Assembly (NCBI GenBank): GCA_902788755.1
Contig: CADALB010000011.1
Span: 3,059 to 67,058 of the forward strand
Direction of reading: 5' to 3'
DNA from: an uncultured Lachnospiraceae bacterium
GTDB lineage: Bacteria > Bacillota > Clostridia > Lachnospirales > Lachnospiraceae
Length of the DNA: 64,000 bases
Both the position numbers and the translations under genes were made by a program. How positions within the stretch are numbered: the stretch's first letter is position 1; each line of letters begins with the position of its first letter. Shown in pieces: positions 1 through 64,000 of this stretch. Under the pieces are notes generated by a model that worked only from the letters and a program-made list of their open reading frames with translations, was not told the origin of the DNA and made no database searches.

Positions 1-822
1 AATATTTACCGGGGATGTACTCACGGTTGTATTTACTGTGACAGTAGGAGCAGGTGTTATCAGTTCACGCATTCTTTTGAAGATATTGAGGTAAAACAGA
101 ATGCACCTGAGCTCCTGGAAAAGGCACTGAAGGCGAAGAGGAAAAAGTGCATGATCGGAACAGGTGCGATGTCAGATCCGTATATGCACTGTGAAGAAAA
201 CTTAAGGCTGACAAGGCGATGCCTGGAGATTATTCTGGATAATGGTTTTGGAGTAGCTATTCAGACCAAATCTGACCGTATACTTCGGGATATTGATTTA
301 CTATCAGAGATTAACAAGTATGCAAAATGTGTGGTGCAGATGACTCTTACCACTTACGATGATGACCTGTGCCGGATATTGGAACCGAATGTCTGCAATA
401 CAAAAAGACGGATAGAAGTGCTGGAAGAAATGCGTAAGAATGATATTCCAACGATTGTCTGGCTTACGCCGATTCTGCCATTTATCAATGATACAGAGGA
501 TAATATTACGGCGATACTGAATGAATGCGTTCGGGTTGGAGTAAAAGGAATTATAGATTTTGGAATGGGGCTGACGCTTAGAGACGGCGACCGGGAATAT
601 TATTATGCAGCGCTTGATAAGTATTTTCCGGGAATGAAAGAACGCTACATCAGACGGTATGGGAATGCGTATGAACTGCCAAGCCCGAATGCAAAAGAAT
701 TGATGGGTCTATTCCAGAGAATCTGTAAGGACAATGGAATCCTGTCAACTCCGGATGAGTGCTTCGGATTTATGCAGGAACTGCCGGATAAGTATCCGCA
801 GATGAGTATATTTGACTTATAA
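1..822 (+). CDS. radical SAM protein, SplB/DNA-photolyase-like family (5' end outside window)
   Basis: Frame 1 is open from nt 1. NIYRGCTHGCIYCDSRSRCY carries the CxxxCxxC radical-SAM cluster motif and runs without a stop into the 151..822 track ORF. Stop TAA 820-822. Confidence 0.8.
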   Translation, partial: NIYRGCTHGCIYCDSRSRCYQFTHSFEDIEVKQNAPELLEKALKAKRKKCMIGTGAMSDPYMHCEENLRLTRRCLEIILDNGFGVAIQTKSDRILRDIDLLSEINKYAKCVVQMTLTTYDDDLCRILEPNVCNTKRRIEVLEEMRKNDIPTIVWLTPILPFINDTEDNITAILNECVRVGVKGIIDFGMGLTLRDGDREYYYAALDKYFPGMKERYIRRYGNAYELPSPNAKELMGLFQRICKDNGILSTPDECFGFMQELPDKYPQMSIFDL

Positions 823-839
823 AAAGGGAGGCTGAACAT

Positions 840-1586
840 ATGGAGTATATCAGAGTCACTAAGGATAATCTGGAAGAGGAACACATTTGCTGCGCTATTT
901 CCAACAATAAGGATGTACAGGTGTCTTCAAAGAAAGCCTGGCTGGCTGACAGGTTTGATGAAGGTCTTGTTTTTCTGAAGAGTGTGGAGCGGGGAAAGTG
1001 CTTTATCGAATATATCCCTGCGGAATACGCCTGGGTTCCTATAGAGGCGGAAGGGTATATGTACATTGATTGTTTGTGGGTGTCCGGATCTTTCAAAGGG
1101 CATGGTTATTCCACGGATCTGCTTACTGCCTGTATCGAGGATAGTAAAGGAAAAGGCAAGAAGGGGCTTTGTATTTTATGTGCAGCTAAGAAAAAGCCGT
1201 TTCTGGCTGATCCGAAATTTCTGAAATATAAGGGCTTTGCCGTCTCTGATGAGGCAGATAACGGTATCGGGCTCTGGTATTTGCCGTTTGATAAGAAAGC
1301 GGACACACCACGATTCAAAGAATGTGCCAAACATCCGCATATAGAAGAAAAGGGATATGTTTTGTATTATACGAGCCAATGTCCTTTTAATGCAAAGTAT
1401 GTTCCGATTCTGGAACAGACGGCTAAAGAGAATGCTATTCCGTTCCGGGCGATTCATATAGAGAGCAGGGATGAAGCACAGAATGCTCCTACTCCGAACA
1501 CGAATTATGCTCTGTTTCATGATGGTCAATATGTTACAAATGAGCAGATGAACGATAAGAAGTTCTTAAAGCTGGTCAATGGATAG
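840..1586 (+). CDS. GNAT-type acetyltransferase with YoaP-like C-terminal domain
   Basis: 248-aa ORF with AGGGAGG about 9 nt upstream of ATG 840. The N-terminal half is acetyltransferase-like (CLWVSGSFKGHGYSTDLL). The C-terminal half (YVLYYTSQCPFNAKYVP...) resembles the YoaP-like domain. Family assignment is from memory. Confidence 0.65.
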   Translation: MEYIRVTKDNLEEEHICCAISNNKDVQVSSKKAWLADRFDEGLVFLKSVERGKCFIEYIPAEYAWVPIEAEGYMYIDCLWVSGSFKGHGYSTDLLTACIEDSKGKGKKGLCILCAAKKKPFLADPKFLKYKGFAVSDEADNGIGLWYLPFDKKADTPRFKECAKHPHIEEKGYVLYYTSQCPFNAKYVPILEQTAKENAIPFRAIHIESRDEAQNAPTPNTNYALFHDGQYVTNEQMNDKKFLKLVNG

Positions 1587-1597
1587 GAGGAATCGAC

Positions 1598-1912
1598 ATG
1601 GCATCAACGAAAGAGTATCTGGACTTTGTCCTGGAGCAATTATCAGAATTGGATGAAGTCAGCAGTAGGGCGATGATGGGAGAATACATCCTTTATTATC
1701 GAGGAAAGGTGTTTGGTGGAATATATGATGACAGGCTTCTTGTAAAGCCAGTTCCGGCGGCGGTGGAACTGATGCCGGATGCAGAGCTGGAATTGCCTTA
1801 TGAAGGGGCGAAGGAGATGCTTATGGTCGATGATGTTGATAATCGGGCGTTCCTGTGTGAGCTGGTTCAGAGTATGTGGGAAGAACTGCCGGAGAAGAAA
1901 AAGAAGAAGTAA
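1598..1912 (+). CDS. TfoX/Sxy N-terminal domain protein
   Basis: 104 aa, with GGAGG upstream of the ATG. KEYLDFVLEQL...AMMGEYILYYRGKVFGGIYDDRLLVKP is typical of TfoX N-terminal domains. Confidence 0.7.
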   Translation: MASTKEYLDFVLEQLSELDEVSSRAMMGEYILYYRGKVFGGIYDDRLLVKPVPAAVELMPDAELELPYEGAKEMLMVDDVDNRAFLCELVQSMWEELPEKKKKK

Positions 1913-1913
1913 G

Positions 1914-2237
1914 ATTGAAGTAGGCATTTATACAAGAGACTATGAGAATGAGTTTATATCATTAACCGACATAGCGAAGAAAAGGGAAGGAGAGTATCCG
2001 GGATATGTTATACAAAACTGGATGCGAAACAGAAGTGTAATATCCTTTATTGGCCTATGGGAGGCATTGCATAATCAGTATTTTAATTGCCTCGAATTCG
2101 AGACAATTAAAAAAGAGGCTGGTGATAACGGATTCGTTATGACTCCAAAGAGATGGATTGAATCGACGGGAGAGGAAGTTTTGGAGGCCATCAGTTTTCA
2201 GGAACAGTATTTTATGGGAGAGTTGCACACACTATGA
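1914..2237 (+). pseudogene. KilA-N domain gene remnant (no canonical start, truncated C-terminus)
   Basis: Only the part of track ORF 1779..2237 downstream of the TfoX stop is family-like: ISLTDIAKK...NWMRNRSVISFIGLWEALHN..FN.LEFE..KKEAGDNGFVMTPKRWIESTG. There is no ATG/GTG/TTG start after nt 1912. The sequence diverges and stops about 100 aa in, whereas I recall full-length family members being much longer. Confidence 0.45.
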
Positions 2238-2680
2238 TTCGTGAAGCGAAAAGAGAAGATTTAACTGAGCTGCTTGAATTGTATCTGTATTTACATGAAG
2301 ACAGCATTCCGGAAATGAATAGTCACCTTGAAGAAACGTGGGAGCAGATAATCGGCGATCCGAATCATCATCTGATTATCTGTGAAGTTGATGGAAAAAT
2401 AGTTTCATCATGCGTGTGCGTGATCATACCGAATCTGACCAGAAACGTGAGACCATACGCATTTGTCGAGAATGTGGTGACACATACGGATCATCGTGGA
2501 AAGGGTTACGCGACGGAATGTCTGGATTTTGCTAAGAAAATAGCTGAGCAGGAGAATTGTTATAAAATGATGCTCCTTACCGGGTCAAAGAAACCGGAGA
2601 CGCTGCATTTTTATGAGCATGCCGGGTATAACAGCAGTGATAAGACAGCTTTCATACAGTGGATAGGGATGGATAAGTAA
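2234..2680 (+). CDS. GNAT family N-acetyltransferase
   Basis: 148 aa. The acetyl-CoA binding region VVTHTDHRGKGYATECLDFAKK and the C-terminal FYEHAGY motif are typical of GNAT proteins. Confidence 0.85.
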   Translation: MIREAKREDLTELLELYLYLHEDSIPEMNSHLEETWEQIIGDPNHHLIICEVDGKIVSSCVCVIIPNLTRNVRPYAFVENVVTHTDHRGKGYATECLDFAKKIAEQENCYKMMLLTGSKKPETLHFYEHAGYNSSDKTAFIQWIGMDK

Positions 2681-2744
2681 TCAATGAAACCAAGAATGCC
2701 TTAGGTTGGGGACTCAACCAGAGGTAGAGTTGTATGAAATCAAC

Positions 2745-2776
2745 CTGTGGTTCGTGTCAAACCACAGTGCTTTTAG
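2745..2776 (+). terminator. candidate intrinsic terminator after the GNAT gene
   Basis: Perfect 8-bp stem CTGTGGTT / AACCACAG with a 7-nt loop, followed by TGCTTTTAG (short T tract). Confidence 0.45.
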
Positions 2777-2807
2777 TTATGCTGGGCTATGAAAGGAGGT
2801 GCCCGAT

Positions 2808-3422
2808 ATGGATCAAAACAAAATCGGAAAATTCATAGCATCCTGTCGTAAGGAACAGGGCATGACGCAGGCTGTCCTTGCGGAGAGACTCGGAATCAGT
2901 GACCGGGCTGTTTCGAAGTGGGAGACCGGAAAGTCGCTGCCGGATTCCGGGATTATGCTGGAACTGTGCGGGCTTCTGAAAATTAATGTCAACGAGCTCC
3001 TGTCGGGCGAAAGAATCATGGCAGAATCTTATGATAAGCGGGCAGAAGAAAACCTGCTGGCAATGAAACGAGAGGTTGAAGAAAAGAACAGACAGATGCT
3101 TAGGACGGAATACTGGATTTCGTTTCCGACCGTAATTGCCGGGCTGGTCATGGCGTTTGTAGCTTCATATATAGAGATGCCGGTTTGGCTGCGAATCGTA
3201 CTTATCGTATTCGTTTTTGTGATGATATTTACGGTCGCTTTTATCGCTGTTGGCATTGAGCAAAAGGCTGGATATTATGAATGTCAGCATTGTCATCACA
3301 GGTATGTACCCACCTATTGGCAGACAAATCTTGCTATGCATATGGGAAGGACAAGATACATGAAATGTCCTGAGTGTGGGAAAAGAAGCTGGCAGAAAAA
3401 AGTTTTAACAAAAGAAGATTAA
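2808..3422 (+). CDS. membrane-anchored XRE-family HTH regulator with C-terminal zinc ribbon
   Basis: AGGAGG lies 8 nt upstream of ATG 2808, so I prefer this start over the GTG 2799 of the track. HTH MTQAVLAERLGISDRAVSKWETG, two hydrophobic helices, then CQHC...CPEC cysteine pairs. Confidence 0.8.
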   Translation: MDQNKIGKFIASCRKEQGMTQAVLAERLGISDRAVSKWETGKSLPDSGIMLELCGLLKINVNELLSGERIMAESYDKRAEENLLAMKREVEEKNRQMLRTEYWISFPTVIAGLVMAFVASYIEMPVWLRIVLIVFVFVMIFTVAFIAVGIEQKAGYYECQHCHHRYVPTYWQTNLAMHMGRTRYMKCPECGKRSWQKKVLTKED

Positions 3423-3452
3423 TCCAGCGTAGGGGATAGAAAGGAATAGCGT

Positions 3453-4124
3453 ATGGATGCAAAGCTGTTTTGTCAGGCAATCTCTAAGTTTATAATCGGA
3501 CTCGTTATGGTGGGAGTTCTGATTTTTCTTCCGGCAGGTTCATTTATGTATTGGCAGGGCTGGCTGTTAATAGGGATATTGTTTGTCCCCATGTTTATAG
3601 CCGGGCTTATTATGATGAAGAAGAGTCCGGAACTATTGCGTAAGAGACTCAATGTAAAGGAAGAAGAAACAGAGCAGAAAACCGTGATTATGCTGAGCGG
3701 AATTATGTTTCTTGCGGCATTTGTAGTTGCGGGACTTAATTTCCGGTTTGGCTGGATCGTGCTTCCGGAGTGGGTCTCATATGCGGGTGCCATCATCTTT
3801 CTTGCAGCGTATGCACTTTATGCTGAGGTATTGAGAGAAAATGCATATCTTTCAAGGACGGTTGAGGTGCAGCAGGATCAGAAGGTGATAGATACGGGGT
3901 TATACGGAGTTGTACGACATCCGATGTATATGAGCACCTTGCTTCTGTTTCTGGCGATGCCCTTAGTACTCGGTTCAATCATCTCATTTGTTATAACGCT
4001 TGCGTACATTCCTATCATTGCCAAGCGGATAGGAAACGAAGAAAAGGTGTTGGAGGACGGTCTCCCCGGTTATGCAGAGTACAAGAATAAAGTAAAGCGG
4101 AAGGTAGTGCCGTTTATATGGTAG
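3453..4124 (+). CDS. isoprenylcysteine carboxyl methyltransferase (ICMT/PEMT) family membrane protein
   Basis: Polytopic membrane protein with the family signature GLYGVVRHPMYMSTLLLFLAMPLVLGS. Confidence 0.75.
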   Translation: MDAKLFCQAISKFIIGLVMVGVLIFLPAGSFMYWQGWLLIGILFVPMFIAGLIMMKKSPELLRKRLNVKEEETEQKTVIMLSGIMFLAAFVVAGLNFRFGWIVLPEWVSYAGAIIFLAAYALYAEVLRENAYLSRTVEVQQDQKVIDTGLYGVVRHPMYMSTLLLFLAMPLVLGSIISFVITLAYIPIIAKRIGNEEKVLEDGLPGYAEYKNKVKRKVVPFIW

Positions 4125-4643
4125 TTATACACGATATTTACGATATCTTCCGTACAGGATACCATCGTCCAGATACTGGTCGGTTTCCGATACCCACATA
4201 GGGAACTTTCCGGTGGAAAGAGCAGTCTGTCCGTTTAGCATACCGGTATGGAAGGACAGGTGTCTGTATTGTCGAAGCACAAGTTCTAAACGGGTGTATT
4301 TACACTTTGGCGGCCTTTCATAAAGCATTTGGTCTGTCAGGGTATCCAGGTAATCAAGAGTCTTTTTTTCAATCGAATCAAGATAAGAAAGCAGTTCCTC
4401 ATCCGAAAGTATAACATCACACGGATTATCGGGATTATCCAATCCTTCTACATGGAAGGGAGGTTCTTCATAATCAAAAGGGTTGATAAACCATTTGTCA
4501 GCAGAGTGCAGTGCGTGATATGCCCAGCGCCAGCAAGGCGCACCAAGGCAATCGGCATCACGGTCATATGCCCGTATAGAAGTTCTGATATTCAGGAAAT
4601 TCGGCAATACCGTATCTTTGATGATCATACATAACTCATTCAT
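4125..4643 (-). CDS. DinB-like superfamily protein (tentative)
   Basis: 172-aa ORF with GGAGG upstream on the minus strand. Histidine-containing helices (HALHSADKW, YRHLSFHTGML) are compatible with the DinB four-helix fold. The stop abuts the convergent gene with zero spacer. Confidence 0.5.
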   Translation of the reverse strand: MNELCMIIKDTVLPNFLNIRTSIRAYDRDADCLGAPCWRWAYHALHSADKWFINPFDYEEPPFHVEGLDNPDNPCDVILSDEELLSYLDSIEKKTLDYLDTLTDQMLYERPPKCKYTRLELVLRQYRHLSFHTGMLNGQTALSTGKFPMWVSETDQYLDDGILYGRYRKYRV

Positions 4644-4778
4644 TTGTGATTCCTCCTTGCATCATATTGTTTCTAAACGTATAATAACCTCAAAATCAAT
4701 ATCAGTAAAATTGAAATAAATAATATTAACATTCGAAATTTGTGAATAATAATCTTTGTGTGTTGAAGGAACCGTAGT

Positions 4779-5654
4779 ATGACGATCACACAGTTAAATA
4801 CATTTTTGAAAATCACGGAACAAGGCAGCTTCTCGGCAGCAGCTAACAGTCTTGGGTATGCGCAGTCTACGGTAACAACCCAGATTAAGCAATTGGAAGA
4901 TGAACTTGACTGTCAACTTTTTGACAGACTGGGTAAGACGATCATACCTACTCCGCAGGGGAAAAGACTTATTGCTTATGCGGAAAAAATACTTCAACTG
5001 GAAAGGGAAATCCATCTTGAGGTATCAGATGAGGAAGAACCGACAGGTATTTTAAAGATAGGTGTATCCGAGTCGTTATGTTACAATCGAATTCCTGAGT
5101 TTCTGATGGAATATAATAAAAGAGTTCCGGGTATAGAGATTCAGCTTACATTTATCACACATGATACATTCCCGGATATGCTGCAAAAAGGTGAGTTGGA
5201 TTTGGTATACACACTGAATCCCGAAATGGAAGATGAAAGACTCACTATGCTGTATAAGAAAGAAGAAGCACTTAGCTTCTTTGTCTCTCCAGATCATCCG
5301 CTGGTTGGGAAAAAGATTACAGAAAAGGATTTGGAGGGTTATCCATTGCTTTTAACAGGTCATAATTGCAGCTTCAGACAAATGCTTCTTTCCGATCTGT
5401 CAAAATGTGGCGTTGAGCCCAAGCCGTTTCTTGAAACAAGCAGCAAGGAAGTGCTGAAGCAATTTGCGTCTAACGGCCTGGGAGTTGCTTTTATTCCGGA
5501 TATGACTGCAGATAAGGAAATGAAAAAAGGAATGCTAAAAAAACTGGATTGGAAAGGAAAGAACTTCCAGATCTACTCACAGATATTCATACACAAAGAT
5601 AAGCATATAGGTAAAGCAATCAGCAGTCTGGTGGATATTATAAAAAGTTCCTGA
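4779..5654 (+). CDS. LysR family transcriptional regulator
   Basis: N-terminal HTH FSAAANSLGYAQSTVTTQIKQLEDEL and a LysR substrate-binding domain architecture; 291 aa. Confidence 0.9.
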   Translation: MTITQLNTFLKITEQGSFSAAANSLGYAQSTVTTQIKQLEDELDCQLFDRLGKTIIPTPQGKRLIAYAEKILQLEREIHLEVSDEEEPTGILKIGVSESLCYNRIPEFLMEYNKRVPGIEIQLTFITHDTFPDMLQKGELDLVYTLNPEMEDERLTMLYKKEEALSFFVSPDHPLVGKKITEKDLEGYPLLLTGHNCSFRQMLLSDLSKCGVEPKPFLETSSKEVLKQFASNGLGVAFIPDMTADKEMKKGMLKKLDWKGKNFQIYSQIFIHKDKHIGKAISSLVDIIKSS

Positions 5655-5669
5655 AGTTGAGACTAATCT

Positions 5670-6605
5670 ATGATCATTAATACCGGACAAAGAACTGACA
5701 TACCGGCATTTTATGCCGAGTGGTTCGCGGGCAGAATAAAGGAAGGCTTTGTCTGCGTCCGCAACCCTTACAATCCAAGCCAGGTGAGCAAATACAGGCT
5801 GGACCCTTCTCTTGTGGATGTGATAGGATTTTGTACCAAAAATCCCTCACCCATTTTTCCGTACATGGATTTAATAAAAGATTTCGGCCAATACTGGTTC
5901 GTAACCCTGACACCTTACGGACGGGATATTGAGCCGAATGTTCCGGACAAGCACAGACTGATGGATGATTTTAAAACATTATCCGGAATGGTCGGAGCAG
6001 ATGCAATCGTATGGAGATATGATCCGATCTTCTTATCTGACAAATACACGGCAGACTATCATTTGAGGGCTTTTAGACAGATAGCGGAAAATCTGAAGGG
6101 ATATACGAAAGCGGTGGTGATAAGCTTTATTGATTTATACCCGAAAGTAAGAAAGAATTTTCCTGAAGCAAGAGAGGTTTCGCAAGCCGACCGTTTAACG
6201 ATTGGAAAAGAGATCATAAATATTGCAAAGGAATGCCAAATGACCGTGAAGCCTTGTGCGGAAGGTAATGAACTTGCAGTGTATGGGGCTGACTGCAGCG
6301 GATGTATGAAGATCAGTGATTACGAAAAGGCAATTGGGAAGAAACTGATCGCGCCCAAGAAGAAGGAAGCAAGAGCGGAGTGTGCCTGTTACCTTGCTTG
6401 TGATATAGGAGCTTATAATACCTGTATGCACCTTTGTAAATATTGCTATGCAAATGCAGAGCCGGCGGTAATATATGCCCAGAATAGACTCCACGATCCT
6501 GCTTCTCCGTTTCTTATCGGTAATTACATGGATGGGGATAAAGTGCATGAGGTTCCGCAAAAATCATGGATAGACCCCCAGGAGAGTCTCTTGATTTGTA
6601 TGTAA
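5670..6605 (+). CDS. DUF1848 domain protein
   Basis: MIINTGQRTDIPAFYAEWFAGRIKEGF start and the C-terminal cysteine cluster CACYLACDIGAYNTCMHLCKYCYAN match my memory of DUF1848 proteins. Confidence 0.7.
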   Translation: MIINTGQRTDIPAFYAEWFAGRIKEGFVCVRNPYNPSQVSKYRLDPSLVDVIGFCTKNPSPIFPYMDLIKDFGQYWFVTLTPYGRDIEPNVPDKHRLMDDFKTLSGMVGADAIVWRYDPIFLSDKYTADYHLRAFRQIAENLKGYTKAVVISFIDLYPKVRKNFPEAREVSQADRLTIGKEIINIAKECQMTVKPCAEGNELAVYGADCSGCMKISDYEKAIGKKLIAPKKKEARAECACYLACDIGAYNTCMHLCKYCYANAEPAVIYAQNRLHDPASPFLIGNYMDGDKVHEVPQKSWIDPQESLLICM

Positions 6606-6651
6606 TGATTCTATATAATATAAGGACCTATCGAATCAAGAGGATCCCTGA

Positions 6652-8520
6652 ATGAACATTGAACTTCAATGTTGTGCATTGTTTATCATTTTTACGATCA
6701 CGGTCATGTTTCTTCGCGAGAAGAAGCTTGATTTGATGAATCGTAAACTCTTTTTCCGTGCAATTTGTGCGTGCTTTGCATGTCTTATATTTGATATTCT
6801 GTCAGTTATTCTGATCAATATGTCCGTTTTTCGCGGATTCAGTCCATTCATAACAAGCATTGTCTGTAAACTGTATATAATGCTTCTTGTTCTTCAAGGG
6901 TATTTCGGATATGTTTATGCTTCCACGAGTCTGCTTCCCCGGGACAAGACTTGGGCGAAGGTTGCAAGAATTTTTTCGCATATGATTTTCGGTGTAGGTG
7001 AGCTGCTAATGCTTGTTCTTCCCATCGAATTTACGGCATATGAACGTATAGTTTATTCGTACGGTCCTTCCACATCTGTTGCTTATGCACTTTCAGCTGT
7101 ATATATTCTGGCTACGATCGCTATAACAATAGCATACAGGAAAGAGATGCCCGGCAGAAGATTCATGGCAATGCTTCTGTGGCAGGGTATATGGCTTCTT
7201 GCTGCTGCCATACAGTTTATTGATCCTGAACTTCTGCTTGTAGGCTTTGCTTCCTCATTCGGTATGGTAATCCTATACATCCAGCTGGAAAATCCGAGTG
7301 AATTCATTGACTCATCCACAGGATTGTTTACAACAAATGCACTTTCGGCATATGTGCATGACAAATACAGATTCGGCAAACGATTTTCCATGTTTACCGC
7401 AAAGATTCATTTCCTGACCAACTATGTCGATTACAACATGGAGCATGATGCGGTTATACGTACTGCCCGTGCACTTGTAGCACTCGGCCCCGAGCCGGCG
7501 TTTCGTATAGATGATGATACATTCTGTGTGCTCTATGATGACAGGGACAGGATGTTTGAGAAGGCTGCAAATATCAAAATGCAAAAGGATGGTGTTACCG
7601 ATATTCCTGCGAAAGGTACATATCTTCTGATTCCCGACAGCCTTGAGATGAGCGGACCGGATGAATTCTTCCGCTTTCTTCATACTTATCTTGAAAGCGA
7701 ACAGGAAATTGTCATTGCCAATGAGGAACTTGTTCAGAAGCTCAGGGAACAGAACAGGATAAAAGAACTGATAGAAGATGCACTCAAAAACGACAGGGTT
7801 GAGGTCTTCTACCAGCCTTTTTACAACGTTAAGGAATCGCGATTCAACGTTGCTGAGGCTCTTGTGCGCATTAGGCGTGAGGACGGAGGCTTAGTACCTC
7901 CCGGAGAGTTTATTCCTATTGCCGAAGAGAGTGGTCAGATCATTCCTCTGGGTATACGTGTATTTGAGAAAGTATGTAAGTTCCTGTCAAAAGGAGAGGC
8001 ACAGAAGTTCGGCCTGGAACAGATTGAGATTAATATTTCCGCCGCACAGTTTGATTACGAGAACCCTGCTAAGTTTATTTTTGATTATATCAAGCAATAC
8101 AAGATAGACCCGAAGTGGATCAATTTGGAGATAACGGAAACAGCCGCTGCCCAGAACAGGGATATAATGATCCGTAATATGATGCGTCTTATAGAAAAGG
8201 AAGTAACTTTTTCACTAGATGATTTCGGCACGGGCCGCTCCAACATAGATTACTTTGTAAATATGCCTGTTAAGACTATCAAATTTGACTATACATTTAC
8301 CAGAAGCTTCTTCAACAATGAGAAAACAAAACATGTGCTGACGGGTATGGTTGATATTCTGCACAAGATCGGTATGGATGTTGTTGCCGAAGGAATCGAG
8401 ACAAAAGAGCAGATGACGGTTATGCAGGATATGGGAGTTGAGTATATACAGGGCTTTTACTATTCAAAGCCGATTCCCGAAGATGAATTCCTCTCTTTCC
8501 TTGCGGGAAAAAACAGATAA
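6652..8520 (+). CDS. membrane EAL-domain protein (c-di-GMP phosphodiesterase) with degenerate GGDEF-like middle domain
   Basis: About 6 N-terminal TM helices. RIDDDTFCVL occupies the position of R.GGDEF..L. EAL signatures: EALVRI, DDFGTG, QGFYYSKP. Confidence 0.85.
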   Translation: MNIELQCCALFIIFTITVMFLREKKLDLMNRKLFFRAICACFACLIFDILSVILINMSVFRGFSPFITSIVCKLYIMLLVLQGYFGYVYASTSLLPRDKTWAKVARIFSHMIFGVGELLMLVLPIEFTAYERIVYSYGPSTSVAYALSAVYILATIAITIAYRKEMPGRRFMAMLLWQGIWLLAAAIQFIDPELLLVGFASSFGMVILYIQLENPSEFIDSSTGLFTTNALSAYVHDKYRFGKRFSMFTAKIHFLTNYVDYNMEHDAVIRTARALVALGPEPAFRIDDDTFCVLYDDRDRMFEKAANIKMQKDGVTDIPAKGTYLLIPDSLEMSGPDEFFRFLHTYLESEQEIVIANEELVQKLREQNRIKELIEDALKNDRVEVFYQPFYNVKESRFNVAEALVRIRREDGGLVPPGEFIPIAEESGQIIPLGIRVFEKVCKFLSKGEAQKFGLEQIEINISAAQFDYENPAKFIFDYIKQYKIDPKWINLEITETAAAQNRDIMIRNMMRLIEKEVTFSLDDFGTGRSNIDYFVNMPVKTIKFDYTFTRSFFNNEKTKHVLTGMVDILHKIGMDVVAEGIETKEQMTVMQDMGVEYIQGFYYSKPIPEDEFLSFLAGKNR

Positions 8521-8556
8521 ATAGACTTGAAGAAATATTGTTTTAAAGGGTATGGA

Positions 8557-10446
8557 ATGAAGATAAATACAATAAAGAAAATCATAGGAGTATCCGTACT
8601 TGCGGCAATTATATCCTTTGCGGGATGTTCCGGGGAATCGGGGAACACTCCCGGGCAGGGGGCTGAAAGTGAAGTTAAAGAGACAGATAAAAATTGGGCC
8701 GTGGATACTTCTGAACCAGTAGATGATAAGCTGTCCAAACAGGAGGATTCAACGGAATCAGAGGCCGGTGAAATGCCGGAAGAAGCAGAGGAAGAGCCGG
8801 TTGACGTATATAACAGTGAACTTGAAGATAAACACGTAAGGCTTCGTCTCGAAGGGGATGGAAAGGATGTATTTGCTTTATGGGGAAGCGGAAGACCGGA
8901 TTACAGATACGGAGCATCTCTGATACAGAATGAAGACGGAAGCATTGATGCCTGGTTTGCTTCGCCCGGAGACGGTAAGAAAGAGTATGACTGGCTGACA
9001 TACAGACATTCGGAAGATGGCGGCAAGACCTGGGGCGATGAAAAAGTTGTTCTTGCTCCTACCCCCGGGACTGCAGATCTGCAGTCGGTATGTGATCCGG
9101 ATGTATTCTACTATGAAGGATATTATTATCTCGGATACACGGGAACGGTTAACAAAGACGGTCTGTGCAATAATGTATTCCTTGCAAGATCCCAGAATCC
9201 TGACGGCCCTTATGAAAAGTGGAACGGAAAGGATTGGGGAGGAGATCCTGTTCCTATAGTATATTTCAAGGGAGTTGACATCGCATGGGGAGTCGGGGAG
9301 CCCAGTTTTGTCGTTGTGGATGACAAAATATATGTGTACAGTACTCTTGACTCTTTTTCCGATAAATACGGCTGGGTAAGGGCAACGCAGATACATACTG
9401 CCGATCTTACCGATCCCCGATGGCCGTCAAAGCTGCAATTTGAAGGCATATCGGTTTTCAGAAACGACTGTACGGATGCAAATGATTACACATATGCCGA
9501 TTCTGATTCATGGGACGTTGCATATCTTGAAGACAGTCATAAGTTTATTGCGCTTTCAACAAACAGGCGTTTTAAGGATGACAGCTGTCTGCTCTATTAT
9601 GAATCCGATGACGGAGTAAATTTTGCCAGGGTGTCTGAACTTAATACCGGAGTTATAACAGGATGCCACAATAGTGGATTGATGGCTGATGAAAGCGGCC
9701 ATATCGGTCCGGAAGACCGGTCTCTTATAGCATATGCATATTCCGGTTCGGGACAGGCTAAATGGGGAGTCTGGGCAACAAGATTTGTTCCCGTAACCAT
9801 CGATTATACCGATGAGATGGATAATTCGGAGGATGGTGCGGAAAACCTCAAGCAGAAGATTGAAATTGATGAATCTCTGCTTTCCGACGAGCCGATCATG
9901 CTTGTAACTGACAAGCTTACATATTCTGCAACTTTGGGTGAGCCGGTTAATATCAGCTATTATCTGATGAACAGCCGCAGACAGAAAAGCGGATTGGATG
10001 CAGACAAGGTCAGAATAGAAAAATATGACACAAATATTCTTGAATTGTCCGACAATAACAGACTTGTACCTGTAAGAGAAGGCATAACAACGGTAGGAGT
10101 TGAATACAAGGGACTTCGAAGGGATATCAGGGTAAGAATTTTACCGGATAATTATGATGACTCGCATATCAGAACATTTTATCCTGTATGCACTCGATAT
10201 GATATCAGCGTTAATGAACCGATCATATTAAAGATCAGGCCGATGGCTGTTTTCGATGATTATGAAATTCACGAACTGTCGGGATATGAGATTAACAGTA
10301 ACGATATCACTTTCAGATCATCGGATACATCGGTTTGCACAGTTGAAAAGGACGGTCAGATAAAGCCTCTTCACGAAGGGGCATGTGTTATAACCGTAGA
10401 GGGAGAGGATTGCAGATATACAGTTGATGTGTATGTAAGCAATTGA
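8557..10446 (+). CDS. exported lipoprotein, BNR/Asp-box beta-propeller glycosidase-like, with C-terminal Ig-like repeats
   Basis: ATG 8557 gives the lipobox signal MKINTIKKIIGVSVLAAIISFAGC; the track start TTG 8527 is less likely. Asp-box SEDGGKTW is present. The C-terminal ~190 aa show two Big_2-like repeats (GITTVGVEYKG, GACVITVEGED). Product is tentative. Confidence 0.6.
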   Translation: MKINTIKKIIGVSVLAAIISFAGCSGESGNTPGQGAESEVKETDKNWAVDTSEPVDDKLSKQEDSTESEAGEMPEEAEEEPVDVYNSELEDKHVRLRLEGDGKDVFALWGSGRPDYRYGASLIQNEDGSIDAWFASPGDGKKEYDWLTYRHSEDGGKTWGDEKVVLAPTPGTADLQSVCDPDVFYYEGYYYLGYTGTVNKDGLCNNVFLARSQNPDGPYEKWNGKDWGGDPVPIVYFKGVDIAWGVGEPSFVVVDDKIYVYSTLDSFSDKYGWVRATQIHTADLTDPRWPSKLQFEGISVFRNDCTDANDYTYADSDSWDVAYLEDSHKFIALSTNRRFKDDSCLLYYESDDGVNFARVSELNTGVITGCHNSGLMADESGHIGPEDRSLIAYAYSGSGQAKWGVWATRFVPVTIDYTDEMDNSEDGAENLKQKIEIDESLLSDEPIMLVTDKLTYSATLGEPVNISYYLMNSRRQKSGLDADKVRIEKYDTNILELSDNNRLVPVREGITTVGVEYKGLRRDIRVRILPDNYDDSHIRTFYPVCTRYDISVNEPIILKIRPMAVFDDYEIHELSGYEINSNDITFRSSDTSVCTVEKDGQIKPLHEGACVITVEGEDCRYTVDVYVSN

Positions 10447-10456
10447 TTATGAATTA

Positions 10457-11875
10457 TTATTCGCCACCGGAATCGGAATCATTGCTTGTATCCCCGGATC
10501 CACTTCCGGAGGTCTGCTCTGCTGGCGTCTCTGTAGCCTCGGGCGTCGCTTCGGGTGTCGGGGTCTCCGTAGGAGTCGGAGTAGGGGTCAGCACAGGCGT
10601 TTCGGCTGGCTCGGTCGTAGGAGTGGTTACCGGTTGTGTTGGTTCCGCTGTCACCACAGGAGTAGAAGTCGGCGCCGCTGTTGGCGCGGACGTAGGAGTC
10701 GGAGGCGGCGTAGATGTATGAACGGGCGTAGGAGTCGGTGTTGAAACTGACTCCTGTTTTTTTGTCGGTTCCGGCGTAGGAGTCGGGGTGTGAGTGGGCG
10801 TAGCGGTAGCAGTAGGCGTAGGAGTCGGCGTAGGCGTCTCCTCCATCATCAAATTCATTAATTCCTGAAGCTTTGCTTCGTCAATTCCCGATCCTTCATC
10901 CATTGTGACCTTAGTTCTATTTGGATTGGGTTTGATGTATTTAACTGTGTATTCACCGTCATCGGAAATTCCGGGAACCGGATGTTCAACGATGTAGTCA
11001 AATATGGCCTTACAACCCGAACTGCTGTAATGAAGGCCGTCACCTCCGTTATATTCCGATTTAACCTGTCCGTCGCTTCCGGTAAGTATCTCGGAAATGT
11101 CCAGATAGAATAAATGCTTATCTTTTGCTGTGTTTAACAGAAAATCATTGTATTTGACAATCCATGAGTTCTGTACTGTTTTTTTGTAGGGCCCGTTATC
11201 GTTGACGGGTCCGATGGACATAAGAACTATATTGGAATTGGGAGACAAATCCATTACATTATCGATAAGATCTTCAAACGTGCTTTTATAATGCTCTTCA
11301 CTCGGATCGTTTATTCCGTTTACACCGAGGGCAATATAAATAACAGGTGCCTGATGAGATGCAAGATAAGTTTTAAGTGTATATTCTTTTCCCGCATTAT
11401 TAACAAAAGTATTACTCTTAAATGACGGATGAGAAATACCTATCTGGGCAAGGGCAGCATCGTCATTGATGAGACCGTAATTTACCATTGCGACGGTTCT
11501 TGAGTCGCCGAGAAAAACACAGCGGTTCATATACCCGTCTCTGGTTCCTTCCTTGAGGGTAAGTACGGTTGTTTCAGCAGTACTTTCAACTTTTGTTTCG
11601 GCGGATGCAGTTTCGACTATAGTAGTTTCAACAGACTCCATGGTTCCGGAATCTTCTTCGGAGCCTTCTTCAATTGAAATATCAAGGGTACCGTCGCCCT
11701 CGGAGACATCCTTGGGAGAATTGATTTTGAGTACAATAACAACGGAAGTTGCAATAACAACTCCTGCAATGAAAACGGCGATTATTAATAATTCCTTCTT
11801 GCTGAAGCTCCTTCGAAGTTTTCTTGCAACCCTGCGAAAAAAGCTTCTAAGCGATCTTAGAATATTCATAAACAC
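10457..11875 (-). CDS. membrane-anchored SGNH/GDSL hydrolase with Pro/Thr-rich C-terminal tail
   Basis: N-terminal TM helix, GDS block VFLGDSRT, DxxH block GGDGLHYS, then about 130 aa of TPTPTP low-complexity sequence. Confidence 0.7.
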
Positions 11876-11880
11876 CGATA

Positions 11881-13962
11881 TTATAACATATCTTCGTCAT
11901 CTGTGGATTCATTGATACTAATTTCGGTAGTTTTGAACGAAAACAGGCGCATCGCATTTGTAATGACAAATATGCTTGAGATACTCATGGCCGCCGCGCA
12001 GAACGTAGGATTAAGCAGCAGGCCGAAAGCCTTGTAGAAGCATCCTGCGGCAAGAGGAATCCCTACAAGATTATATGCAAAAGCCCAGAAGAGATTCTGA
12101 TGGATTATCCTCAAAGTATCCTTAGACAGCCTGATGGAATCAACAGCAGCAACCAGACTGTCTTTGATAAGAACTACATCGGCTGCATCTATTGCAACAT
12201 CCGTACCGGCACCTATGGCTATACCGGTATCGGCAACGGTAAGTGCGGGTGCGTCGTTAACACCGTCTCCGATCATTGCAACTCTTCCGGTCTCCTTGAG
12301 CTTTTGAACAATTGCGGATTTTTCCTGAGGCATTACCTCGGATATTACATCATCCTCTTCTATTCCGAGCTTTGCACCCACGGATTCGGAAGTGGCAAGT
12401 CTGTCTCCGGTTACCATACAAACGTGTATATCTTCCTGCCTCAGAGCTTCTATTGCTTCCATACTTCCTTCTTTTATCTCGTCTGCAACCGCGATCACAC
12501 CGAGCATTCCGGAATCTGATGCAAACAGAGTCGGTGTTTTACCTTCCGCTACAAGCTGATTGATCTTTGCCGAAAAATCATTGTTAAACTCTGTTGCTTT
12601 TTTGCCTAGCAAAGATTCTGCTATAAATGATTCGCTTCCGGCATAAACGGTATGATTTTCTCCCGAAAGGACAAGGTCGGCTTTGATTCCCTTTCCGGGA
12701 ACAGCTTCAAACCCGGTTGTTTCCATTACAGGTACAAATCTTTTCGTTGCGAATGCGCAGATTGCCTTAGCAACAGGATGTTCGCTCTTGCTCTCAAGAG
12801 CATAGGCTATGGACAGCAGAAGGTCCCGATGCTCGATATCGCTTTCCGTACTTATAATATCCGTAACTTTCGGGTTACCTGTCGTAAGGGTACCGGTCTT
12901 ATCGACAACGACTATCTGTGTTCTTCCCGTTGACTCAAGTGACTGTGCGGTCTTGTACAATATACCGTGACGGCTTCCGACGCTGCTTCCGGACATTATT
13001 GCAACAGGAGCTGCAAGAGACAGAGCAGCAGGGCAACTGACAATGAGGACCGAAATTGCTCTTGAAAGAGAAAAACCTATGCCGAAACCAAGTAACTTCC
13101 AAACAATAAATGTAATAACCGATAATAAGATAACCGCAACAATAAATATGGCGGAAATTCTGTCTGCCCTCTTTGATATGGGAGCTTCGCCGGATGAACT
13201 GTCAGACACCATTTGGACGATCTTGGAAAATGCGGTATCACTCCCTACACAGGTTGCACGGCATGTCAGATATCCGGACAGGTTAATTGTTGAGGCGCTA
13301 ACGACCATGCCGGGTGCTTTGTCGACAGGCATGGATTCGCCGGTAAGAGCCGATTCGTTCACTGCACTTGTTCCCGATTCAATGATGCCGTCAACGGGAA
13401 CACTCATGCCGGGTTTGAGAATGAATGTATCTCCGACTTTGACTTCTTCTATTGAAACTTCACGCTCCTGGCCGCCAACAAGAATAAGAGCGGTCTTTGG
13501 TGACATATCCGAAAGGTCTTTGATCGCGTCAGAGGTTCTTCCTTTTGCGATTTCCTCAAGAAGTTTTCCTATGGCCACAATAGTCAGTATCAAGGCACAG
13601 GACTCGAAATAAAGCTCGGATTCTCCGATGTATTCATCGGCATTTTTATAATATATAATGTTTATGACGGATACTGCGGTACTGTATATAAATGCTGCCA
13701 ACGCTCCGAGAACTACAAGAGAATCCATGTCCGGAGACAGGTGAATGATGGAAGAAATGCCTTTGGTAAAAAGTGCTCTGTTTACGAAGATTACCAGGAG
13801 GGATAAAATCACCCGGATTACAAGAAGAAAAATCTGATTGTTCCTCAATATTTCGGGAAACGGAAGATTAAGCAGCCCGTGCCCTGCGCCAAGATAGAAA
13901 AGTATAAGAGTCAGGACTGCGGATATGATAAGATTCCGTTTTATATTTTTTTGATCAGACAT
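11881..13962 (-). CDS. heavy-metal P1B-type ATPase, Cu(I)-like signature, no N-terminal metal-binding domain
   Basis: TGES, DKTGTLT, SEHPV and GDGVNDAP motifs. TM signatures YNLVGIP and MSISS resemble Cu(I) pumps, but the CPx motif reads SCPAAL. The protein starts directly with TM helices. Confidence 0.9.
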
Positions 13963-14008
13963 GACAGATCCTTTCGGTAATTACACAATATTTTCCAAAC
14001 ACAAGAAT

Positions 14009-14032
14009 TATACTACAAAATATGGTAGTATA
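14009..14032. promoter_or_regulatory. inverted repeat TATACTAC-N8-GTAGTATA in the ATPase/ptsI divergent intergenic region (candidate operator)
   Basis: Perfect 8-bp arms read directly from the sequence. No cognate regulator gene is adjacent. Confidence 0.3.
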
Positions 14033-14074
14033 GGTAGTAGGAAATGGCGTGGCTCTCAAGAAATTGGAGGCTAT

Positions 14075-15697
14075 ATGGTAACTCTTAAGGGAACAAAGGT
14101 CGTATCGGGAATAGTTATAGGCAGATTGTATGTTTACATGCACCCCGATAAACATATATCGAGATCTACGGTGGAAGATAGGTCGGCACAGATCGAACTG
14201 TTCAATGATGCGAAGAAGAAGGCCATTGAACAGCTTGAAGAACTCCACGAATCATCCATTCCTTATCTTGGGGAGCTGAATGCGTCCATCTTTGTAGCGC
14301 AGGAGATGCTTCTGGAGGATAAGCAGTATATTGATTATGTCTACAAGCAGATCAGGGAATCGGGGTACAATGCGGCTTATGCCGTTGTACTTGCATCCGA
14401 TGAATTTTCCAGATTGTTCACATCAATAGAAGATAAATACATGCAAAGCCATGTGGCTGATGTAAGAGATGTTTCGGAAAGGCTGCTTAGAATACTGTGT
14501 GGAGCTGAAGGTGAGATGGTCCAGCCCCTTGAGCCGTGTATTTACGCATCGGATGATTTCAGCGCAGGTGATATAGTAGGTTTTAACAGAGATAATGTCC
14601 TTGGGCTTGTTACCATGTTCGGATCCCCTGTTAGTCACGCTTCCATACTTGCCGGTACAATGGGAATACCTTCGGTAGTCGGAATCGGACAGGAAATGCT
14701 CTCCATATATGATGGAAGATATGCGATCCTTGACGGAGTAAAAGGGGAGCTGATCATAGATCCCGATAAGCGGACTCTTGACAGGATGAAGAGAAGGCAG
14801 AAAGAGTATGAAGAACGTCAGCGTATGCTTCTGCTTCTTAAGGGTAAGAACAATATAACAAAAAGTGGGAAGTATATTAACGTATACGCCAATATAGGAA
14901 GTGCGGAAGGAGTAGAAACGGCTCTATTGTATGATGCAGGGGGTATCGGGCTGTTTCGGAGTGAATTCATATATATTGAATCCCTTACATTCCCGACGGA
15001 AGAGGAGCAGTTCCAAATCTACAGGGAAGTTCTTGAAAAGATGCGGGGAAGGAAGGTCATAATAAGGACTCTTGATCTTGGTACCGATAAGCAGGCCTCG
15101 TATTTCAGACCTGAAAAAGAAAACAATCCTGCCATGGGTTATCGTGCCATAAGGATCAGTCTGTCCCAGCCCGAGCTGTTCAAGACACAGCTTCGTGCCC
15201 TTTACAGAGCATCGGTATACGGAAATCTTGATATACTGTTTCCTCTTATCACTTCACTTGATGAAATCAGGCATACTAAGATGATCATTAAGGAAGTGAC
15301 AGATGAGCTGGATGCGGAAAATATAGAATACAGGCAAGACCTAAGACTTGGGATCATGATTGAGACTCCGGCGGCTGTAATGATAAGTGACAAGCTTGCA
15401 AAGGAAGTTGATTTCTTCAGCATCGGGACAAACGATCTGACACAGTTTACACTTGCCATAGACCGGCAAAATCCCAAGCTTGAGGCTTACTTTAACGAGA
15501 TTCATCCCGCAGTGATGAAGATGATAGAGATGACGGTAAACAACGCTCACAAAGCGGGTATACCGGTGGATATCTGCGGGGAAGCCGCAGCGGATCTGGG
15601 ACAGACGCAGAAATTTATAGATATGGGAATAGATGCTTTGTCCGTCTCGCCGAATATGGTACTGCCCCTTCGGAAAAAGATAAGAGAGTGTGAATGA
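14075..15697 (+). CDS. ptsI: phosphoenolpyruvate-protein phosphotransferase (PTS enzyme I)
   Basis: GGAGG 14066-14070 precedes ATG 14075. The track start 13961 would overlap the divergent ATPase start. Active-site region GSPVSHASILAGTMGIP and C-terminal FFSIGTNDLTQF are present. Confidence 0.9.
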   Translation: MVTLKGTKVVSGIVIGRLYVYMHPDKHISRSTVEDRSAQIELFNDAKKKAIEQLEELHESSIPYLGELNASIFVAQEMLLEDKQYIDYVYKQIRESGYNAAYAVVLASDEFSRLFTSIEDKYMQSHVADVRDVSERLLRILCGAEGEMVQPLEPCIYASDDFSAGDIVGFNRDNVLGLVTMFGSPVSHASILAGTMGIPSVVGIGQEMLSIYDGRYAILDGVKGELIIDPDKRTLDRMKRRQKEYEERQRMLLLLKGKNNITKSGKYINVYANIGSAEGVETALLYDAGGIGLFRSEFIYIESLTFPTEEEQFQIYREVLEKMRGRKVIIRTLDLGTDKQASYFRPEKENNPAMGYRAIRISLSQPELFKTQLRALYRASVYGNLDILFPLITSLDEIRHTKMIIKEVTDELDAENIEYRQDLRLGIMIETPAAVMISDKLAKEVDFFSIGTNDLTQFTLAIDRQNPKLEAYFNEIHPAVMKMIEMTVNNAHKAGIPVDICGEAAADLGQTQKFIDMGIDALSVSPNMVLPLRKKIRECE

Positions 15698-15790
15698 TAT
15701 CTTGAACGCAGGTTGCCTGATGTGATAGTATTTACTGGTTAAATTTGTGAGATTTTATATATTTGGTTTAGATTAAGAACAGGGGATTAT

Positions 15791-17269
15791 ATGAAGATCG
15801 GATTTGACAATGAAAAATACCTGAAAACCCAGTCGGAGCATATCCGTGAGAGGATAGGAGAATTCGGCGATAAACTGTATCTTGAGTTCGGAGGAAAGCT
15901 TTATGATGATTATCATGCATCAAGAGTGCTTCCAGGGTTTGAACCCGACAGTAAGCTCAGGATGCTGATGCAGCTTTCCGATCAGGCTGAAATAGTGATA
16001 GTTATTTCTGCCATGGATATCGACCGTAAAAAGGTAAGAGGAGATATCGGCATTACCTATGACGAGGATGTGCTAAGGCTCAAGCAGCTGTTTGAAGATA
16101 AAGGGCTGTATGTATCCTCGGTTGTGGTTACACATTTTGCGGGACAGGAGACGGCTCTGCAGTTTAAGGAGCGCATGAGAAGGAGAAATATCAATGTCTA
16201 CATGCACTATCTGATCGAAGGCTACCCTTCCAATATTCCGCTTATAGTAAGTGACGACGGATTCGGCAAGAACGATTACGTTATCACTACAAAACCTCTT
16301 GTTGTCGTTACCGCACCGGGTCCCGGAAGCGGAAAAATGGCTACGTGCCTCTCACAGCTCTACCATGAAAACAAGCGCGGGATCAAGGCCGGATACGCTA
16401 AGTTTGAAACATTCCCCATTTGGAACATCCCGTTAAAACACCCTATCAATCTTGCATATGAGGCAGCGACGGCAGATCTTGACGATGTTAATATGATCGA
16501 TCCCTTCCACTTGGAAAGCTATGGTGTGACAACGGTCAACTATAACAGGGATATTGAAATATTCCCGGTTCTTAATGCCATGTTTGAAGAGATATACGGA
16601 AAGAGCCCGTACAAATCTCCTACGGATATGGGTGTTAATATGGTCGGAAACTGTATAGTGGACGACGAGATCTGCTGCGAAGCATCAAAACAGGAGATAA
16701 TCAGAAGATATTATACAACACTTAACAGGGTGGTCGAGGAAAAAGCAAACGAGAGTGAAGTGTTGAAAATCGAACTGCTTATGAATCAGGCAGGAATTAC
16801 AACCGATGACAGAAAGGTTACTGTAGCAGCAAAAGAGAGAGCTGAAAAGCTGGGTGTTCCGACTGCTGCCATAGAGCTCGAAGACGGTACGATAATTACC
16901 AGCAAGACAACGGATCTGCTTGGTGCATCTGCGGCGTTACTGCTTAATGCGCTCAAGTATCTCGGTGGAGTAGATCATGATACTCATCTGATATCTCCGG
17001 AGGCGATCGAACCTATTGCCCGGCTGAAGGTTGAGTTCCTGGGAGGGAAAAATCCCAGACTTCATACGGATGAGGTTCTTATAGCATTGTCGATTGCTTC
17101 GATCTCCGATGAAAATGCAAAGGTTTCAATGGCTCAGATCCCGAAGCTTAAGGGCTTGCAGGCTCATACATCGGTAATGCTCTCTCCTGCGGATATGCGT
17201 ACGTTTAAGCGCCTTGGGGTAGACGTTACAAGTGATCCGGTCAGAACAGTTAAGAAGAAAGATCAGTAG
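15791..17269 (+). CDS. DUF1846 (UPF0371) family protein
   Basis: 492 aa. The MKIGFDNEKYLKTQSEHIRERI start and overall length match my memory of DUF1846 proteins. Confidence 0.75.
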   Translation: MKIGFDNEKYLKTQSEHIRERIGEFGDKLYLEFGGKLYDDYHASRVLPGFEPDSKLRMLMQLSDQAEIVIVISAMDIDRKKVRGDIGITYDEDVLRLKQLFEDKGLYVSSVVVTHFAGQETALQFKERMRRRNINVYMHYLIEGYPSNIPLIVSDDGFGKNDYVITTKPLVVVTAPGPGSGKMATCLSQLYHENKRGIKAGYAKFETFPIWNIPLKHPINLAYEAATADLDDVNMIDPFHLESYGVTTVNYNRDIEIFPVLNAMFEEIYGKSPYKSPTDMGVNMVGNCIVDDEICCEASKQEIIRRYYTTLNRVVEEKANESEVLKIELLMNQAGITTDDRKVTVAAKERAEKLGVPTAAIELEDGTIITSKTTDLLGASAALLLNALKYLGGVDHDTHLISPEAIEPIARLKVEFLGGKNPRLHTDEVLIALSIASISDENAKVSMAQIPKLKGLQAHTSVMLSPADMRTFKRLGVDVTSDPVRTVKKKDQ

Positions 17270-17277
17270 GTGGTAAA

Positions 17278-18195
17278 ATGAACAAACCTGTACTTGTTAT
17301 CATGGCAGCGGGCATGGGCTCACGCTATGGCGGACTTAAACAGATAGATACGGTTGATGATGAAAATGATAAGATAATAGATTTTTCCATATTCGATGCC
17401 AAACGTGCCGGATTTGAGAAGGTCATATTTATTATCAAGAGAGAAAATCATGAGCTGTTCAAAGAGGCTATAGGCGACGCTGTTGCACGCCATATAGAAG
17501 TCGAATATGTATTTCAGGAGCTTTCCGATATTCCCGAGGGTGAAAAGCTGTACGAAAACAGAACCAAGCCATACGGTACGGCACACGCCGTAAGGAGTGT
17601 AAGAAATGTGGTACAAGGTCCTTTTGCCGTAATCAATGCGGATGATTTTTACGGAAGGGAAGCATTTCAAAAGATATACGAATACCTTGTAAGTACGGAA
17701 GGTGAGCCGGGCAATTACTGCATGGTAGGGTTCAAGCTTGGAAATACACTTACCGAAAACGGCTCTGTAAGTCGTGGCATCTGTTCTGTTGACGAGAGCG
17801 GAAACCTTATTGATATTACGGAGAGAACCAAGATAATCTGCACCGAAAACGGAGCTGCCTACACCGAAAATGACAGGGATTATATTCCGATCCCCACCGA
17901 CACTATGACAAGCATGAACATTTGGGGATTTAATAAAGACTTCCTCAAAGAGATCGATGATGCGTTTGTTAAGTTTTATCGTGAAGAGCTTCCGAAGAAT
18001 ATCGAGAAGGCCGAGTGCTATCTGCCGTTTGTTGTTGACGGTATGATCAAGTCGGGCCGGGCTACTGTTAAAGTGCTCTCGTCATCGGATAAGTGGTTTG
18101 GTGTAACCTACAAAGAAGATAAGGAATATGTACGGGAAAAGATCGCGCAGTTAAAATCACAGGGCGTGTATCCCAAATACCTATGGCAGTCCTAA
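17278..18195 (+). CDS. sugar-phosphate nucleotidyltransferase family protein
   Basis: N-terminal MAAGMGSRYGGLKQ nucleotide-binding loop and INADDFYG block; 8 nt downstream of the DUF1846 gene. Confidence 0.7.
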   Translation: MNKPVLVIMAAGMGSRYGGLKQIDTVDDENDKIIDFSIFDAKRAGFEKVIFIIKRENHELFKEAIGDAVARHIEVEYVFQELSDIPEGEKLYENRTKPYGTAHAVRSVRNVVQGPFAVINADDFYGREAFQKIYEYLVSTEGEPGNYCMVGFKLGNTLTENGSVSRGICSVDESGNLIDITERTKIICTENGAAYTENDRDYIPIPTDTMTSMNIWGFNKDFLKEIDDAFVKFYREELPKNIEKAECYLPFVVDGMIKSGRATVKVLSSSDKWFGVTYKEDKEYVREKIAQLKSQGVYPKYLWQS

Positions 18196-19238
18196 TGGAA
18201 TGAAGACTCGTGGTCGTAATCGGCCACGTCTTCTGAAAACTTCAAAAGTGTATCAAATGAGGTATCCTTTGTCACTTCACATTTCCCGTCTCTTATACAC
18301 TCATAGATGTAATGACTGATCTCCTTGGAATAATGGGAGTAGTCCTTGTAGTTGTCAAGATCTGTTATGATATCCCAGTTGTCCTGAAAATAGAATATCC
18401 GTACGTTATCGTAATCGAGGAGTGAGTTAAACACTTCGTTCTGAGCACATATCTCGGCAGTCAGTCTTCCGCGGAGAATGCAGTCATCCCAGTACAGAAT
18501 GCTGTACGGGGGTGCATAAAATATAAAGTTTACGTCGGGGCGCGCTTCTATGTACGGAGTCATACCTGTCAGAAATGCGTCCACATATTCATAATAAGCG
18601 TTGAAGGCTTCTTCATCCCGTTGCTGCATGATCCTGTATGGGAGATAGGTCGCTCTGGCCACATACTTGTCAAAAGTATACCTGTCTGCCCAGTTGTAAG
18701 CAGTGTCAGATGAAAATCCGCTGCTTATGTTATTGATGATAAACTGCGGAAGAAATACAAAGGCAACAGATTTGTTCCACAGGTAATAAATATCGTCGGA
18801 ATAATCGTCGTTTTCCAGATAATCCGGAATGGTTGTCGGATGCTCCTTCGGATTGTGGAGAAGCAGGTAATTGTCAAGGGATATTATCACGGTTTTGGTA
18901 TCGGGCTTGGAGAGTACAACGTTCAGGAGTCTTGAATAATCGTCAAAGTGGGCCCCCTGCATTGAAAGTTTGACCGTATCGTTTCCGATAACCCCATCGC
19001 TAAACCATCCGGCCTCGAAGTTCTCGCTCATGGATGATCCGACTATGGCAGTGTCATAATGCATGTTTTTGGCAACACCGATCTGCTGCCCACGCTCTTC
19101 GGTTTCTGCTGCCGCAAGTCCGAAAAAGGGAGCATGATAATGTACAAAGGGATCGATGATCACGGTAAGTACCGCAATAAGAAAAAGCAGTCCCAGTGAG
19201 TATGCAATTGATTTTACAAAGTATTGTCTGTTAGTCAT
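18192..19238 (-). CDS. membrane-anchored hypothetical protein, probable MBOAT partner (DltD/AlgJ-like role)
   Basis: One N-terminal TM helix. It lies immediately downstream of the MBOAT gene (2-nt spacer). The role is inferred from context only. Confidence 0.5.
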   Translation of the reverse strand: MTNRQYFVKSIAYSLGLLFLIAVLTVIIDPFVHYHAPFFGLAAAETEERGQQIGVAKNMHYDTAIVGSSMSENFEAGWFSDGVIGNDTVKLSMQGAHFDDYSRLLNVVLSKPDTKTVIISLDNYLLLHNPKEHPTTIPDYLENDDYSDDIYYLWNKSVAFVFLPQFIINNISSGFSSDTAYNWADRYTFDKYVARATYLPYRIMQQRDEEAFNAYYEYVDAFLTGMTPYIEARPDVNFIFYAPPYSILYWDDCILRGRLTAEICAQNEVFNSLLDYDNVRIFYFQDNWDIITDLDNYKDYSHYSKEISHYIYECIRDGKCEVTKDTSFDTLLKFSEDVADYDHESSFH

Positions 19239-19240
19239 AA

Positions 19241-20752
19241 TCAGAAATTAACGTAAATGAATTCAGCTACCTCAGACAGCGATAATACCGACCAGGTAAA
19301 CAGGATTACGGTGACGGCTACCTTTACTCCGGATGCCTTGAGCGTGTCGCATCGTTCGCGGACTGTTTTTGAGCAGGCAGAAAAATATATGGCTATCATT
19401 ACGAGAGCTATCCATATGATACATCCGCTGTAATATGTAAAACCCGGTGCCACTTTAAGGATTATCCATTGAAGAAGCTGACATTCAGTAGGAATGCATG
19501 CGGCTATAAGCGCATCGTTAAGAGGAACAAATCCTCCCGTAAACAGCTGACGAAGCATATCGAGGGCTACTGTTGTATCATCTGCCCTGAAGAACACCCA
19601 GGCAAGGTTAACAAAAACAAATGTAACTAACCAGCGTAGGAATTTCGGAGCCTTTGTGCTTACGGGGCTGATGAGTTTGCTGATTATGATTCCGATACCG
19701 TGAAGGGCTCCCCATACTACAAAGTGTGTTGCTGCTCCGTGCCACAGACCGCTCACAAGGAAAATAAACAGGTTATTCAGGTAAGTGCGAACCTTTCCCT
19801 TTCTGTTACCGCCCAAGGGAATATACAGATAGTTTCTAAAGAATCGTGTCAGAGAAATATGCCACCTCTTCCAGAATTCGGTTATTGACAGCGACCGGTA
19901 TGGGCCGTCAAAGTTTTCGCAAAGATCCAGATTCAGCATCAGACATATTCCCGAAGCAAGATCACAGTATCCCGAAAAATCAAAATATATCTGCAGTGTA
20001 TAAGATAATATCACAAGAATAGAATTGCTTGTCCCGAGATTAGGAATGTTTGCGTATCCGATATCAACAAATTTACCGAGATTGTCGGCAATCAGAAGTT
20101 TTTTGGAAAGACCGAGGGTAAATCTGTAGAACCCTTTTGCCATATTGTCATAGTTTATCTGTTTTCTTAAAGGGTCGTTAAACTGCGGGATCATCTCGGT
20201 TGTAAGAGCGATGGGTCCTACCGTTATTTTCGGAAAGAAACTGATAAACAGCAGATAATCGAGAGCAGAATATGATATTTCGGGATCACGGTAAGAATCC
20301 ACGATAAAGGCTATTTGTGAAAATGTAAAATAACTGATGCCTACCGGAACAACCACGGCTTCAAATGTAAAGGAAGGACCTCCGGCTTCGGCAGTCAGCT
20401 GCTCGATATATGAAAGATATCTGCAATAGACCAAAAAAGCGATGTTCAATACAACGCCTGTGATCATAAGCGATTTTCTGACGGCTTGGGATCTGCCGGA
20501 TGAAAGACCGAAATTTGCAATCAGGTAGCTTACCGCCGCGGAAGCAAGCAACGCAACAAGCCCCTTGATCCCGGGGGATAAAAGGGCATAAAAAACAAGC
20601 GAAGATATAAGCAGAACTATCTTGCCCGCAGTATACAGATTACGCGAGGAGGTTATCCAGTAAAGTATCAGCGTAATCGGAAGAAATATAAAAATAAAAG
20701 AATACGATGGAAGAACCATGCAATGATACCTTATTAGTTTAATCCGCTCCAT
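19241..20752 (-). CDS. MBOAT family O-acyltransferase (AlgI/DltB-like)
   Basis: Polytopic protein with RWHISLTRFFRNYLYIPLGGNR and the conserved His in GLWHGA. An alternative start at 20719 (MVLPSYSFIFIFLPI) is possible. Confidence 0.85.
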   Translation of the reverse strand: MERIKLIRYHCMVLPSYSFIFIFLPITLILYWITSSRNLYTAGKIVLLISSLVFYALLSPGIKGLVALLASAAVSYLIANFGLSSGRSQAVRKSLMITGVVLNIAFLVYCRYLSYIEQLTAEAGGPSFTFEAVVVPVGISYFTFSQIAFIVDSYRDPEISYSALDYLLFISFFPKITVGPIALTTEMIPQFNDPLRKQINYDNMAKGFYRFTLGLSKKLLIADNLGKFVDIGYANIPNLGTSNSILVILSYTLQIYFDFSGYCDLASGICLMLNLDLCENFDGPYRSLSITEFWKRWHISLTRFFRNYLYIPLGGNRKGKVRTYLNNLFIFLVSGLWHGAATHFVVWGALHGIGIIISKLISPVSTKAPKFLRWLVTFVFVNLAWVFFRADDTTVALDMLRQLFTGGFVPLNDALIAACIPTECQLLQWIILKVAPGFTYYSGCIIWIALVMIAIYFSACSKTVRERCDTLKASGVKVAVTVILFTWSVLSLSEVAEFIYVNF

Positions 20753-20782
20753 ATTATATCACACTTTTTTCACATCTTAGAA

Positions 20783-20811
20783 GTTGATTTTACGCGCTTT
20801 TATAACTATAA
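20783..20811 (+). promoter_or_regulatory. sigma-70-type promoter upstream of ftsH
   Basis: TTGATT (20783-20788), 17-nt spacer, TATAAT (20806-20811). Confidence 0.55.
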
Positions 20812-20853
20812 TAAACCGATACCCCATTAAGGAGGATTTCGAAGGAGATCATT

Positions 20854-22842
20854 ATGGATAACCAGAATAATAATTCGGGAAATAACAATAAAAATAAAAA
20901 ACAAAACCAGCAGATGCTTTTGATAATCATCGTTGTATCGGTTGTGTTGTTTGTCATACTTTCGTACATGAGAACTATGTTTTCCAGTGCGACAAACCAG
21001 AAGATAACATACGATGCATTCATCGAGAAAGTTGAAAACGGAGAAGTCGAAAGCGTTGTAATCGGAAATGACGAGATAACGATAATACCGAAGGGACAGG
21101 AAAATGTGTATGTTCCGATGAAGTATTATACGATTCCGGTATATGACGATTCTCTTCCGGACAGACTTCTTGAGGCCGGAGTAAAGTTTGAGCAAAAAGA
21201 GTCGGATTCATCATCCATGATCCTCTCTTTTGTACTGTCATATATATTGCCGATACTGATCTTCTGGCTTATCATCAGCTTCTTTATGAGAAGAATGGGC
21301 GGCGGCGGAATAATGGGAGTCGGAAAGAGCAATGCCAAGATGTACGTCCAGAAGGAGACGGGTGTTACATTCAAGGATGTTGCCGGACAGGATGAGGCCA
21401 AAGAGTCATTACAGGAGGTTGTTGATTTTCTCCATAATCCCGGAAAGTATGTCAAGATCGGTGCCAAGCTTCCGAAGGGTGCGCTTCTTGTGGGACCTCC
21501 CGGAACAGGTAAGACTCTTCTTGCCAAGGCGGTTGCAGGTGAAGCCCACGTTCCTTTCTTTTCTCTTGCAGGCTCGGATTTTGTAGAGATGTATGTAGGT
21601 GTCGGTGCATCAAGAGTAAGGGATCTGTTCAGGGATGCACAGAAGAACGCTCCCTGCATAATATTCATAGATGAGATTGATGCCATCGGAAAATCAAGGG
21701 ATTCGCGTTACGGAGGAGGAAATGACGAAAGAGAACAGACCCTTAACCAGCTTCTGTCGGAAATGGACGGTTTTGACAGTGCAAAGGGTATAATGATACT
21801 TGCCGCAACAAACAGACCGGAAATACTTGATAAAGCGCTTCTGCGTCCCGGACGTTTTGACAGAAGGATAATCGTTGACAAACCTGATCTTAAGGGACGT
21901 AAAGAGACGCTTAAGGTTCACTCGAAGGATGTTCTTCTTGATGATTCGGTAGATTTTGATGAGATCGCACTTGCTACGGCAGGAGCAGTTGGATCCGACC
22001 TTGCCAATATGGTAAACGAGGCTGCGATAAATGCCGTAAAGAGCGGCAGAGAAGCGGTCAACCAGAAGGATCTCCTTGAGGCCATCGAAGTTGTTATGAT
22101 GGGTAAAGAGAAGAAAGACCGGATAATGACCAAGAAAGAGCGCAAGATCGTATCGTATCATGAAATAGGACATGCACTTGCTTCCGCACTTCAGAAAAAT
22201 ACGGATCCCATCCAGAAGATCACCATAGTACCGAGGACAATGGGCGCTCTCGGATATGCATGGTATGTTCCGGAAGAGGAAAAGCATCTGGAGTCAAAAG
22301 AAGAGCTTTATGAACAGATAGTTACCGCTCTTGCCGGACGTGCAGCCGAGGAACTGATATTTGCTTCTATTACGAACGGAGCGAGCAATGATATAGAAAA
22401 GGCTACATCACTTGCAAGAGCTATGGTCACGCGATTCGGTATGTCGGAGAGGTTCGGACTTATCAAGCTTGAAAGTGTAGAGGACAGATATTTAAGCGGA
22501 CGCATGGTAATGGAATGTGCAGATGAAACTGCGGCCGGTGTTGATGAAGAAGTTATGAGGATACTGTCGGAGGCGTATGAGGAAGCGAAGCGTCTTCTTA
22601 ACGAAAACAGGGATCTTCTTGACAGGCTGGCGGAATATCTTCTTGAGAAGGAAAGTATAACCGGCAAACAGTTTATGGAAATATTCAGAACCAAATATCC
22701 TGAAGAGGAGAAATCCGAAGATGAGTCGGAAGGAGACACCACCGAAGACAAAACCGGCCCGGATGAAGTCCTGACGGAGGATACAGTTCGGGAATATCAT
22801 GAGAACACACATAAAGGTACGATAGTAGACGCGACAGTATGA
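20854..22842 (+). CDS. ftsH: ATP-dependent zinc metalloprotease FtsH
   Basis: AAGGAG RBS, N-terminal TM helices, Walker [12 protein letters not shown] region, zinc motif HEIGHAL. Confidence 0.95.
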
Positions 22843-23906
22843 TTTTTGATAAGAAGGAACCAAACGGGGAGAGTTACTCTAACAGATCATACAGATTTAT
22901 GATAGTCGGAACTGTGATCATGATCGTTGCAGCGGTTGTCACGGGGATTATTTTTCGTGTTATCACTAAAATGATCAGAAATGTGGAGCAGGAGCAGACG
23001 ATGGAGTATGATCTTCACTATGCTTTTGTTGTTGAGGACTCGGACAGTGATTTCTGGCAGGAAGTTTTTGATGCGGCAGATGAGCAGGCAAGAGAGTACA
23101 ATATTTATCTTGAAGATATAGGCAACAATCTCGGAAGAGAATATTCCACGGAAGATATTCTGCGTATAGCAGTTAATTCCGGGGTGGACGGAATAGTATA
23201 CTCCGGGGCGGTAAGCGACAAAGTGGCTGATCTGATCGACAGTGCAGCCGATAATGGAACAGGCGTCGTTGTTCTCCAGAATGATGTTGAAAAATCAAAA
23301 CGTCAATGCTATGTCGGCCTTAATTATTATGAGCTTGGCCAGATGTATGCAACACAGGTTGAAAAGCTTGTCGATACTGCAAACATGGAAGAAACATCCA
23401 TCGATATACTGGTTGATACGGATATGTCGGAGGGGGCTTCAAACCTTATAGTTATGGCAATTGAGGACTATCTTCGCGAAAAGAACGAGGAGGAGTTTCT
23501 TCCGGAGATAGTTGTAACAAGAATAGAGGCGGAAGATATATTCAGTGCGGAAGAGAGTATCAGAAACATATTTCTGGAGAAAGAAAACCTTCCGGACATA
23601 ATGCTGTGCGTCAACAGCGTATATACCCGTTGTGCATATCAGGCTGTTGTTGACTATAATCTGGTGGGAGAGATCCAGATAATAGGATACTTTGCGAATG
23701 ATACGATTCTTGATGCTGTTGATAAGCAGGTCATCTTTTCCACAATTTCGGTTGATACGCAGGAGATGGGAAAATCATGTATTCAGGCATTGTATGAGTA
23801 CAACAATATGGGTTACACCAACTCATATCTGCCGGTAGGGGTTGAAGTTGTGGACCAGAACAAGGCACATAATATGATAAGCGAAAAAGCGGACAGGACG
23901 GAGTGA
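22839..23906 (+). CDS. membrane-anchored periplasmic-binding-protein-fold sugar sensor (accessory to the kinase)
   Basis: ATGA overlap with the ftsH stop. One TM helix, then a Peripla_BP-like domain (GVDGIVYSG..., GVVVLQND). Directly upstream of the histidine kinase. Confidence 0.7.
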   Translation: MIFDKKEPNGESYSNRSYRFMIVGTVIMIVAAVVTGIIFRVITKMIRNVEQEQTMEYDLHYAFVVEDSDSDFWQEVFDAADEQAREYNIYLEDIGNNLGREYSTEDILRIAVNSGVDGIVYSGAVSDKVADLIDSAADNGTGVVVLQNDVEKSKRQCYVGLNYYELGQMYATQVEKLVDTANMEETSIDILVDTDMSEGASNLIVMAIEDYLREKNEEEFLPEIVVTRIEAEDIFSAEESIRNIFLEKENLPDIMLCVNSVYTRCAYQAVVDYNLVGEIQIIGYFANDTILDAVDKQVIFSTISVDTQEMGKSCIQALYEYNNMGYTNSYLPVGVEVVDQNKAHNMISEKADRTE

Positions 23907-23908
23907 TA

Positions 23909-25402
23909 ATGACCGGAGCGATCAGAAGAAAATGGAATAACGCTTCGGTAAGATCCAAGATGCTGGTCGCTTTTATCATTCCGGTCATACTTATCCTTGC
24001 TGTCAATATTTATATGTACATAAGTATAAATACGATGATCGAAAGGGTTGATGAGATCTATGTCGTAAACGTGAGCCTTAATGAGCTGTCCGACAACCTT
24101 ACCGCATTGCAGAATTCCATGAGGGAGTATCTGGAAAGTAAGGGAACAAGCGCACTTAACGATTATTATAAGGCTGAACAGGATTACAGAAACGGACTGG
24201 CCACACTTGATCTTAAAAACTCGGGAACCGCCGTCTATGCCATGCAGGAAAACATAGTTCATCAGTCAGAAAAATATCTCAGGACGGCCGGAGAGACAAT
24301 AACCGCAAAACGTGGAAGAAATATTGAAAAATACAAGTCCTCCTACGAAGAAACCGTTGAAATGTATTCCGATCTTCAGACATGCATCTACTCTCTCAAC
24401 AACAACCAGTTCAAGAAGAATACATCCGATTACAGCATTCTGCTGTCGTCTCTTAGATACATGGAAATGATAACGATACTTATTCTGTTTTTTATAGGAT
24501 TTGTAAATGTTATTGTCGTGTTTCTCATGACAAAGAGTATGACACTTCCTCTAATAGACCTGTCACAGGCTGCAAATGAAGTTGCAGAAGGAAACTTTGA
24601 TGTGAATGTTCAGGTAGCCGAGGGCGGTGACGAGATAAGCGTAGTGTCCAAGGCATTTAAGCAGATGCTTGCAAGTATCCAGAGATATATTGCCGAGATT
24701 AAGGACAGCGTCATGCGTGAAAGCATGCTCAAAGAACATGAACTAGTAATGGAAAACCGAATGAAGGAGGTTCAGCTTCGTTCTCTTCAGGCCCAGATCA
24801 ATCCGCATTTCCTGTTTAATACTTTAAATGCCGGAGAGCAGCTTGCCATGATGGAGGGAGCGGACAAGACTACCGAATTCATTGAGAACATGGCTGATTT
24901 TTTCAGATATAATATTAAGAAGATAAATAATGATGCCACTATCGGAGAAGAAGTAGCTCTTGTGGATAAATATGTTTACATTCTGAATGTAAGGTTTACC
25001 GGAGAGATACATTATTCCAAAGATGTAGACGAGGATGTTGCCCATGTGCGTGTTCCGAGTATGATCCTGCAGCCGATAGTTGAAAATGCGGTAAATTACG
25101 GCATAAGGGATATCGACTGGGAAGGACACATTGACCTTAAGGTTTATAAAGAGAATGGATATGTTCTTCTGTCCATAAAGGATAACGGTATCGGTATGGA
25201 AAGAGAGCAGATAGAGAGGATACTCTCCGGAGAAGCCGTGGGTGAGGTATCGGCGGATCATGCGGCATCCAACGGTATCGGTCTTGGAAACGTTATTGAG
25301 AGACTCCAGATATTTACTGGCAGAAGTGATGTAATGGAAATCTTCAGTGAAGGTAGGAACAAAGGAACGGAATTTATTATAAAGGTGCCACTGCATGTAT
25401 AG
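23909..25402 (+). CDS. sensor histidine kinase, YesM/LytS type
   Basis: ATG 23909 is preceded by GGACGGAG; the track start is GTG 23903. Two TM helices, a HAMP region, QINPHFLFNTLN His-kinase block, NGIGLGNV ATPase block. Confidence 0.85.
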   Translation: MTGAIRRKWNNASVRSKMLVAFIIPVILILAVNIYMYISINTMIERVDEIYVVNVSLNELSDNLTALQNSMREYLESKGTSALNDYYKAEQDYRNGLATLDLKNSGTAVYAMQENIVHQSEKYLRTAGETITAKRGRNIEKYKSSYEETVEMYSDLQTCIYSLNNNQFKKNTSDYSILLSSLRYMEMITILILFFIGFVNVIVVFLMTKSMTLPLIDLSQAANEVAEGNFDVNVQVAEGGDEISVVSKAFKQMLASIQRYIAEIKDSVMRESMLKEHELVMENRMKEVQLRSLQAQINPHFLFNTLNAGEQLAMMEGADKTTEFIENMADFFRYNIKKINNDATIGEEVALVDKYVYILNVRFTGEIHYSKDVDEDVAHVRVPSMILQPIVENAVNYGIRDIDWEGHIDLKVYKENGYVLLSIKDNGIGMEREQIERILSGEAVGEVSADHAASNGIGLGNVIERLQIFTGRSDVMEIFSEGRNKGTEFIIKVPLHV

Positions 25403-27005
25403 AATTTTACTGGCTGACGATGAAGGAATTGTTATCAATTCGTTATCGATGATAATAACCAAAAATTTCGAATCACAGTTTGAGATTGAAACAGCAAAGT
25501 CCGGAAGAATGGCGATTGAGGTTGCTGACCGTTTCAGACCCGATATCATTTTTATGGATATCCAGATGCCGGGAATAAACGGTATCGAGGCAATGAAAGA
25601 GATCAGATCCATACTTCCGTCGGTTATATTTGTTGTTCTGACCGCATATGATAAATTTGATTATGCCAAGGAGGCCATCAGCCTCGGCGTTATCGATTAT
25701 CTGAACAAGCCCTATAATCAGAAATCTATCGTTAATGTCATTAACAAAGGGATAGAAGAGCTTGATATGAGGCGCGAGAAAAGAAGACAGGATCTTCAGA
25801 CAAAAGAGCGCCTTGAAACGGTTGTTCCGATCATTGAAAACGGATTCATATCCAGCATAATCTTTGAAGAACCCTTTGAGGAAGACATAGATAACTACAA
25901 GAGCCTTCTCGGTATAGACAGCTCATACGGATATATGGCAGCTGTAATGTTCGGGGATATGCAGCAGGGGAGTCATCTGACAAATGCGGTAGGCTCGGCA
26001 GTGAGGGCACAGACTGTTTATTATACGAAGGTACGGGATATTATAAAGGATACTTTTCCCGATGCGGTTGTAGGCAGCATAAGCTCCAACAAGATACCTC
26101 TTTTTGTTCCGAGAAACGATATGTCTATGGAGTACAACGAAAGGGATGATCTTATCGAAAAGTCAAGGGTTGCTGTCAGGGAGATGCGAAATGCCACGGA
26201 TATACAGTACCGTATCGGAATAGGCGGAATAAAGCGTCTGAAGAGCTGTCACGAATCATATGAGGAAGCCCTTAAAGCCCTGTATTCAACAAAGGGAAGC
26301 GTGGCCCACGTTGATGATCTGCCCATTGCGGTATCCTATGAGGAGAGCTACCCTTCAGATATCGAGAACGAAATATTCGAGAAGCTTAGGGACGGAGACG
26401 TGGACGGGTGCCTGTTAAGTTCCGGCAGATTTTTTGACTGGATGAGCGGCAAGTATTCCGATGATGTTATGAGCATCAAGTTAAAATCATTGGAGTTCGT
26501 TCTTCGCGCGGAAAGTGATATGTACAAAAGCGGAGGACACCTGTACGAATTCGAGAGCCGCAAGAATTATCTGTCTGACATAAACGGTATGTCTTCAATG
26601 GAAGAAATAAAAACATGGTTTATCGACAAGATGAAGACCGCAGCTTCCAATATGACCACCGGAACGAGTGACCACACACATTATCTGATAAAGCAGGCAC
26701 TTGAGTACATTGAGAACAATACGGAAAAGGACATTTCATTAAATGAGATTTCCGAAATGCTCAATATCAGTTCCTATTATTTCAGCAAGCTCTTCAAAGA
26801 GGAAACCGGAGAAGGCTTTGTTGAGTTTCTTACGAAAAAAAGAGTTGATAAGGCAAAAGAGCTGCTTAAGGATCCTGCAAAGAGTATCAAGGAAGTCGGC
26901 AGTGACTGCGGATACTCGGATCCAAATTACTTCTCAAGAATTTTTAAGAAAGCAACGGGAATGACACCTACTGAGTACAAGGAGAGAGCCGGAAGTGGAC
27001 TATAG
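25395..27005 (+). CDS. response regulator with AraC-type HTH output (YesN-like)
   Basis: Receiver domain (ILLADDE..., FMDIQMPG) and C-terminal AraC HTH (YFSKLFKEETG, DPNYFSRIFKKATGMTPTEYK). Overlaps the kinase stop by 8 nt. Confidence 0.9.
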   Translation: MYRILLADDEGIVINSLSMIITKNFESQFEIETAKSGRMAIEVADRFRPDIIFMDIQMPGINGIEAMKEIRSILPSVIFVVLTAYDKFDYAKEAISLGVIDYLNKPYNQKSIVNVINKGIEELDMRREKRRQDLQTKERLETVVPIIENGFISSIIFEEPFEEDIDNYKSLLGIDSSYGYMAAVMFGDMQQGSHLTNAVGSAVRAQTVYYTKVRDIIKDTFPDAVVGSISSNKIPLFVPRNDMSMEYNERDDLIEKSRVAVREMRNATDIQYRIGIGGIKRLKSCHESYEEALKALYSTKGSVAHVDDLPIAVSYEESYPSDIENEIFEKLRDGDVDGCLLSSGRFFDWMSGKYSDDVMSIKLKSLEFVLRAESDMYKSGGHLYEFESRKNYLSDINGMSSMEEIKTWFIDKMKTAASNMTTGTSDHTHYLIKQALEYIENNTEKDISLNEISEMLNISSYYFSKLFKEETGEGFVEFLTKKRVDKAKELLKDPAKSIKEVGSDCGYSDPNYFSRIFKKATGMTPTEYKERAGSGL

Positions 27006-28026
27006 AAGAACTCTGATTGCAATAGCTGCATTAATTGTATTGGGATTGACGGGATGCGCCTCTGCGACACCCAAAAACGCACCGCAGCCCGAGCAGAAAG
27101 ATGACAGCATCCAGATAGGACTGTCCATAGATTCCCTTCTTATAGAGAGGTGGTCGAGAGAACGAGATCTTTTTGTGTCAAAAGCGCAGGAACTGGGCGC
27201 CGAGGTAAATGTCCAGAACGCCAACGGAGAAGTCGAAGAGCAGATAAAACAGATACAGTACTTTATCGACAAGAAAATGGATGTCATTGTCGTGATAGCC
27301 ATAGATGATATTGCTCTTAAGGATACTGTTGCGGCAGCCAAAAAGGAAGGGATAAAGGTTATCGCCTATGACCGGCCCATCAGAAATGCAAATGTAGATC
27401 TGTACCTTTCGGTTGATAACGAAAAGGTAGGAGAGCTGATGGCGGAATACATAAGGAAATATATAGGTAATGAAGGGACGATCATCCAGGTGAAAGGATC
27501 GCCTACCGATTACAATGTACAGATGGTACAGGAGGGATTTGAAAGGATACTTTCCACTACAAAGATAAAGATAGATTATGCGGAGTATTCCAACGGATGG
27601 GTTGCGGAAAACGGATTTACCGTGACTGATGAGTACCTTAAGACAGGAAAGGTACCTGATGCCATAATGTGCGGAAATGATAATCTGGCGGCTCATGCCA
27701 TAAGGGCTCTTATAGAAAAAAGACTGGGCGGAAAAGTATGTGTGGTCGGACAGGACGCCGATCTTGAGGCATGTCAGAGGATAGTCGAAGGAACGCAATA
27801 TATGACTGTGTACAAGCCGGTGGAAAAGCTTGCCATAAGAGCGGCCGAAAGAGCGGTTGACATGGCAGGAGGTGTTCCGCTCGGACTCAAGGATACTTTT
27901 AACGACGGAACCTATGACGTTCCCTATGAAAGACTTGAGCCTATAGCTGTAACAAAGGCCAATATGGATGAAGTGATAACCGGGAAATATCACCAGAAAA
28001 ACGAGATTTACCTTAATGTTCAGTGA
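26995..28026 (+). CDS. lipoprotein, XylF-like sugar-binding protein (second sensor-type binding protein)
   Basis: GTG start with AGGAGAG upstream; overlaps the regulator gene by 11 nt. Lipobox LGLTGC and a Peripla_BP domain (VIVVIAID, KVIAYDRP). Confidence 0.8.
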   Translation: MDYRRTLIAIAALIVLGLTGCASATPKNAPQPEQKDDSIQIGLSIDSLLIERWSRERDLFVSKAQELGAEVNVQNANGEVEEQIKQIQYFIDKKMDVIVVIAIDDIALKDTVAAAKKEGIKVIAYDRPIRNANVDLYLSVDNEKVGELMAEYIRKYIGNEGTIIQVKGSPTDYNVQMVQEGFERILSTTKIKIDYAEYSNGWVAENGFTVTDEYLKTGKVPDAIMCGNDNLAAHAIRALIEKRLGGKVCVVGQDADLEACQRIVEGTQYMTVYKPVEKLAIRAAERAVDMAGGVPLGLKDTFNDGTYDVPYERLEPIAVTKANMDEVITGKYHQKNEIYLNVQ

Positions 28027-28051
28027 CTTTCAATATCATATAAAAGAATGA

Positions 28052-28103
28052 CTAGCACAATTTTGCGGATACTGTAACAAAATTGTGCTAGTTTTGTTTT
28101 TTT
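28052..28103 (+). terminator. intrinsic terminator after the sensor module
   Basis: Perfect 14-bp stem CTAGCACAATTTTG / CAAAATTGTGCTAG with a 12-nt loop, followed by TTTTGTTTTTTT. Confidence 0.8.
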
Positions 28104-28177
28104 ACGAAAAAGGTTGATAAAAAAATGAAGAAATCAACAAGTCTTTCTAGATTGCATCGTGATATCGTGTTAACTGT

Positions 28178-28198
28178 CGGGTGACATAGTGTCATCCG
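28178..28198 (+). promoter_or_regulatory. 5' leader hairpin / palindrome just upstream of the RBS of the ABC binding-protein gene
   Basis: CGGGTGAC-ATAGT-GTCATCCG, 8 bp including one G-T. A tandem ATCGTG-N2-ATCGTG direct repeat lies about 10 nt further upstream (28155-28168). Confidence 0.3.
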
Positions 28199-28223
28199 GA
28201 GAAAATTTAAGGGAGGACAAAAA

Positions 28224-29393
28224 ATGTCTAGAAAAGTATTATCAGTATTACTTGCAACAGCAATGACAGCTTCTCTTCTTGTTGGATGTGGCGCTTCTGC
28301 TGCAGCACCTGCTGCAACTGAAGAAGCAGCACCTGCAGCAACCGAGGAAGCAGCACCTGCAGATGATGCAGCAGCAACTGAGGAAGCAGCTCCCGCTGCT
28401 GACGAAGCTACAGCAGGCAAGAAGGTTGGCGTAGCAATGCCTACTAAGGACCTTCAGAGATGGAACCAGGATGGTTCTAACATGCAGGAGCAGCTTGAAG
28501 CAGCAGGTTACGAAGTTGACCTTCAGTACGCTTCAAACGACGTTCAGACTCAGGTTTCTCAGATTGAGAACATGATCAACGGTGGATGTGATGTTCTTGT
28601 TATCGCTTCTATCGACGGTGAGTCACTCGGTACAGTTCTTGAGACAGCTAAGGCAGCAGAAATTCCTGTTATCGCTTATGACCGTCTTATCATGAACACA
28701 GATGCAGTTTCTTACTATGCTACATTCGATAACTACATGGTAGGTACAAAGCAGGGTCAGTACATCATTGATACACTTGATCTTGACAATGCAGAAGGAC
28801 CTTTCAACATGGAGATCACAGGTGGTGACCCCGGTGACAACAACGCTAAGTACTTCTACAATGGTGCTATGGATCTTCTTAAGCCCTACATCGAGAGCGG
28901 CAAGATCGTTGTTAAGTCAGGCCAGGTAGACTTCGAGCAGGTTGCAACAGCTTCATGGGCAACAGAGAATGCTCAGTCAAGAATGGAGAACATCCTTTCT
29001 TCTAACTACGCTGATGGCACAAACCTTGACATCGCACTTTGCTCAAACGACTCTACAGCACTTGGTGTTGAGAACGCACTTGCAGCAAACTACAAGGGTA
29101 AATATCCTATCATCACCGGTCAGGACTGTGACGTTGCAAACGTTAAGAACATGATCGATGGCAAGCAGTCAATGTCTATCTTCAAGGATACACGTACACT
29201 TGCAGCTCAGGTTGTTAAGATGGTTGGACAGATCCTTAAGGGCGAGACAGTTGATGTAAACGATACAACGACTTATGACAATGGTAAGGGGGTTGTTCCT
29301 TCATTCCTTTGCGAGCCTGTATTCGCTGATATCAACAACTACAAAGAGATTCTTATCGACAGCGGTTACTACACAGAGGCTGACCTTCAGTAA
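28224..29393 (+). CDS. sugar ABC transporter substrate-binding lipoprotein (ChvE / multiple-monosaccharide type)
   Basis: AGGGAGG RBS, lipobox LLVGC, Ala/Pro/Glu linker, then a CUT2 binding-protein domain (KVGVAMPTKDLQRWNQDG, VIAYDRLI). Codon usage looks biased toward highly expressed genes. Confidence 0.85.
   Translation: MSRKVLSVLLATAMTASLLVGCGASAAAPAATEEAAPAATEEAAPADDAAATEEAAPAADEATAGKKVGVAMPTKDLQRWNQDGSNMQEQLEAAGYEVDLQYASNDVQTQVSQIENMINGGCDVLVIASIDGESLGTVLETAKAAEIPVIAYDRLIMNTDAVSYYATFDNYMVGTKQGQYIIDTLDLDNAEGPFNMEITGGDPGDNNAKYFYNGAMDLLKPYIESGKIVVKSGQVDFEQVATASWATENAQSRMENILSSNYADGTNLDIALCSNDSTALGVENALAANYKGKYPIITGQDCDVANVKNMIDGKQSMSIFKDTRTLAAQVVKMVGQILKGETVDVNDTTTYDNGKGVVPSFLCEPVFADINNYKEILIDSGYYTEADLQ
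28303..28407 (+). repeat. in-frame 24-nt tandem repeats encoding the AAPAATEE linker
   Basis: GCAGCACCTGC(T/A)GCAAC(T/C)GA(A/G)GAA occurs twice perfectly in frame, followed by two degenerate units. Confidence 0.7.
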
Positions 29394-29422
29394 TAGCGGC
29401 TACAGAGTAATCTAGACTAACT

Positions 29423-29450
29423 AAACAGGCGGGCTTTTACCCGCCTGTTT
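29423..29450 (+). terminator. intercistronic stem-loop (partial terminator or mRNA stabiliser) between binding-protein and ATPase genes
   Basis: Perfect 11-bp stem AAACAGGCGGG / CCCGCCTGTTT with a 6-nt loop. The T residues are part of the stem. Confidence 0.55.
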
Positions 29451-29503
29451 GCTAGAAAAAAATATGCAAGGTATCATAATAATGGGTTTAGGAGGGATAC
29501 ATT

Positions 29504-31045
29504 TTGGCTAAAGTACTTCTCGAAATGAAAAATATAACCAAAACTTTCCCCGGTGTAAAAGCACTTGATAACGTAAATCTGAAGGTTGAGGAAGGCGAGA
29601 TTCACGCACTGGTAGGTGAAAACGGTGCCGGAAAATCAACACTGATGAATGTTCTTTCCGGAATATATCCGTACGGAACATACGAAGGCGATATCATTTA
29701 CAACGGTGAAGTTTGTAAATTTAATAAGATTAAAGATTCCGAAGAAAAGGGAATCGTTATAATACATCAGGAACTGGCACTTATTCCTTATATGTCGATC
29801 GGCGAGAACATGTTTCTCGGAAACGAAAGAGGTAAAGCAGCGGCGATTGACTGGAATGAAACATATGGCGAGGCAGACAAATATCTGAAAATGGTAGGTC
29901 TTTCCGACAGTTCCAGAACTCTTGTCAAGGAACTCGGCACAGGTAAGCAGCAGCTTGTGGAGATAGCCAAGGCACTTGCAAAGAAAGCAAAGCTTCTGAT
30001 CCTTGACGAGCCCACGTCTTCTCTTAACGAGAAAGATTCAAGAGCACTTCTTGACCTTCTTCTTCGTTTCAAGAAAGAAAACGGGTTAACATCGATTATT
30101 ATATCTCATAAACTTAATGAGGTTTCATATGTGGCAGACAAGATCACGGTTATCCGCGACGGATCCACTATAGAGACTCTTGATAAGGCAACAGAAGAGA
30201 TTTCTGAAGACAGGATCATAAAGGGAATGGTTGGACGTGAGATTACGGACCGTTTCCCGAAGAGACATGACGTCAAGATCGGAGATACGATGCTTGAGGT
30301 CAAGAACTGGAGTGTATATCATCCGCTTTATCCTGAGAAGAAGGTTGTGGATAATGTTTCATTCTATGTAAGAAAAGGTGAAGTAGTCGGAATATATGGA
30401 CTTATGGGAGCAGGACGTACGGAGCTTGCCATGAGTATATTCGGTAAGTCTTACGGTACAGGTATTACAGGTACTATGGCCCTTAACGGAAAGGGAGTCA
30501 ACCTCAAGAATGCCAAGGAAGCCATCAAGAATAAACTGGCATATGTTACCGAAGACCGTAAGGGTAACGGACTTGTTCTTAATAATCCCATCAAGATCAA
30601 TACAACACTTGCGAATCTTGATGCGGTAAGTTCCAAGAGTATCATTGATAAAGATAAAGAGTATCAGGTAGCCGTTGAATACAAGGATAAGCTTAAAACC
30701 AAGACTCCTACCGTTGAGCAGAATGTAGGAAATCTTTCCGGTGGTAACCAGCAGAAAGTCCTTCTTGCTAAGTGGATGTTTGCAGAGCCGGATGTACTTA
30801 TCCTTGATGAGCCTACCCGTGGTATCGATGTCGGTGCCAAGTATGAGATTTATTGCATAATCAATGACCTTGTCAAGGAAGGTAAATCTGTTGTGATGAT
30901 TTCTTCGGAGCTTCCTGAGACAATAGGTATGAGCGACAGGATATATGTCATGAACGAAGGTAAGTTTGTCGGTGAACTGAAACAGGAAGAAGCAAGTCAG
31001 GAATCAATCATGGCTTGTATCATGAGATCGGGAAGGGGTGAGTAA
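29504..31045 (+). CDS. sugar ABC transporter ATP-binding protein (duplicated ABC domains, CUT2 family)
   Basis: TTG start 7 nt after GGAGGG. Walker [10 protein letters not shown] and GLMGAGRTE, signature LSGGNQQK. Confidence 0.9.
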
Positions 31046-31047
31046 CG

Positions 31048-32229
31048 ATGGCAAATACAAATATTTCAGCTGTATTAAAAAAATATGCAATGGCGATCGT
31101 TCTTGTTCTTGTAATCCTTCTGTTTTATGTTCTGACCAAGAAAGCCATTTTGTATCCTCAAAATATCAACAATCTTTTATCACAGAACGCGTATGTATTC
31201 GTTCTTGCAACAGGTATGTTACTGTGTATCTTAACAGGTGGTAACATCGATCTTGCTGTCGGATCTGTAGTTTGTTTTGTCGGCGCGGTAGGCGGTGTTG
31301 TCCTTGATAAGGATATGAACTTTATAGTGGCATTTATAATCATGATGCTCATAGGACTTGCAATCGGTATGTGGCAGGGATTTTGGATCGCATTCGTAAA
31401 CGTTCCGCCTTTTATAGCTACACTGGCCGGTATGTATGCTTTCCGTGGATTATCGAACGTTGTTCTCGGCGGACAGGCAATAAACCTTTCCAAGATGGAC
31501 GGATTCCTTAAGGCATTCGGTGGAGGTGCTGACTGCTATATTCCGGGTCCGAGTATTAATCTTTTTGGTGCACCTCATAATCTTATCTGTTTGGTTGTAG
31601 GTCTTATCGGTGTTGCAATATTCCTGTTTATGACCATCAGCGGACGTATCAATACAAAGAAGCGTGGTTATGCAACGCCTCCTCTTCTTGGAGATGTTGT
31701 AAAGATGGTTATTATATCTGTTGTAGTTTTATACCTTACGGAGAAACTTGCCGCATACAAAGGAATTCCCACATCTCTCATATGGGTTCTCCTTGTAGTC
31801 ATCGCTTTCGGCTATGTTACACAGAAAACCACCATCGGACGTGACCTTTATGCTGTCGGCGGTAACAAAAAGGCAGCCCAGCTTTCGGGTGTCAATGTCA
31901 AGAAGGTATACTTCTTCGCATATTCACTTATGGGTTTGCTGTCAGGTCTTGCGGGAATTCTTACGATTGCAAGAGCCGCATCAGCACAGCCTACATACGG
32001 ACAGGGTTATGAAATGGATGCCATCGGTGCATGCTTTATCGGTGGAGCAAGTGCATACGGCGGAATCGGTACGGTTCCCGGAGTTATAATCGGTGCTCTT
32101 CTTATGGGTGTCATCAACCAGGGTATGTCAATCTGCGGTGTTGATGCAAACCTCCAGAAGGTTGTTAAGGGACTGGTTCTTCTTGGTGCTGTCATCTTTG
32201 ATGTAGTATCAAAGAAAGAGAAAAAATAA
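31048..32229 (+). CDS. sugar ABC transporter permease (GguB/XylH-like), copy 1
   Basis: Polytopic 393 aa with NAYVFVLATGMLLCILTGGNIDLAVGS typical of CUT2 permeases. Confidence 0.9.
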   Translation: MANTNISAVLKKYAMAIVLVLVILLFYVLTKKAILYPQNINNLLSQNAYVFVLATGMLLCILTGGNIDLAVGSVVCFVGAVGGVVLDKDMNFIVAFIIMMLIGLAIGMWQGFWIAFVNVPPFIATLAGMYAFRGLSNVVLGGQAINLSKMDGFLKAFGGGADCYIPGPSINLFGAPHNLICLVVGLIGVAIFLFMTISGRINTKKRGYATPPLLGDVVKMVIISVVVLYLTEKLAAYKGIPTSLIWVLLVVIAFGYVTQKTTIGRDLYAVGGNKKAAQLSGVNVKKVYFFAYSLMGLLSGLAGILTIARAASAQPTYGQGYEMDAIGACFIGGASAYGGIGTVPGVIIGALLMGVINQGMSICGVDANLQKVVKGLVLLGAVIFDVVSKKEKK

Positions 32230-32247
32230 CAAAGGAAGGATAGAGAA

Positions 32248-33414
32248 ATGGAAAAAGTAGGTAAGATTTTTAAAGAACATACTATGCAGATCATTCTGGT
32301 CCTTGTTGTTATTTTCTTCGCAATTACAACACAGGGAAAGATTCTGTCTGCACTTAACTTTGATGCACTTATTACGCAGAACGCATATGTATTCATTCTG
32401 GCAACAGGTATGTTCATGTGCATGCTTATCAAAGGTAATATCGACCTTTCGGTCGGTGCTACGGTCTGTCTTATAGACGCGATCGGAGCATATATGATGG
32501 TAAATATGGGCTTTTCGGTTCCGGTTGCCATGATTTCAATGGTACTTATCGGATGCATAATCGGTGCCATTCTCGGATGGCTTATCGCTTATCTGAATAT
32601 CCCGCCATGGATCGCAACACTTGGTGGATTCCTTGCTTTCAGAGGACTTGGAACCAAAATTGTTACTATAGCTTCATCGACATCATCAATCTCAATCAAT
32701 GATATAGAGGGATTTAAGAAGCTGTTTAACAGCCATATTCCCAAGAGTTTGTGTCTTCCTATCGGAATAGTGTGCTGTGTAGTATTCATATTCCTTCAGA
32801 TCAGAAGCAGAGCTACAAAGATCAAAAAAGGTTACGAGGCTGAATCAATGGCAGCCCTCATCACAAGATGCGTGATAATAAGTGCCGTTATCCTGCTCTT
32901 TGCATGTAAATACGGCGGAGTATTCGGAGAAAAAGCACTTGGCATGCCTACTGTTCTTGTATGGGTTGCGGTAGTACTTCTTGTATATGATTTTATATCA
33001 AGCAAGACCGTTCTCGGACGTTACTTCTACGCGATGGGCGGTAACATGGAAGCTACGAGACTGTCGGGTATCGACACAAAGCTTGTTCTCTTCTTTGCAT
33101 ACCTTAACATGCAGTTCCTTTCCGTTATAGCCGGCTGGACAAGCCTTGCAAAGCTTTCTACCGCAAACGGATTCATGGGACAAAACTATGAGCTTGATGC
33201 GATCTCCGCATGTATCGTCGGCGGTGTCAGTGCATACGGCGGATCCGGAAGTGTATTCGGAATGGTTGTAGGTGCAGCTCTTATCGGTGTTATCAACCTT
33301 GGTATGTCGATCATGAGCATTGACCCTAACTGGCAGAAGGTTGTTAAAGGAGTAGTTCTTCTTGCGGCAGTTGTATTTGAGATCGTAAACAACCGTCCGA
33401 AGACTAAAGCATAA
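32248..33414 (+). CDS. sugar ABC transporter permease, paralogous copy 2
   Basis: 388 aa, clearly paralogous to the preceding gene (NAYVFILATGMFMCMLIKGNIDLSVGA). Confidence 0.9.
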   Translation: MEKVGKIFKEHTMQIILVLVVIFFAITTQGKILSALNFDALITQNAYVFILATGMFMCMLIKGNIDLSVGATVCLIDAIGAYMMVNMGFSVPVAMISMVLIGCIIGAILGWLIAYLNIPPWIATLGGFLAFRGLGTKIVTIASSTSSISINDIEGFKKLFNSHIPKSLCLPIGIVCCVVFIFLQIRSRATKIKKGYEAESMAALITRCVIISAVILLFACKYGGVFGEKALGMPTVLVWVAVVLLVYDFISSKTVLGRYFYAMGGNMEATRLSGIDTKLVLFFAYLNMQFLSVIAGWTSLAKLSTANGFMGQNYELDAISACIVGGVSAYGGSGSVFGMVVGAALIGVINLGMSIMSIDPNWQKVVKGVVLLAAVVFEIVNNRPKTKA

Positions 33415-33453
33415 AGGGATTAATTGGTTCTCGATAGATCCATTATTATGAGG

Positions 33454-33496
33454 GAGCCCTTCTTTTCCGCGAAAGCGGGATCGAAGGGCTCTTTTT
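33454..33496 (+). terminator. intrinsic terminator after the ABC operon
   Basis: Stem GAGCCCTTC / GAAGGGCTC enclosing an inner CCGCGAAAGCGG hairpin, followed by TTTTT. Confidence 0.75.
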
Positions 33497-33547
33497 ACTG
33501 CTCAAGTCGGTGTTGGCTTGAGCTGAAAGTGTGATAATATATAGTGT

Positions 33548-35425
33548 ATGAACAGAGTGGATTTTGATATAGACGAAGAACTGAATAAACTTCCGAAAAG
33601 TCCGGGTGTCTACATGATGCACGACAAGGATGATGTCATTATCTATGTTGGGAAAGCTGTGATCCTGCGTAACCGCGTAAGGTCTTATTTCCGTGCAAGT
33701 ACAAAAAAGAGCGTCAAGATACAGCAGATGGTCAAGAACATTGCATGGTTCGAATACGTTGTAACGGATTCGGAGCTTGAGGCACTTGTACTTGAGAACA
33801 ATCTTATCAAGGAAAATCAGCCCAAGTACAATACAATGCTCAAGGATGACAAGACCTATCCTTATATCAAGGTCACTCTGGGAGATGATTTTCCGAGGAT
33901 AACGATGTGCCGCAAGGTCATCAAGGATAATGCAAAATACTTCGGCCCCTTTACATCCGGTGAAGCCGTTAGGGAGACTATCGATCTTCTGCGCAGAGTA
34001 TACAAGATAAGAGGCTGCAGGATGAAGATTGAAGACGGTATAGACAATACGGTGCAGGATGGTTTGTCTGCCACAAAAAAGTGCCTGTACTATCATATGG
34101 GTCAGTGCCAGGCTCCCTGCGAGGGCCTTGTAAGCCGGGAGGAATATGCCGAAAACATTGAAAAAGCAGTCGATTTTTTAAACGGTGATTACAAAGCGGT
34201 AACAGGAGAGCTTACCAGGAAAATGCAGGCGGCATCGGATGCCATGGAATATGAGAAAGCCATGGAGTACAGGGATCTCATCGAAAGTGTCAGGAAGGTA
34301 TCCGAGAAGCAGAAGATCACCGATACCGGAGATGAAAACAGGGATATCATAGCGATTGCGGGAGATAGCGAATCCGTTATTGTCCAGATGTTTTTCGTTA
34401 GGGGAGGAAAGATAATCGGCAGAGAGCATTATTATATGCAGCATACGGATGATGAATCATCCGAAGATATACTTGCAGCGTTCCTCATGCAGTTCTATTC
34501 GGGGGCGCCATTTATACCGAAGGAGATACTGCTTTCAGAGGCACCCTCCGGCGCAGAGCTTATAGAAGAGTGGATGAGTTCCCAGAGGGGCTCAAAGGTT
34601 TCGCTGACAGTTCCTCAAAAGGGTAAAAAAGACAAGCTTGTAAAGCTTGCAGAGGAAAATGCGCAAATCAAGCTCAATCAGGATGTGGAGAAGTTAAAAA
34701 GAGACCATGACAGAACGAGAGGGGCTGTTGAGGAGATTGAGAAAATCACGGGACTTTCTGACATTCACCGAATGGAGGCCTACGATATTTCTAACATAAG
34801 CGGATTCGAATCCGTTGGATCAATGGTTGTGTATGAAGACGGGAGACCTAAGCCTAACGAATACAGGAAATTTAAGATCAAGTCGGTAGAAGGCCCCAAT
34901 GATTACGCAAGTATGGAAGAAGTTCTTACAAGAAGATTCGAGCACGGACTTGAAGAGCAGGAAGATGATAGCCTGCCCGGAAAGTTCTCGAAGTTTCCCG
35001 ACCTGATCCTTATGGACGGGGGACGCGGCCAGGTCAATATATGCGAAGAGGTGCTTACTGCTCTCGGACTGGATATTCCGGTATGCGGCATGGTCAAGGA
35101 CGACAACCACAGGACAAGAGGGTTGTATTACAACAATGTGGAGCTGCCGATCTCATCATCATCGGAAGGATTTCACCTGATCACAAGAATTCAGGACGAG
35201 GCTCACAGATTTGCCATAACTTTTCACAGAAAACTGCGAAGCAGGCAGCAGGTACATTCTGTTCTTGATGATATTCCGGGAATCGGTCCCGCGCGGCGAA
35301 AATCACTTATGAAGTCTTTCGAATCCCTTGAAGATATCAGGAATGCTACGGAAGATGAACTGCAGGCCGTGCAAGGATTTAACCGGCAGGCAGCAAAGTC
35401 GGTTTATGATTTTTTCCGAAAATAA
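33548..35425 (+). CDS. uvrC: excinuclease ABC subunit C
   Basis: GIY-YIG motif PGVYMMHDKDDVIIYVGKA, UvrBC-interaction region, C-terminal (HhH)2; 625 aa. Confidence 0.95.
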   Translation: MNRVDFDIDEELNKLPKSPGVYMMHDKDDVIIYVGKAVILRNRVRSYFRASTKKSVKIQQMVKNIAWFEYVVTDSELEALVLENNLIKENQPKYNTMLKDDKTYPYIKVTLGDDFPRITMCRKVIKDNAKYFGPFTSGEAVRETIDLLRRVYKIRGCRMKIEDGIDNTVQDGLSATKKCLYYHMGQCQAPCEGLVSREEYAENIEKAVDFLNGDYKAVTGELTRKMQAASDAMEYEKAMEYRDLIESVRKVSEKQKITDTGDENRDIIAIAGDSESVIVQMFFVRGGKIIGREHYYMQHTDDESSEDILAAFLMQFYSGAPFIPKEILLSEAPSGAELIEEWMSSQRGSKVSLTVPQKGKKDKLVKLAEENAQIKLNQDVEKLKRDHDRTRGAVEEIEKITGLSDIHRMEAYDISNISGFESVGSMVVYEDGRPKPNEYRKFKIKSVEGPNDYASMEEVLTRRFEHGLEEQEDDSLPGKFSKFPDLILMDGGRGQVNICEEVLTALGLDIPVCGMVKDDNHRTRGLYYNNVELPISSSSEGFHLITRIQDEAHRFAITFHRKLRSRQQVHSVLDDIPGIGPARRKSLMKSFESLEDIRNATEDELQAVQGFNRQAAKSVYDFFRK

Positions 35426-35509
35426 AAATGTAAACGATAGTTTATTGAATGGTATTATGATATACTGAAAATTGTGCTGCATCTGTTACGGAATAGATCG
35501 GAGGTGTTT

Positions 35510-36448
35510 ATGTCATCGGTATCTGTTAGTGAATTAATCGACAAATTAAAGCTCGTTAATCTGACGCCCGATATCAATGTTGAGGATATCAAGATCAATC
35601 AGCCTGATATCAACCGTCCTGCGCTTCAGCTGGCAGGGTTTTTGGAGCACTTTGAAACCGGTAGAGTTCAGATAATCGGGTTTGTTGAATATACGTACAT
35701 GAATAAGCTTGATGAAAGCGTGAAGAAAGAGCGTTATGAGCATGTACTTTGCGATGATACACCTTGTTATGTTTTCTGCCGCGATTTGCAGCCGGACGAG
35801 CTTTTCTTAGAGATTGCGAGGGCTCATAATGTTGCGGTTCTGATGTCCCATAAGAGTACATCGAACCTCATGGCGGAGATAATCAGATGGCTCAATGTTA
35901 AGCTGGCTCCCTGCATCTCGGTACACGGCGTGCTTGTTGATGTATACGGCGAGGGTGTGCTGATAACCGGTGAAAGCGGTATCGGTAAGTCTGAGGCAGC
36001 GCTGGAGCTTGTAAAGCGCGGACACAGACTGGTAAGCGATGATGTGGTAGAGATCAGAAAAGTAAGTGATGATACACTTATAGGAACTGCTCCCGACATT
36101 ACCAGACATCTTATTGAGCTAAGAGGCATAGGAATAGTTGATGTTAAGATGCTGTTCGGTGTGTCCTCGGTAAGAGAGACTCAGAGCATAGATCTGGTTA
36201 TAAGGCTTGAAGAGTGGGACAAGGACAAGGATTATGATAGAATAGGCCTTGAGGAGGAGTACACGGAGTATCTTGGTAACAAAGTCGTATGCCACAGCAT
36301 ACCCATAAGGCCCGGACGTAATCTTGCGATTATTACGGAGTCGGCTGCGGTCAACTTCAGACAGAAGAAGATGGGTTACAATGCCGCACAGGAATTGTAT
36401 TCAAGGTTCCAGAATTCACTGAAAACAAGAGAAGAAGAGGAAAACTGA
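35510..36448 (+). CDS. hprK: HPr kinase/phosphorylase
   Basis: GGAGG 5 nt upstream of ATG 35510; the track start GTG 35474 is less likely. Walker A GESGIGKSE, and LIELRGIGIVDV is typical of HprK. Confidence 0.9.
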   Translation: MSSVSVSELIDKLKLVNLTPDINVEDIKINQPDINRPALQLAGFLEHFETGRVQIIGFVEYTYMNKLDESVKKERYEHVLCDDTPCYVFCRDLQPDELFLEIARAHNVAVLMSHKSTSNLMAEIIRWLNVKLAPCISVHGVLVDVYGEGVLITGESGIGKSEAALELVKRGHRLVSDDVVEIRKVSDDTLIGTAPDITRHLIELRGIGIVDVKMLFGVSSVRETQSIDLVIRLEEWDKDKDYDRIGLEEEYTEYLGNKVVCHSIPIRPGRNLAIITESAAVNFRQKKMGYNAAQELYSRFQNSLKTREEEEN

Positions 36449-37401
36449 TGGATAAGAGGGTATTTGGAGTTGATATCGGCGGAACAACCGTCAAGATGGG
36501 GTTGTTTACATCGGAAGGCGACCTGCTTGACAAGTGGGAGATACCTACCAGAACAGAGAATAACGGAAGTAACATTTTGCCGGATATCGCACAGTCCATC
36601 AAGAAGAAGATGGAGGAGAAAAATATACAGATGTCCGATGTTACGGGAGTCGGTGTCAGCGTTCCGGGACCGGTTGATGATAAGGGAATCGTTCATAAAT
36701 GCGTCAATCTCGGATGGGGTGCCTTCGATATTGATGAGGAGATGAGAAAGTATATTGATCTTCCCGTGTTTGCGGGAAATGATGCCAATGCGGCAGCCCT
36801 CGGAGAAGTATGGAAAGGCGGCGGTGGCGGCAAGGAGAACGTTGTCGTTGTTACTCTCGGTACCGGAGTGGGGGGAGGAATAATAGTAAACGGCAGGATA
36901 CTCTCGGGTTCTCACGGTGCCGGTGGTGAGATCGGTCACCTTCACATGAATGATAATGAGACCGAGAAGTGTGGCTGCGGCAATTACGGATGCCTTGAGC
37001 AGTATGCTTCGGCAACGGGAATAGCAAGGCTGGCCAACAGGAAGCTTGCTTCTTGCAGCAAACCTTCCGTTTTAAGAAATGCCAAGTCCATGAATGCTAA
37101 GGTTGTCTTTGATGCGGTCAAGGCCGGAGATGAGATTGCGTGTGAAGTGGCCGAAGAGTTTGGTGAGATACTGGGAAAAGGCCTTGCAAACGTAGCTGAT
37201 GTGATCAATCCGGAACTGTATGTTATCGGAGGAGGAGTCAGCAAGGCGGGACAGATAGTTATCGATTATGTCAAAAAGAACTATAAAAAATATGTGTTCC
37301 ACGGAAGCAGAGGCACCGAATTTACACTTGCTACACTTGGAAACGATGCGGGAATATACGGATCTGCGAAACTTGTGCTCGACGGAGTGAAGCAATCTTG
37401 A
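36448..37401 (+). CDS. glcK: ROK family glucokinase
   Basis: TGATG overlap with hprK. DIGGTTVKMG ATP loop and the CGCGNYGCLEQYAS zinc motif. Confidence 0.85.
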   Translation: MDKRVFGVDIGGTTVKMGLFTSEGDLLDKWEIPTRTENNGSNILPDIAQSIKKKMEEKNIQMSDVTGVGVSVPGPVDDKGIVHKCVNLGWGAFDIDEEMRKYIDLPVFAGNDANAAALGEVWKGGGGGKENVVVVTLGTGVGGGIIVNGRILSGSHGAGGEIGHLHMNDNETEKCGCGNYGCLEQYASATGIARLANRKLASCSKPSVLRNAKSMNAKVVFDAVKAGDEIACEVAEEFGEILGKGLANVADVINPELYVIGGGVSKAGQIVIDYVKKNYKKYVFHGSRGTEFTLATLGNDAGIYGSAKLVLDGVKQS

Positions 37402-38318
37402 GACCTGATATCGCAAATGAATTGAAAAGTGTGACTGCAGAAGGCAATATCAGAACCCGGGAGGATATGGGAAAGCATACGACTTTCAGGACCGGGGGAT
37501 GTGCCGATGTGTTTGTTACACCGCAGAGCATTACGGAGGCGGCAGATATTGTCCGCCTTCTTTTAGCGCGGGAAGCTAAGTACACGGTTATTGGAAACGG
37601 AAGTAACCTGCTTGTTTCCGACAATGGATACAGAGGCTGTATTGTCTGTATGGGTAGTGCTGTGGGAGACATAACGGTTTCCGGTAATGTCATTACGGCC
37701 GGTGCGGGCGCCCTTTTGTCAAAGGTTGCAAATGCAGCGTATGAGAGTGGCCTGACAGGTCTTGAGTTTGCATCGGGAATTCCGGGTACACTGGGCGGAG
37801 CCGTTGTGATGAATGCAGGCGCATACGGCAGTGAGATGAAAGACGTCATAACATCGGTAACAATGCTGGATGCCGGCAACGGTCAGACAGTGATTTTCAC
37901 CGGGGAAGATATGAAGTTCGGATACAGAACCAGCATTGTCAAAAATCATCCATTGATCGTGCTCGAAGCACAGATTACACTTGATGCGGGAAGCAAGGAA
38001 GAGATAAAGGAGAAAATGGATGAACTTGCAAGGCGCCGCAAAGAAAAGCAGCCTCTTGAATTTCCCAGTGCCGGAAGCACATTCAAACGTCCCGAAGGTT
38101 ATTTTGCGGGAAAGCTCATAGAAGATGCCGGGCTTAAAGGCTTCTCGGTAGGAGGAGCTGCGGTTTCCGAAAAGCACTGTGGCTTCGTGGTAAACAAAGG
38201 GGGAGCAACAGCAAGCGATATAATAGAATTGATCAAAAAGGTCAGGCTGACTGTTAATGAAAAATTCGGTGTGCTGCTTGAGCCGGAAGTGGTCATTCTC
38301 GGAGAGGATATTGATTAA
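37398..38318 (+). CDS. murB: UDP-N-acetylenolpyruvoylglucosamine reductase
   Basis: TTG start overlapping the glcK stop. HTTFRTGGCAD, FAD-binding domain, SAGSTFKRPEG block. Confidence 0.9.
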   Translation: MRPDIANELKSVTAEGNIRTREDMGKHTTFRTGGCADVFVTPQSITEAADIVRLLLAREAKYTVIGNGSNLLVSDNGYRGCIVCMGSAVGDITVSGNVITAGAGALLSKVANAAYESGLTGLEFASGIPGTLGGAVVMNAGAYGSEMKDVITSVTMLDAGNGQTVIFTGEDMKFGYRTSIVKNHPLIVLEAQITLDAGSKEEIKEKMDELARRRKEKQPLEFPSAGSTFKRPEGYFAGKLIEDAGLKGFSVGGAAVSEKHCGFVVNKGGATASDIIELIKKVRLTVNEKFGVLLEPEVVILGEDID

Positions 38319-39190
38319 TGAGATTCGTAGTCGTAACCGGACTTAGCGGAGCCGGAAAAAGTACAACACTGAATTTCCTCGAAGATGCGGGATATTACTG
38401 CGTTGATAATATGCCGGTCCAGCTTATTTCGGAATTTGCCAAACTGTTACGTGAGAATGATGAAATAGAGCGGGCTGCACTCGGAATAGATGCAAGGACC
38501 GGATCGGGATTTGACGAGCTTGAGACAGAGCTGGCAAAGCTCAAGGAAATGGATATCTCATATGATATCCTGTTTCTTGAATCCGATGATGCCGTTCTTA
38601 TTAAGAGGTATAAGGAAACAAGAAGGATTCATCCGCTGGCTTTCGGGGACAGGATTGAAACAGGTATCAGTCGAGAAAGAGGGAAGCTCTCCAATATCAA
38701 AAAGCACGCATCACATATAATCGATACATCACAAATGCTTACGCGGGAACTTAAGGCGGAAATCGACAAGATTTTTGTAAATGATATGAATTTCAAGAAT
38801 CTGTATGTGACGATTCTTTCATTCGGGTTCAAATACGGGATCCCGGGTGATGCGGATCTTGTATTTGATGTCAGGTTCCTGCCCAATCCTTATTATCATG
38901 AGAACTTAAGACCTCTTACCGGAAGTGATAAAGAGGTAAGGGATTTTGTCATGAATTTTCCGGAAGCGGATTCATTCCTGGACAAACTTGAAGATATGCT
39001 TACTTTTCTGATTCCGAACTATATTGCCGAGGGGAAAAACCAGCTTGTTGTAGCGATCGGGTGCACCGGAGGAAAGCACAGAAGCGTTACTCTAGCGGAG
39101 GCACTGTTTGAGAGAATGTCAAAGTATGAGGACTATGGATTTAAACTTGACCACAGGGATATGGGCAAAGATGCTGCAAGGGGAAAATAA
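38318..39190 (+). CDS. rapZ: RNase adapter protein RapZ (YvcJ)
   Basis: TAATG overlap with murB. Walker A GLSGAGKST, DVRFLPNPYY, GCTGGKHRSV. Confidence 0.9.
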   Translation: MRFVVVTGLSGAGKSTTLNFLEDAGYYCVDNMPVQLISEFAKLLRENDEIERAALGIDARTGSGFDELETELAKLKEMDISYDILFLESDDAVLIKRYKETRRIHPLAFGDRIETGISRERGKLSNIKKHASHIIDTSQMLTRELKAEIDKIFVNDMNFKNLYVTILSFGFKYGIPGDADLVFDVRFLPNPYYHENLRPLTGSDKEVRDFVMNFPEADSFLDKLEDMLTFLIPNYIAEGKNQLVVAIGCTGGKHRSVTLAEALFERMSKYEDYGFKLDHRDMGKDAARGK

Positions 39191-39192
39191 GG

Positions 39193-40095
39193 ATGTCATT
39201 TTCCGGAAAAATCAAAGATGAATTGGAACGGGTAAGTGGGGTGCCGAGGCACTGCCAGCTTGCAGAGATGGCCGCTATTTATGACTTTTGCGGTAAACAC
39301 TCGGAGGAAGAAGAGGGAAAAATGGTCATTTCTTCCGAAAATGAGCTGGCGGTCAGAAAGTACTTTACTTTACTTGGGAAAACATTTAATATGTATAAGG
39401 ATTATTCGGAGAATGATCCTGCTTACATCAAAAAAGGGTCATATTACATCCTTGAGATTGATGACAGCAAAGAAGCCGGGGAGATCAGATCGGCGATCAG
39501 GGTCACGACAGACTCTATGAGGTCATGCTGCAGAAGAGCATATATAAGAGGCGCATTCCTCGCTGCCGGATCTGTTAGCAATCCCGAAAAGTCATATCAT
39601 TTGGAAATAGTGTGCCAGGATGAGAGACAGGCACTTTTTTTGGCGGAACTTCTGGACAGTTTCGAGATAGAGGCCAAAACCGTAATTCGCAAGAAATACC
39701 ATGTTTTGTACGTTAAGGACGGAACAAAGATAGTCGAAACGCTGAACGTTATGGGTGCGCACGTAGCCCTTATGGACTTTGAGAACATGAGGATACTTAA
39801 AGAGATGCGCAACAGCGTTAACCGGAAGGTAAACTGCGAAACCGCCAACATAGGAAAGACTGTAAACGCTGCACAAAGGCAGATCGAAGATATTAAACAA
39901 CTTATGAAGACGGACGCATACCGCAGCCTGCCGCCTGCACTCAAGGAAATGGCGGATTTGCGTGTTGCGTATCCGGAGGCCACTCTTAAGGAACTCGGAG
40001 AACTAAGTACCCCGGCGATCGGAAAAAGCGGGGTTAATCACAGACTTCGTAAGCTTTCCGGGATGGCAGAGCAGCAAAAAGGAGGAGAATTATGA
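39193..40095 (+). CDS. whiA: DNA-binding protein WhiA
   Basis: LAGLIDADG-like RGAFLAAGS and C-terminal HTH LKELGEL...SGVNHRLRKL; 300 aa, starting 3 nt after rapZ. Confidence 0.9.
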   Translation: MSFSGKIKDELERVSGVPRHCQLAEMAAIYDFCGKHSEEEEGKMVISSENELAVRKYFTLLGKTFNMYKDYSENDPAYIKKGSYYILEIDDSKEAGEIRSAIRVTTDSMRSCCRRAYIRGAFLAAGSVSNPEKSYHLEIVCQDERQALFLAELLDSFEIEAKTVIRKKYHVLYVKDGTKIVETLNVMGAHVALMDFENMRILKEMRNSVNRKVNCETANIGKTVNAAQRQIEDIKQLMKTDAYRSLPPALKEMADLRVAYPEATLKELGELSTPAIGKSGVNHRLRKLSGMAEQQKGGEL

Positions 40096-40346
40096 CAAAA
40101 AAGGATACGGTTATCCGTCTGGAAAACGGGCTGGAGGCAAGACCTATCGCATTGCTCGTTCAGGTAGCCAGTCAGTATGAGAGCTCGGTGTATCTCGAGT
40201 ATGGAGATAAGAGAGTGAACGCCAAGAGTATAATGGGAATGATGACGCTGGTTCTTGTGGCGGGAGATACCGTAACGGTAACCGCGGACGGATCTGATGA
40301 GGAGATGGCGGTAGATGCCATTGTTACTTATCTGGCGGGTGAATAA
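40092..40346 (+). CDS. HPr-family protein lacking the His15 phosphorylation site (Crh-like)
   Basis: ATGA overlap with whiA. G13-L14-E15-A16-R17-P18 (GAG at 40134-40136) replaces the GIHARP motif. The Ser46 context NAKSIMGMM is intact. Confidence 0.85.
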   Translation: MTKKDTVIRLENGLEARPIALLVQVASQYESSVYLEYGDKRVNAKSIMGMMTLVLVAGDTVTVTADGSDEEMAVDAIVTYLAGE

Positions 40347-40366
40347 AACCCTATAAAAAGGGAGGA

Positions 40367-40397
40367 TGCCAAGTAGCTTGCTACTTGGCATTTATTA
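40367..40397 (+). terminator. candidate intrinsic terminator ending the hprK...crh-like operon
   Basis: 10-bp stem TGCCAAGTAG / CTACTTGGCA with loop CTTG, followed by TTTATTA (weak T tract). Confidence 0.55.
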
Positions 40398-40570
40398 TGA
40401 AAAAGTATTCGCAATGTTTTTGTCTCATCTTATGGTGTTAGTATAGTTCACATAAATGTATAAAAAATGTTCCACAAATGAAAAGTTTATAAATTAAATA
40501 TGAACAAATTATGAACGTATGATTCGTAAAAGTGCATTAAATCCTATTCGTAAAATAGTGAAAAAACACA

Positions 40571-41482
40571 ATGAAAATCGATGAAAAAGACAGAATACTG
40601 TCACATATTATAATAAATGTTGACAAAAATATACCCAGAGGACCCATATCGTCATTTTGCACAAACGTAAAGAATGAAAACCCCAAAATTGAGTTTACAT
40701 ATCTATGTTATGACAACCAAATTGCAGGATCGGATGTAAGCTGTTTGTCGAATCTGATCAGTTCATTTAGTGAAAATCCGGATTCATTATTCATAATTAC
40801 TGATTCCGAAGCGGTAATCTTGTTCACAAGTAACAATAATCTGGCAAGTGCGGCTCTTTATACCGATGGCAATCGCAATTGCAGCTTTTCAGAGGTCTTA
40901 TACTGTATCGAAGATATAGAACTTATGTCATATGACCGTATATATAAAATGTGGCAAAGATATTTCGGGATTCCGTGGACGATAAGGGTAACCGACCGCC
41001 TCATTATAAGGGAACAGACAATAGACGATATTTCTGCACTTTACGATATCTACTCAGATGAAGAGGCCTCAAGATATATGGAGGATCTGTACAAAGATCC
41101 GGAAGAAGAGAGGGACTATCTTCAAAAGTATATAGACAACCAGTACAGGTTTTTCGAATACGGAGTGTGGGCACTTACGCTTAAAGACTCCGGTAAACTT
41201 ATAGGAAGAGCAGGGCTGTCCGCAAGGGAAGGTTATGACGCGCTTGAAATCGGATATATATTGGGAAAGTCGTACAGGGGACAGGGATATGCCACAGAAG
41301 CGGTCACGGCTGTAATGGAATATGCCGAAGAAGAACTTGATGTCCATGATTTTATTGCTTTTTCAAAAGAGAAGAATACAGCAAGCCTGCGGCTGCTCGA
41401 AAGCCTTGGTTTTACAAGGAAAGGTTCGGCAAACATAAGGGGCGGAAAACATAACGTGTATTCTTTGACCAAACTGCAATAA
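40571..41482 (+). CDS. two-domain protein: unknown N-terminal domain fused to RimJ/RimL-like GNAT acetyltransferase
   Basis: The C-terminal ~170 aa are GNAT-like (WALTLKDSGKLIGRAGL, YRGQGYATEAV, SLRLLESLGF). The N-terminal ~130 aa have no motif I recognise. No Shine-Dalgarno sequence precedes ATG 40571. Confidence 0.65.
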   Translation: MKIDEKDRILSHIIINVDKNIPRGPISSFCTNVKNENPKIEFTYLCYDNQIAGSDVSCLSNLISSFSENPDSLFIITDSEAVILFTSNNNLASAALYTDGNRNCSFSEVLYCIEDIELMSYDRIYKMWQRYFGIPWTIRVTDRLIIREQTIDDISALYDIYSDEEASRYMEDLYKDPEEERDYLQKYIDNQYRFFEYGVWALTLKDSGKLIGRAGLSAREGYDALEIGYILGKSYRGQGYATEAVTAVMEYAEEELDVHDFIAFSKEKNTASLRLLESLGFTRKGSANIRGGKHNVYSLTKLQ

Positions 41483-41523
41483 AATGGTAAAATAATTGGT
41501 AATCTGACCGATTGGAGTTTGTA

Positions 41524-42405
41524 ATGGACGAAGAAAAAAAGAAATCAGCCGGATCCGGTGACGGAAGGATCCTTTCGTATATAGGCCTGGGATTAATGTT
41601 ACTGTCGTTTATTCTTGCGGTTGTAGTTACTGACTCTACAGGCAGCGATTATTTTACGGAGAACATCATTCTGACCTGTGTACTTGCTCTTGCGGTTATT
41701 GTTACTGCCGCCGGGTACCTTATGGTGGGTATTATAGTGGCCGCCGTTGCAACAGTTGTATTTGCCGGACTGAAGATTTATTCGATTACCGCACTTCAGA
41801 GCGATTTTCCCACCATATCTTTCTTGTGGATACTGCTGCCCGCAATGTGTGTGGCCGGAATTGCTTTGTATATTAAGCGGTATTCACCGCTTGTTCTTGA
41901 AAACGCTATTCTGAAAAAACAGATCGACGATCTTGTTATGATAGATCCTGTCACGGGGTTATATAATCTCAGAAGTCTGTTTATGGATTTCCAAACTCAG
42001 ATATCATATGCAGAGAGAAATGACAGCCCCATTTCTTTTATGATCTTAAGGCTCCGATATCCTGCGGAAATGAAGAAAGTTCTCAAACCTTCCCAATACG
42101 AAAAGGTAGTTAAGCAGCTGTCACTTCTTATAGTGGATACGGTCCGCTTAGAGGACAGGGTGTATTCTATTGATGAAAACGGCGGATTCGGTATAATTCT
42201 TACCTGCGACAGGGATGGTACGAAGATCGTTGAGAAAAGACTGAGGGACAAGCTTTCCGATTCGAAATGGTTTGAGGGCATTTCCGACAAGCAGATCAGA
42301 ACCGAAGTTAAGATCGGATACTTGCAGTATGACAAGACAAAATATAATCGAGATGCCAACAGCTTCAAGAGTGACGTTGAAGATGAGGTTGAATATGATA
42401 TGTAG
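41524..42405 (+). CDS. membrane protein with degenerate GGDEF domain
   Basis: GGAG 6 nt upstream of ATG 41524; the track start is TTG 41512. Four TM helices, DPVTGLYNLRS entry motif, and ENGGFGIIL in place of GGDEF. The stop TAG lies inside repeat copy 1. Confidence 0.7.
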   Translation: MDEEKKKSAGSGDGRILSYIGLGLMLLSFILAVVVTDSTGSDYFTENIILTCVLALAVIVTAAGYLMVGIIVAAVATVVFAGLKIYSITALQSDFPTISFLWILLPAMCVAGIALYIKRYSPLVLENAILKKQIDDLVMIDPVTGLYNLRSLFMDFQTQISYAERNDSPISFMILRLRYPAEMKKVLKPSQYEKVVKQLSLLIVDTVRLEDRVYSIDENGGFGIILTCDRDGTKIVEKRLRDKLSDSKWFEGISDKQIRTEVKIGYLQYDKTKYNRDANSFKSDVEDEVEYDM

Positions 42406-42493
42406 ATAGGGGGGACCGCGAAGCGGTGGGACCCTGTCTACACCGCGAGGCCCATCGCGAAGCGATTCAAAATGGCCGAGCGACCTTATTACA
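42401..42493 (+). repeat. structured GC-rich intergenic repeat, copy 1 (two hairpins)
   Basis: TGTAGATAGGGGGGACCGCGAAGCGGTGGGACCCTGTCTACA + CCGCGAGGCCCATCGCGAAGCGATTCAAAATGGCCGAGCGACC + TTATTACA. Flanked by the direct repeat ATGTAGATAGG (42400-42410 and 42493-42503). Confidence 0.8.
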
Positions 42494-42513
42494 TGTAGAT
42501 AGGAGAGACAATT

Positions 42514-43473
42514 ATGAAATATTTCATCACGGGCGGAGCCGGTTTTATCGGCTCGAATATGGCAGACAGACTGTTGTCTGAGCCGGAAAACGAAGTAGTT
42601 GTATATGACAATTTCTCCACCGGAAGGCATGAGTTCCTTGCGGAGGCGCAAAAGAGTGAAAGATTTACCCTTATAGAGGGAGACACTCTTGATCTTGCGG
42701 CGCTTACCGAAGCAATGAAGGGCTGTGAATTCGTATTTCATTTTGCGGCAAATGCCGATGTCAGGATGGGATGCGAGCACCCCAGGAAGGATCTTGAGCA
42801 GAACACCATTGCCACATATAACGTTCTTGAGGCGATGAGGGCAAACGGTATTAAGAGGATAGGCTTTTCTTCAACGGGATCGGTATACGGAGAGGCTGAG
42901 GTCATTCCGACTCCGGAAAATGCTCCGTTCCCTATACAGACATCTTTGTACGGCGCATCAAAGCTTGCATGCGAGGGCCTGCTTGCCGCTTATGCAGAAG
43001 GCTTCGGATACACGGCATATATTTTCAGATTTGTTTCAATACTCGGAGAGCGCTACACGCACGGTCATGTGTTTGATTTTTGTAAAAAGCTTTCCGACGA
43101 TCCGACGAAGCTCCACATCCTCGGAGACGGACACCAGAAAAAATCATACCTTTATGTCAAGGACTGCATGGAGGCTATCCTTACGGTTATAAAGAATGCG
43201 AAAGATAAGGTTAATATATATAATCTCGGAACGGACGAATACGTAGAGGTAAATGACTCGGTAAGATTTATATGTGGAAAACTCGGCGTAACACCGGAGT
43301 TTACATATGAAGGCGGGGAGCGTGGATGGATAGGTGATAATCCATTCATATATCTTGATACGTCAAAGGTAAGGGCACTTGGCTGGAAGCCGAAAGCAAC
43401 CATCGAAGAGGGAGTTATCAAAACGGTGGAATATCTGCAGGCTAACCCGTGGGTGTTTGCTGCAAGGGATTAG
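42514..43473 (+). CDS. NAD-dependent epimerase/dehydratase (extended SDR), candidate nucleotide-heptose epimerase
   Basis: GGAGFIGS Rossmann motif and YGASK catalytic motif. First gene of the heptose module; substrate is inferred from context only. Confidence 0.8.
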   Translation: MKYFITGGAGFIGSNMADRLLSEPENEVVVYDNFSTGRHEFLAEAQKSERFTLIEGDTLDLAALTEAMKGCEFVFHFAANADVRMGCEHPRKDLEQNTIATYNVLEAMRANGIKRIGFSSTGSVYGEAEVIPTPENAPFPIQTSLYGASKLACEGLLAAYAEGFGYTAYIFRFVSILGERYTHGHVFDFCKKLSDDPTKLHILGDGHQKKSYLYVKDCMEAILTVIKNAKDKVNIYNLGTDEYVEVNDSVRFICGKLGVTPEFTYEGGERGWIGDNPFIYLDTSKVRALGWKPKATIEEGVIKTVEYLQANPWVFAARD

Positions 43474-43500
43474 ATGGCGTTAATTTCGGGAGAGGGATAA

Positions 43501-44475
43501 ATGATCATAGCAAGAAGTCCATTACGAATAACACTTGGCGGCGGAGGAACGGATCTTCCCTCATATTACGAGGAAAGAGAAGGCTTCCTTATTTCTGCTG
43601 CCATAGACAAGTATGTTTATATTACACTTCATGAAACCTTTGAAAAGGGGTACTTTCTCAAGTATTCCAAATTCGAAAAGTGTGAGGAAATAGATGAGAT
43701 ACAGCATCCCATAATCCGGGAGGCATTAAGACTCCTTGACTGGAAGAGGCCGTGTCTTGAGCTTTGCTCTATGGCTGACATACCGGCAGGAACAGGTCTC
43801 GGATCATCAAGCTCCTTTACGACAGCCCTCCTCAGGGCGCTTCATACAATGCAGGGAAATATTGTCTCCACACGTACTCTTGCGGAGGAGGCATGCGAGA
43901 TAGAGATGAACAGGCTAAAAGAGCCTATCGGTAAGCAGGATCAGTATATCGCAAGCTACGGCGGTATCACCTGCATGAACTTCCACAGGGACGGATATGT
44001 ATGGGTCGATCCTTTGAGAATATCCGATGAGACCCTGTATAACCTTGAGGATAATCTGATACTGTTCTTTACGGGATTTTCGCGCTCTGCCGGGAATATA
44101 CTCAAAGAACAGAACGACAAGAGCAAGCAACATGACGAGGATATGATAAAGAACCTTGATTTTGTGAAGGATCTGGGATATCAGAGCAAGGATGCGCTTG
44201 AAAAGGGTGATCTCGACACGTTTGCGGATATTATGAACACCCACTGGGAATACAAGAAAAAACGGTCCGGCGGTATGAGTAATCCTCAGATTGATGAGTG
44301 GTACTCTCTTGCACTCGCAAACGGAGCACAGGGCGGCAAGATGATCGGCGCAGGAGGCGGCGGATTCCTGATGTTCTACGTCAAGGATAAGGCAAGACTT
44401 CGTGATGCCATGAGAAATACGGGAATGAGTGAAGTCAGGTTCAGATTTGAAAAGGAAGGTTCGAGGGTTCTATGA
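43501..44475 (+). CDS. GHMP-family sugar kinase, HddA-like (D-glycero-D-manno-heptose 7-phosphate kinase)
   Basis: MIIARSPLRITLGGGGTDLPSYY start and GHMP motif PAGTGLGSSSSF. Context with gmhA, gmhB and hddC-like genes. Confidence 0.75.
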   Translation: MIIARSPLRITLGGGGTDLPSYYEEREGFLISAAIDKYVYITLHETFEKGYFLKYSKFEKCEEIDEIQHPIIREALRLLDWKRPCLELCSMADIPAGTGLGSSSSFTTALLRALHTMQGNIVSTRTLAEEACEIEMNRLKEPIGKQDQYIASYGGITCMNFHRDGYVWVDPLRISDETLYNLEDNLILFFTGFSRSAGNILKEQNDKSKQHDEDMIKNLDFVKDLGYQSKDALEKGDLDTFADIMNTHWEYKKKRSGGMSNPQIDEWYSLALANGAQGGKMIGAGGGGFLMFYVKDKARLRDAMRNTGMSEVRFRFEKEGSRVL

Positions 44476-45791
44476 CAGGTCCCACAGATGTTCAGGTTGT
44501 GGTACTTATGGGGGGACTCGGTACCAGACTGAAGGAATACACAAAAGAATGTCCTAAGTCTCTTGTCAAAGTATGCGGCAAGCCGTTTTTTGATTATCAG
44601 CTGGAACTTCTTACTGCATGGGGATTTAAGAAATTCCTGTTTCTTATCGGATACAGGGCCGATATGATCGAGGAATACTACGGGGACGGCAGCAGCCGTG
44701 ATATATCCATAAGTTACAGCTATGACGGAGAAAAGCTTCTCGGAACGGGCGGAGCGGTAAGGCGGGCTCTTGACCTTCTTGAGGATGATTTTCTCCTTAT
44801 TTATGGTGATTCCTTTATGGATATAGATTATGCAGAGACACTGTATCGCTATCAAAGGGGTAAGGAGGAGGGAGCACGGGCTCTTATGAGCGTTCTTCGC
44901 AATAACAACAGGTTTGATAAGAGCAATGTTGTTATGGATGGCGGAAAACTTGTGCTGTATGACAAGAAAAATGCGACACCGGACATGGATTATATCGACT
45001 ATGGTGTCTGTATGTATGAAAAGTCGTTGTTTGCCGCATACGGCGAGGACGAAGCTTTTGATATTGCCGAGATACAGCACGATCTGTCTGTCAGAGGCGA
45101 AATGACGGCACAGATAGTGACGAAGAGGTTTTACGAGATCGGAAGCCCGGCTTCCCTTGCGGAATTTTCCGGATATGTAACAAAGAGGTTTTCTGAAAAT
45201 CATCCGGCGGTGTTTGTTGACCGTGACGGTGTGATCAATGAAATTGTATGGAATGATGACATAGAACAACTTGACAGCCCAATGAAGGTATCGCAGTTTT
45301 CCTTCCTTCCGGATGTTGCTGAGGCACTTCGGATATTTAAGGAAAAGGGATATTATATCTTCGTTGTGACGAATCAGCCCGGAGCGGCGAAGGGCAAAAC
45401 GGATCTTAAGACACTTTATGATATTAATACATATATGATTGACGCCCTTGCAGGCGAGGGAGTTGATATCGACGATCTGTTTATGTGTCCCCATTATCCG
45501 AAGGAGCTGGGACTTACAAAAGAGAAGTTCCTGATAAAAAAATGTAATTGCAGAAAACCTGAGCCGGGACTTATATACAGGGCAATGAGAAAGTATTCGA
45601 TTGATATGTCGGGATCATATATGATAGGGGATTCGTGCTCGGATGTTGTTGCCGGATCCGGTGTAGGACTGATGACGATCTTTATAGGAGATCTGAAGTG
45701 CGATCTGTGTAAAAAGCTGGGAGATATTTCACCGACTTATATAGCAAAGGATCTGTTTGACGCAGCACAGATAGTGCCACAGCAAAGGTGA
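44472..45791 (+). CDS. bifunctional heptose 1-phosphate nucleotidyltransferase (HddC-like) / D,D-heptose 1,7-bisphosphate phosphatase (GmhB-like)
   Basis: N-terminal LMGGLGTRL nucleotidyltransferase fold. C-terminal HAD domain FVDRDGVIN with zinc-type CPH...CNCRKP and MIGDS. Confidence 0.8.
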   Translation: MTGPTDVQVVVLMGGLGTRLKEYTKECPKSLVKVCGKPFFDYQLELLTAWGFKKFLFLIGYRADMIEEYYGDGSSRDISISYSYDGEKLLGTGGAVRRALDLLEDDFLLIYGDSFMDIDYAETLYRYQRGKEEGARALMSVLRNNNRFDKSNVVMDGGKLVLYDKKNATPDMDYIDYGVCMYEKSLFAAYGEDEAFDIAEIQHDLSVRGEMTAQIVTKRFYEIGSPASLAEFSGYVTKRFSENHPAVFVDRDGVINEIVWNDDIEQLDSPMKVSQFSFLPDVAEALRIFKEKGYYIFVVTNQPGAAKGKTDLKTLYDINTYMIDALAGEGVDIDDLFMCPHYPKELGLTKEKFLIKKCNCRKPEPGLIYRAMRKYSIDMSGSYMIGDSCSDVVAGSGVGLMTIFIGDLKCDLCKKLGDISPTYIAKDLFDAAQIVPQQR

Positions 45792-45860
45792 TAACCCTGT
45801 TGGGTTCACAATAGTCTAATTGTTTGGAAATAAGTAATACGGGAAAAGGAGGGAACAATT

Positions 45861-46418
45861 ATGACAAAAGACTACATTAAGCAATACCTTGAGGAAACCA
45901 TGCAGATAGCACAGACGGTATCGCAGGAAGAGATCGAAAAGGGTATTGCGATCCTTCGTGAAACGAAGAAGAACGAAGGAAGACTGTTTATTCTCGGAGT
46001 CGGCGGAAGCGCGGCAAATGCTTCGCATGCGGTCAATGATTTCAGGAAGATCGGCGGGATTGAGACATATGCGCCTACCGACAATGTATCGGAACTGACG
46101 GCAAGAACCAATGACGAAGGCTGGGAAACAACCTTTACGGAGTGGCTGAGGTGCAGCCATTTGAATGGGAAGGATTCCGTTATGGTATTCTCGGTCGGCG
46201 GCGGAAGCGAGACAACATCACTTAATATTGTAAATGCGCTTAAGCTTGCCAAGGAACGGGGCTCAAAAATCATTTCCATAGTTTCGAGAAACGGCGGATA
46301 TTCAAAACAGGTCAGCGATGCCTGTGTTTTGATACCTGTTGTGGATGATAAAAGGATAACTCCTCATGCAGAAGGGTGGCAGGGAGTTGTATGGCATCTG
46401 ATGGTAAACGCATTGTAG
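45861..46418 (+). CDS. gmhA: SIS-domain phosphoheptose isomerase
   Basis: GGAGGG RBS and ILGVGGSAANASHAVNDF SIS motif; 185 aa. The stop TAG lies inside repeat copy 2. Confidence 0.8.
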   Translation: MTKDYIKQYLEETMQIAQTVSQEEIEKGIAILRETKKNEGRLFILGVGGSAANASHAVNDFRKIGGIETYAPTDNVSELTARTNDEGWETTFTEWLRCSHLNGKDSVMVFSVGGGSETTSLNIVNALKLAKERGSKIISIVSRNGGYSKQVSDACVLIPVVDDKRITPHAEGWQGVVWHLMVNAL

Positions 46419-46505
46419 ATAGGAGGGACCCGCCGAAGGTGGGAGGAACCTGTCTACACCGCGAGGCCCTTTCGACGAAGTCGAATATTAAATGGCCGAG
46501 CGACC
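46414..46505 (+). repeat. structured GC-rich intergenic repeat, copy 2
   Basis: TGTAGATAGGAGGGACCCGCCGAAGGTGGGAGGAACCTGTCTACA + CCGCGAGGCCCTTTCGACGAAGTCGAATATTAAATGGCCGAGCGACC. Same orientation as copy 1. Confidence 0.8.
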
Positions 46506-46539
46506 ACCAGGAGATAAATAATGATTAAGGAGGCATAAA

Positions 46540-47259
46540 ATGAATGTTAATGATCTTACCATAACGATATACGCTGACGGAGCGGATATCGAAGGAATGA
46601 AGGAAGAATACAATAAAGGTATCGTAAAGGGATTTACAACAAATCCGACGCTTATGAAGAAAGCCGGAGTAAAGGATTACGTTACTTTTGCGAAGGAATG
46701 TGTCAGGGAAATACCGGATCTGCCGCTTTCACTTGAAGTTTTCGCGGATGATTTTCCCGGGATGGAAGAGGAAGCCAGGATCATATGCGGACTCGGAAAG
46801 AATGTGTTTGTCAAGATCCCGATCACTAATTCAAAGGGCGAGTCAAGTATTCCTCTGATCAGGAAGCTGTCCGCCGAGGGACTGAAGCTCAATGTTACGG
46901 CAATACTTACGATGGAGCAGATTGAGCAGACTGTAGATGCTTTTGCCGAAGGAACCGAAAACATTGTTTCGGTATTTGCCGGAAGGATAATGGATACGGG
47001 CGTCGATGCGGTACCTATGATGAAGAAGGCAAAGGAGATTGCATCAAAAAAGCCGGGAACACTTACATTGTGGGCAAGCTGCAGGGAAGTGTACAATATC
47101 ATTCAGGCACAGGAGTCGGGGACGGACATAATAACAGTCACTAATGCGATTCTGGCAAAACTTCCCAATTTTGGCAAAGATCTTTCACAACTTTCTCTTG
47201 AGACGGTTCAGATGTTTGTGAATGATGGCAAGAGCCTCGGATACAGTATTCGCGCGTGA
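46540..47259 (+). CDS. transaldolase / fructose-6-phosphate aldolase family protein
   Basis: AAGGAGG RBS. GFTTNPTLM and VKIPIT blocks are typical of small transaldolases. Confidence 0.85.
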   Translation: MNVNDLTITIYADGADIEGMKEEYNKGIVKGFTTNPTLMKKAGVKDYVTFAKECVREIPDLPLSLEVFADDFPGMEEEARIICGLGKNVFVKIPITNSKGESSIPLIRKLSAEGLKLNVTAILTMEQIEQTVDAFAEGTENIVSVFAGRIMDTGVDAVPMMKKAKEIASKKPGTLTLWASCREVYNIIQAQESGTDIITVTNAILAKLPNFGKDLSQLSLETVQMFVNDGKSLGYSIRA

Positions 47260-47334
47260 TTCTCTTGTTAAGTTGCATAATTAATCTGAATAATATACAG
47301 ATTTGTGGTAATTATTCACAAAAATATGCAAAAA

Positions 47335-47363
47335 GTTGACAAAACCGCATAACTGCGATATAT
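47335..47363 (+). promoter_or_regulatory. near-consensus sigma-70 promoter of the histone-like gene
   Basis: TTGACA (47335-47340), 17-nt spacer, TATATT (47358-47363). Confidence 0.6.
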
Positions 47364-47443
47364 TTCTTATTGCACGTAACGATTTTGCTTAATTTTAAAG
47401 TGTTTTATGATGATAAAGGAAGCTTGAAAGGAGAATTATTATC

Positions 47444-47989
47444 ATGGCAGACGTTAAGAAACCTACTGTAACAGTTAAAAAGGCTGTTGTTACGGAGCCC
47501 GAAAAGGCGAAAGAGGCTATCAAGGCAGCTGTAGCTGAGCAGAAAGCAGCAGCACCCGCTAAGAAGGCAGCACCTGCAAAGAAGGCACCCGCAAAGAAAG
47601 CAGCACCTGCAAAGAAGGCAGCACCTGCAAAGAAGGCAGCACCTGCAAAGAAGGCAGCACCCGCTAAGAAGGCAGCAGCACCCGCTAAGAAGGCAGCACC
47701 TGCTAAAAAGGCAGCACCCGCTAAGAAGGCACCTGCAAAGAAGGCAGCAAAGAAGACAGTTGTTAAGACAAATGCAGTATTTGCACTTAACGATACAAAG
47801 AATGTATCAGCAGATGCACTCTTCAAACAGTATCTTAAGACAGCAAAGGATCGTGCTAAATATGATCTCGGAATCAAGGTTGCTGACATCAAGAGCATAG
47901 ATATCTATGTAAATGTTGCTGAGCAGAAGGTTTACAGCGTTATTAACGGTGAAGTCAACGATTCATTTGATATGTACTTCGATTTCTGA
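47444..47989 (+). CDS. histone H1-like Lys/Ala/Pro-repeat protein with globular C-terminal domain
   Basis: AAGGAG RBS. About 11 PAKKA(A) repeats follow the N-terminus, then an 80-aa non-repetitive domain (VFALNDTKNVSADALFKQYL...). The gene sits between a strong promoter and a strong terminator. Confidence 0.75.
   Translation: MADVKKPTVTVKKAVVTEPEKAKEAIKAAVAEQKAAAPAKKAAPAKKAPAKKAAPAKKAAPAKKAAPAKKAAPAKKAAAPAKKAAPAKKAAPAKKAPAKKAAKKTVVKTNAVFALNDTKNVSADALFKQYLKTAKDRAKYDLGIKVADIKSIDIYVNVAEQKVYSVINGEVNDSFDMYFDF
47546..47754 (+). repeat. in-frame 15/18-nt tandem repeats (PAKKA / PAKKAA units)
   Basis: Repeated GCACC(T/C)GC(A/T)AAGAAGGCA(GCA) units read directly from the sequence. Confidence 0.85.
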
Positions 47990-48019
47990 TCCGGCTATCG
48001 TAAAGATAAATGATTTTAC

Positions 48020-48050
48020 ACGGGGACTAGCGATAGTCCCCGTATTTTTT
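48020..48050 (+). terminator. intrinsic terminator
   Basis: Perfect 10-bp stem ACGGGGACTA / TAGTCCCCGT with loop GCGA, followed by ATTTTTT. Confidence 0.85.
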
Positions 48051-48064
48051 CGGAGGTTGACTTG

Positions 48065-50341
48065 ATGATCAAATTGCATGATGAAGGAGTGTTTCTTATT
48101 GGCGGTGAGCAGATCGTGTCCGACAGGGACGTATCGTTTCAAAACGCCGGTTTTTCCAAAGAAGAGGCATCCAAGAGCACAATAGCATACAGGATTTTGT
48201 CTGAACACAATACGTCGGATGATATGGAGAAGCTTAAGATCAAATTCGATAAGCTTACATCCCACGATATTACATATGTGGGGATAATCCAGACCGCCCG
48301 TGCGTCGGGACTTGAGAAATTCCCCATTCCTTATGTTCTGACCAACTGCCACAACAGTCTGTGCGCAGTAGGAGGAACGATAAATGAGGATGATCACATG
48401 TTCGGTCTGACCTGTGCCAAGAAATACGGTGGTGTCTATGTTCCTCCTCATCAGGCGGTGATCCATCAGTTTGCCCGTGAAATGCTTGCAGGTGGCGGCA
48501 AGATGATACTCGGATCGGACTCCCACACAAGATACGGAGCACTGGGAACCATGGCCATGGGTGAAGGCGGTCCCGAACTTGTAAAACAGCTTTTGGGCCG
48601 TACTTACGACATCAACCGTCCCGAGGTCGTTGCGGTGTATATGACAGGAGAGCCAAAGCCCGGAGTAGGGCCTCAGGACGTAGCTCTCGCCATTATCGGT
48701 GCTGTGTTTGATAACGGCTATGTCAAGAATAAGGTTATGGAATTTGTCGGTCCCGGAGTAGAAACGCTTAGTGCTGATTTTCGTATCGGAGTGGACGTTA
48801 TGACCACGGAGACCACCTGCCTTTCATCCATATGGCAGACAGATGACAAGATAAGGGAATTCTATGCTGTCCATGGCAGGGAGAGTGATTACAAGGAACT
48901 TGTTCCCGGAGAGGTCGTTTATTATGACGGAATGATTGAGATCGATCTGTCTGCTATCGAGCCTATGATAGCAATGCCTTTCCATCCGAGCAATACTTAC
49001 ACTATAGACGAAGTTAATGCAAATCTTGAGGATATATTGCATGATGTTGAGAAGAAGGCTGCGATTTCTCTTGATAATGCGGTTCCTTATAAACTGACCG
49101 ACAAGATCAGAGATGGTAAACTCTATGTTGAGCAGGGAATCGTTGCCGGATGCGCCGGCGGCGGATTCGAGAATATTTGCGCCGTATCGGATATTCTCGA
49201 CGGGAAAAATATCGGCGCCGATGAGTTCACATTGAGTGTTTACCCGGCATCCATGCCAATATACATGGAGCTTATCAAAAACGGATGTGCGGCAAAACTG
49301 CTTGAGACAGGTGCGGTACTCAAGACCGCATTTTGCGGACCGTGCTTCGGTGCGGGAGATACACCGGCCAATAACGCATTTTCCATCAGACATTCGACAA
49401 GAAACTTCCCGAACAGGGAGGGCAGCAAGCTCCAGAGCGGACAGATCAGTTCGGTTGCGCTTATGGATGCCAGATCCATCGCTGCTACGGCCGCTAACAA
49501 AGGATATCTTACAAGTGCAACAAAACAGATAGAAAAAGACACGCTGAAGAAATACAAATACTCTTTTGACAGTACGATCTATGCAAACAGAGTATTTGAT
49601 TCAAAGGGTGTGGCAGACCCCGCCCAGGAAATTCATTTCGGGCCGAATATCAAAGACTGGCCGGCTATGGAGGCTTTGCCTGAAAATCTTGTGCTTAAGG
49701 TTGTATCGGAGATCCATGATCCTGTCACAACCACGGATGAGCTTATTCCGTCGGGAGAGACATCCTCGTACAGATCCAATCCTCTCGGGCTCGCCGAGTT
49801 TGCGCTGTCGCGCAAGGATCCGCAGTATGTGGGACGTGCCAAAGAGGTTAAGGCTGCCGAAGACAGAAGAGTTGCCGGAGAGCATCCATGTGAAGTTCTG
49901 CCTGAGATCAAGCCTGTTATGGAGGCGATAAAGGGGCAGTTCCCCGATGTTGACAGGACCAATATCGGAATCGGTTCAACGATATTTGCCGTAAAACCGG
50001 GTGATGGTTCCGCCAGAGAACAGGCTGCAAGCTGCCAGAAGGTTCTCGGAGGATGGGCAAACATTGCAAATGAATATGCAACGAAGAGATATCGCAGTAA
50101 CCTCATTAACTGGGGTATGCTTCCCTTTATAATTGATGAAGGCGACCTTCCGTTTGCAAACCTTGATTATCTGTTTATTCCGAAGATCAGGGAGGCAGTC
50201 GAGAAGAAACTTTCCGATATCGAAGCATATGTTGTGAAGGACGGAAAGCTTGAAAAGTTCATGCTTCATATGGCTGAACTTACAGAAGATGAGCGCACTA
50301 TAATCCTGAAGGGATGCCTGATAAACTATTACGCGTCATAA
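48065..50341 (+). CDS. aconitate hydratase
   Basis: GGAGG 8 nt upstream of ATG 48065. Cluster-ligand blocks GSDSHT and CGPCFG, and a swivel domain at the C-terminus. Confidence 0.9.
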
Positions 50342-50982
50342 TCAAGAACATCCGTAAACCTGCTTATAATACGGCTTCCGGAAGGTGCGGCAGCTATGAT
50401 TTTCTCCTTGTCCATCTGTGACCATTCCACAAGGGCAAAATCAGTGCCGGCATTTTTGGCACATAAAGCATCTACGAGTGCATCGCCTATGTATATGACC
50501 CGGCTCATGTCGGTTATATTGACTGCTTTGGCGGCAGTGATAATCGGATCCGGATTGGGCTTGTGATTTTCGGTGTCTTCCTTGCAGATACCTACATCAA
50601 AGAAGTTATCAAGCCCTTTCAGGCGCAGGGTAATGCCGGCGGATACTGTCCGCTTGCTTGTAACGAATCCCTGATGAATGCCAAGATCCCTGATCTTATG
50701 CATTTCAGAGATCACGCCGTCAAACAGCGGAATTTCGTCATTTTCGAGAAGTACACTGTTGTGTGCAAGATATGCTTTAAGCAGGGCCTCGGATGTTTTA
50801 GGATCGTGCATAGCAAACGTATCGGGAAGCGGCCGGCCTATATAGCTTTTCAGATCCTCGTCGGATCTGTCGCACCGACCGAGAACATCCAGATAAGCAA
50901 GCTTAAAGCATTTCATTATAAGAGGGATGGAATCCCAAACAGTTCCGTCAAGGTCATACAAAATAAGACCATATTTATTCAT
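50329..50982 (-). CDS. HAD-superfamily hydrolase (phosphoglycolate phosphatase/PpaX-like)
   Basis: [11 protein letters not shown] motif I, VTSK motif II, IGDALVD motif IV. The 3' end overlaps the convergent aconitase gene by 13 nt. Confidence 0.8.
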
Positions 50983-51061
50983 GTTTTCTATTCCCTTTTC
51001 TTATGCCACCCCGTGCAGTCAGATGTTTTGTTACATAAACTATATCGGATTGTTCCAGCCC

Positions 51062-51325
51062 TCAGTCTTCTTCAAGAACGGAGAACTCCAGATAGTCAAA
51101 AGGAACCTCTTCTATAAAACTGTCCTGATAGAATCTGACCTTTGAGTACCTTTTGAAATCGGAGATATTTGAATCAAGCCAGATAGGTCTTGCAATGTCA
51201 AAATCATAACCGATCTTTTCTATGGCCGCGAATACCTTGTGTGTACGGGTGTCTTCTTCGGTATTTGTGATAACCATATCTCTTGTCATTCGGTTGTCTT
51301 TAAAAGTACGTGCCCAAAATTTCAT
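51062..51325 (-). CDS. hypothetical small protein (87 aa), possibly leaderless
   Basis: ORF with no Shine-Dalgarno sequence. A TTAACA-17-TATAAT promoter ends 6 nt before the ATG. Confidence 0.45.
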   Translation of the reverse strand: MKFWARTFKDNRMTRDMVITNTEEDTRTHKVFAAIEKIGYDFDIARPIWLDSNISDFKRYSKVRFYQDSFIEEVPFDYLEFSVLEED

Positions 51326-51331
51326 GGTCTG

Positions 51332-51360
51332 ATTATAGTATAAAAAGATATGTTTGTTAA
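51332..51360 (-). promoter_or_regulatory. sigma-70 promoter positioned for a leaderless transcript
   Basis: The minus strand reads TTAACA (51360-51355), 17-nt spacer, TATAAT (51337-51332), CAGACC, then ATG. Confidence 0.5.
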
Positions 51361-51435
51361 GAATCGGTGAAATGATACTAGCGAACGGTTTTATATGATA
51401 TAATATATAACAAGAAATATTGGGGGTACATTTTT

Positions 51436-52089
51436 TTGGAAGTTGATTTTAACAGCAAAGAGCAGGATATTACCTGGGAGGAGATTATTCTTCTGCATAA
51501 TTCCGCGCTCAAAGAGATAGGAACAAAACTGGAAATACTCAATGATGAGTTCCAGCATATTCATCAGTATAATCCGATAGAACACATCAAATCGAGAATA
51601 AAATCTCCGGAGTCCATAGTCAGAAAGCTGAAGAAAAAGGGTTACGATGTAACCCTTGAAAACATGGTCAAATACGTGAACGACATTGCGGGCATCCGGA
51701 TCATATGTTCATTTACTTCGGATATATACAGAATAGCCAATATGCTTCGCAAGCAGAATGATATCAAGGTACTCTCGACGAAGGACTACATTGAGTCTCC
51801 GAAGGAGAGCGGGTATAAAAGCTACCACATGCTCGTAAGTATTCCGATATACCTGTCGGATTCGGTTGTTGATACCAAAGTTGAGATTCAGATCAGAACT
51901 ATCGCAATGGATTTCTGGGCAAGTCTGGAGCACAAGATGAACTACAAGTTCGAGAGTGACGCACCGGAAGAGATCAAGAAGGAACTGTTTGAATGCGCGA
52001 TAATGGTTGAGCAGCTTGATGACAGGATGCTTATTATCAACGATAAGATACAGAGGGCAAAGAAGGAAGAAGCTAAGTGGATTATGTAG
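51436..52089 (+). CDS. small alarmone synthetase (RelQ/YwaC-like GTP pyrophosphokinase)
   Basis: TTG start after GGGGG. NPIEHIKSRIKSPESIVRKL, YKSYHMLV and EIQIRTIAMDFWASLEHK synthetase motifs. The stop TAG lies at the edge of repeat copy 3. Confidence 0.85.
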   Translation: MEVDFNSKEQDITWEEIILLHNSALKEIGTKLEILNDEFQHIHQYNPIEHIKSRIKSPESIVRKLKKKGYDVTLENMVKYVNDIAGIRIICSFTSDIYRIANMLRKQNDIKVLSTKDYIESPKESGYKSYHMLVSIPIYLSDSVVDTKVEIQIRTIAMDFWASLEHKMNYKFESDAPEEIKKELFECAIMVEQLDDRMLIINDKIQRAKKEEAKWIM

Positions 52090-52197
52090 ATAGGAGGGAT
52101 TAGCTATAAGGAGACTCGCACATTGGAATCGCCTACGGCGATGGGTGCTCGTCGTGTAGACAGGTTCCTCCCGCTTTGCGGGCCCCTCCTATCTACA
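52085..52197 (-). repeat. structured GC-rich intergenic repeat, copy 3 (inverted orientation) with extra terminal inverted repeat
   Basis: The reverse complement of 52110-52197 reads TGTAGATAGGAGGGGCCCGCAAAGCGGGAGGAACCTGTCTACA + CGACGAGCACCCATCGCCGTAGGCGATTCCAATGTGCGAGTCTCC. The plus-strand TGTAGATAGGAGGG at 52085-52098 pairs perfectly with 52184-52197. Confidence 0.75.
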
Positions 52198-52207
52198 TAT
52201 GAGGAGT

Positions 52208-52234
52208 GGCCAGGTGGATGAGAGTCACCTGGCC
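52208..52234. other. perfect 9-bp stem-loop downstream of repeat copy 3
   Basis: GGCCAGGTG-GATGAGAGT-CACCTGGCC. No T tract follows on either strand. Confidence 0.4.
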
Positions 52235-52429
52235 AATATTATGAAAAAATACATCTGGTTGTTTGGAGAATGTTCTCCAATGGAGATATATAGAATATAT
52301 CATTTACATGTGAATAAATTATGAACAATGTATGAATATATAGTAAATGTTTCCAAAGGACATAAAAATACAGACTAAATTATTGTATAAAATGCACAAT
52401 AATTAGTGCGGACGAATATCATGCAAATA

Positions 52430-52458
52430 TTGTGTTTTGATATGAATAATGGTAAAAT
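52430..52458 (+). promoter_or_regulatory. candidate extended -10 promoter for the 52492 gene
   Basis: TTGTGT (52430-52435), 17-nt spacer ending in TGG, TAAAAT (52453-52458). Confidence 0.4.
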
Positions 52459-52491
52459 CCAAGATAGTTCAATGCGTTTTGGGAGGTTGAA

Positions 52492-53469
52492 ATGGACGGA
52501 TTCAGAGAAAGACTAAGCGGAAGGTACGACAGATCGGGAATGAGAGGCACAGGTTATGACCGTATGCCTTCTGATGACCGCTATGAGAGTGACAGATTTG
52601 AAAGGGCTTCCAGAAGAGGAATGGGGGAGGGTATATCCCAGGAAGCTTTGAGTGAAGCCGTAAGCGAGGCTGTAACGAAATCCAATCGTGAGCAGCTTGA
52701 TGTTATTGCTGATTTTTTTGATGAAGCGAAGGCAGATCGTATGGAATCCGAAAGAGCTATAATAGATGCTTTGTCTCACAGCTTAAGCGAAGCTGTTTCA
52801 ACCCCTGCTCCGGCAGCGCCCGTAGCACCGGCTCCGGAACAAACTGCTGCACCTATAGTTGTTGACGAGCAGAATACCGAGACGCTCTCAAGAATCGAGA
52901 GGATCGTGGGACAGAATGCGGAATCTCTCAATGAGACCGGTGAGATGCTTGAGAGAAATGTAAATTCACTCCGCAGCAATTCCGAAGCGCTTAACGATAT
53001 CAAGAATTCCATCGGAGAACTTTTAGCATCATCTGAGGACGTGAAGAGAGAGATCGCAACAAGGTCTGCTGCTCCGATGCAGGATCTGACTGTTGATTTT
53101 TCGGCCGAGAAGGATGAGATAATCGGTGCCGTAGGTGACAACAGAGCGATTCTTAACATGATACGTCAGGATGTCCTGAACGGATTTGCAAGAAATAATG
53201 CCGAAGAGGATGAAAATGAGAAACCGGCTCTTCTTTCCGCTGATGCGGCTGCCAATTATTACAAAGAGCTGGAAGAGCATGTACATAAAGAGTGTGTTAA
53301 GTGCTACAGGAACGTTCAGTCGGCCCTTACAGAGCAGAGCGGTGAAGCAAACAAGGGACTTGAGAAGTCGGTTGGCGGTTTAAGAATCATGGTTTTGGTT
53401 ACATTACTTCTCAGCATAGTAAGCCTCGCTATTCAGGTTTGCAGCATTTTGGGTATTCTTTCGTTCTGA
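52492..53469 (+). CDS. hypothetical tail-anchored, acidic coiled-coil-type protein
   Basis: GGGAGG RBS. 325 aa rich in E/S/A/R with an APAAPVAPAP linker and a single C-terminal TM helix (IMVLVTLLLSIVSLAIQVCSILGIL). No motif I recognise. Confidence 0.6.
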   Translation: MDGFRERLSGRYDRSGMRGTGYDRMPSDDRYESDRFERASRRGMGEGISQEALSEAVSEAVTKSNREQLDVIADFFDEAKADRMESERAIIDALSHSLSEAVSTPAPAAPVAPAPEQTAAPIVVDEQNTETLSRIERIVGQNAESLNETGEMLERNVNSLRSNSEALNDIKNSIGELLASSEDVKREIATRSAAPMQDLTVDFSAEKDEIIGAVGDNRAILNMIRQDVLNGFARNNAEEDENEKPALLSADAAANYYKELEEHVHKECVKCYRNVQSALTEQSGEANKGLEKSVGGLRIMVLVTLLLSIVSLAIQVCSILGILSF

Positions 53470-53477
53470 TTCGATTT

Positions 53478-55055
53478 ATGAGTTTTTTTACCAAATACGT
53501 TAACATTATTAAATATTCACACTATTTAGCAATGCTGGGAACAGCATTGCTAATTTTTGTGTGTGTTCCCGGAATACAGAAACTGGAAGATACCGGAAGC
53601 AACAAGGTAAGTGTGTTCGTAAACGGAACTCAGGTCGGTACCGTAAAAGATTCATCTGAAGTTGACGGGATGATTCTTGAAGCCAGAAGAAGGATCGCAT
53701 CGGAAAGCGAAAATCTTGTGCTCGCTTCTTCCGAGGTGGTTTTGTCGGGATCGACGGATGTTGTCGGGCAGGTTGATGACAGACAGACTATAGTTGACAA
53801 CATATATAAGGTTCTTTCCGAAAGCGTGATGAAGACCAAGCAGCCTGCGTTTGAAGTGAAGATAAATGATTTTACAGTCAATCTTAAGAGTATTGATGAT
53901 GTAATTGCACTGCTTAACGCGTCAAAGGCCGAATACGATCCGGATTCCGAGTGGAAGGTCTGGCTTGTTACCGACAATTCCCGTGAGCTTAATGTAATGA
54001 CTACCAAAATAGAAAAGGTATCGGAGCAGAATGTTCAGACGCTGGATAAACCGGTTGTATTTCCTATAGGCGGTGCCCTTCTGAAGATGGAAGAGATATA
54101 TGACGCTGCATTTACACAGAAAATTGATAATTCCTTTGAGTTCGGGGTCAGAAATATTGACTTTGACGAAAATGTGGAGGTTGTTCAGGCTTATGTGGAT
54201 GCCGACAAAATCAGTACTCTGGAGGATGCGATAGAAGCTGTAACCAAGACAAGCGAAAAGAACAAGAAGTATGAGGTTGTTTCCGGAGATACGCTTGGAG
54301 CCATAGCCCAGAAGAACGATATGTCCATAGAGGACATTATAAAGCTGAATAACGAAAGCATTCCGAATGCAAATGCTACATTAAGAGTCGGGGATGAAAT
54401 AACGATCTTCTCTCCCGAGCCGGAATTGTCGGTGGTAAGAACAGAGAGAAGATACTACGAGGAAAACTATGATGCGGAAGTTGAATACATAGATGTTGAT
54501 GACTGGTACACAAACCAGACCGAGGTGGTTCAGCAGCCCGTAACCGGATACAGAAAAGTTGTTGCCGACATTACATACAGAAATGCCGAACTCGTTAATA
54601 CCGACATATTATATGAGGATGTCACGGTCAAGGCTGTAGCAAAAATAGTGAAGCGGGGCACCAAGACGCCTCCGACGTATGTTTATCCGGTTTGGGGAAG
54701 GCTTTCTTCGGGATTTGGAAGAAGAAAAGCACCCAAGAGAGGTGCAAGTACATACCACAAGGGAATCGACCTTGCGGTTCCGATCGGGACAGCTGTTATG
54801 GCTTCCCGTGGCGGTACGGTAACACGTGCCGGGTGGGGAAGCGGATACGGATATTGTGTATATATCCAGCATCCTGACGGAGTAAGTACAAGGTACGGAC
54901 ATCTGAGCAAAGTGCTTGTTAAGGTGGGACAGACGGTATCCCAGGGACAGAAGATTGCCTTAAGCGGTAATACCGGGGTATCCACGGGACCACATCTACA
55001 TTTTGAAGTACTTGTAGGTGGTTCACAAGTAAATCCGCTCAATTATTTAAAGTGA
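53478..55055 (+). CDS. LysM-domain M23 family metallopeptidase, N-terminally membrane anchored
   Basis: ATG 53478 lies 9 nt after the upstream stop; the track start 53439 would overlap that gene. LysM YEVVSGDTLGAIAQKNDMSIEDIIKLNN. M23 motifs HKGIDLA and GNTGVSTGPHLHFEV. Confidence 0.85.
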   Translation: MSFFTKYVNIIKYSHYLAMLGTALLIFVCVPGIQKLEDTGSNKVSVFVNGTQVGTVKDSSEVDGMILEARRRIASESENLVLASSEVVLSGSTDVVGQVDDRQTIVDNIYKVLSESVMKTKQPAFEVKINDFTVNLKSIDDVIALLNASKAEYDPDSEWKVWLVTDNSRELNVMTTKIEKVSEQNVQTLDKPVVFPIGGALLKMEEIYDAAFTQKIDNSFEFGVRNIDFDENVEVVQAYVDADKISTLEDAIEAVTKTSEKNKKYEVVSGDTLGAIAQKNDMSIEDIIKLNNESIPNANATLRVGDEITIFSPEPELSVVRTERRYYEENYDAEVEYIDVDDWYTNQTEVVQQPVTGYRKVVADITYRNAELVNTDILYEDVTVKAVAKIVKRGTKTPPTYVYPVWGRLSSGFGRRKAPKRGASTYHKGIDLAVPIGTAVMASRGGTVTRAGWGSGYGYCVYIQHPDGVSTRYGHLSKVLVKVGQTVSQGQKIALSGNTGVSTGPHLHFEVLVGGSQVNPLNYLK

Positions 55056-55098
55056 TTTTTGTATAATTTGTCACATTCTCCAAAAAAGCGTTTAGGTA

Positions 55099-55127
55099 TT
55101 GAAACGAAAAATTCGGGAGACTATAAT
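55099..55127 (+). promoter_or_regulatory. sigma-70 promoter upstream of murA
   Basis: TTGAAA (55099-55104), 17-nt spacer, TATAAT (55122-55127). Confidence 0.6.
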
Positions 55128-55145
55128 ACGTTTGAGGTGTGAAAA

Positions 55146-56438
55146 TTGGAGCAGTATATAATAAAGGGCGGAAGCCCTTTGGTTGGTGAGGTTGAGATAG
55201 GAGGAGCCAAAAATGCCGCGCTCGGTATTTTGGCAGCTTCTGTAATGACAACCGAGCCTGTTATAATAGAAAATCTGCCGGACGTTCGGGATACTGCCGT
55301 ACTCATACAGGCGATGGAGAGTATAGGTACGCGTGTTGAACGTCTGGATCGGCATACTGTCAGGATAAATGCAGCAAATATCTCCGGCTATACGATTGAT
55401 GACGGATATATTAAGAAGATCAGGGCATCATATTATATGCTGGGGGCATTGCTCGGAAGGTTTAAAACGGCAGAGGTAGCTCTTCCCGGCGGATGTAATA
55501 TAGGAAGCCGTCCTATTGACCAGCACCTGAAAGGTTTCAGAGCTCTCGGAGCTAAGGTCGAGGTATCAAGAGGTATGATATCGGCCAAGTCCGAGAACTT
55601 AAGCGGCAGTCATATATACATGGACGTTGTAACGGTAGGTGCTACCATTAACATTATGCTTGCCGCAACACTCGCAACGGGTAAGACGATAATCGAAAAT
55701 GCAGCCAAGGAGCCCCACGTTGTTGATGTGGCCAACTTCCTGAACAGCATGGGTGCAAGTATAAAGGGAGCAGGTACCGATGTAATCAGGATCAAGGGTG
55801 TTGAAAGGCTTCACGGAACCACATATTCGATCATCCCGGATCAGATAGAGGCCGGAACGTTTATGTTCGCGTCAGCAATCACAAAAGGGGATATAATGAT
55901 CAAAAATGTGATCCCCAAGCATTTGGAATCAATAAGTGCCAAGCTGATAGAGATCGGCTGTGAGATTGAGGAGTTTGATGACTGCCTGAGAGTAGCTGCT
56001 CCCAGGAGATTAACGAATACACATGTCAAGACACTGCCCTATCCCGGTTTTCCTACGGATATGCAGCCGCAGATAGCAACAACACTTGCTTTGTCCGAGG
56101 GAACCAGCATAGTTACCGAGAGCATATTTGAAAACAGATTCAAATATGTGGGCGAGCTCCAGAGAATGGGAGCTAATATTAAAGTCGAAGGAAATACAGC
56201 TATTATCGAGGGTGTAGATTCATTCACGGGTGCAAGTATTTCGGCTCCCGATCTTCGCGCCGGAGCCGCACTTGTTTTGGCCGCTCTTGTAGCGGACGGC
56301 ATTTCAATAATCGATGATGTCATATACATCGAGAGGGGATACGAAGATTTCCCCGAAAAACTGACAGCTCTCGGAGCTTCCATTGAGAAAGTCGAATCCG
56401 AAAGAGACATTCAGAAGTTCAAATTAAAGGTCGGCTGA
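55146..56438 (+). CDS. murA: UDP-N-acetylglucosamine 1-carboxyvinyltransferase
   Basis: TTG start after GAGGTG. IGGAKNAAL, active-site LPGGCNIGSRPIDQH, 430 aa. Confidence 0.9.
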   Translation: MEQYIIKGGSPLVGEVEIGGAKNAALGILAASVMTTEPVIIENLPDVRDTAVLIQAMESIGTRVERLDRHTVRINAANISGYTIDDGYIKKIRASYYMLGALLGRFKTAEVALPGGCNIGSRPIDQHLKGFRALGAKVEVSRGMISAKSENLSGSHIYMDVVTVGATINIMLAATLATGKTIIENAAKEPHVVDVANFLNSMGASIKGAGTDVIRIKGVERLHGTTYSIIPDQIEAGTFMFASAITKGDIMIKNVIPKHLESISAKLIEIGCEIEEFDDCLRVAAPRRLTNTHVKTLPYPGFPTDMQPQIATTLALSEGTSIVTESIFENRFKYVGELQRMGANIKVEGNTAIIEGVDSFTGASISAPDLRAGAALVLAALVADGISIIDDVIYIERGYEDFPEKLTALGASIEKVESERDIQKFKLKVG

Positions 56439-56452
56439 GCCGGCCTTTTCTT
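56428..56452 (+). terminator. candidate terminator overlapping the murA stop codon
   Basis: AGGTCGGC-TGA-GCCGGCCT stem (8 bp, one G-T) followed by TTTCTT. Confidence 0.5.
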
Positions 56453-56454
56453 AA

Positions 56455-56484
56455 TTGACATATTATGCATTTATTTCATATAAT
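56455..56484 (+). promoter_or_regulatory. sigma-70 promoter upstream of the HD-GYP gene
   Basis: TTGACA (56455-56460), 18-nt spacer, TATAAT (56479-56484). Confidence 0.55.
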
Positions 56485-56505
56485 TATATCCAACTGTAGT
56501 GTAAA

Positions 56506-57615
56506 ATGAGGAGATTATCTGTGAAGAGAGTACGGATATCCGACCTTCAGCCGGGAATGAAAACGGCGGAGGATGTTTTTTCATATAACAATCAGATGAT
56601 CGTTCCGAAGGGATCGGTCCTTGACGATAAAATGATCACCCGTCTGGAGTTTTATTCCGTATTGGCTGTACGAATTGCAGATGATCAGGATCCGGAGAGC
56701 GAAGTGCCCACACCTGCCGAAACCGGTTTGGGCGAAGATACCGCATATTCCGTAAAAGTAAAAAACAGTAAACAGTTCAAGAAGTTTGAACAATCATTTC
56801 TGGAGAATACGGAAAATTTCAAGGTCAAACTCAAGGATATTGCCGAATCAGGTGGAGAAATCGACAGCCACGAGATGATCGAGAGCATTACCGGACTGAT
56901 AGCTGAGGACATGACCGGTCTGTCAGTATTTGACATGCTTCATAATATGCGCCAGTATGATGATCTTACATATGTTCATTCGATGAATGTAGCGCTTATA
57001 TGCAATGTCTTTGGCAAATGGCTCGGTATGTCCGAAAAAGATATTGATATAATAACCCTCGGCGGACTTCTTCATGATATCGGAAAACTGAAGATACCGG
57101 ATAATATCATAAGGAAACCTGACAAGCTTTCCCCTGCCGAGTACAATATTATCAAGACTCACCCTCTGCAGGGCTATAATATACTCAAAGATAAGAATAT
57201 TGACGATGATGTTAAACAGTGTGCCCTTATGCATCATGAAAGGTGTGACGGATCTGGATATCCGCTCGGACTGTCGGCGGACAAGATCAATCAGTACGCC
57301 AAGATTGTTTCCATTGCGGATGTTTACGATGCAATGACGGCAGCCAGAGTATACAGAGGTCCTCTTTGCCCCTTCAAGGTTATCGGGATATTCGAATCGG
57401 AAGGTCTGCAAAAATACGACGGGCATTACATACTGACTTTCCTTGAACATATAGCAACAACGTATATGAATAACAGGGTACGCCTTAACAACGGAATGGA
57501 GGGGGACGTAATATTCATGAACAGAAACCAGTACTCCAGACCGATGTTGCAGTGCGGGGATAAGTTTATCGATCTTTCAAGGGAGCCCGAATTATACATA
57601 GAGACTTTTGTGTAA
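56506..57615 (+). CDS. HD-GYP domain protein (c-di-GMP phosphodiesterase type)
   Basis: LHDIGK and HHERCDGSGYP motifs; the N-terminal ~130 aa are of unknown function. Confidence 0.85.
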   Translation: MRRLSVKRVRISDLQPGMKTAEDVFSYNNQMIVPKGSVLDDKMITRLEFYSVLAVRIADDQDPESEVPTPAETGLGEDTAYSVKVKNSKQFKKFEQSFLENTENFKVKLKDIAESGGEIDSHEMIESITGLIAEDMTGLSVFDMLHNMRQYDDLTYVHSMNVALICNVFGKWLGMSEKDIDIITLGGLLHDIGKLKIPDNIIRKPDKLSPAEYNIIKTHPLQGYNILKDKNIDDDVKQCALMHHERCDGSGYPLGLSADKINQYAKIVSIADVYDAMTAARVYRGPLCPFKVIGIFESEGLQKYDGHYILTFLEHIATTYMNNRVRLNNGMEGDVIFMNRNQYSRPMLQCGDKFIDLSREPELYIETFV

Positions 57616-59846
57616 TGAATCCGGAATTTTATGAAGATGAAGTAATAGAGGGATTTTATGTTCCGTCCATGCTAAAGCTGGCATGGGGAGCGCAGATGGA
57701 TGTCCTAAATGAAACAGACATTATCTGCCGGAGGCATAATATCCCTTATTTTGCGGATTGGGGGACACTTCTTGCCGCAATCCGCCACAGCGGTTACATC
57801 CCGTGGGATGATGACCTTGACATTTCAATGCGGCGCAGGGATTATGAAAGATTCTTGCAGTATGCCGAAGACGAACTCCCAGAAGGATTTAAGGTTATGA
57901 CCTTTAAAAATCATCCGGGACATCATTTCTTTGTAGCCAGAATCGTTGGCAAGCCCAGAATATGCTTTGAAGAGGAACACTTAAGAAGATTTCATTCTTT
58001 TCCGTATATAGCGGGACTGGATCTGTTTGTGCTTGATAATGTCTGCCGTGACCGGGAACGGGAGAGACTCAAAGCAAAGAAAGCAGAGTTTGTCATTACC
58101 GTTGCCGATAACATAGCGGATGGGGACAAGAAGGGCCGTGAAGCGGAGGAACTGCTGAAGCAGTGTGAAAAATATTCCGGAAGAAGGATAGACAGAAGAC
58201 TTCACGGAGAGGATCTGAGAGTCAGGATGTACGGGATCGCCGAAGAACTCTTTGCATCAATTCCGGACGAAGACAGTGATGCGCTTGTTCAGATGATGCC
58301 GTACGGAATGTATGGAAATGAAAGATATATACCGAAGGAATATTACAGACATACGGTCAGAATCCCGTACATGGATACGACCATGTCGGTTCCGCTGTGC
58401 TATGACACGGTAATGCGCATGAAGTTCGGCAATTATATGGAAATACATAAAGCGGCTTCAGGTCATGATTATCCGTTTTTCTACGGTCAGCACGAGCAGC
58501 TTCTTGCATCCCTTGATTTTGAGCCTCCGACTTATAAGGCTACATCAAAGGATATACTGGAGCGGCCTTCGACGGATCCGGGAATAAAGGAAAAATCGGC
58601 CGTATATTTGAAAACCGTTACAGAGGCTTCCGGACATATGACAGCAGGCGATACGCAAAAAGCTGTAGAACTGCAGCAGGCGGCGATTGAGTTCGGAACC
58701 TATATAGAATCGGTATATGGGGAAGGATATACTACGGTAACCATACTTGAGGAATTGTGTGAACTGGCATTTCGCACAGGTGAGGGCGAAGATCTTTCGG
58801 ATAGTGTCAAAGACTGCATTTTGCGGCTTTCGGACAGTGTTGAAGCCCACATCATGAACAGACGGGATGTGGTCTTTATGCCCTTTGCCGCGAAGCATTG
58901 GAAATACATGGAGAAACTGTACCATCGTTACAAGAATGACGATGATTACAGTGTTCATGTTGTTCCTATCCCATATTATTACAGAGGGTGGGATGGTGCT
59001 CCGACAGACGAGGTATTTGATACCGAAGCGTATCCTTCGGAAATTGAGATTGAGGATTACAGAAGTTTTAACCTTGCCGAAATGCATCCCGAGAAGATCG
59101 TTGTACAGAATCCTTTCGACGAATGGAATAAAGTAATGACCATCCCCTCGAAGTATTATTCGTCAAATATCAGGCAGTACACGGATGAACTTGTTTATAT
59201 TCCGTTTTTTGTGACAGTCGATTTTACAAAAGAGGATGGCCGTGAGTATGTCAACATGGATCATTATGTATGCATGCCCGGTGTAATAAATGCCGACAGG
59301 ATTGTACTTCCGTCCGAAGTGCTTAAGAAAACATATATAGAGAAAATCATGGAATTTGCTCATACTGACGACGTAGCCGTAAAGGAAGTACTTAACAATA
59401 GGATCGTTGTATGTCCGGAAATTATATACTGTGAGGATTATGCGGATATAACCGGTGGGGTTATTGAGAGGGTAAACGGAAAGAAAACCATACTTTTCTA
59501 TACGACCATAAGCTTTCTTGCAGAGAACGGGAATAAAGCCATAGAGAAGATAAACAGAACTCTTGATCTGTTTTCGGAGAATGCCGGAAAAATCAGAGTT
59601 TTGTGGGTAACACAGGGCATCAGGGAATACATAGGATTACTTGAAAAAAAAGTTGCGGATGATTTTCTGAGGGCAAAGGAGAAATTTGAAAGTCTTCAAA
59701 TTGGCGAATACAGAGAAGATGTAAAAAGGTGCGATAACAAAAAATATGCCGCAGCCTGCGATGCATATTACGGAGACCCGTCATCGCTTGCCCTGCAGTT
59801 TTTCTATAACCATAAGCCTGTTATGATTGAAAACGCAAATGTCTGA
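57615..59846 (+). CDS. LicD-family phosphotransferase fused to a large C-terminal domain of unknown function
   Basis: TAATG overlap with the HD-GYP gene. LicD block FADWGTLLAAIRHSGYIPWDDDLDISM. The C-terminal ~400 aa have no motif I can name (possibly TagF-like). Confidence 0.75.
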   Translation: MNPEFYEDEVIEGFYVPSMLKLAWGAQMDVLNETDIICRRHNIPYFADWGTLLAAIRHSGYIPWDDDLDISMRRRDYERFLQYAEDELPEGFKVMTFKNHPGHHFFVARIVGKPRICFEEEHLRRFHSFPYIAGLDLFVLDNVCRDRERERLKAKKAEFVITVADNIADGDKKGREAEELLKQCEKYSGRRIDRRLHGEDLRVRMYGIAEELFASIPDEDSDALVQMMPYGMYGNERYIPKEYYRHTVRIPYMDTTMSVPLCYDTVMRMKFGNYMEIHKAASGHDYPFFYGQHEQLLASLDFEPPTYKATSKDILERPSTDPGIKEKSAVYLKTVTEASGHMTAGDTQKAVELQQAAIEFGTYIESVYGEGYTTVTILEELCELAFRTGEGEDLSDSVKDCILRLSDSVEAHIMNRRDVVFMPFAAKHWKYMEKLYHRYKNDDDYSVHVVPIPYYYRGWDGAPTDEVFDTEAYPSEIEIEDYRSFNLAEMHPEKIVVQNPFDEWNKVMTIPSKYYSSNIRQYTDELVYIPFFVTVDFTKEDGREYVNMDHYVCMPGVINADRIVLPSEVLKKTYIEKIMEFAHTDDVAVKEVLNNRIVVCPEIIYCEDYADITGGVIERVNGKKTILFYTTISFLAENGNKAIEKINRTLDLFSENAGKIRVLWVTQGIREYIGLLEKKVADDFLRAKEKFESLQIGEYREDVKRCDNKKYAAACDAYYGDPSSLALQFFYNHKPVMIENANV

Positions 59847-59965
59847 ACCTTTAAATTTTTTGTAGAAGAATTGTGAGGTTTATGATAAAATAAACGAGGC
59901 TACTGTGTCGCGAGAGAATCTATGGCGGCATATAATGAGGGAAAACAAGATAGGAGGACATCAAC

Positions 59966-60325
59966 ATGTCAATGATTGAGTCGGTTAAGACTGTTTTAAG
60001 CAAGTACGTTGATTTCAGCGGAAGAGCTAGAAGAAGTGAGTTTTGGTGGTATTTCCTGTGCTACGCTATTGTATCGGGTGTATTGTCAAGTGTATATCAG
60101 GCAACGCAGTCAGGTATTGTTGCCGGTTTATCCGGGATTGTTTCTTTGGGACTGCTTCTCCCGACCCTTGCAGTACACGTGAGACGACTTCATGATGTAG
60201 GAAGAAGCGGATGGTGGCTTCTTCTGGATCTTACCTGTATAGGAGGAATCGTTATTCTTATATGGGAGATCATGGATTCTCAGCCCGGCGATAACCAGTA
60301 TGGACCTAATCCGAAGGGTATGTAA
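59966..60325 (+). CDS. DUF805 family inner-membrane protein
   Basis: AGGAGG RBS, FSGRARRSEFWWYFL signature, 3-4 TM helices, C-terminal GDNQYGPNP. Confidence 0.8.
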   Translation: MSMIESVKTVLSKYVDFSGRARRSEFWWYFLCYAIVSGVLSSVYQATQSGIVAGLSGIVSLGLLLPTLAVHVRRLHDVGRSGWWLLLDLTCIGGIVILIWEIMDSQPGDNQYGPNPKGM

Positions 60326-60343
60326 ATCTTAATAGAGATGTTG

Positions 60344-60376
60344 AAGCTTCCGGTCATGGGACCGGGAGCTTTTTTG
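60344..60376 (+). terminator. intrinsic terminator
   Basis: 12-bp stem AAGCTTCCGGTC / GACCGGGAGCTT (one T-G) with loop ATGG, running into TTTTTT. Confidence 0.8.
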
Positions 60377-60470
60377 TGCTTTTGATGCCCTATTTTGTGG
60401 TAAATAAGCAGCTGTTATGATAAAATAATGGCAGTATGTTTATTTGCAAAACCGCTTAAGAGAGGTGTAT

Positions 60471-62747
60471 ATGGATTCGAAAATAAAATCATTGGTCAAA
60501 AAGCTTACTCTGGAGGAAAAGGTCAGCCTCTGCTCGGGATCGGATTACTGGCATACACAGGAGATAGAGCGTTTGGGAATACCTGCTGTTATGGTCTGCG
60601 ATGGACCTAACGGACTTCGCAAACAGAATCTTGAGGCAGACAATCTCGGAATCAACAACAGTATTAAGTCGGTGTGCTTTCCGGCAGGAGTCAATCTTGC
60701 GGCAACCTTTGATACAGATATTGTCCGGAATGTAGGTGAAACACTGGGGGAAGAGTGTCAGGCCGAAAATATAGCCGCTTTGCTTGGACCCGGTATCAAC
60801 ATCAAGAGATCACCACTGTGCGGAAGAAACTTCGAGTACTATTCGGAAGACCCCTACCTTGCCGGTAAAATAGCTGCATCATACATAAACGGCGTTCAGT
60901 CCAAGGGTGTCGGGACATCGCTTAAGCATTTCTGTGCGAACAATCAGGAATTCAGGCGTAACAGTTATGACTCGCGAATAGATGAGAGAACACTTCGCGA
61001 GATCTACCTTAAGGGTTTTGAAATAGCGGTCAAAGAGTCGCAGCCTTGGACGGTAATGTGTGCCTACAATATGGTAAACGGCGTACAGATGTCCGAAAAC
61101 CGCAGGATTCTCACTGAGATTCTAAGAGACGAATGGGGTTTTGAGGGAATGACTGTAAGTGACTGGGGTGCGGTAAGAGACCGTGTCAAAGGCATTGCAG
61201 CAGGTCTTGATCTGGAAATGCCTGGTTCGCAAGGAACATATGATGAACTTGTGATTTCGGCTGTGCGCTCCGGGGAACTGGATGAAGCAGATCTTGACCG
61301 GTGTGTGGAAAGAGTCTTAAACTTCGTGTTCAAAGCCGTTGATAATCATAATGATCAGTCGGTCTGGAATAAGGACAATGACCATGTATACGCAAGAGAT
61401 GTTGCCAATGAATGTATAGTCCTCCTCAAGAATGAGAACAAGGTACTTCCGCTTAAGAATGACGAATACGTTCTGTTTGTCGGAGGCTTTGCCAAAAAAC
61501 CCCGTTTCCAGGGCGGAGGAAGTTCGCATGTCAATTGCGGCAATGTTGATTCGACAATGCTGGCAATGCAGTGGAATTCAAAAGTAAGGTACGAGGAAGG
61601 ATTTTCGGCTGAGGATGACAGTGTTGATCGGGGAAAGTTTGACAGCGCAGTCAAGGCTGCACATTCTGCAGAAAAAGTTGTGGTGTTTGCCGGACTTCCC
61701 GAGATATATGAAAGCGAGGGCTATGACAGATCCCATATGGATCTTCCCAAGGTTCAAAATGATCTGATAGATGCCATCACAGCTGTCAACCCGCATGTCA
61801 TAGTTGTGCTTGAGAACGGCTCTCCGGTTACAATGCCGTGGATAGACAAGGTCGAGGCTGTACTTGAGACATATCTGTGCGGAGAAGCTGTGGGAGTCGC
61901 TACTGCCAGAACTTTGTATGGCAAGAGCAATCCTTCGGGACGTCTTCCCGAGACATTTCCGATTAGGCTTGAGGATAACCCGTCATATGTTGATTATTCG
62001 AGCGACGTTACAAAGATTGATTACCGGGAAGGTATTTTTACCGGATACAGATATTACACCAAGAAGAAAATGCCTGTACTCTTCCCTTTCGGACACGGAT
62101 TGTCCTACAGTACTTTTACATATGGCCTGATGCGGTGTGATACCGAAAAAATGAAGGATAACGAGACTGTAGAAGTAACCGTGGATGTTATCAATGAGAG
62201 CAATATACCCGGCAAGGAGGTGGTTCAGCTGTATGTTGAACCTGATATTCCGAACACGAAGATCGTCAGGGCAACCCGTGAGCTCAAAGGATTTACCAAG
62301 GTGTTCCTGGATGCGCATGAGAAGAAAACGGTAAGCTTTGTCCTGGATAAGAGTGCATTTGCATATTATGACACTGATATATCCGACTGGTATGTAGAGC
62401 CGGGTGACTATAAAATCGAAATATGCAAAAATGCGGATGAAGTTATTGCATATAAGACGGTAAATGTATCGCCCAGGAAGCCCAAGAAGATTGTATATGA
62501 TGAGAACTCTGTCTATAAGGATCTGAAGGAGGATCATGGGGCGTGGAAGATTGCCGGTCCCTATTTCGAAAAGTATATAAACGGAGCGCTCAAAGCACAG
62601 AACGAGGATGAAGCGGCTAAGGATGCCTTTAAGGCGGATTTGGATGTGTTCCTTAACGATATGACCTTGCGCAATGTTTTAAATATGAGCAACGGAGCGT
62701 TCACCTATAAAGAGATGCGTGATGTCATCGATAAACTTAACAGTTAA
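60471..62747 (+). CDS. glycoside hydrolase family 3 beta-glucosidase
   Basis: ATG 60471 (MDSKIKSLVKKLTLEEKVSL) is preferred over the track start 60444. KHFCANNQE, nucleophile region GMTVSDWGA, C-terminal FnIII-like domain. Confidence 0.9.
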   Translation: MDSKIKSLVKKLTLEEKVSLCSGSDYWHTQEIERLGIPAVMVCDGPNGLRKQNLEADNLGINNSIKSVCFPAGVNLAATFDTDIVRNVGETLGEECQAENIAALLGPGINIKRSPLCGRNFEYYSEDPYLAGKIAASYINGVQSKGVGTSLKHFCANNQEFRRNSYDSRIDERTLREIYLKGFEIAVKESQPWTVMCAYNMVNGVQMSENRRILTEILRDEWGFEGMTVSDWGAVRDRVKGIAAGLDLEMPGSQGTYDELVISAVRSGELDEADLDRCVERVLNFVFKAVDNHNDQSVWNKDNDHVYARDVANECIVLLKNENKVLPLKNDEYVLFVGGFAKKPRFQGGGSSHVNCGNVDSTMLAMQWNSKVRYEEGFSAEDDSVDRGKFDSAVKAAHSAEKVVVFAGLPEIYESEGYDRSHMDLPKVQNDLIDAITAVNPHVIVVLENGSPVTMPWIDKVEAVLETYLCGEAVGVATARTLYGKSNPSGRLPETFPIRLEDNPSYVDYSSDVTKIDYREGIFTGYRYYTKKKMPVLFPFGHGLSYSTFTYGLMRCDTEKMKDNETVEVTVDVINESNIPGKEVVQLYVEPDIPNTKIVRATRELKGFTKVFLDAHEKKTVSFVLDKSAFAYYDTDISDWYVEPGDYKIEICKNADEVIAYKTVNVSPRKPKKIVYDENSVYKDLKEDHGAWKIAGPYFEKYINGALKAQNEDEAAKDAFKADLDVFLNDMTLRNVLNMSNGAFTYKEMRDVIDKLNS

Positions 62748-62762
62748 CAAAGGAGAGAGCTA

Positions 62763-64000
62763 ATGTTTTGTCAAAAATGCGGAAGCCAAATACCCGATGG
62801 AGCTAAATTCTGTACTTCATGCGGAGCAAAGCTTGCCGAAGAGAACAATCAGACTTCGGCAAAATCATCTTCGAGCGGTGCAAAGACTGCAATAATTATA
62901 GTTGCAGCTGTCCTTGCGGTACTTATTCTATGTGTTGGCGGTCTTGTATTTGCATTCAAAGGGATTAAGAAGGCTGTTTCGGATCAGTTTTCCGGTACGG
63001 AGGTTACCGAAGAGGAAAATGCCATAAACGATGAAGAAAGCATTGCGGATGAGGGAGCTCAGGAAGCGGGAGAGAGCGCCGATGAGGCATTATCGGGGCA
63101 GATAAAATCACTTGACCGCAAAATGCTTCTGGATGATTTTCCGGATGAAACCGATCTTATGAATATCAAACCTTCGGTTCCCGAGATTAGGATCGATGAT
63201 GACCTCGGTAATATTATCAATAAAGAAGAGTATGATTACAGGGATAAGGATTTTCTGGATAAACTCAAGAAAAACGGATTCGTTGTATATGACGGTGCCG
63301 GAAAGGAATTTTTTGAATCATATGAGATGAACCGGTATATGCAGATACCTAACTTTGTAACGGTTGATTCTCTGATGCACACATATCATATATATTTTGC
63401 TTATCTTATGAGGAACATTGAGAAAAATCATCTTGCAGGTGATCTTGCCGCCCTTACGGACAGTATGCTGAATAAGAGCTATGAACAGTATACGGAACTT
63501 AAAGGCACCGAGTGGGAAGAAGCCGCGAAGATAAATGTTACCCTCTTTTCTGTAGCAGCGGTGCTGCTTGATGATTCCGCACTTGTACCTCCTGAGGTGG
63601 TTGATACGGTTAAGAGTGAATATGATTTTGTTATGGAAGCCGGAGGTGTGGAAACCTCTCCTCTTACCGGAAACTATGAGGATTACTCGCAGTACAAGCC
63701 CAGAGGATATTATGAGGGCGATGCGGATCTTGAGAAGTATTTCCGCGCGATGATGTGGTACGGAAGAAGGCAGCTTGATCAGGATGTGCCGGATATGGAC
63801 AGGGCAGCGCTTCTTATGACACTTGCCCTTGATGACGGAAACTATGACAAGTGGAGTTCTATATACACGGTTACTTCTTTCTTTGCCGGAGCAAGTGATG
63901 ATCTGGGCTATTGTGAATATATGCCGGTGATTCAGGCAGTCTACGGAGACGGTGCAACACTTTCGGATATCAAAGATGATGAACAGGCATGGGAAAAGTT
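62763..64000 (+). CDS. zinc-ribbon / single-TM / DUF3160-like protein (3' end outside window)
   Basis: Not in the ORF track because no stop is reached. I translated the frame by hand and it stays open to nt 64000. MFCQKCGSQIPDGAKFCTSCGAKL zinc ribbon, a TM helix, then YSQYKPRGYYEGDADLEKYFRAMMWYG, which is typical of DUF3160 from memory. Confidence 0.7.
   Translation, partial: MFCQKCGSQIPDGAKFCTSCGAKLAEENNQTSAKSSSSGAKTAIIIVAAVLAVLILCVGGLVFAFKGIKKAVSDQFSGTEVTEEENAINDEESIADEGAQEAGESADEALSGQIKSLDRKMLLDDFPDETDLMNIKPSVPEIRIDDDLGNIINKEEYDYRDKDFLDKLKKNGFVVYDGAGKEFFESYEMNRYMQIPNFVTVDSLMHTYHIYFAYLMRNIEKNHLAGDLAALTDSMLNKSYEQYTELKGTEWEEAAKINVTLFSVAAVLLDDSALVPPEVVDTVKSEYDFVMEAGGVETSPLTGNYEDYSQYKPRGYYEGDADLEKYFRAMMWYGRRQLDQDVPDMDRAALLMTLALDDGNYDKWSSIYTVTSFFAGASDDLGYCEYMPVIQAVYGDGATLSDIKDDEQAWEK

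Follow-up and report, generated by a model that had tools for sequence, protein, structure and literature searches.

A putative lineage-restricted family of double-hairpin repeats at gene ends in rumen-type Lachnospiraceae

Repeats of the REP type exert effects at the RNA level, namely, protection of the upstream mRNA and interference with termination when they lie near a stop codon. The bcr1-type repeats of the Bacillus cereus group are modular, structured, and co-transcribed, occur in a narrow lineage, and lack a transposase of their own. The pneumococcal BOX, RUP, and SPRITE repeats are likewise structured and co-transcribed and have been judged parasitic (PMC3049150), and the insertion of MIRU couples a small ORF to the neighboring gene with little effect on expression (PMC12548453; PMC3184786). 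The element described herein is a bacterial repeat of this REP/BOX/MIRU kind and not a novel kind of system, and the family itself is undescribed. A survey of literature and databases for such repeats in Lachnospiraceae, including the uncultured rumen group, found no described family. With roughly even confidence, we regard the three modules found in the window (the whole stretch of DNA analyzed, 64 kb) as copies of an undescribed, lineage-restricted, modular interspersed repeat family of rumen-type Lachnospiraceae.

As summarized in Table 1, a covariance model derived from related copies returned the same three intervals as the preliminary description, with E-values of 1e-20 to 1e-25, and detected no further full copy in the 64-kb window. 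The stems, the T-G pair, the tandem GA/GA mismatch, and the triloops were present in the sequences as had been noted, as were the compensated differences in the outer stem of the second hairpin (CGC..GGCC versus GAC..GCAC). In copy 1, the inner stem of H1 is ACCGC-GAA-GCGGT, and the 3' side of H2 consists of a loop with AAT at its end, then GGCC / GA / GCG and, as the tail, ACC. A partial direct repeat of arm A, termed A2, contains the Shine-Dalgarno sequence for the epimerase gene downstream, whose ATG lies at 42514. The interval originally assigned to this copy ended at 42503 and took in a second, direct arm copy (42494-42503) that was left undescribed. Copy 2 is devoid of A2, and the transaldolase gene after it has its native ribosome-binding site. 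Copy 3, a member of the GAC/GTC subfamily, is antisense to both neighboring plus-strand genes. The earlier statement that all three copies carry the TAG stop codon of the upstream gene in their arm held for copies 1 and 2 (ORF ends at 42405 and 46418) and failed for copy 3: the TAG at 52087, which had been placed in its H1 arm, belongs to a separate, inverted solo arm A (52085-52094, plus strand) located 15 nt past the 3' end of the copy and outside its H1. Together with 52184-52198, this solo arm makes a perfect inverted repeat of 15 nt.

Table 1. Positions of the repeat copies and their parts in the window.
Feature	Position	Strand	Description
Copy 1 H1	42401-42442	+	Arm A, purine-rich internal loop, inner stem, arm A*
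Copy 1 arm A	42401-42410	+	TGTAGATAGG
Copy 1 TAG	42403-42405	+	Stop codon of GGDEF gene, within arm A
Copy 1 arm A*	42433-42442	+	CCTGTCTACA
Copy 1 H2	42444-42485	+	CGC / tandem GA / GGCC, inner stem ATCGC-GAA-GCGAT
Copy 1 linker and repeat	42486-42513	+	Linker TTATTACA and partial direct repeat of arm A
Copy 1 A2	42494-42509	+	TGTAGATAGGAGAGAC, partial direct repeat of arm A
Copy 2	46414-46505	+	H1 46414-46458, H2 46460-46502, tail ACC
Copy 2 TAG	46416-46418	+	Stop codon of SIS-domain gene
Copy 3	52110-52197	-	H1 52197-52155, H2 52153-52113, tail TCC 52112-52110
Solo arm A by copy 3	52084-52098	+	ATGTAGATAGGAGGG, then inverted copy 3 linker, to 52109
TAG in solo arm A	52087-52089	+	Stop codon of small alarmone synthetase gene

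The repeat unit of about 95 nt consists, in order, of arm A, the H1 interior, A*, one unpaired C, H2, an NCC tail, and a linker. Arm A, (A)TGTAGATAGG, carries TAG in two reading frames and continues into AGGAGG; it makes up H1 together with an internal loop rich in purines, a short GC stem closed by a C(GNA)G triloop, and A* (CCTGTCTACA). In H2, an outer helix of 3 bp and 4 bp, interrupted by the tandem G-A/A-G mismatch, encloses a second inner hairpin, again with a C(GNA)G triloop. H1 and H2 are alike in their inner stems and loops (5-6 bp GC stems with C(GNA)G loops, the latter accounting for 83 of 118 hairpin loops) and unlike in overall architecture: H1 combines a 10-bp arm stem and a purine loop, and H2 is built on a tandem-GA helix. 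Downstream of H2, the NCC tail is followed by a U/A-rich linker, TTRTTAA; no copy is followed by a U tract, as had been stated, and an intrinsic terminator was ruled out on this ground. Upstream of the element there is a weak preference for A, at position -1 in 46 of 64 copies and at -3 in 38 of 64, and the bases just 5' of the element are often TA.

In being short, GC-rich, built of imperfect hairpins, and extragenic at gene ends, the unit resembles REP/BIME. It differs from the 35-nt REP palindrome in having two distinct hairpins over ~95 nt, and its GTAG lies inside a stem with a third base that varies with compensation, whereas the GTAG/CTAC at the foot of REP is invariant.

The distribution of the family was read from pattern and model searches. 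Across 185,579 species genomes, the exact pattern hit 24 loci, all within eight Lachnospiraceae MAGs, most of which bear names from rumen or ruminant-gut samples, and a metagenome scan yielded 36 loci, 35 of which gave strong model matches. Strong model matches numbered 71 (62 distinct), and with the copies at syntenic loci the total came to 82 copies, which form about 40 site clusters and come exclusively from assemblies of rumen-type Lachnospiraceae. The many additional copies in relatives bore out the dispersed repeat family that had been proposed. Since the MAG UBA3762 held six exact-pattern copies and two more recognized by the model, and three copies fall within 64 kb, the copy number per genome appears, by extrapolation, to be in the low tens; REP, in contrast, occurs in hundreds of copies per genome and mainly in Proteobacteria, and MIRU, more similarly, at a few dozen sites per genome. 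Viral contigs gave no match to the exact two-arm pattern and 76 to a looser 14-base pattern; because the covariance model accepted none of these, they were taken as chance matches usable as a negative control. The model likewise returned no match in 722 kb of unrelated viral DNA, and blastn against plasmid and phage collections returned no match to the element.

The preliminary description could match the element to no named RNA family, and no Rfam family reached its gathering level in the 64-kb window. At permissive E-values, the three copies and 14 loci gave noise plus one weak match of copy 2 to GA-cis, and the matches at the loci were to neighboring known RNAs and not to the element. The consensus of the GA-cis RNA (RF02987) resembles H2 of copy 2 in having a helix flanked on both strands by GA, a CGAAG loop on the inner hairpin, an internal loop on the 3' side that ends in AAU, and a tail like ACCU. 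The match scored 14.7 bits, however, where the gathering score is 34.7, copies 1 and 3 and 15 others gave no match, and RF02987 has no counterpart of H1. As a modular, structured Firmicutes repeat of narrow lineage without its own transposase, the unit is comparable to BOX of Streptococcus pneumoniae (PMC3049150), and it differs from both BOX and bcr1 in sequence, module layout, and size.

The fold of the element was assessed on the window copies and across the alignment. Folding of the element strand bore out the two hairpins per copy: copies 1, 2, and 3 showed minimum free energies of -41.7, -41.3, and -39.5 kcal/mol (z = -4.3, -5.1, and -4.0), a stability matched by none of 200 shuffles, and their reverse complements folded less stably (z = -2.3 to -3.1). 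In the alignment, 98.3% of cells were paired versus 80.7% in shuffles, and 15 of 24 pairs changed on both sides, in 238 cells, a level reached by none of 500 shuffles; sliding the registers by 1 to 3 columns left pairing of only 30-44%. No broken pair was found in the H2 outer stem among the first 25 copies. Compensated arm variants included TGGAG/CTCCA, TGCAG/CTGCA, and TGAAG/CTTCA, as well as TGTAGCAAGG/CCTTGCTGCA and TGTAGTAAGG/CCTTACTATA, so that GCAG, GAAG, and GGAG arms occur beside GTAG; pair 3-73 (n = 62) was UA in 42 copies, CG in 9, UG in 7, AU in 3, and GC in 1. At orthologous sites, the identity of the element was about that of the flanking coding DNA and higher in several pairs (0.99 vs 0.89/0.91; 0.98 vs 0.84/0.88; 1.00 vs 0.87/0.90). 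With covariation far above both the shuffles and the slid registers, the selection on the fold claimed in the preliminary description was upheld, and it is strongly supported that the fold of the unit is maintained through compensatory change; none of the outcomes that the preliminary description had named as refuting it was obtained. Arm conservation is partly a collection effect, because most copies were collected by a pattern with a fixed arm sequence. Some copies are decaying: L064 has acquired two pair-breaking changes within a species, and L066, L067, and L069 are missing parts.

Besides single units, tandem arrays and deletion mosaics were found, with variation both between and within species. 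Head-to-tail direct arrays occurred at L003, L047, L057, and L068, deletion derivatives at L061, L075, and L015, and orthologous sites carried 1, 2, and 2.5 copies, while paralogues within one genome reached 94% identity. Such mosaic or tandem clusters, compensatory change, and within-species variation are also features of REP/BIME, and variable-number tandem copies are shared with MIRU. Unlike the inverted doublets or alternating arrangements of REP/REPIN/BIME, however, the arrays are direct, and only a single site showed an inverted arm.

Alleles differed at two junctions; the species of the window is represented by more than 200 assemblies. At junction 3, three alleles exist in one species, including opposite orientations and different subfamilies. 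At junction 1, empty alleles occur within the same species, the left flank of L063 being 99.7% identical. This presence/absence difference falls where divergence is raised (8 mismatches over the last 160 nt and 13 over the following 250 nt, compared with about 1 mismatch per 250 nt outside this tract), and it was therefore attributed to allele exchange by homologous recombination; the empty allele was accordingly rejected as proof of transposition. Nor was an insertion point definable from filled/empty allele pairs, since sequence resembling the arm is already present at the empty sites (junction 1, ATAGATAGGAGAG; junction 3, TGGAAGATAGAT, with linker-like sequence too); it may represent either targets or decayed remnants.

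The copies were located outside genes, for the most part in sense direction right at the end of a gene, and their placement was uneven in frame. Among the 55 copies for which orientation relative to the upstream ORF was assignable, 49 were sense and 6 antisense; 33 copies lay between two same-strand ORFs, and after most copies a same-strand gene followed within 5-50 nt. The last base of the upstream stop codon fell at element position 5 in 23 copies, as the TAG of TGTAG, and at position 9 in 2, and no ORF ran through the whole unit. Counted by hand with orthologous sites taken once, frame use was ~14 : 3 : 1 (binomial p ~1.5e-4 against equal frames). A2 was present in about 20 of 67 copies, 6-8 nt past the end of the model and in none upstream; it is 12-24 nt long, agrees with the arm variant of its own copy, and is followed by AGGAGG and an ATG within 5-12 nt. 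Its 5' half is variable (TATAG, CGTAG, TGCGG), and the ribosome-binding part is retained. Judged from these signals, A2, where present, serves the next gene as its ribosome-binding site.

The genes beside the copies are functionally unrelated, with tRNA, SRP RNA, and RNase P RNA genes adjoining some copies, and the only protein families recurring beside copies at unrelated sites were paralogous histidine kinases and LacI-type regulators. The antisense copies (window copy 3, L023, and L017) were as intact as the sense ones, at 92-102 bits, an observation more in keeping with selection acting on the strand of the element than on the mRNA. Because most genes of Firmicutes run in the direction of replication, the sense bias could partly reflect a replication-strand bias.

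This placement resembles that of MIRU, which is likewise intercistronic in operons, co-oriented with genes, and overlapping the ends of neighboring ORFs, a design regarded as limiting harm to the genes on either side (PMC12548453; PMC3184786). Nevertheless, MIRU contains a small ORF translationally coupled to the next gene, whereas the unit has stops in two frames and no through-ORF; the unit is, moreover, a strongly structured double hairpin with clear covariation, shows no sequence similarity to MIRU, and occurs in a different phylum. Its endings also set it apart: unlike REP, the unit itself provides a stop codon and a ribosome-binding site, and, in a manner not reported for BOX and bcr1, it is phased on stop codons and can bear a partial repeat at its end as ribosome-binding site.

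We interpret the element, at what we would call an even chance, as a duplicative DNA repeat akin to REP/BIME, BOX, or MIRU, one transcribed along with its host operon and built so as to do no harm there. Of the two forms offered in the preliminary description, the RNA element is favored by the sense orientation and the stop-codon phasing, which suggest a role in the transcript, and the DNA element by the C(GNA)G triloops and the polymorphism of mobility type. Such a repeat would be transcribed together with the operon around it and, as it begins with a stop codon and ends with a ribosome-binding site, would be tolerable when inserted between tightly packed genes. The stable RNA hairpin pair would probably act as an intercistronic or 3' block shielding the upstream mRNA from 3'-to-5' decay, and may instead or additionally affect translation termination. 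The copies would stay intact through selection on the hairpins, gene conversion between copies, or both. Co-transcription and the RNA-level effects, as suggested by position and orientation, would match those of REP/BIME, which is transcribed with operons.

It is possible, if rather unlikely, that the unit instead acts as single-strand DNA, in the way of REP/REPIN or of IS200/IS605 PATEs and with incidental RNA effects; in such an element the hairpins would be left and right ends recognized on one strand by a Y1 (HUH) transposase encoded elsewhere. The two hairpins do have similar inner stems and loops, and the prevailing loop is the C(GNA)G motif, which, according to Hirao and colleagues, reportedly gives unusually stable DNA mini-hairpins. 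Strand-specific features are also present: the T-G pair is retained in 58 copies, with T-A absent among the metagenome pattern matches although the pattern permitted it, and the other non-Watson-Crick pairs comprise 15 G-T versus 5 A-C. Like the IS200/IS605-derived PATEs, the unit is small and non-autonomous, has a hairpin near each end, and lacks both terminal inverted repeats spanning it and a consistent target duplication. The site holding two different subfamilies in opposite orientations, the intact antisense copies, and the A that commonly precedes the element point the same way.

On the other hand, tblastn with IS200 TnpA, IS608 TnpA, and E. coli RAYT over 504 kb around the copies, a weak screen, gave no match at E < 0.05, and thus neither the RAYT of REP systems nor the TnpA gene of PATEs was seen near the copies, nor was any recurrent transposase-like ORF. 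The GTAG/RAYT analogy drawn in the preliminary description was not supported, the T of GTAG varying with compensation and this weak screen of 0.5 Mb having revealed no Y1-transposase-like ORF. The differing architectures of H1 and H2, which are dissimilar in a way that those of PATEs are not, and the direct tandem arrays with trailing partial arms in place of inverted doublets also speak against this explanation, trailing partial repeats and arrays being atypical of PATEs as well. Furthermore, no conserved target or cleavage motif of 4-5 nt was defined, the apparent copy number of low tens is small, and an in-phase stop codon with an A2 ribosome-binding site is alien to such systems.

We consider it improbable that the unit is a self-guided homing repeat, in which A*, being complementary to a natural stop codon followed by a Shine-Dalgarno sequence (TAG-ATAGGAGG-like), would steer integration through pairing with its target. 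H1 would thereby gain its 5' arm from the target, which would be regenerated downstream as A2. Such a process would account for the stop codons in phase with the arm, the arm-like sequence in empty alleles, the different subfamilies at one site, and the joint variation of A, A*, and A2.

Less probable again is a regulatory RNA switch, in which A* would pair with either the upstream arm A at the stop of gene 1 or the downstream A2 at the ribosome-binding site of gene 2, so that termination of gene 1 translation would reset gene 2 translation by coupling or anti-coupling. The fixed stop codon position in arm A agrees with this idea, as does the finding that in L044, L016, L057, L068, and L069 A2 matches the arm variant of its own copy and so the complement of A*; moreover, when the first 16 nt were blocked in mimicry of a terminating ribosome, the predicted minimum-energy fold changed to an A*-A2 helix enclosing H2 at most of 10 loci. 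However, A2 occurs in only about 30% of copies, and its 5' half, the would-be partner of A*, decays freely while the ribosome-binding part is kept. The predicted accessibility of the ribosome-binding site shifted little and in inconsistent directions, and the A/A2 match is equally accounted for by tandem duplication and contraction. The lack of functional relation between the genes on either side and the RNA genes that adjoin some copies weigh against a switch as well.

The least probable explanation, a MITE of a DDE transposase with the TGTAG...CTACA arms as inverted ends (TG...CA termini) and TA as target, draws on the 10-11 nt inverted repeats of A/A* beginning with TG and ending with CA, the perfect 15-nt inverted repeat with TA on either side that brackets the window allele of junction 3, and the TA often preceding the element, but is opposed by the position of both arms in the 5' half of the normal unit, which leaves H2 and the linker outside and only H1 bracketed, by the occurrence of an inverted outer arm at one site only, by the absence of a consistent target duplication (A2, a partial element copy, being the only flanking duplication), by the lack of a parent insertion sequence with such ends in the plasmid and phage collections and in the examined loci, where distant arm pairs were only pairings of separate copies, and by the extensive H2 covariation, which is unexpected of simple transposase-binding ends.

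The present analysis adds a well-supported structured repeat family for uncultured rumen Lachnospiraceae, one that joins REP-like hairpins with MIRU-like operon compatibility. A gene that ends in the element takes its last codon and its stop codon from it, and in some cases the gene that follows takes its ribosome-binding site from it as well; this rewriting of gene ends bears on annotation and operon reading in these MAGs. The copy-number and presence/absence variation of the element provides ready strain markers. For searches for non-coding RNAs it carries a caution, in that the source of very strong covariation here is a dispersed repeat rather than a classical regulatory RNA. The unit may also serve as a natural template for placing structured modules between cistrons, and, if the homing explanation were true, it would be a mobile element aimed at operon junctions via a 10-nt guide that leaves both genes undisrupted.

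A covariance model built from related copies, when searched on the window, recovered exactly the three GC-rich units of roughly 95 nt first noticed there (copies 1 to 3) and no further full copy. The preliminary description of two hairpins in each module was borne out by sequence reading, folding, and model matches at exact coordinates. On its own strand, each copy was predicted to form two adjacent hairpins; the minimum free energies of copies 1, 2, and 3 were -41.7, -41.3, and -39.5 kcal/mol, and their z-scores were -4.3, -5.1, and -4.0 against dinucleotide shuffles, none of 200 of which was equally stable; the complementary strands folded more weakly (z of -2.3 to -3.1). The flanking genes were unrelated to each other: copy 1 is flanked by genes for a GGDEF protein and an NAD-dependent epimerase, copy 2 by genes for a SIS-domain protein and a transaldolase, and copy 3 by two plus-strand genes, one for a small alarmone synthetase of the RelA/SpoT type and one for an unknown protein of 325 aa. 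The TAG stop earlier assigned to the arm of all three copies did not hold for copy 3, where the TAG at 52087 belongs to a separate inverted arm outside the element.

Features of the window and of related loci (L numbers) in other assemblies
Feature	Location	Strand	Remarks
Periodic repeat	10520-10837		irregular; GTAGGAGTCGG-like units at 12-81 nt spacings; probably coding region
Second repeat tract	28304-28418		Ala/Pro/Glu-rich
TGAAYA direct repeats	40497-40516		ATGAACAAATTATGAAC; 11-nt spacing; upstream of GNAT acetyltransferase gene (40571)
Divergence tract	42250-43000		round junction 1, window vs L063
Copy 1	42401-42485	+	covariance model built from relatives
Second, direct arm copy after copy 1	42494-42503		within the interval first described (to 42503)
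Copy 2	46414-46505	+	covariance model built from relatives
DUF6465 protein gene	47444-47989		long run of 18-nt repeats encoding (A)APAKK
Third arm copy at junction 3	52085-52094	+	inverted vs copy 3, 15 nt past its 3' end
Copy 3	52110-52197	-	covariance model built from relatives
Hairpin downstream of junction 3	52207-52235		GGCCAGGTG-GATGAGAGT-CACCTGGCC
TGAAYA direct repeats	52308-52337		GTGAATAAATTATGAACAATGTATGAAT; 11-nt spacing; upstream of operon (52492) for 325-aa unknown protein and LysM-G5-M23 peptidase
Unit abutting stable-RNA gene	L026 290-389
Unit abutting stable-RNA gene	L060 1127-1226
Units abutting stable-RNA gene	L028 about 3360 onward		degenerate three-unit array
Unit abutting stable-RNA gene	L030 865-935
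Unit abutting stable-RNA gene	L051 76-161
Ribosomal protein L10 leader (RF00557)	L056 1469-1709		Rfam match
Repeat unit	L056 1507-1596		inside the L10 leader model match
Ribosomal protein L10 leader (RF00557)	L041 11-147		Rfam match
Clostridiales-1 RNA (RF01699)	L037 645-761		70.9 bits; 1.7 kb from repeat unit, unrelated to it

The unit opens with arm A, (A)TGTAGATAGG, the 5' arm of the first hairpin (H1), which continues through a purine-rich internal loop (AGGGR vs ARGAA, or GGGRA vs UGGGA in a second subtype) into a GC inner stem of 5-6 bp closed by a triloop and is completed by arm A*, CCTGTCTACA. One unpaired C separates H1 from the second hairpin (H2), whose outer part comprises a 3-bp stem, a tandem G-A/A-G mismatch, a 4-bp stem, and 0-3 unpaired bases, and whose inner part is a 5-7 bp stem with a triloop, the 3' internal loop ending in AAU. 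An NCC tail and a U/A-rich linker follow, the linker having T at +1 in 49 of 64 copies and at +2 in 44 of 64. Triloops accounted for 97 of 118 hairpin loops, and C(GNA)G for 83.

With the pattern TGTAGATAGG-N15-35-CCTGTCTACAC, species genomes yielded 24 loci, all from eight Lachnospiraceae MAGs whose names mostly point to rumen or ruminant-gut samples, and a looser pattern yielded 36 metagenomic loci, 35 of them with a strong model match. In all, 82 copies were collected from about 40 distinct genomic sites, clustered by their flanks. Viral contigs contained no match to the exact pattern, and the model rejected as chance matches all 76 sites that fitted a looser 14-base sub-pattern (0 model matches in 722 kb), a result that also serves as a specificity control; plasmid and phage collections gave no match. 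The comparison with Rfam suggested at the outset returned no family at threshold: GA-cis matched H2 of copy 2 at 14.7 bits (gathering score, 34.7), and this match was absent for copies 1 and 3 and 15 other copies. The existence of a dispersed, modular, lineage-restricted repeat was shown, and neither Rfam nor the literature searches yielded a description of the family. Its hosts are uncultured bacteria; the Clostridiales-1 RNA in L037 confirmed a Clostridia-type host.

Selection on the two-hairpin fold, proposed in the preliminary description, was demonstrated by covariation. In a model-based alignment of 62 distinct copies, fitted to the structure and drawn mostly from copies gathered by a pattern with fixed arms, standard pairs made up 98.3% of cells, as compared with 80.7 +/- 0.7% in shuffles, and 15 of 24 pairs had changed on both sides (238 cells, counted as sequences and not events, so that the spread of subfamilies counts single changes many times). 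None of 500 shuffles matched the real alignment on any of five measures, and sliding the 3' partners by 1-3 columns lowered pairing to 30-44%. The outer stem of H2 occurred as CGC/GCG, GTG/CAC, GAC/GTC, GCG/CGC, and CGG/CCG, every pair being intact in the first 25 copies, and the 4-bp stem in at least ten variants. The arm stem was also found to covary when copies were collected without a fixed arm (TGGAG/CTCCA, TGCAG/CTGCA, TGAAG/CTTCA, TGTAGCAAGG/CCTTGCTGCA, and TGTAGTAAGG/CCTTACTATA). The T-G pair of the arm was retained in 58 copies and was A-U in three, and T-A occurred in none of the metagenome pattern matches, though the pattern permitted it; the other non-Watson-Crick pairs on the element strand were G-T in 15 cases versus A-C in 5.

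The repeat was shown to be oriented with its host genes and to supply their stop codon. Among 67 distinct copies surveyed, the upstream ORF (at least 100 codons) lay on the same strand in 49, on the opposite strand in 6, and was unassignable in 12, and 33 copies stood between two same-strand ORFs. Counted along the element, 23 copies have the upstream stop ending at position 5 (the TAG of TGTAG) and 2 have it ending at position 9 (the second TAG); for 11 others the end falls within -4 to +3, and for one at +23. Over the three frames, a hand count with orthologous sites taken once gave about 14 : 3 : 1 sites (p about 1.5e-4 against equal frames by our own binomial estimate). Gene ends are altered by the repeat: GGDEF orthologues share the C-terminus ..YD[M/I/L/V], and filled alleles end GAT ATG TAG, with TG-TAG contributed by the arm, where empty ones end GAT ATA TAG or GAC GTC TGA; the SIS gene is three codons shorter than its empty orthologue. 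The antisense copies in L023 and L017 have their 3' end directly against the stop codon of an opposite-strand gene. Some units directly follow SRP RNA (18-27 nt) or adjoin tRNA genes (3 nt), the L028 array lies immediately upstream of a putative RNase P RNA 5' end (GAGGAAAGTCCGGGC, by eye), and both L056 and L041 carry a unit between rplJ and rplL.

After about 20 of the 67 copies, and never upstream of a unit, a partial direct repeat of the copy's own 5' end (A2; 12-24 nt) was found, always starting 6-8 nt past the model end and matching the copy's own arm variant (TGAAG/TGAAG, TGGAG/TGGAG, GGTAGGAAGG/GGTAGGAAGG). Since the next gene's start codon usually lies 5-12 nt after the AGGAGG of A2, A2 serves as the ribosome-binding site of that gene, which the repeat was thus shown often to supply. 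Tandem arrays read unit-unit-partial arm (L003, L057, L068).

Junction 1, the GGDEF/epimerase junction holding copy 1, was sampled via GGDEF homologues, independently of the element. In species with GGDEF proteins 71-88% identical to that of the window, it held a full unit, 2.5 tandem units, a unit without the H1 inner stem, one whose H2 has decayed, or a 61-nt deletion derivative; no unit was present in one species at 79% GGDEF identity or, within the window's own species, in strains such as L063. The latter is 99.7% identical to the window over the 7.3 kb left flank and diverges more strongly round the junction (8 mismatches/160 nt and 18/500 nt; elsewhere about 1/250 nt). The filled/empty difference within the species lies in this tract and is thus an exchange of alleles through homologous recombination, not a fresh insertion; the tract is an import that brought or removed the repeat.

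At junction 3, by the synthetase gene, three alleles were found among eight strains whose synthetase proteins are identical: a solo arm followed by an inverted whole unit of the GAC subfamily (the window type), a GTG-subfamily unit in forward orientation with extended H1, and the latter shortened by a 54-nt deletion from one GCGAAGCA loop to another. In the closest relatives, at 90-94% protein identity, the site is near-empty and reads TGGAAGATAGAT TAA AAAG CCTTATAA / ATGAGG; it holds arm-like and linker-like sequence, with the ORF ending in the arm-like part, and may have served as a preferred target or be what is left after decay. The hairpin just downstream is identical in the window, L061, and L070-L079, including the more distant L078 and L079, and the adjoining sequence differs; it was rejected as a standard terminator since no U tract follows. 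It is immediately preceded by ATGAGGAGTGGCC, which looks like a shortened arm A. The TGAAYA repeats, kept in L078 and L079 (TTATGAACAAATTGTGAACAAAATATGAAT), look like a candidate operator for a direct-repeat-binding response regulator. The (A)APAKK repeat of the DUF6465 protein is lysine-, alanine-, and proline-rich, as in histone H1.

Orthologous copies were roughly as conserved as flanking coding DNA, and more so in several pairs (0.99 vs 0.89/0.91; 0.98 vs 0.84/0.88; 1.00 vs 0.87/0.90). Paralogues inside one genome reached 94% identity, and in one MAG (L006) a pair of copies separated by 4 kb have the same H2 but different H1 subtypes, which points to gene conversion between copies.

We infer that the repeat behaves like REP/BIME, BOX, and MIRU elements, with an RNA-level role and a selfish but harmless logic, a composite to which we give an even chance; its descriptive part is close to certain, and the RNA-level role and selfish-but-harmless logic are what we infer beyond it. 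The repeat would be copied at the DNA level and, since a stop codon and a ribosome-binding site come with it, would persist between tightly packed cistrons, where an empty junction measures only 13-30 nt. In the transcript it would fold into a block of about -40 kcal/mol at the upstream cistron's end; this block probably shields the preceding mRNA from 3' exonucleases, may affect termination, or does both. Liang and Deutscher are said to have described such effects, in 2015, for REPs near stop codons. MIRUs offer a conceptual precedent, being repeats shaped to spare adjacent genes (PMC12548453).

A single-strand DNA element moved by a Y1 transposase is a less likely reading. It would suit the C(GNA)G loops, the strand-specific features, the intactness of antisense copies, and the occurrence of both orientations at one site; against it, GTAG is variable, arrays are direct, copy number is apparently low, and a weak screen of 0.5 Mb found no Y1 transposase gene. 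Base-pair-guided homing to junctions of a stop codon plus Shine-Dalgarno sequence is improbable. Still less probable is a three-arm translational RNA switch, which is thermodynamically possible and for which blocking the first 16 nt gave a predicted A*-A2 helix in most of 10 loci tested; A2 follows only a third of copies, however, its pairing half decays, and the predicted accessibility of the ribosome-binding site is almost unchanged. A DDE-type MITE, the least credible, would fit the window allele at junction 3, whose inverted ends match perfectly over 15 nt and have TA on either side, but not the standard unit, whose H2 lies outside the inverted arms.

The family adds to a familiar class, the small structured interspersed repeats of bacteria, and offers a clean example, with unusually strong support, of structural selection; its less usual trait is the phasing of the stop codon together with a terminal partial repeat as ribosome-binding site.
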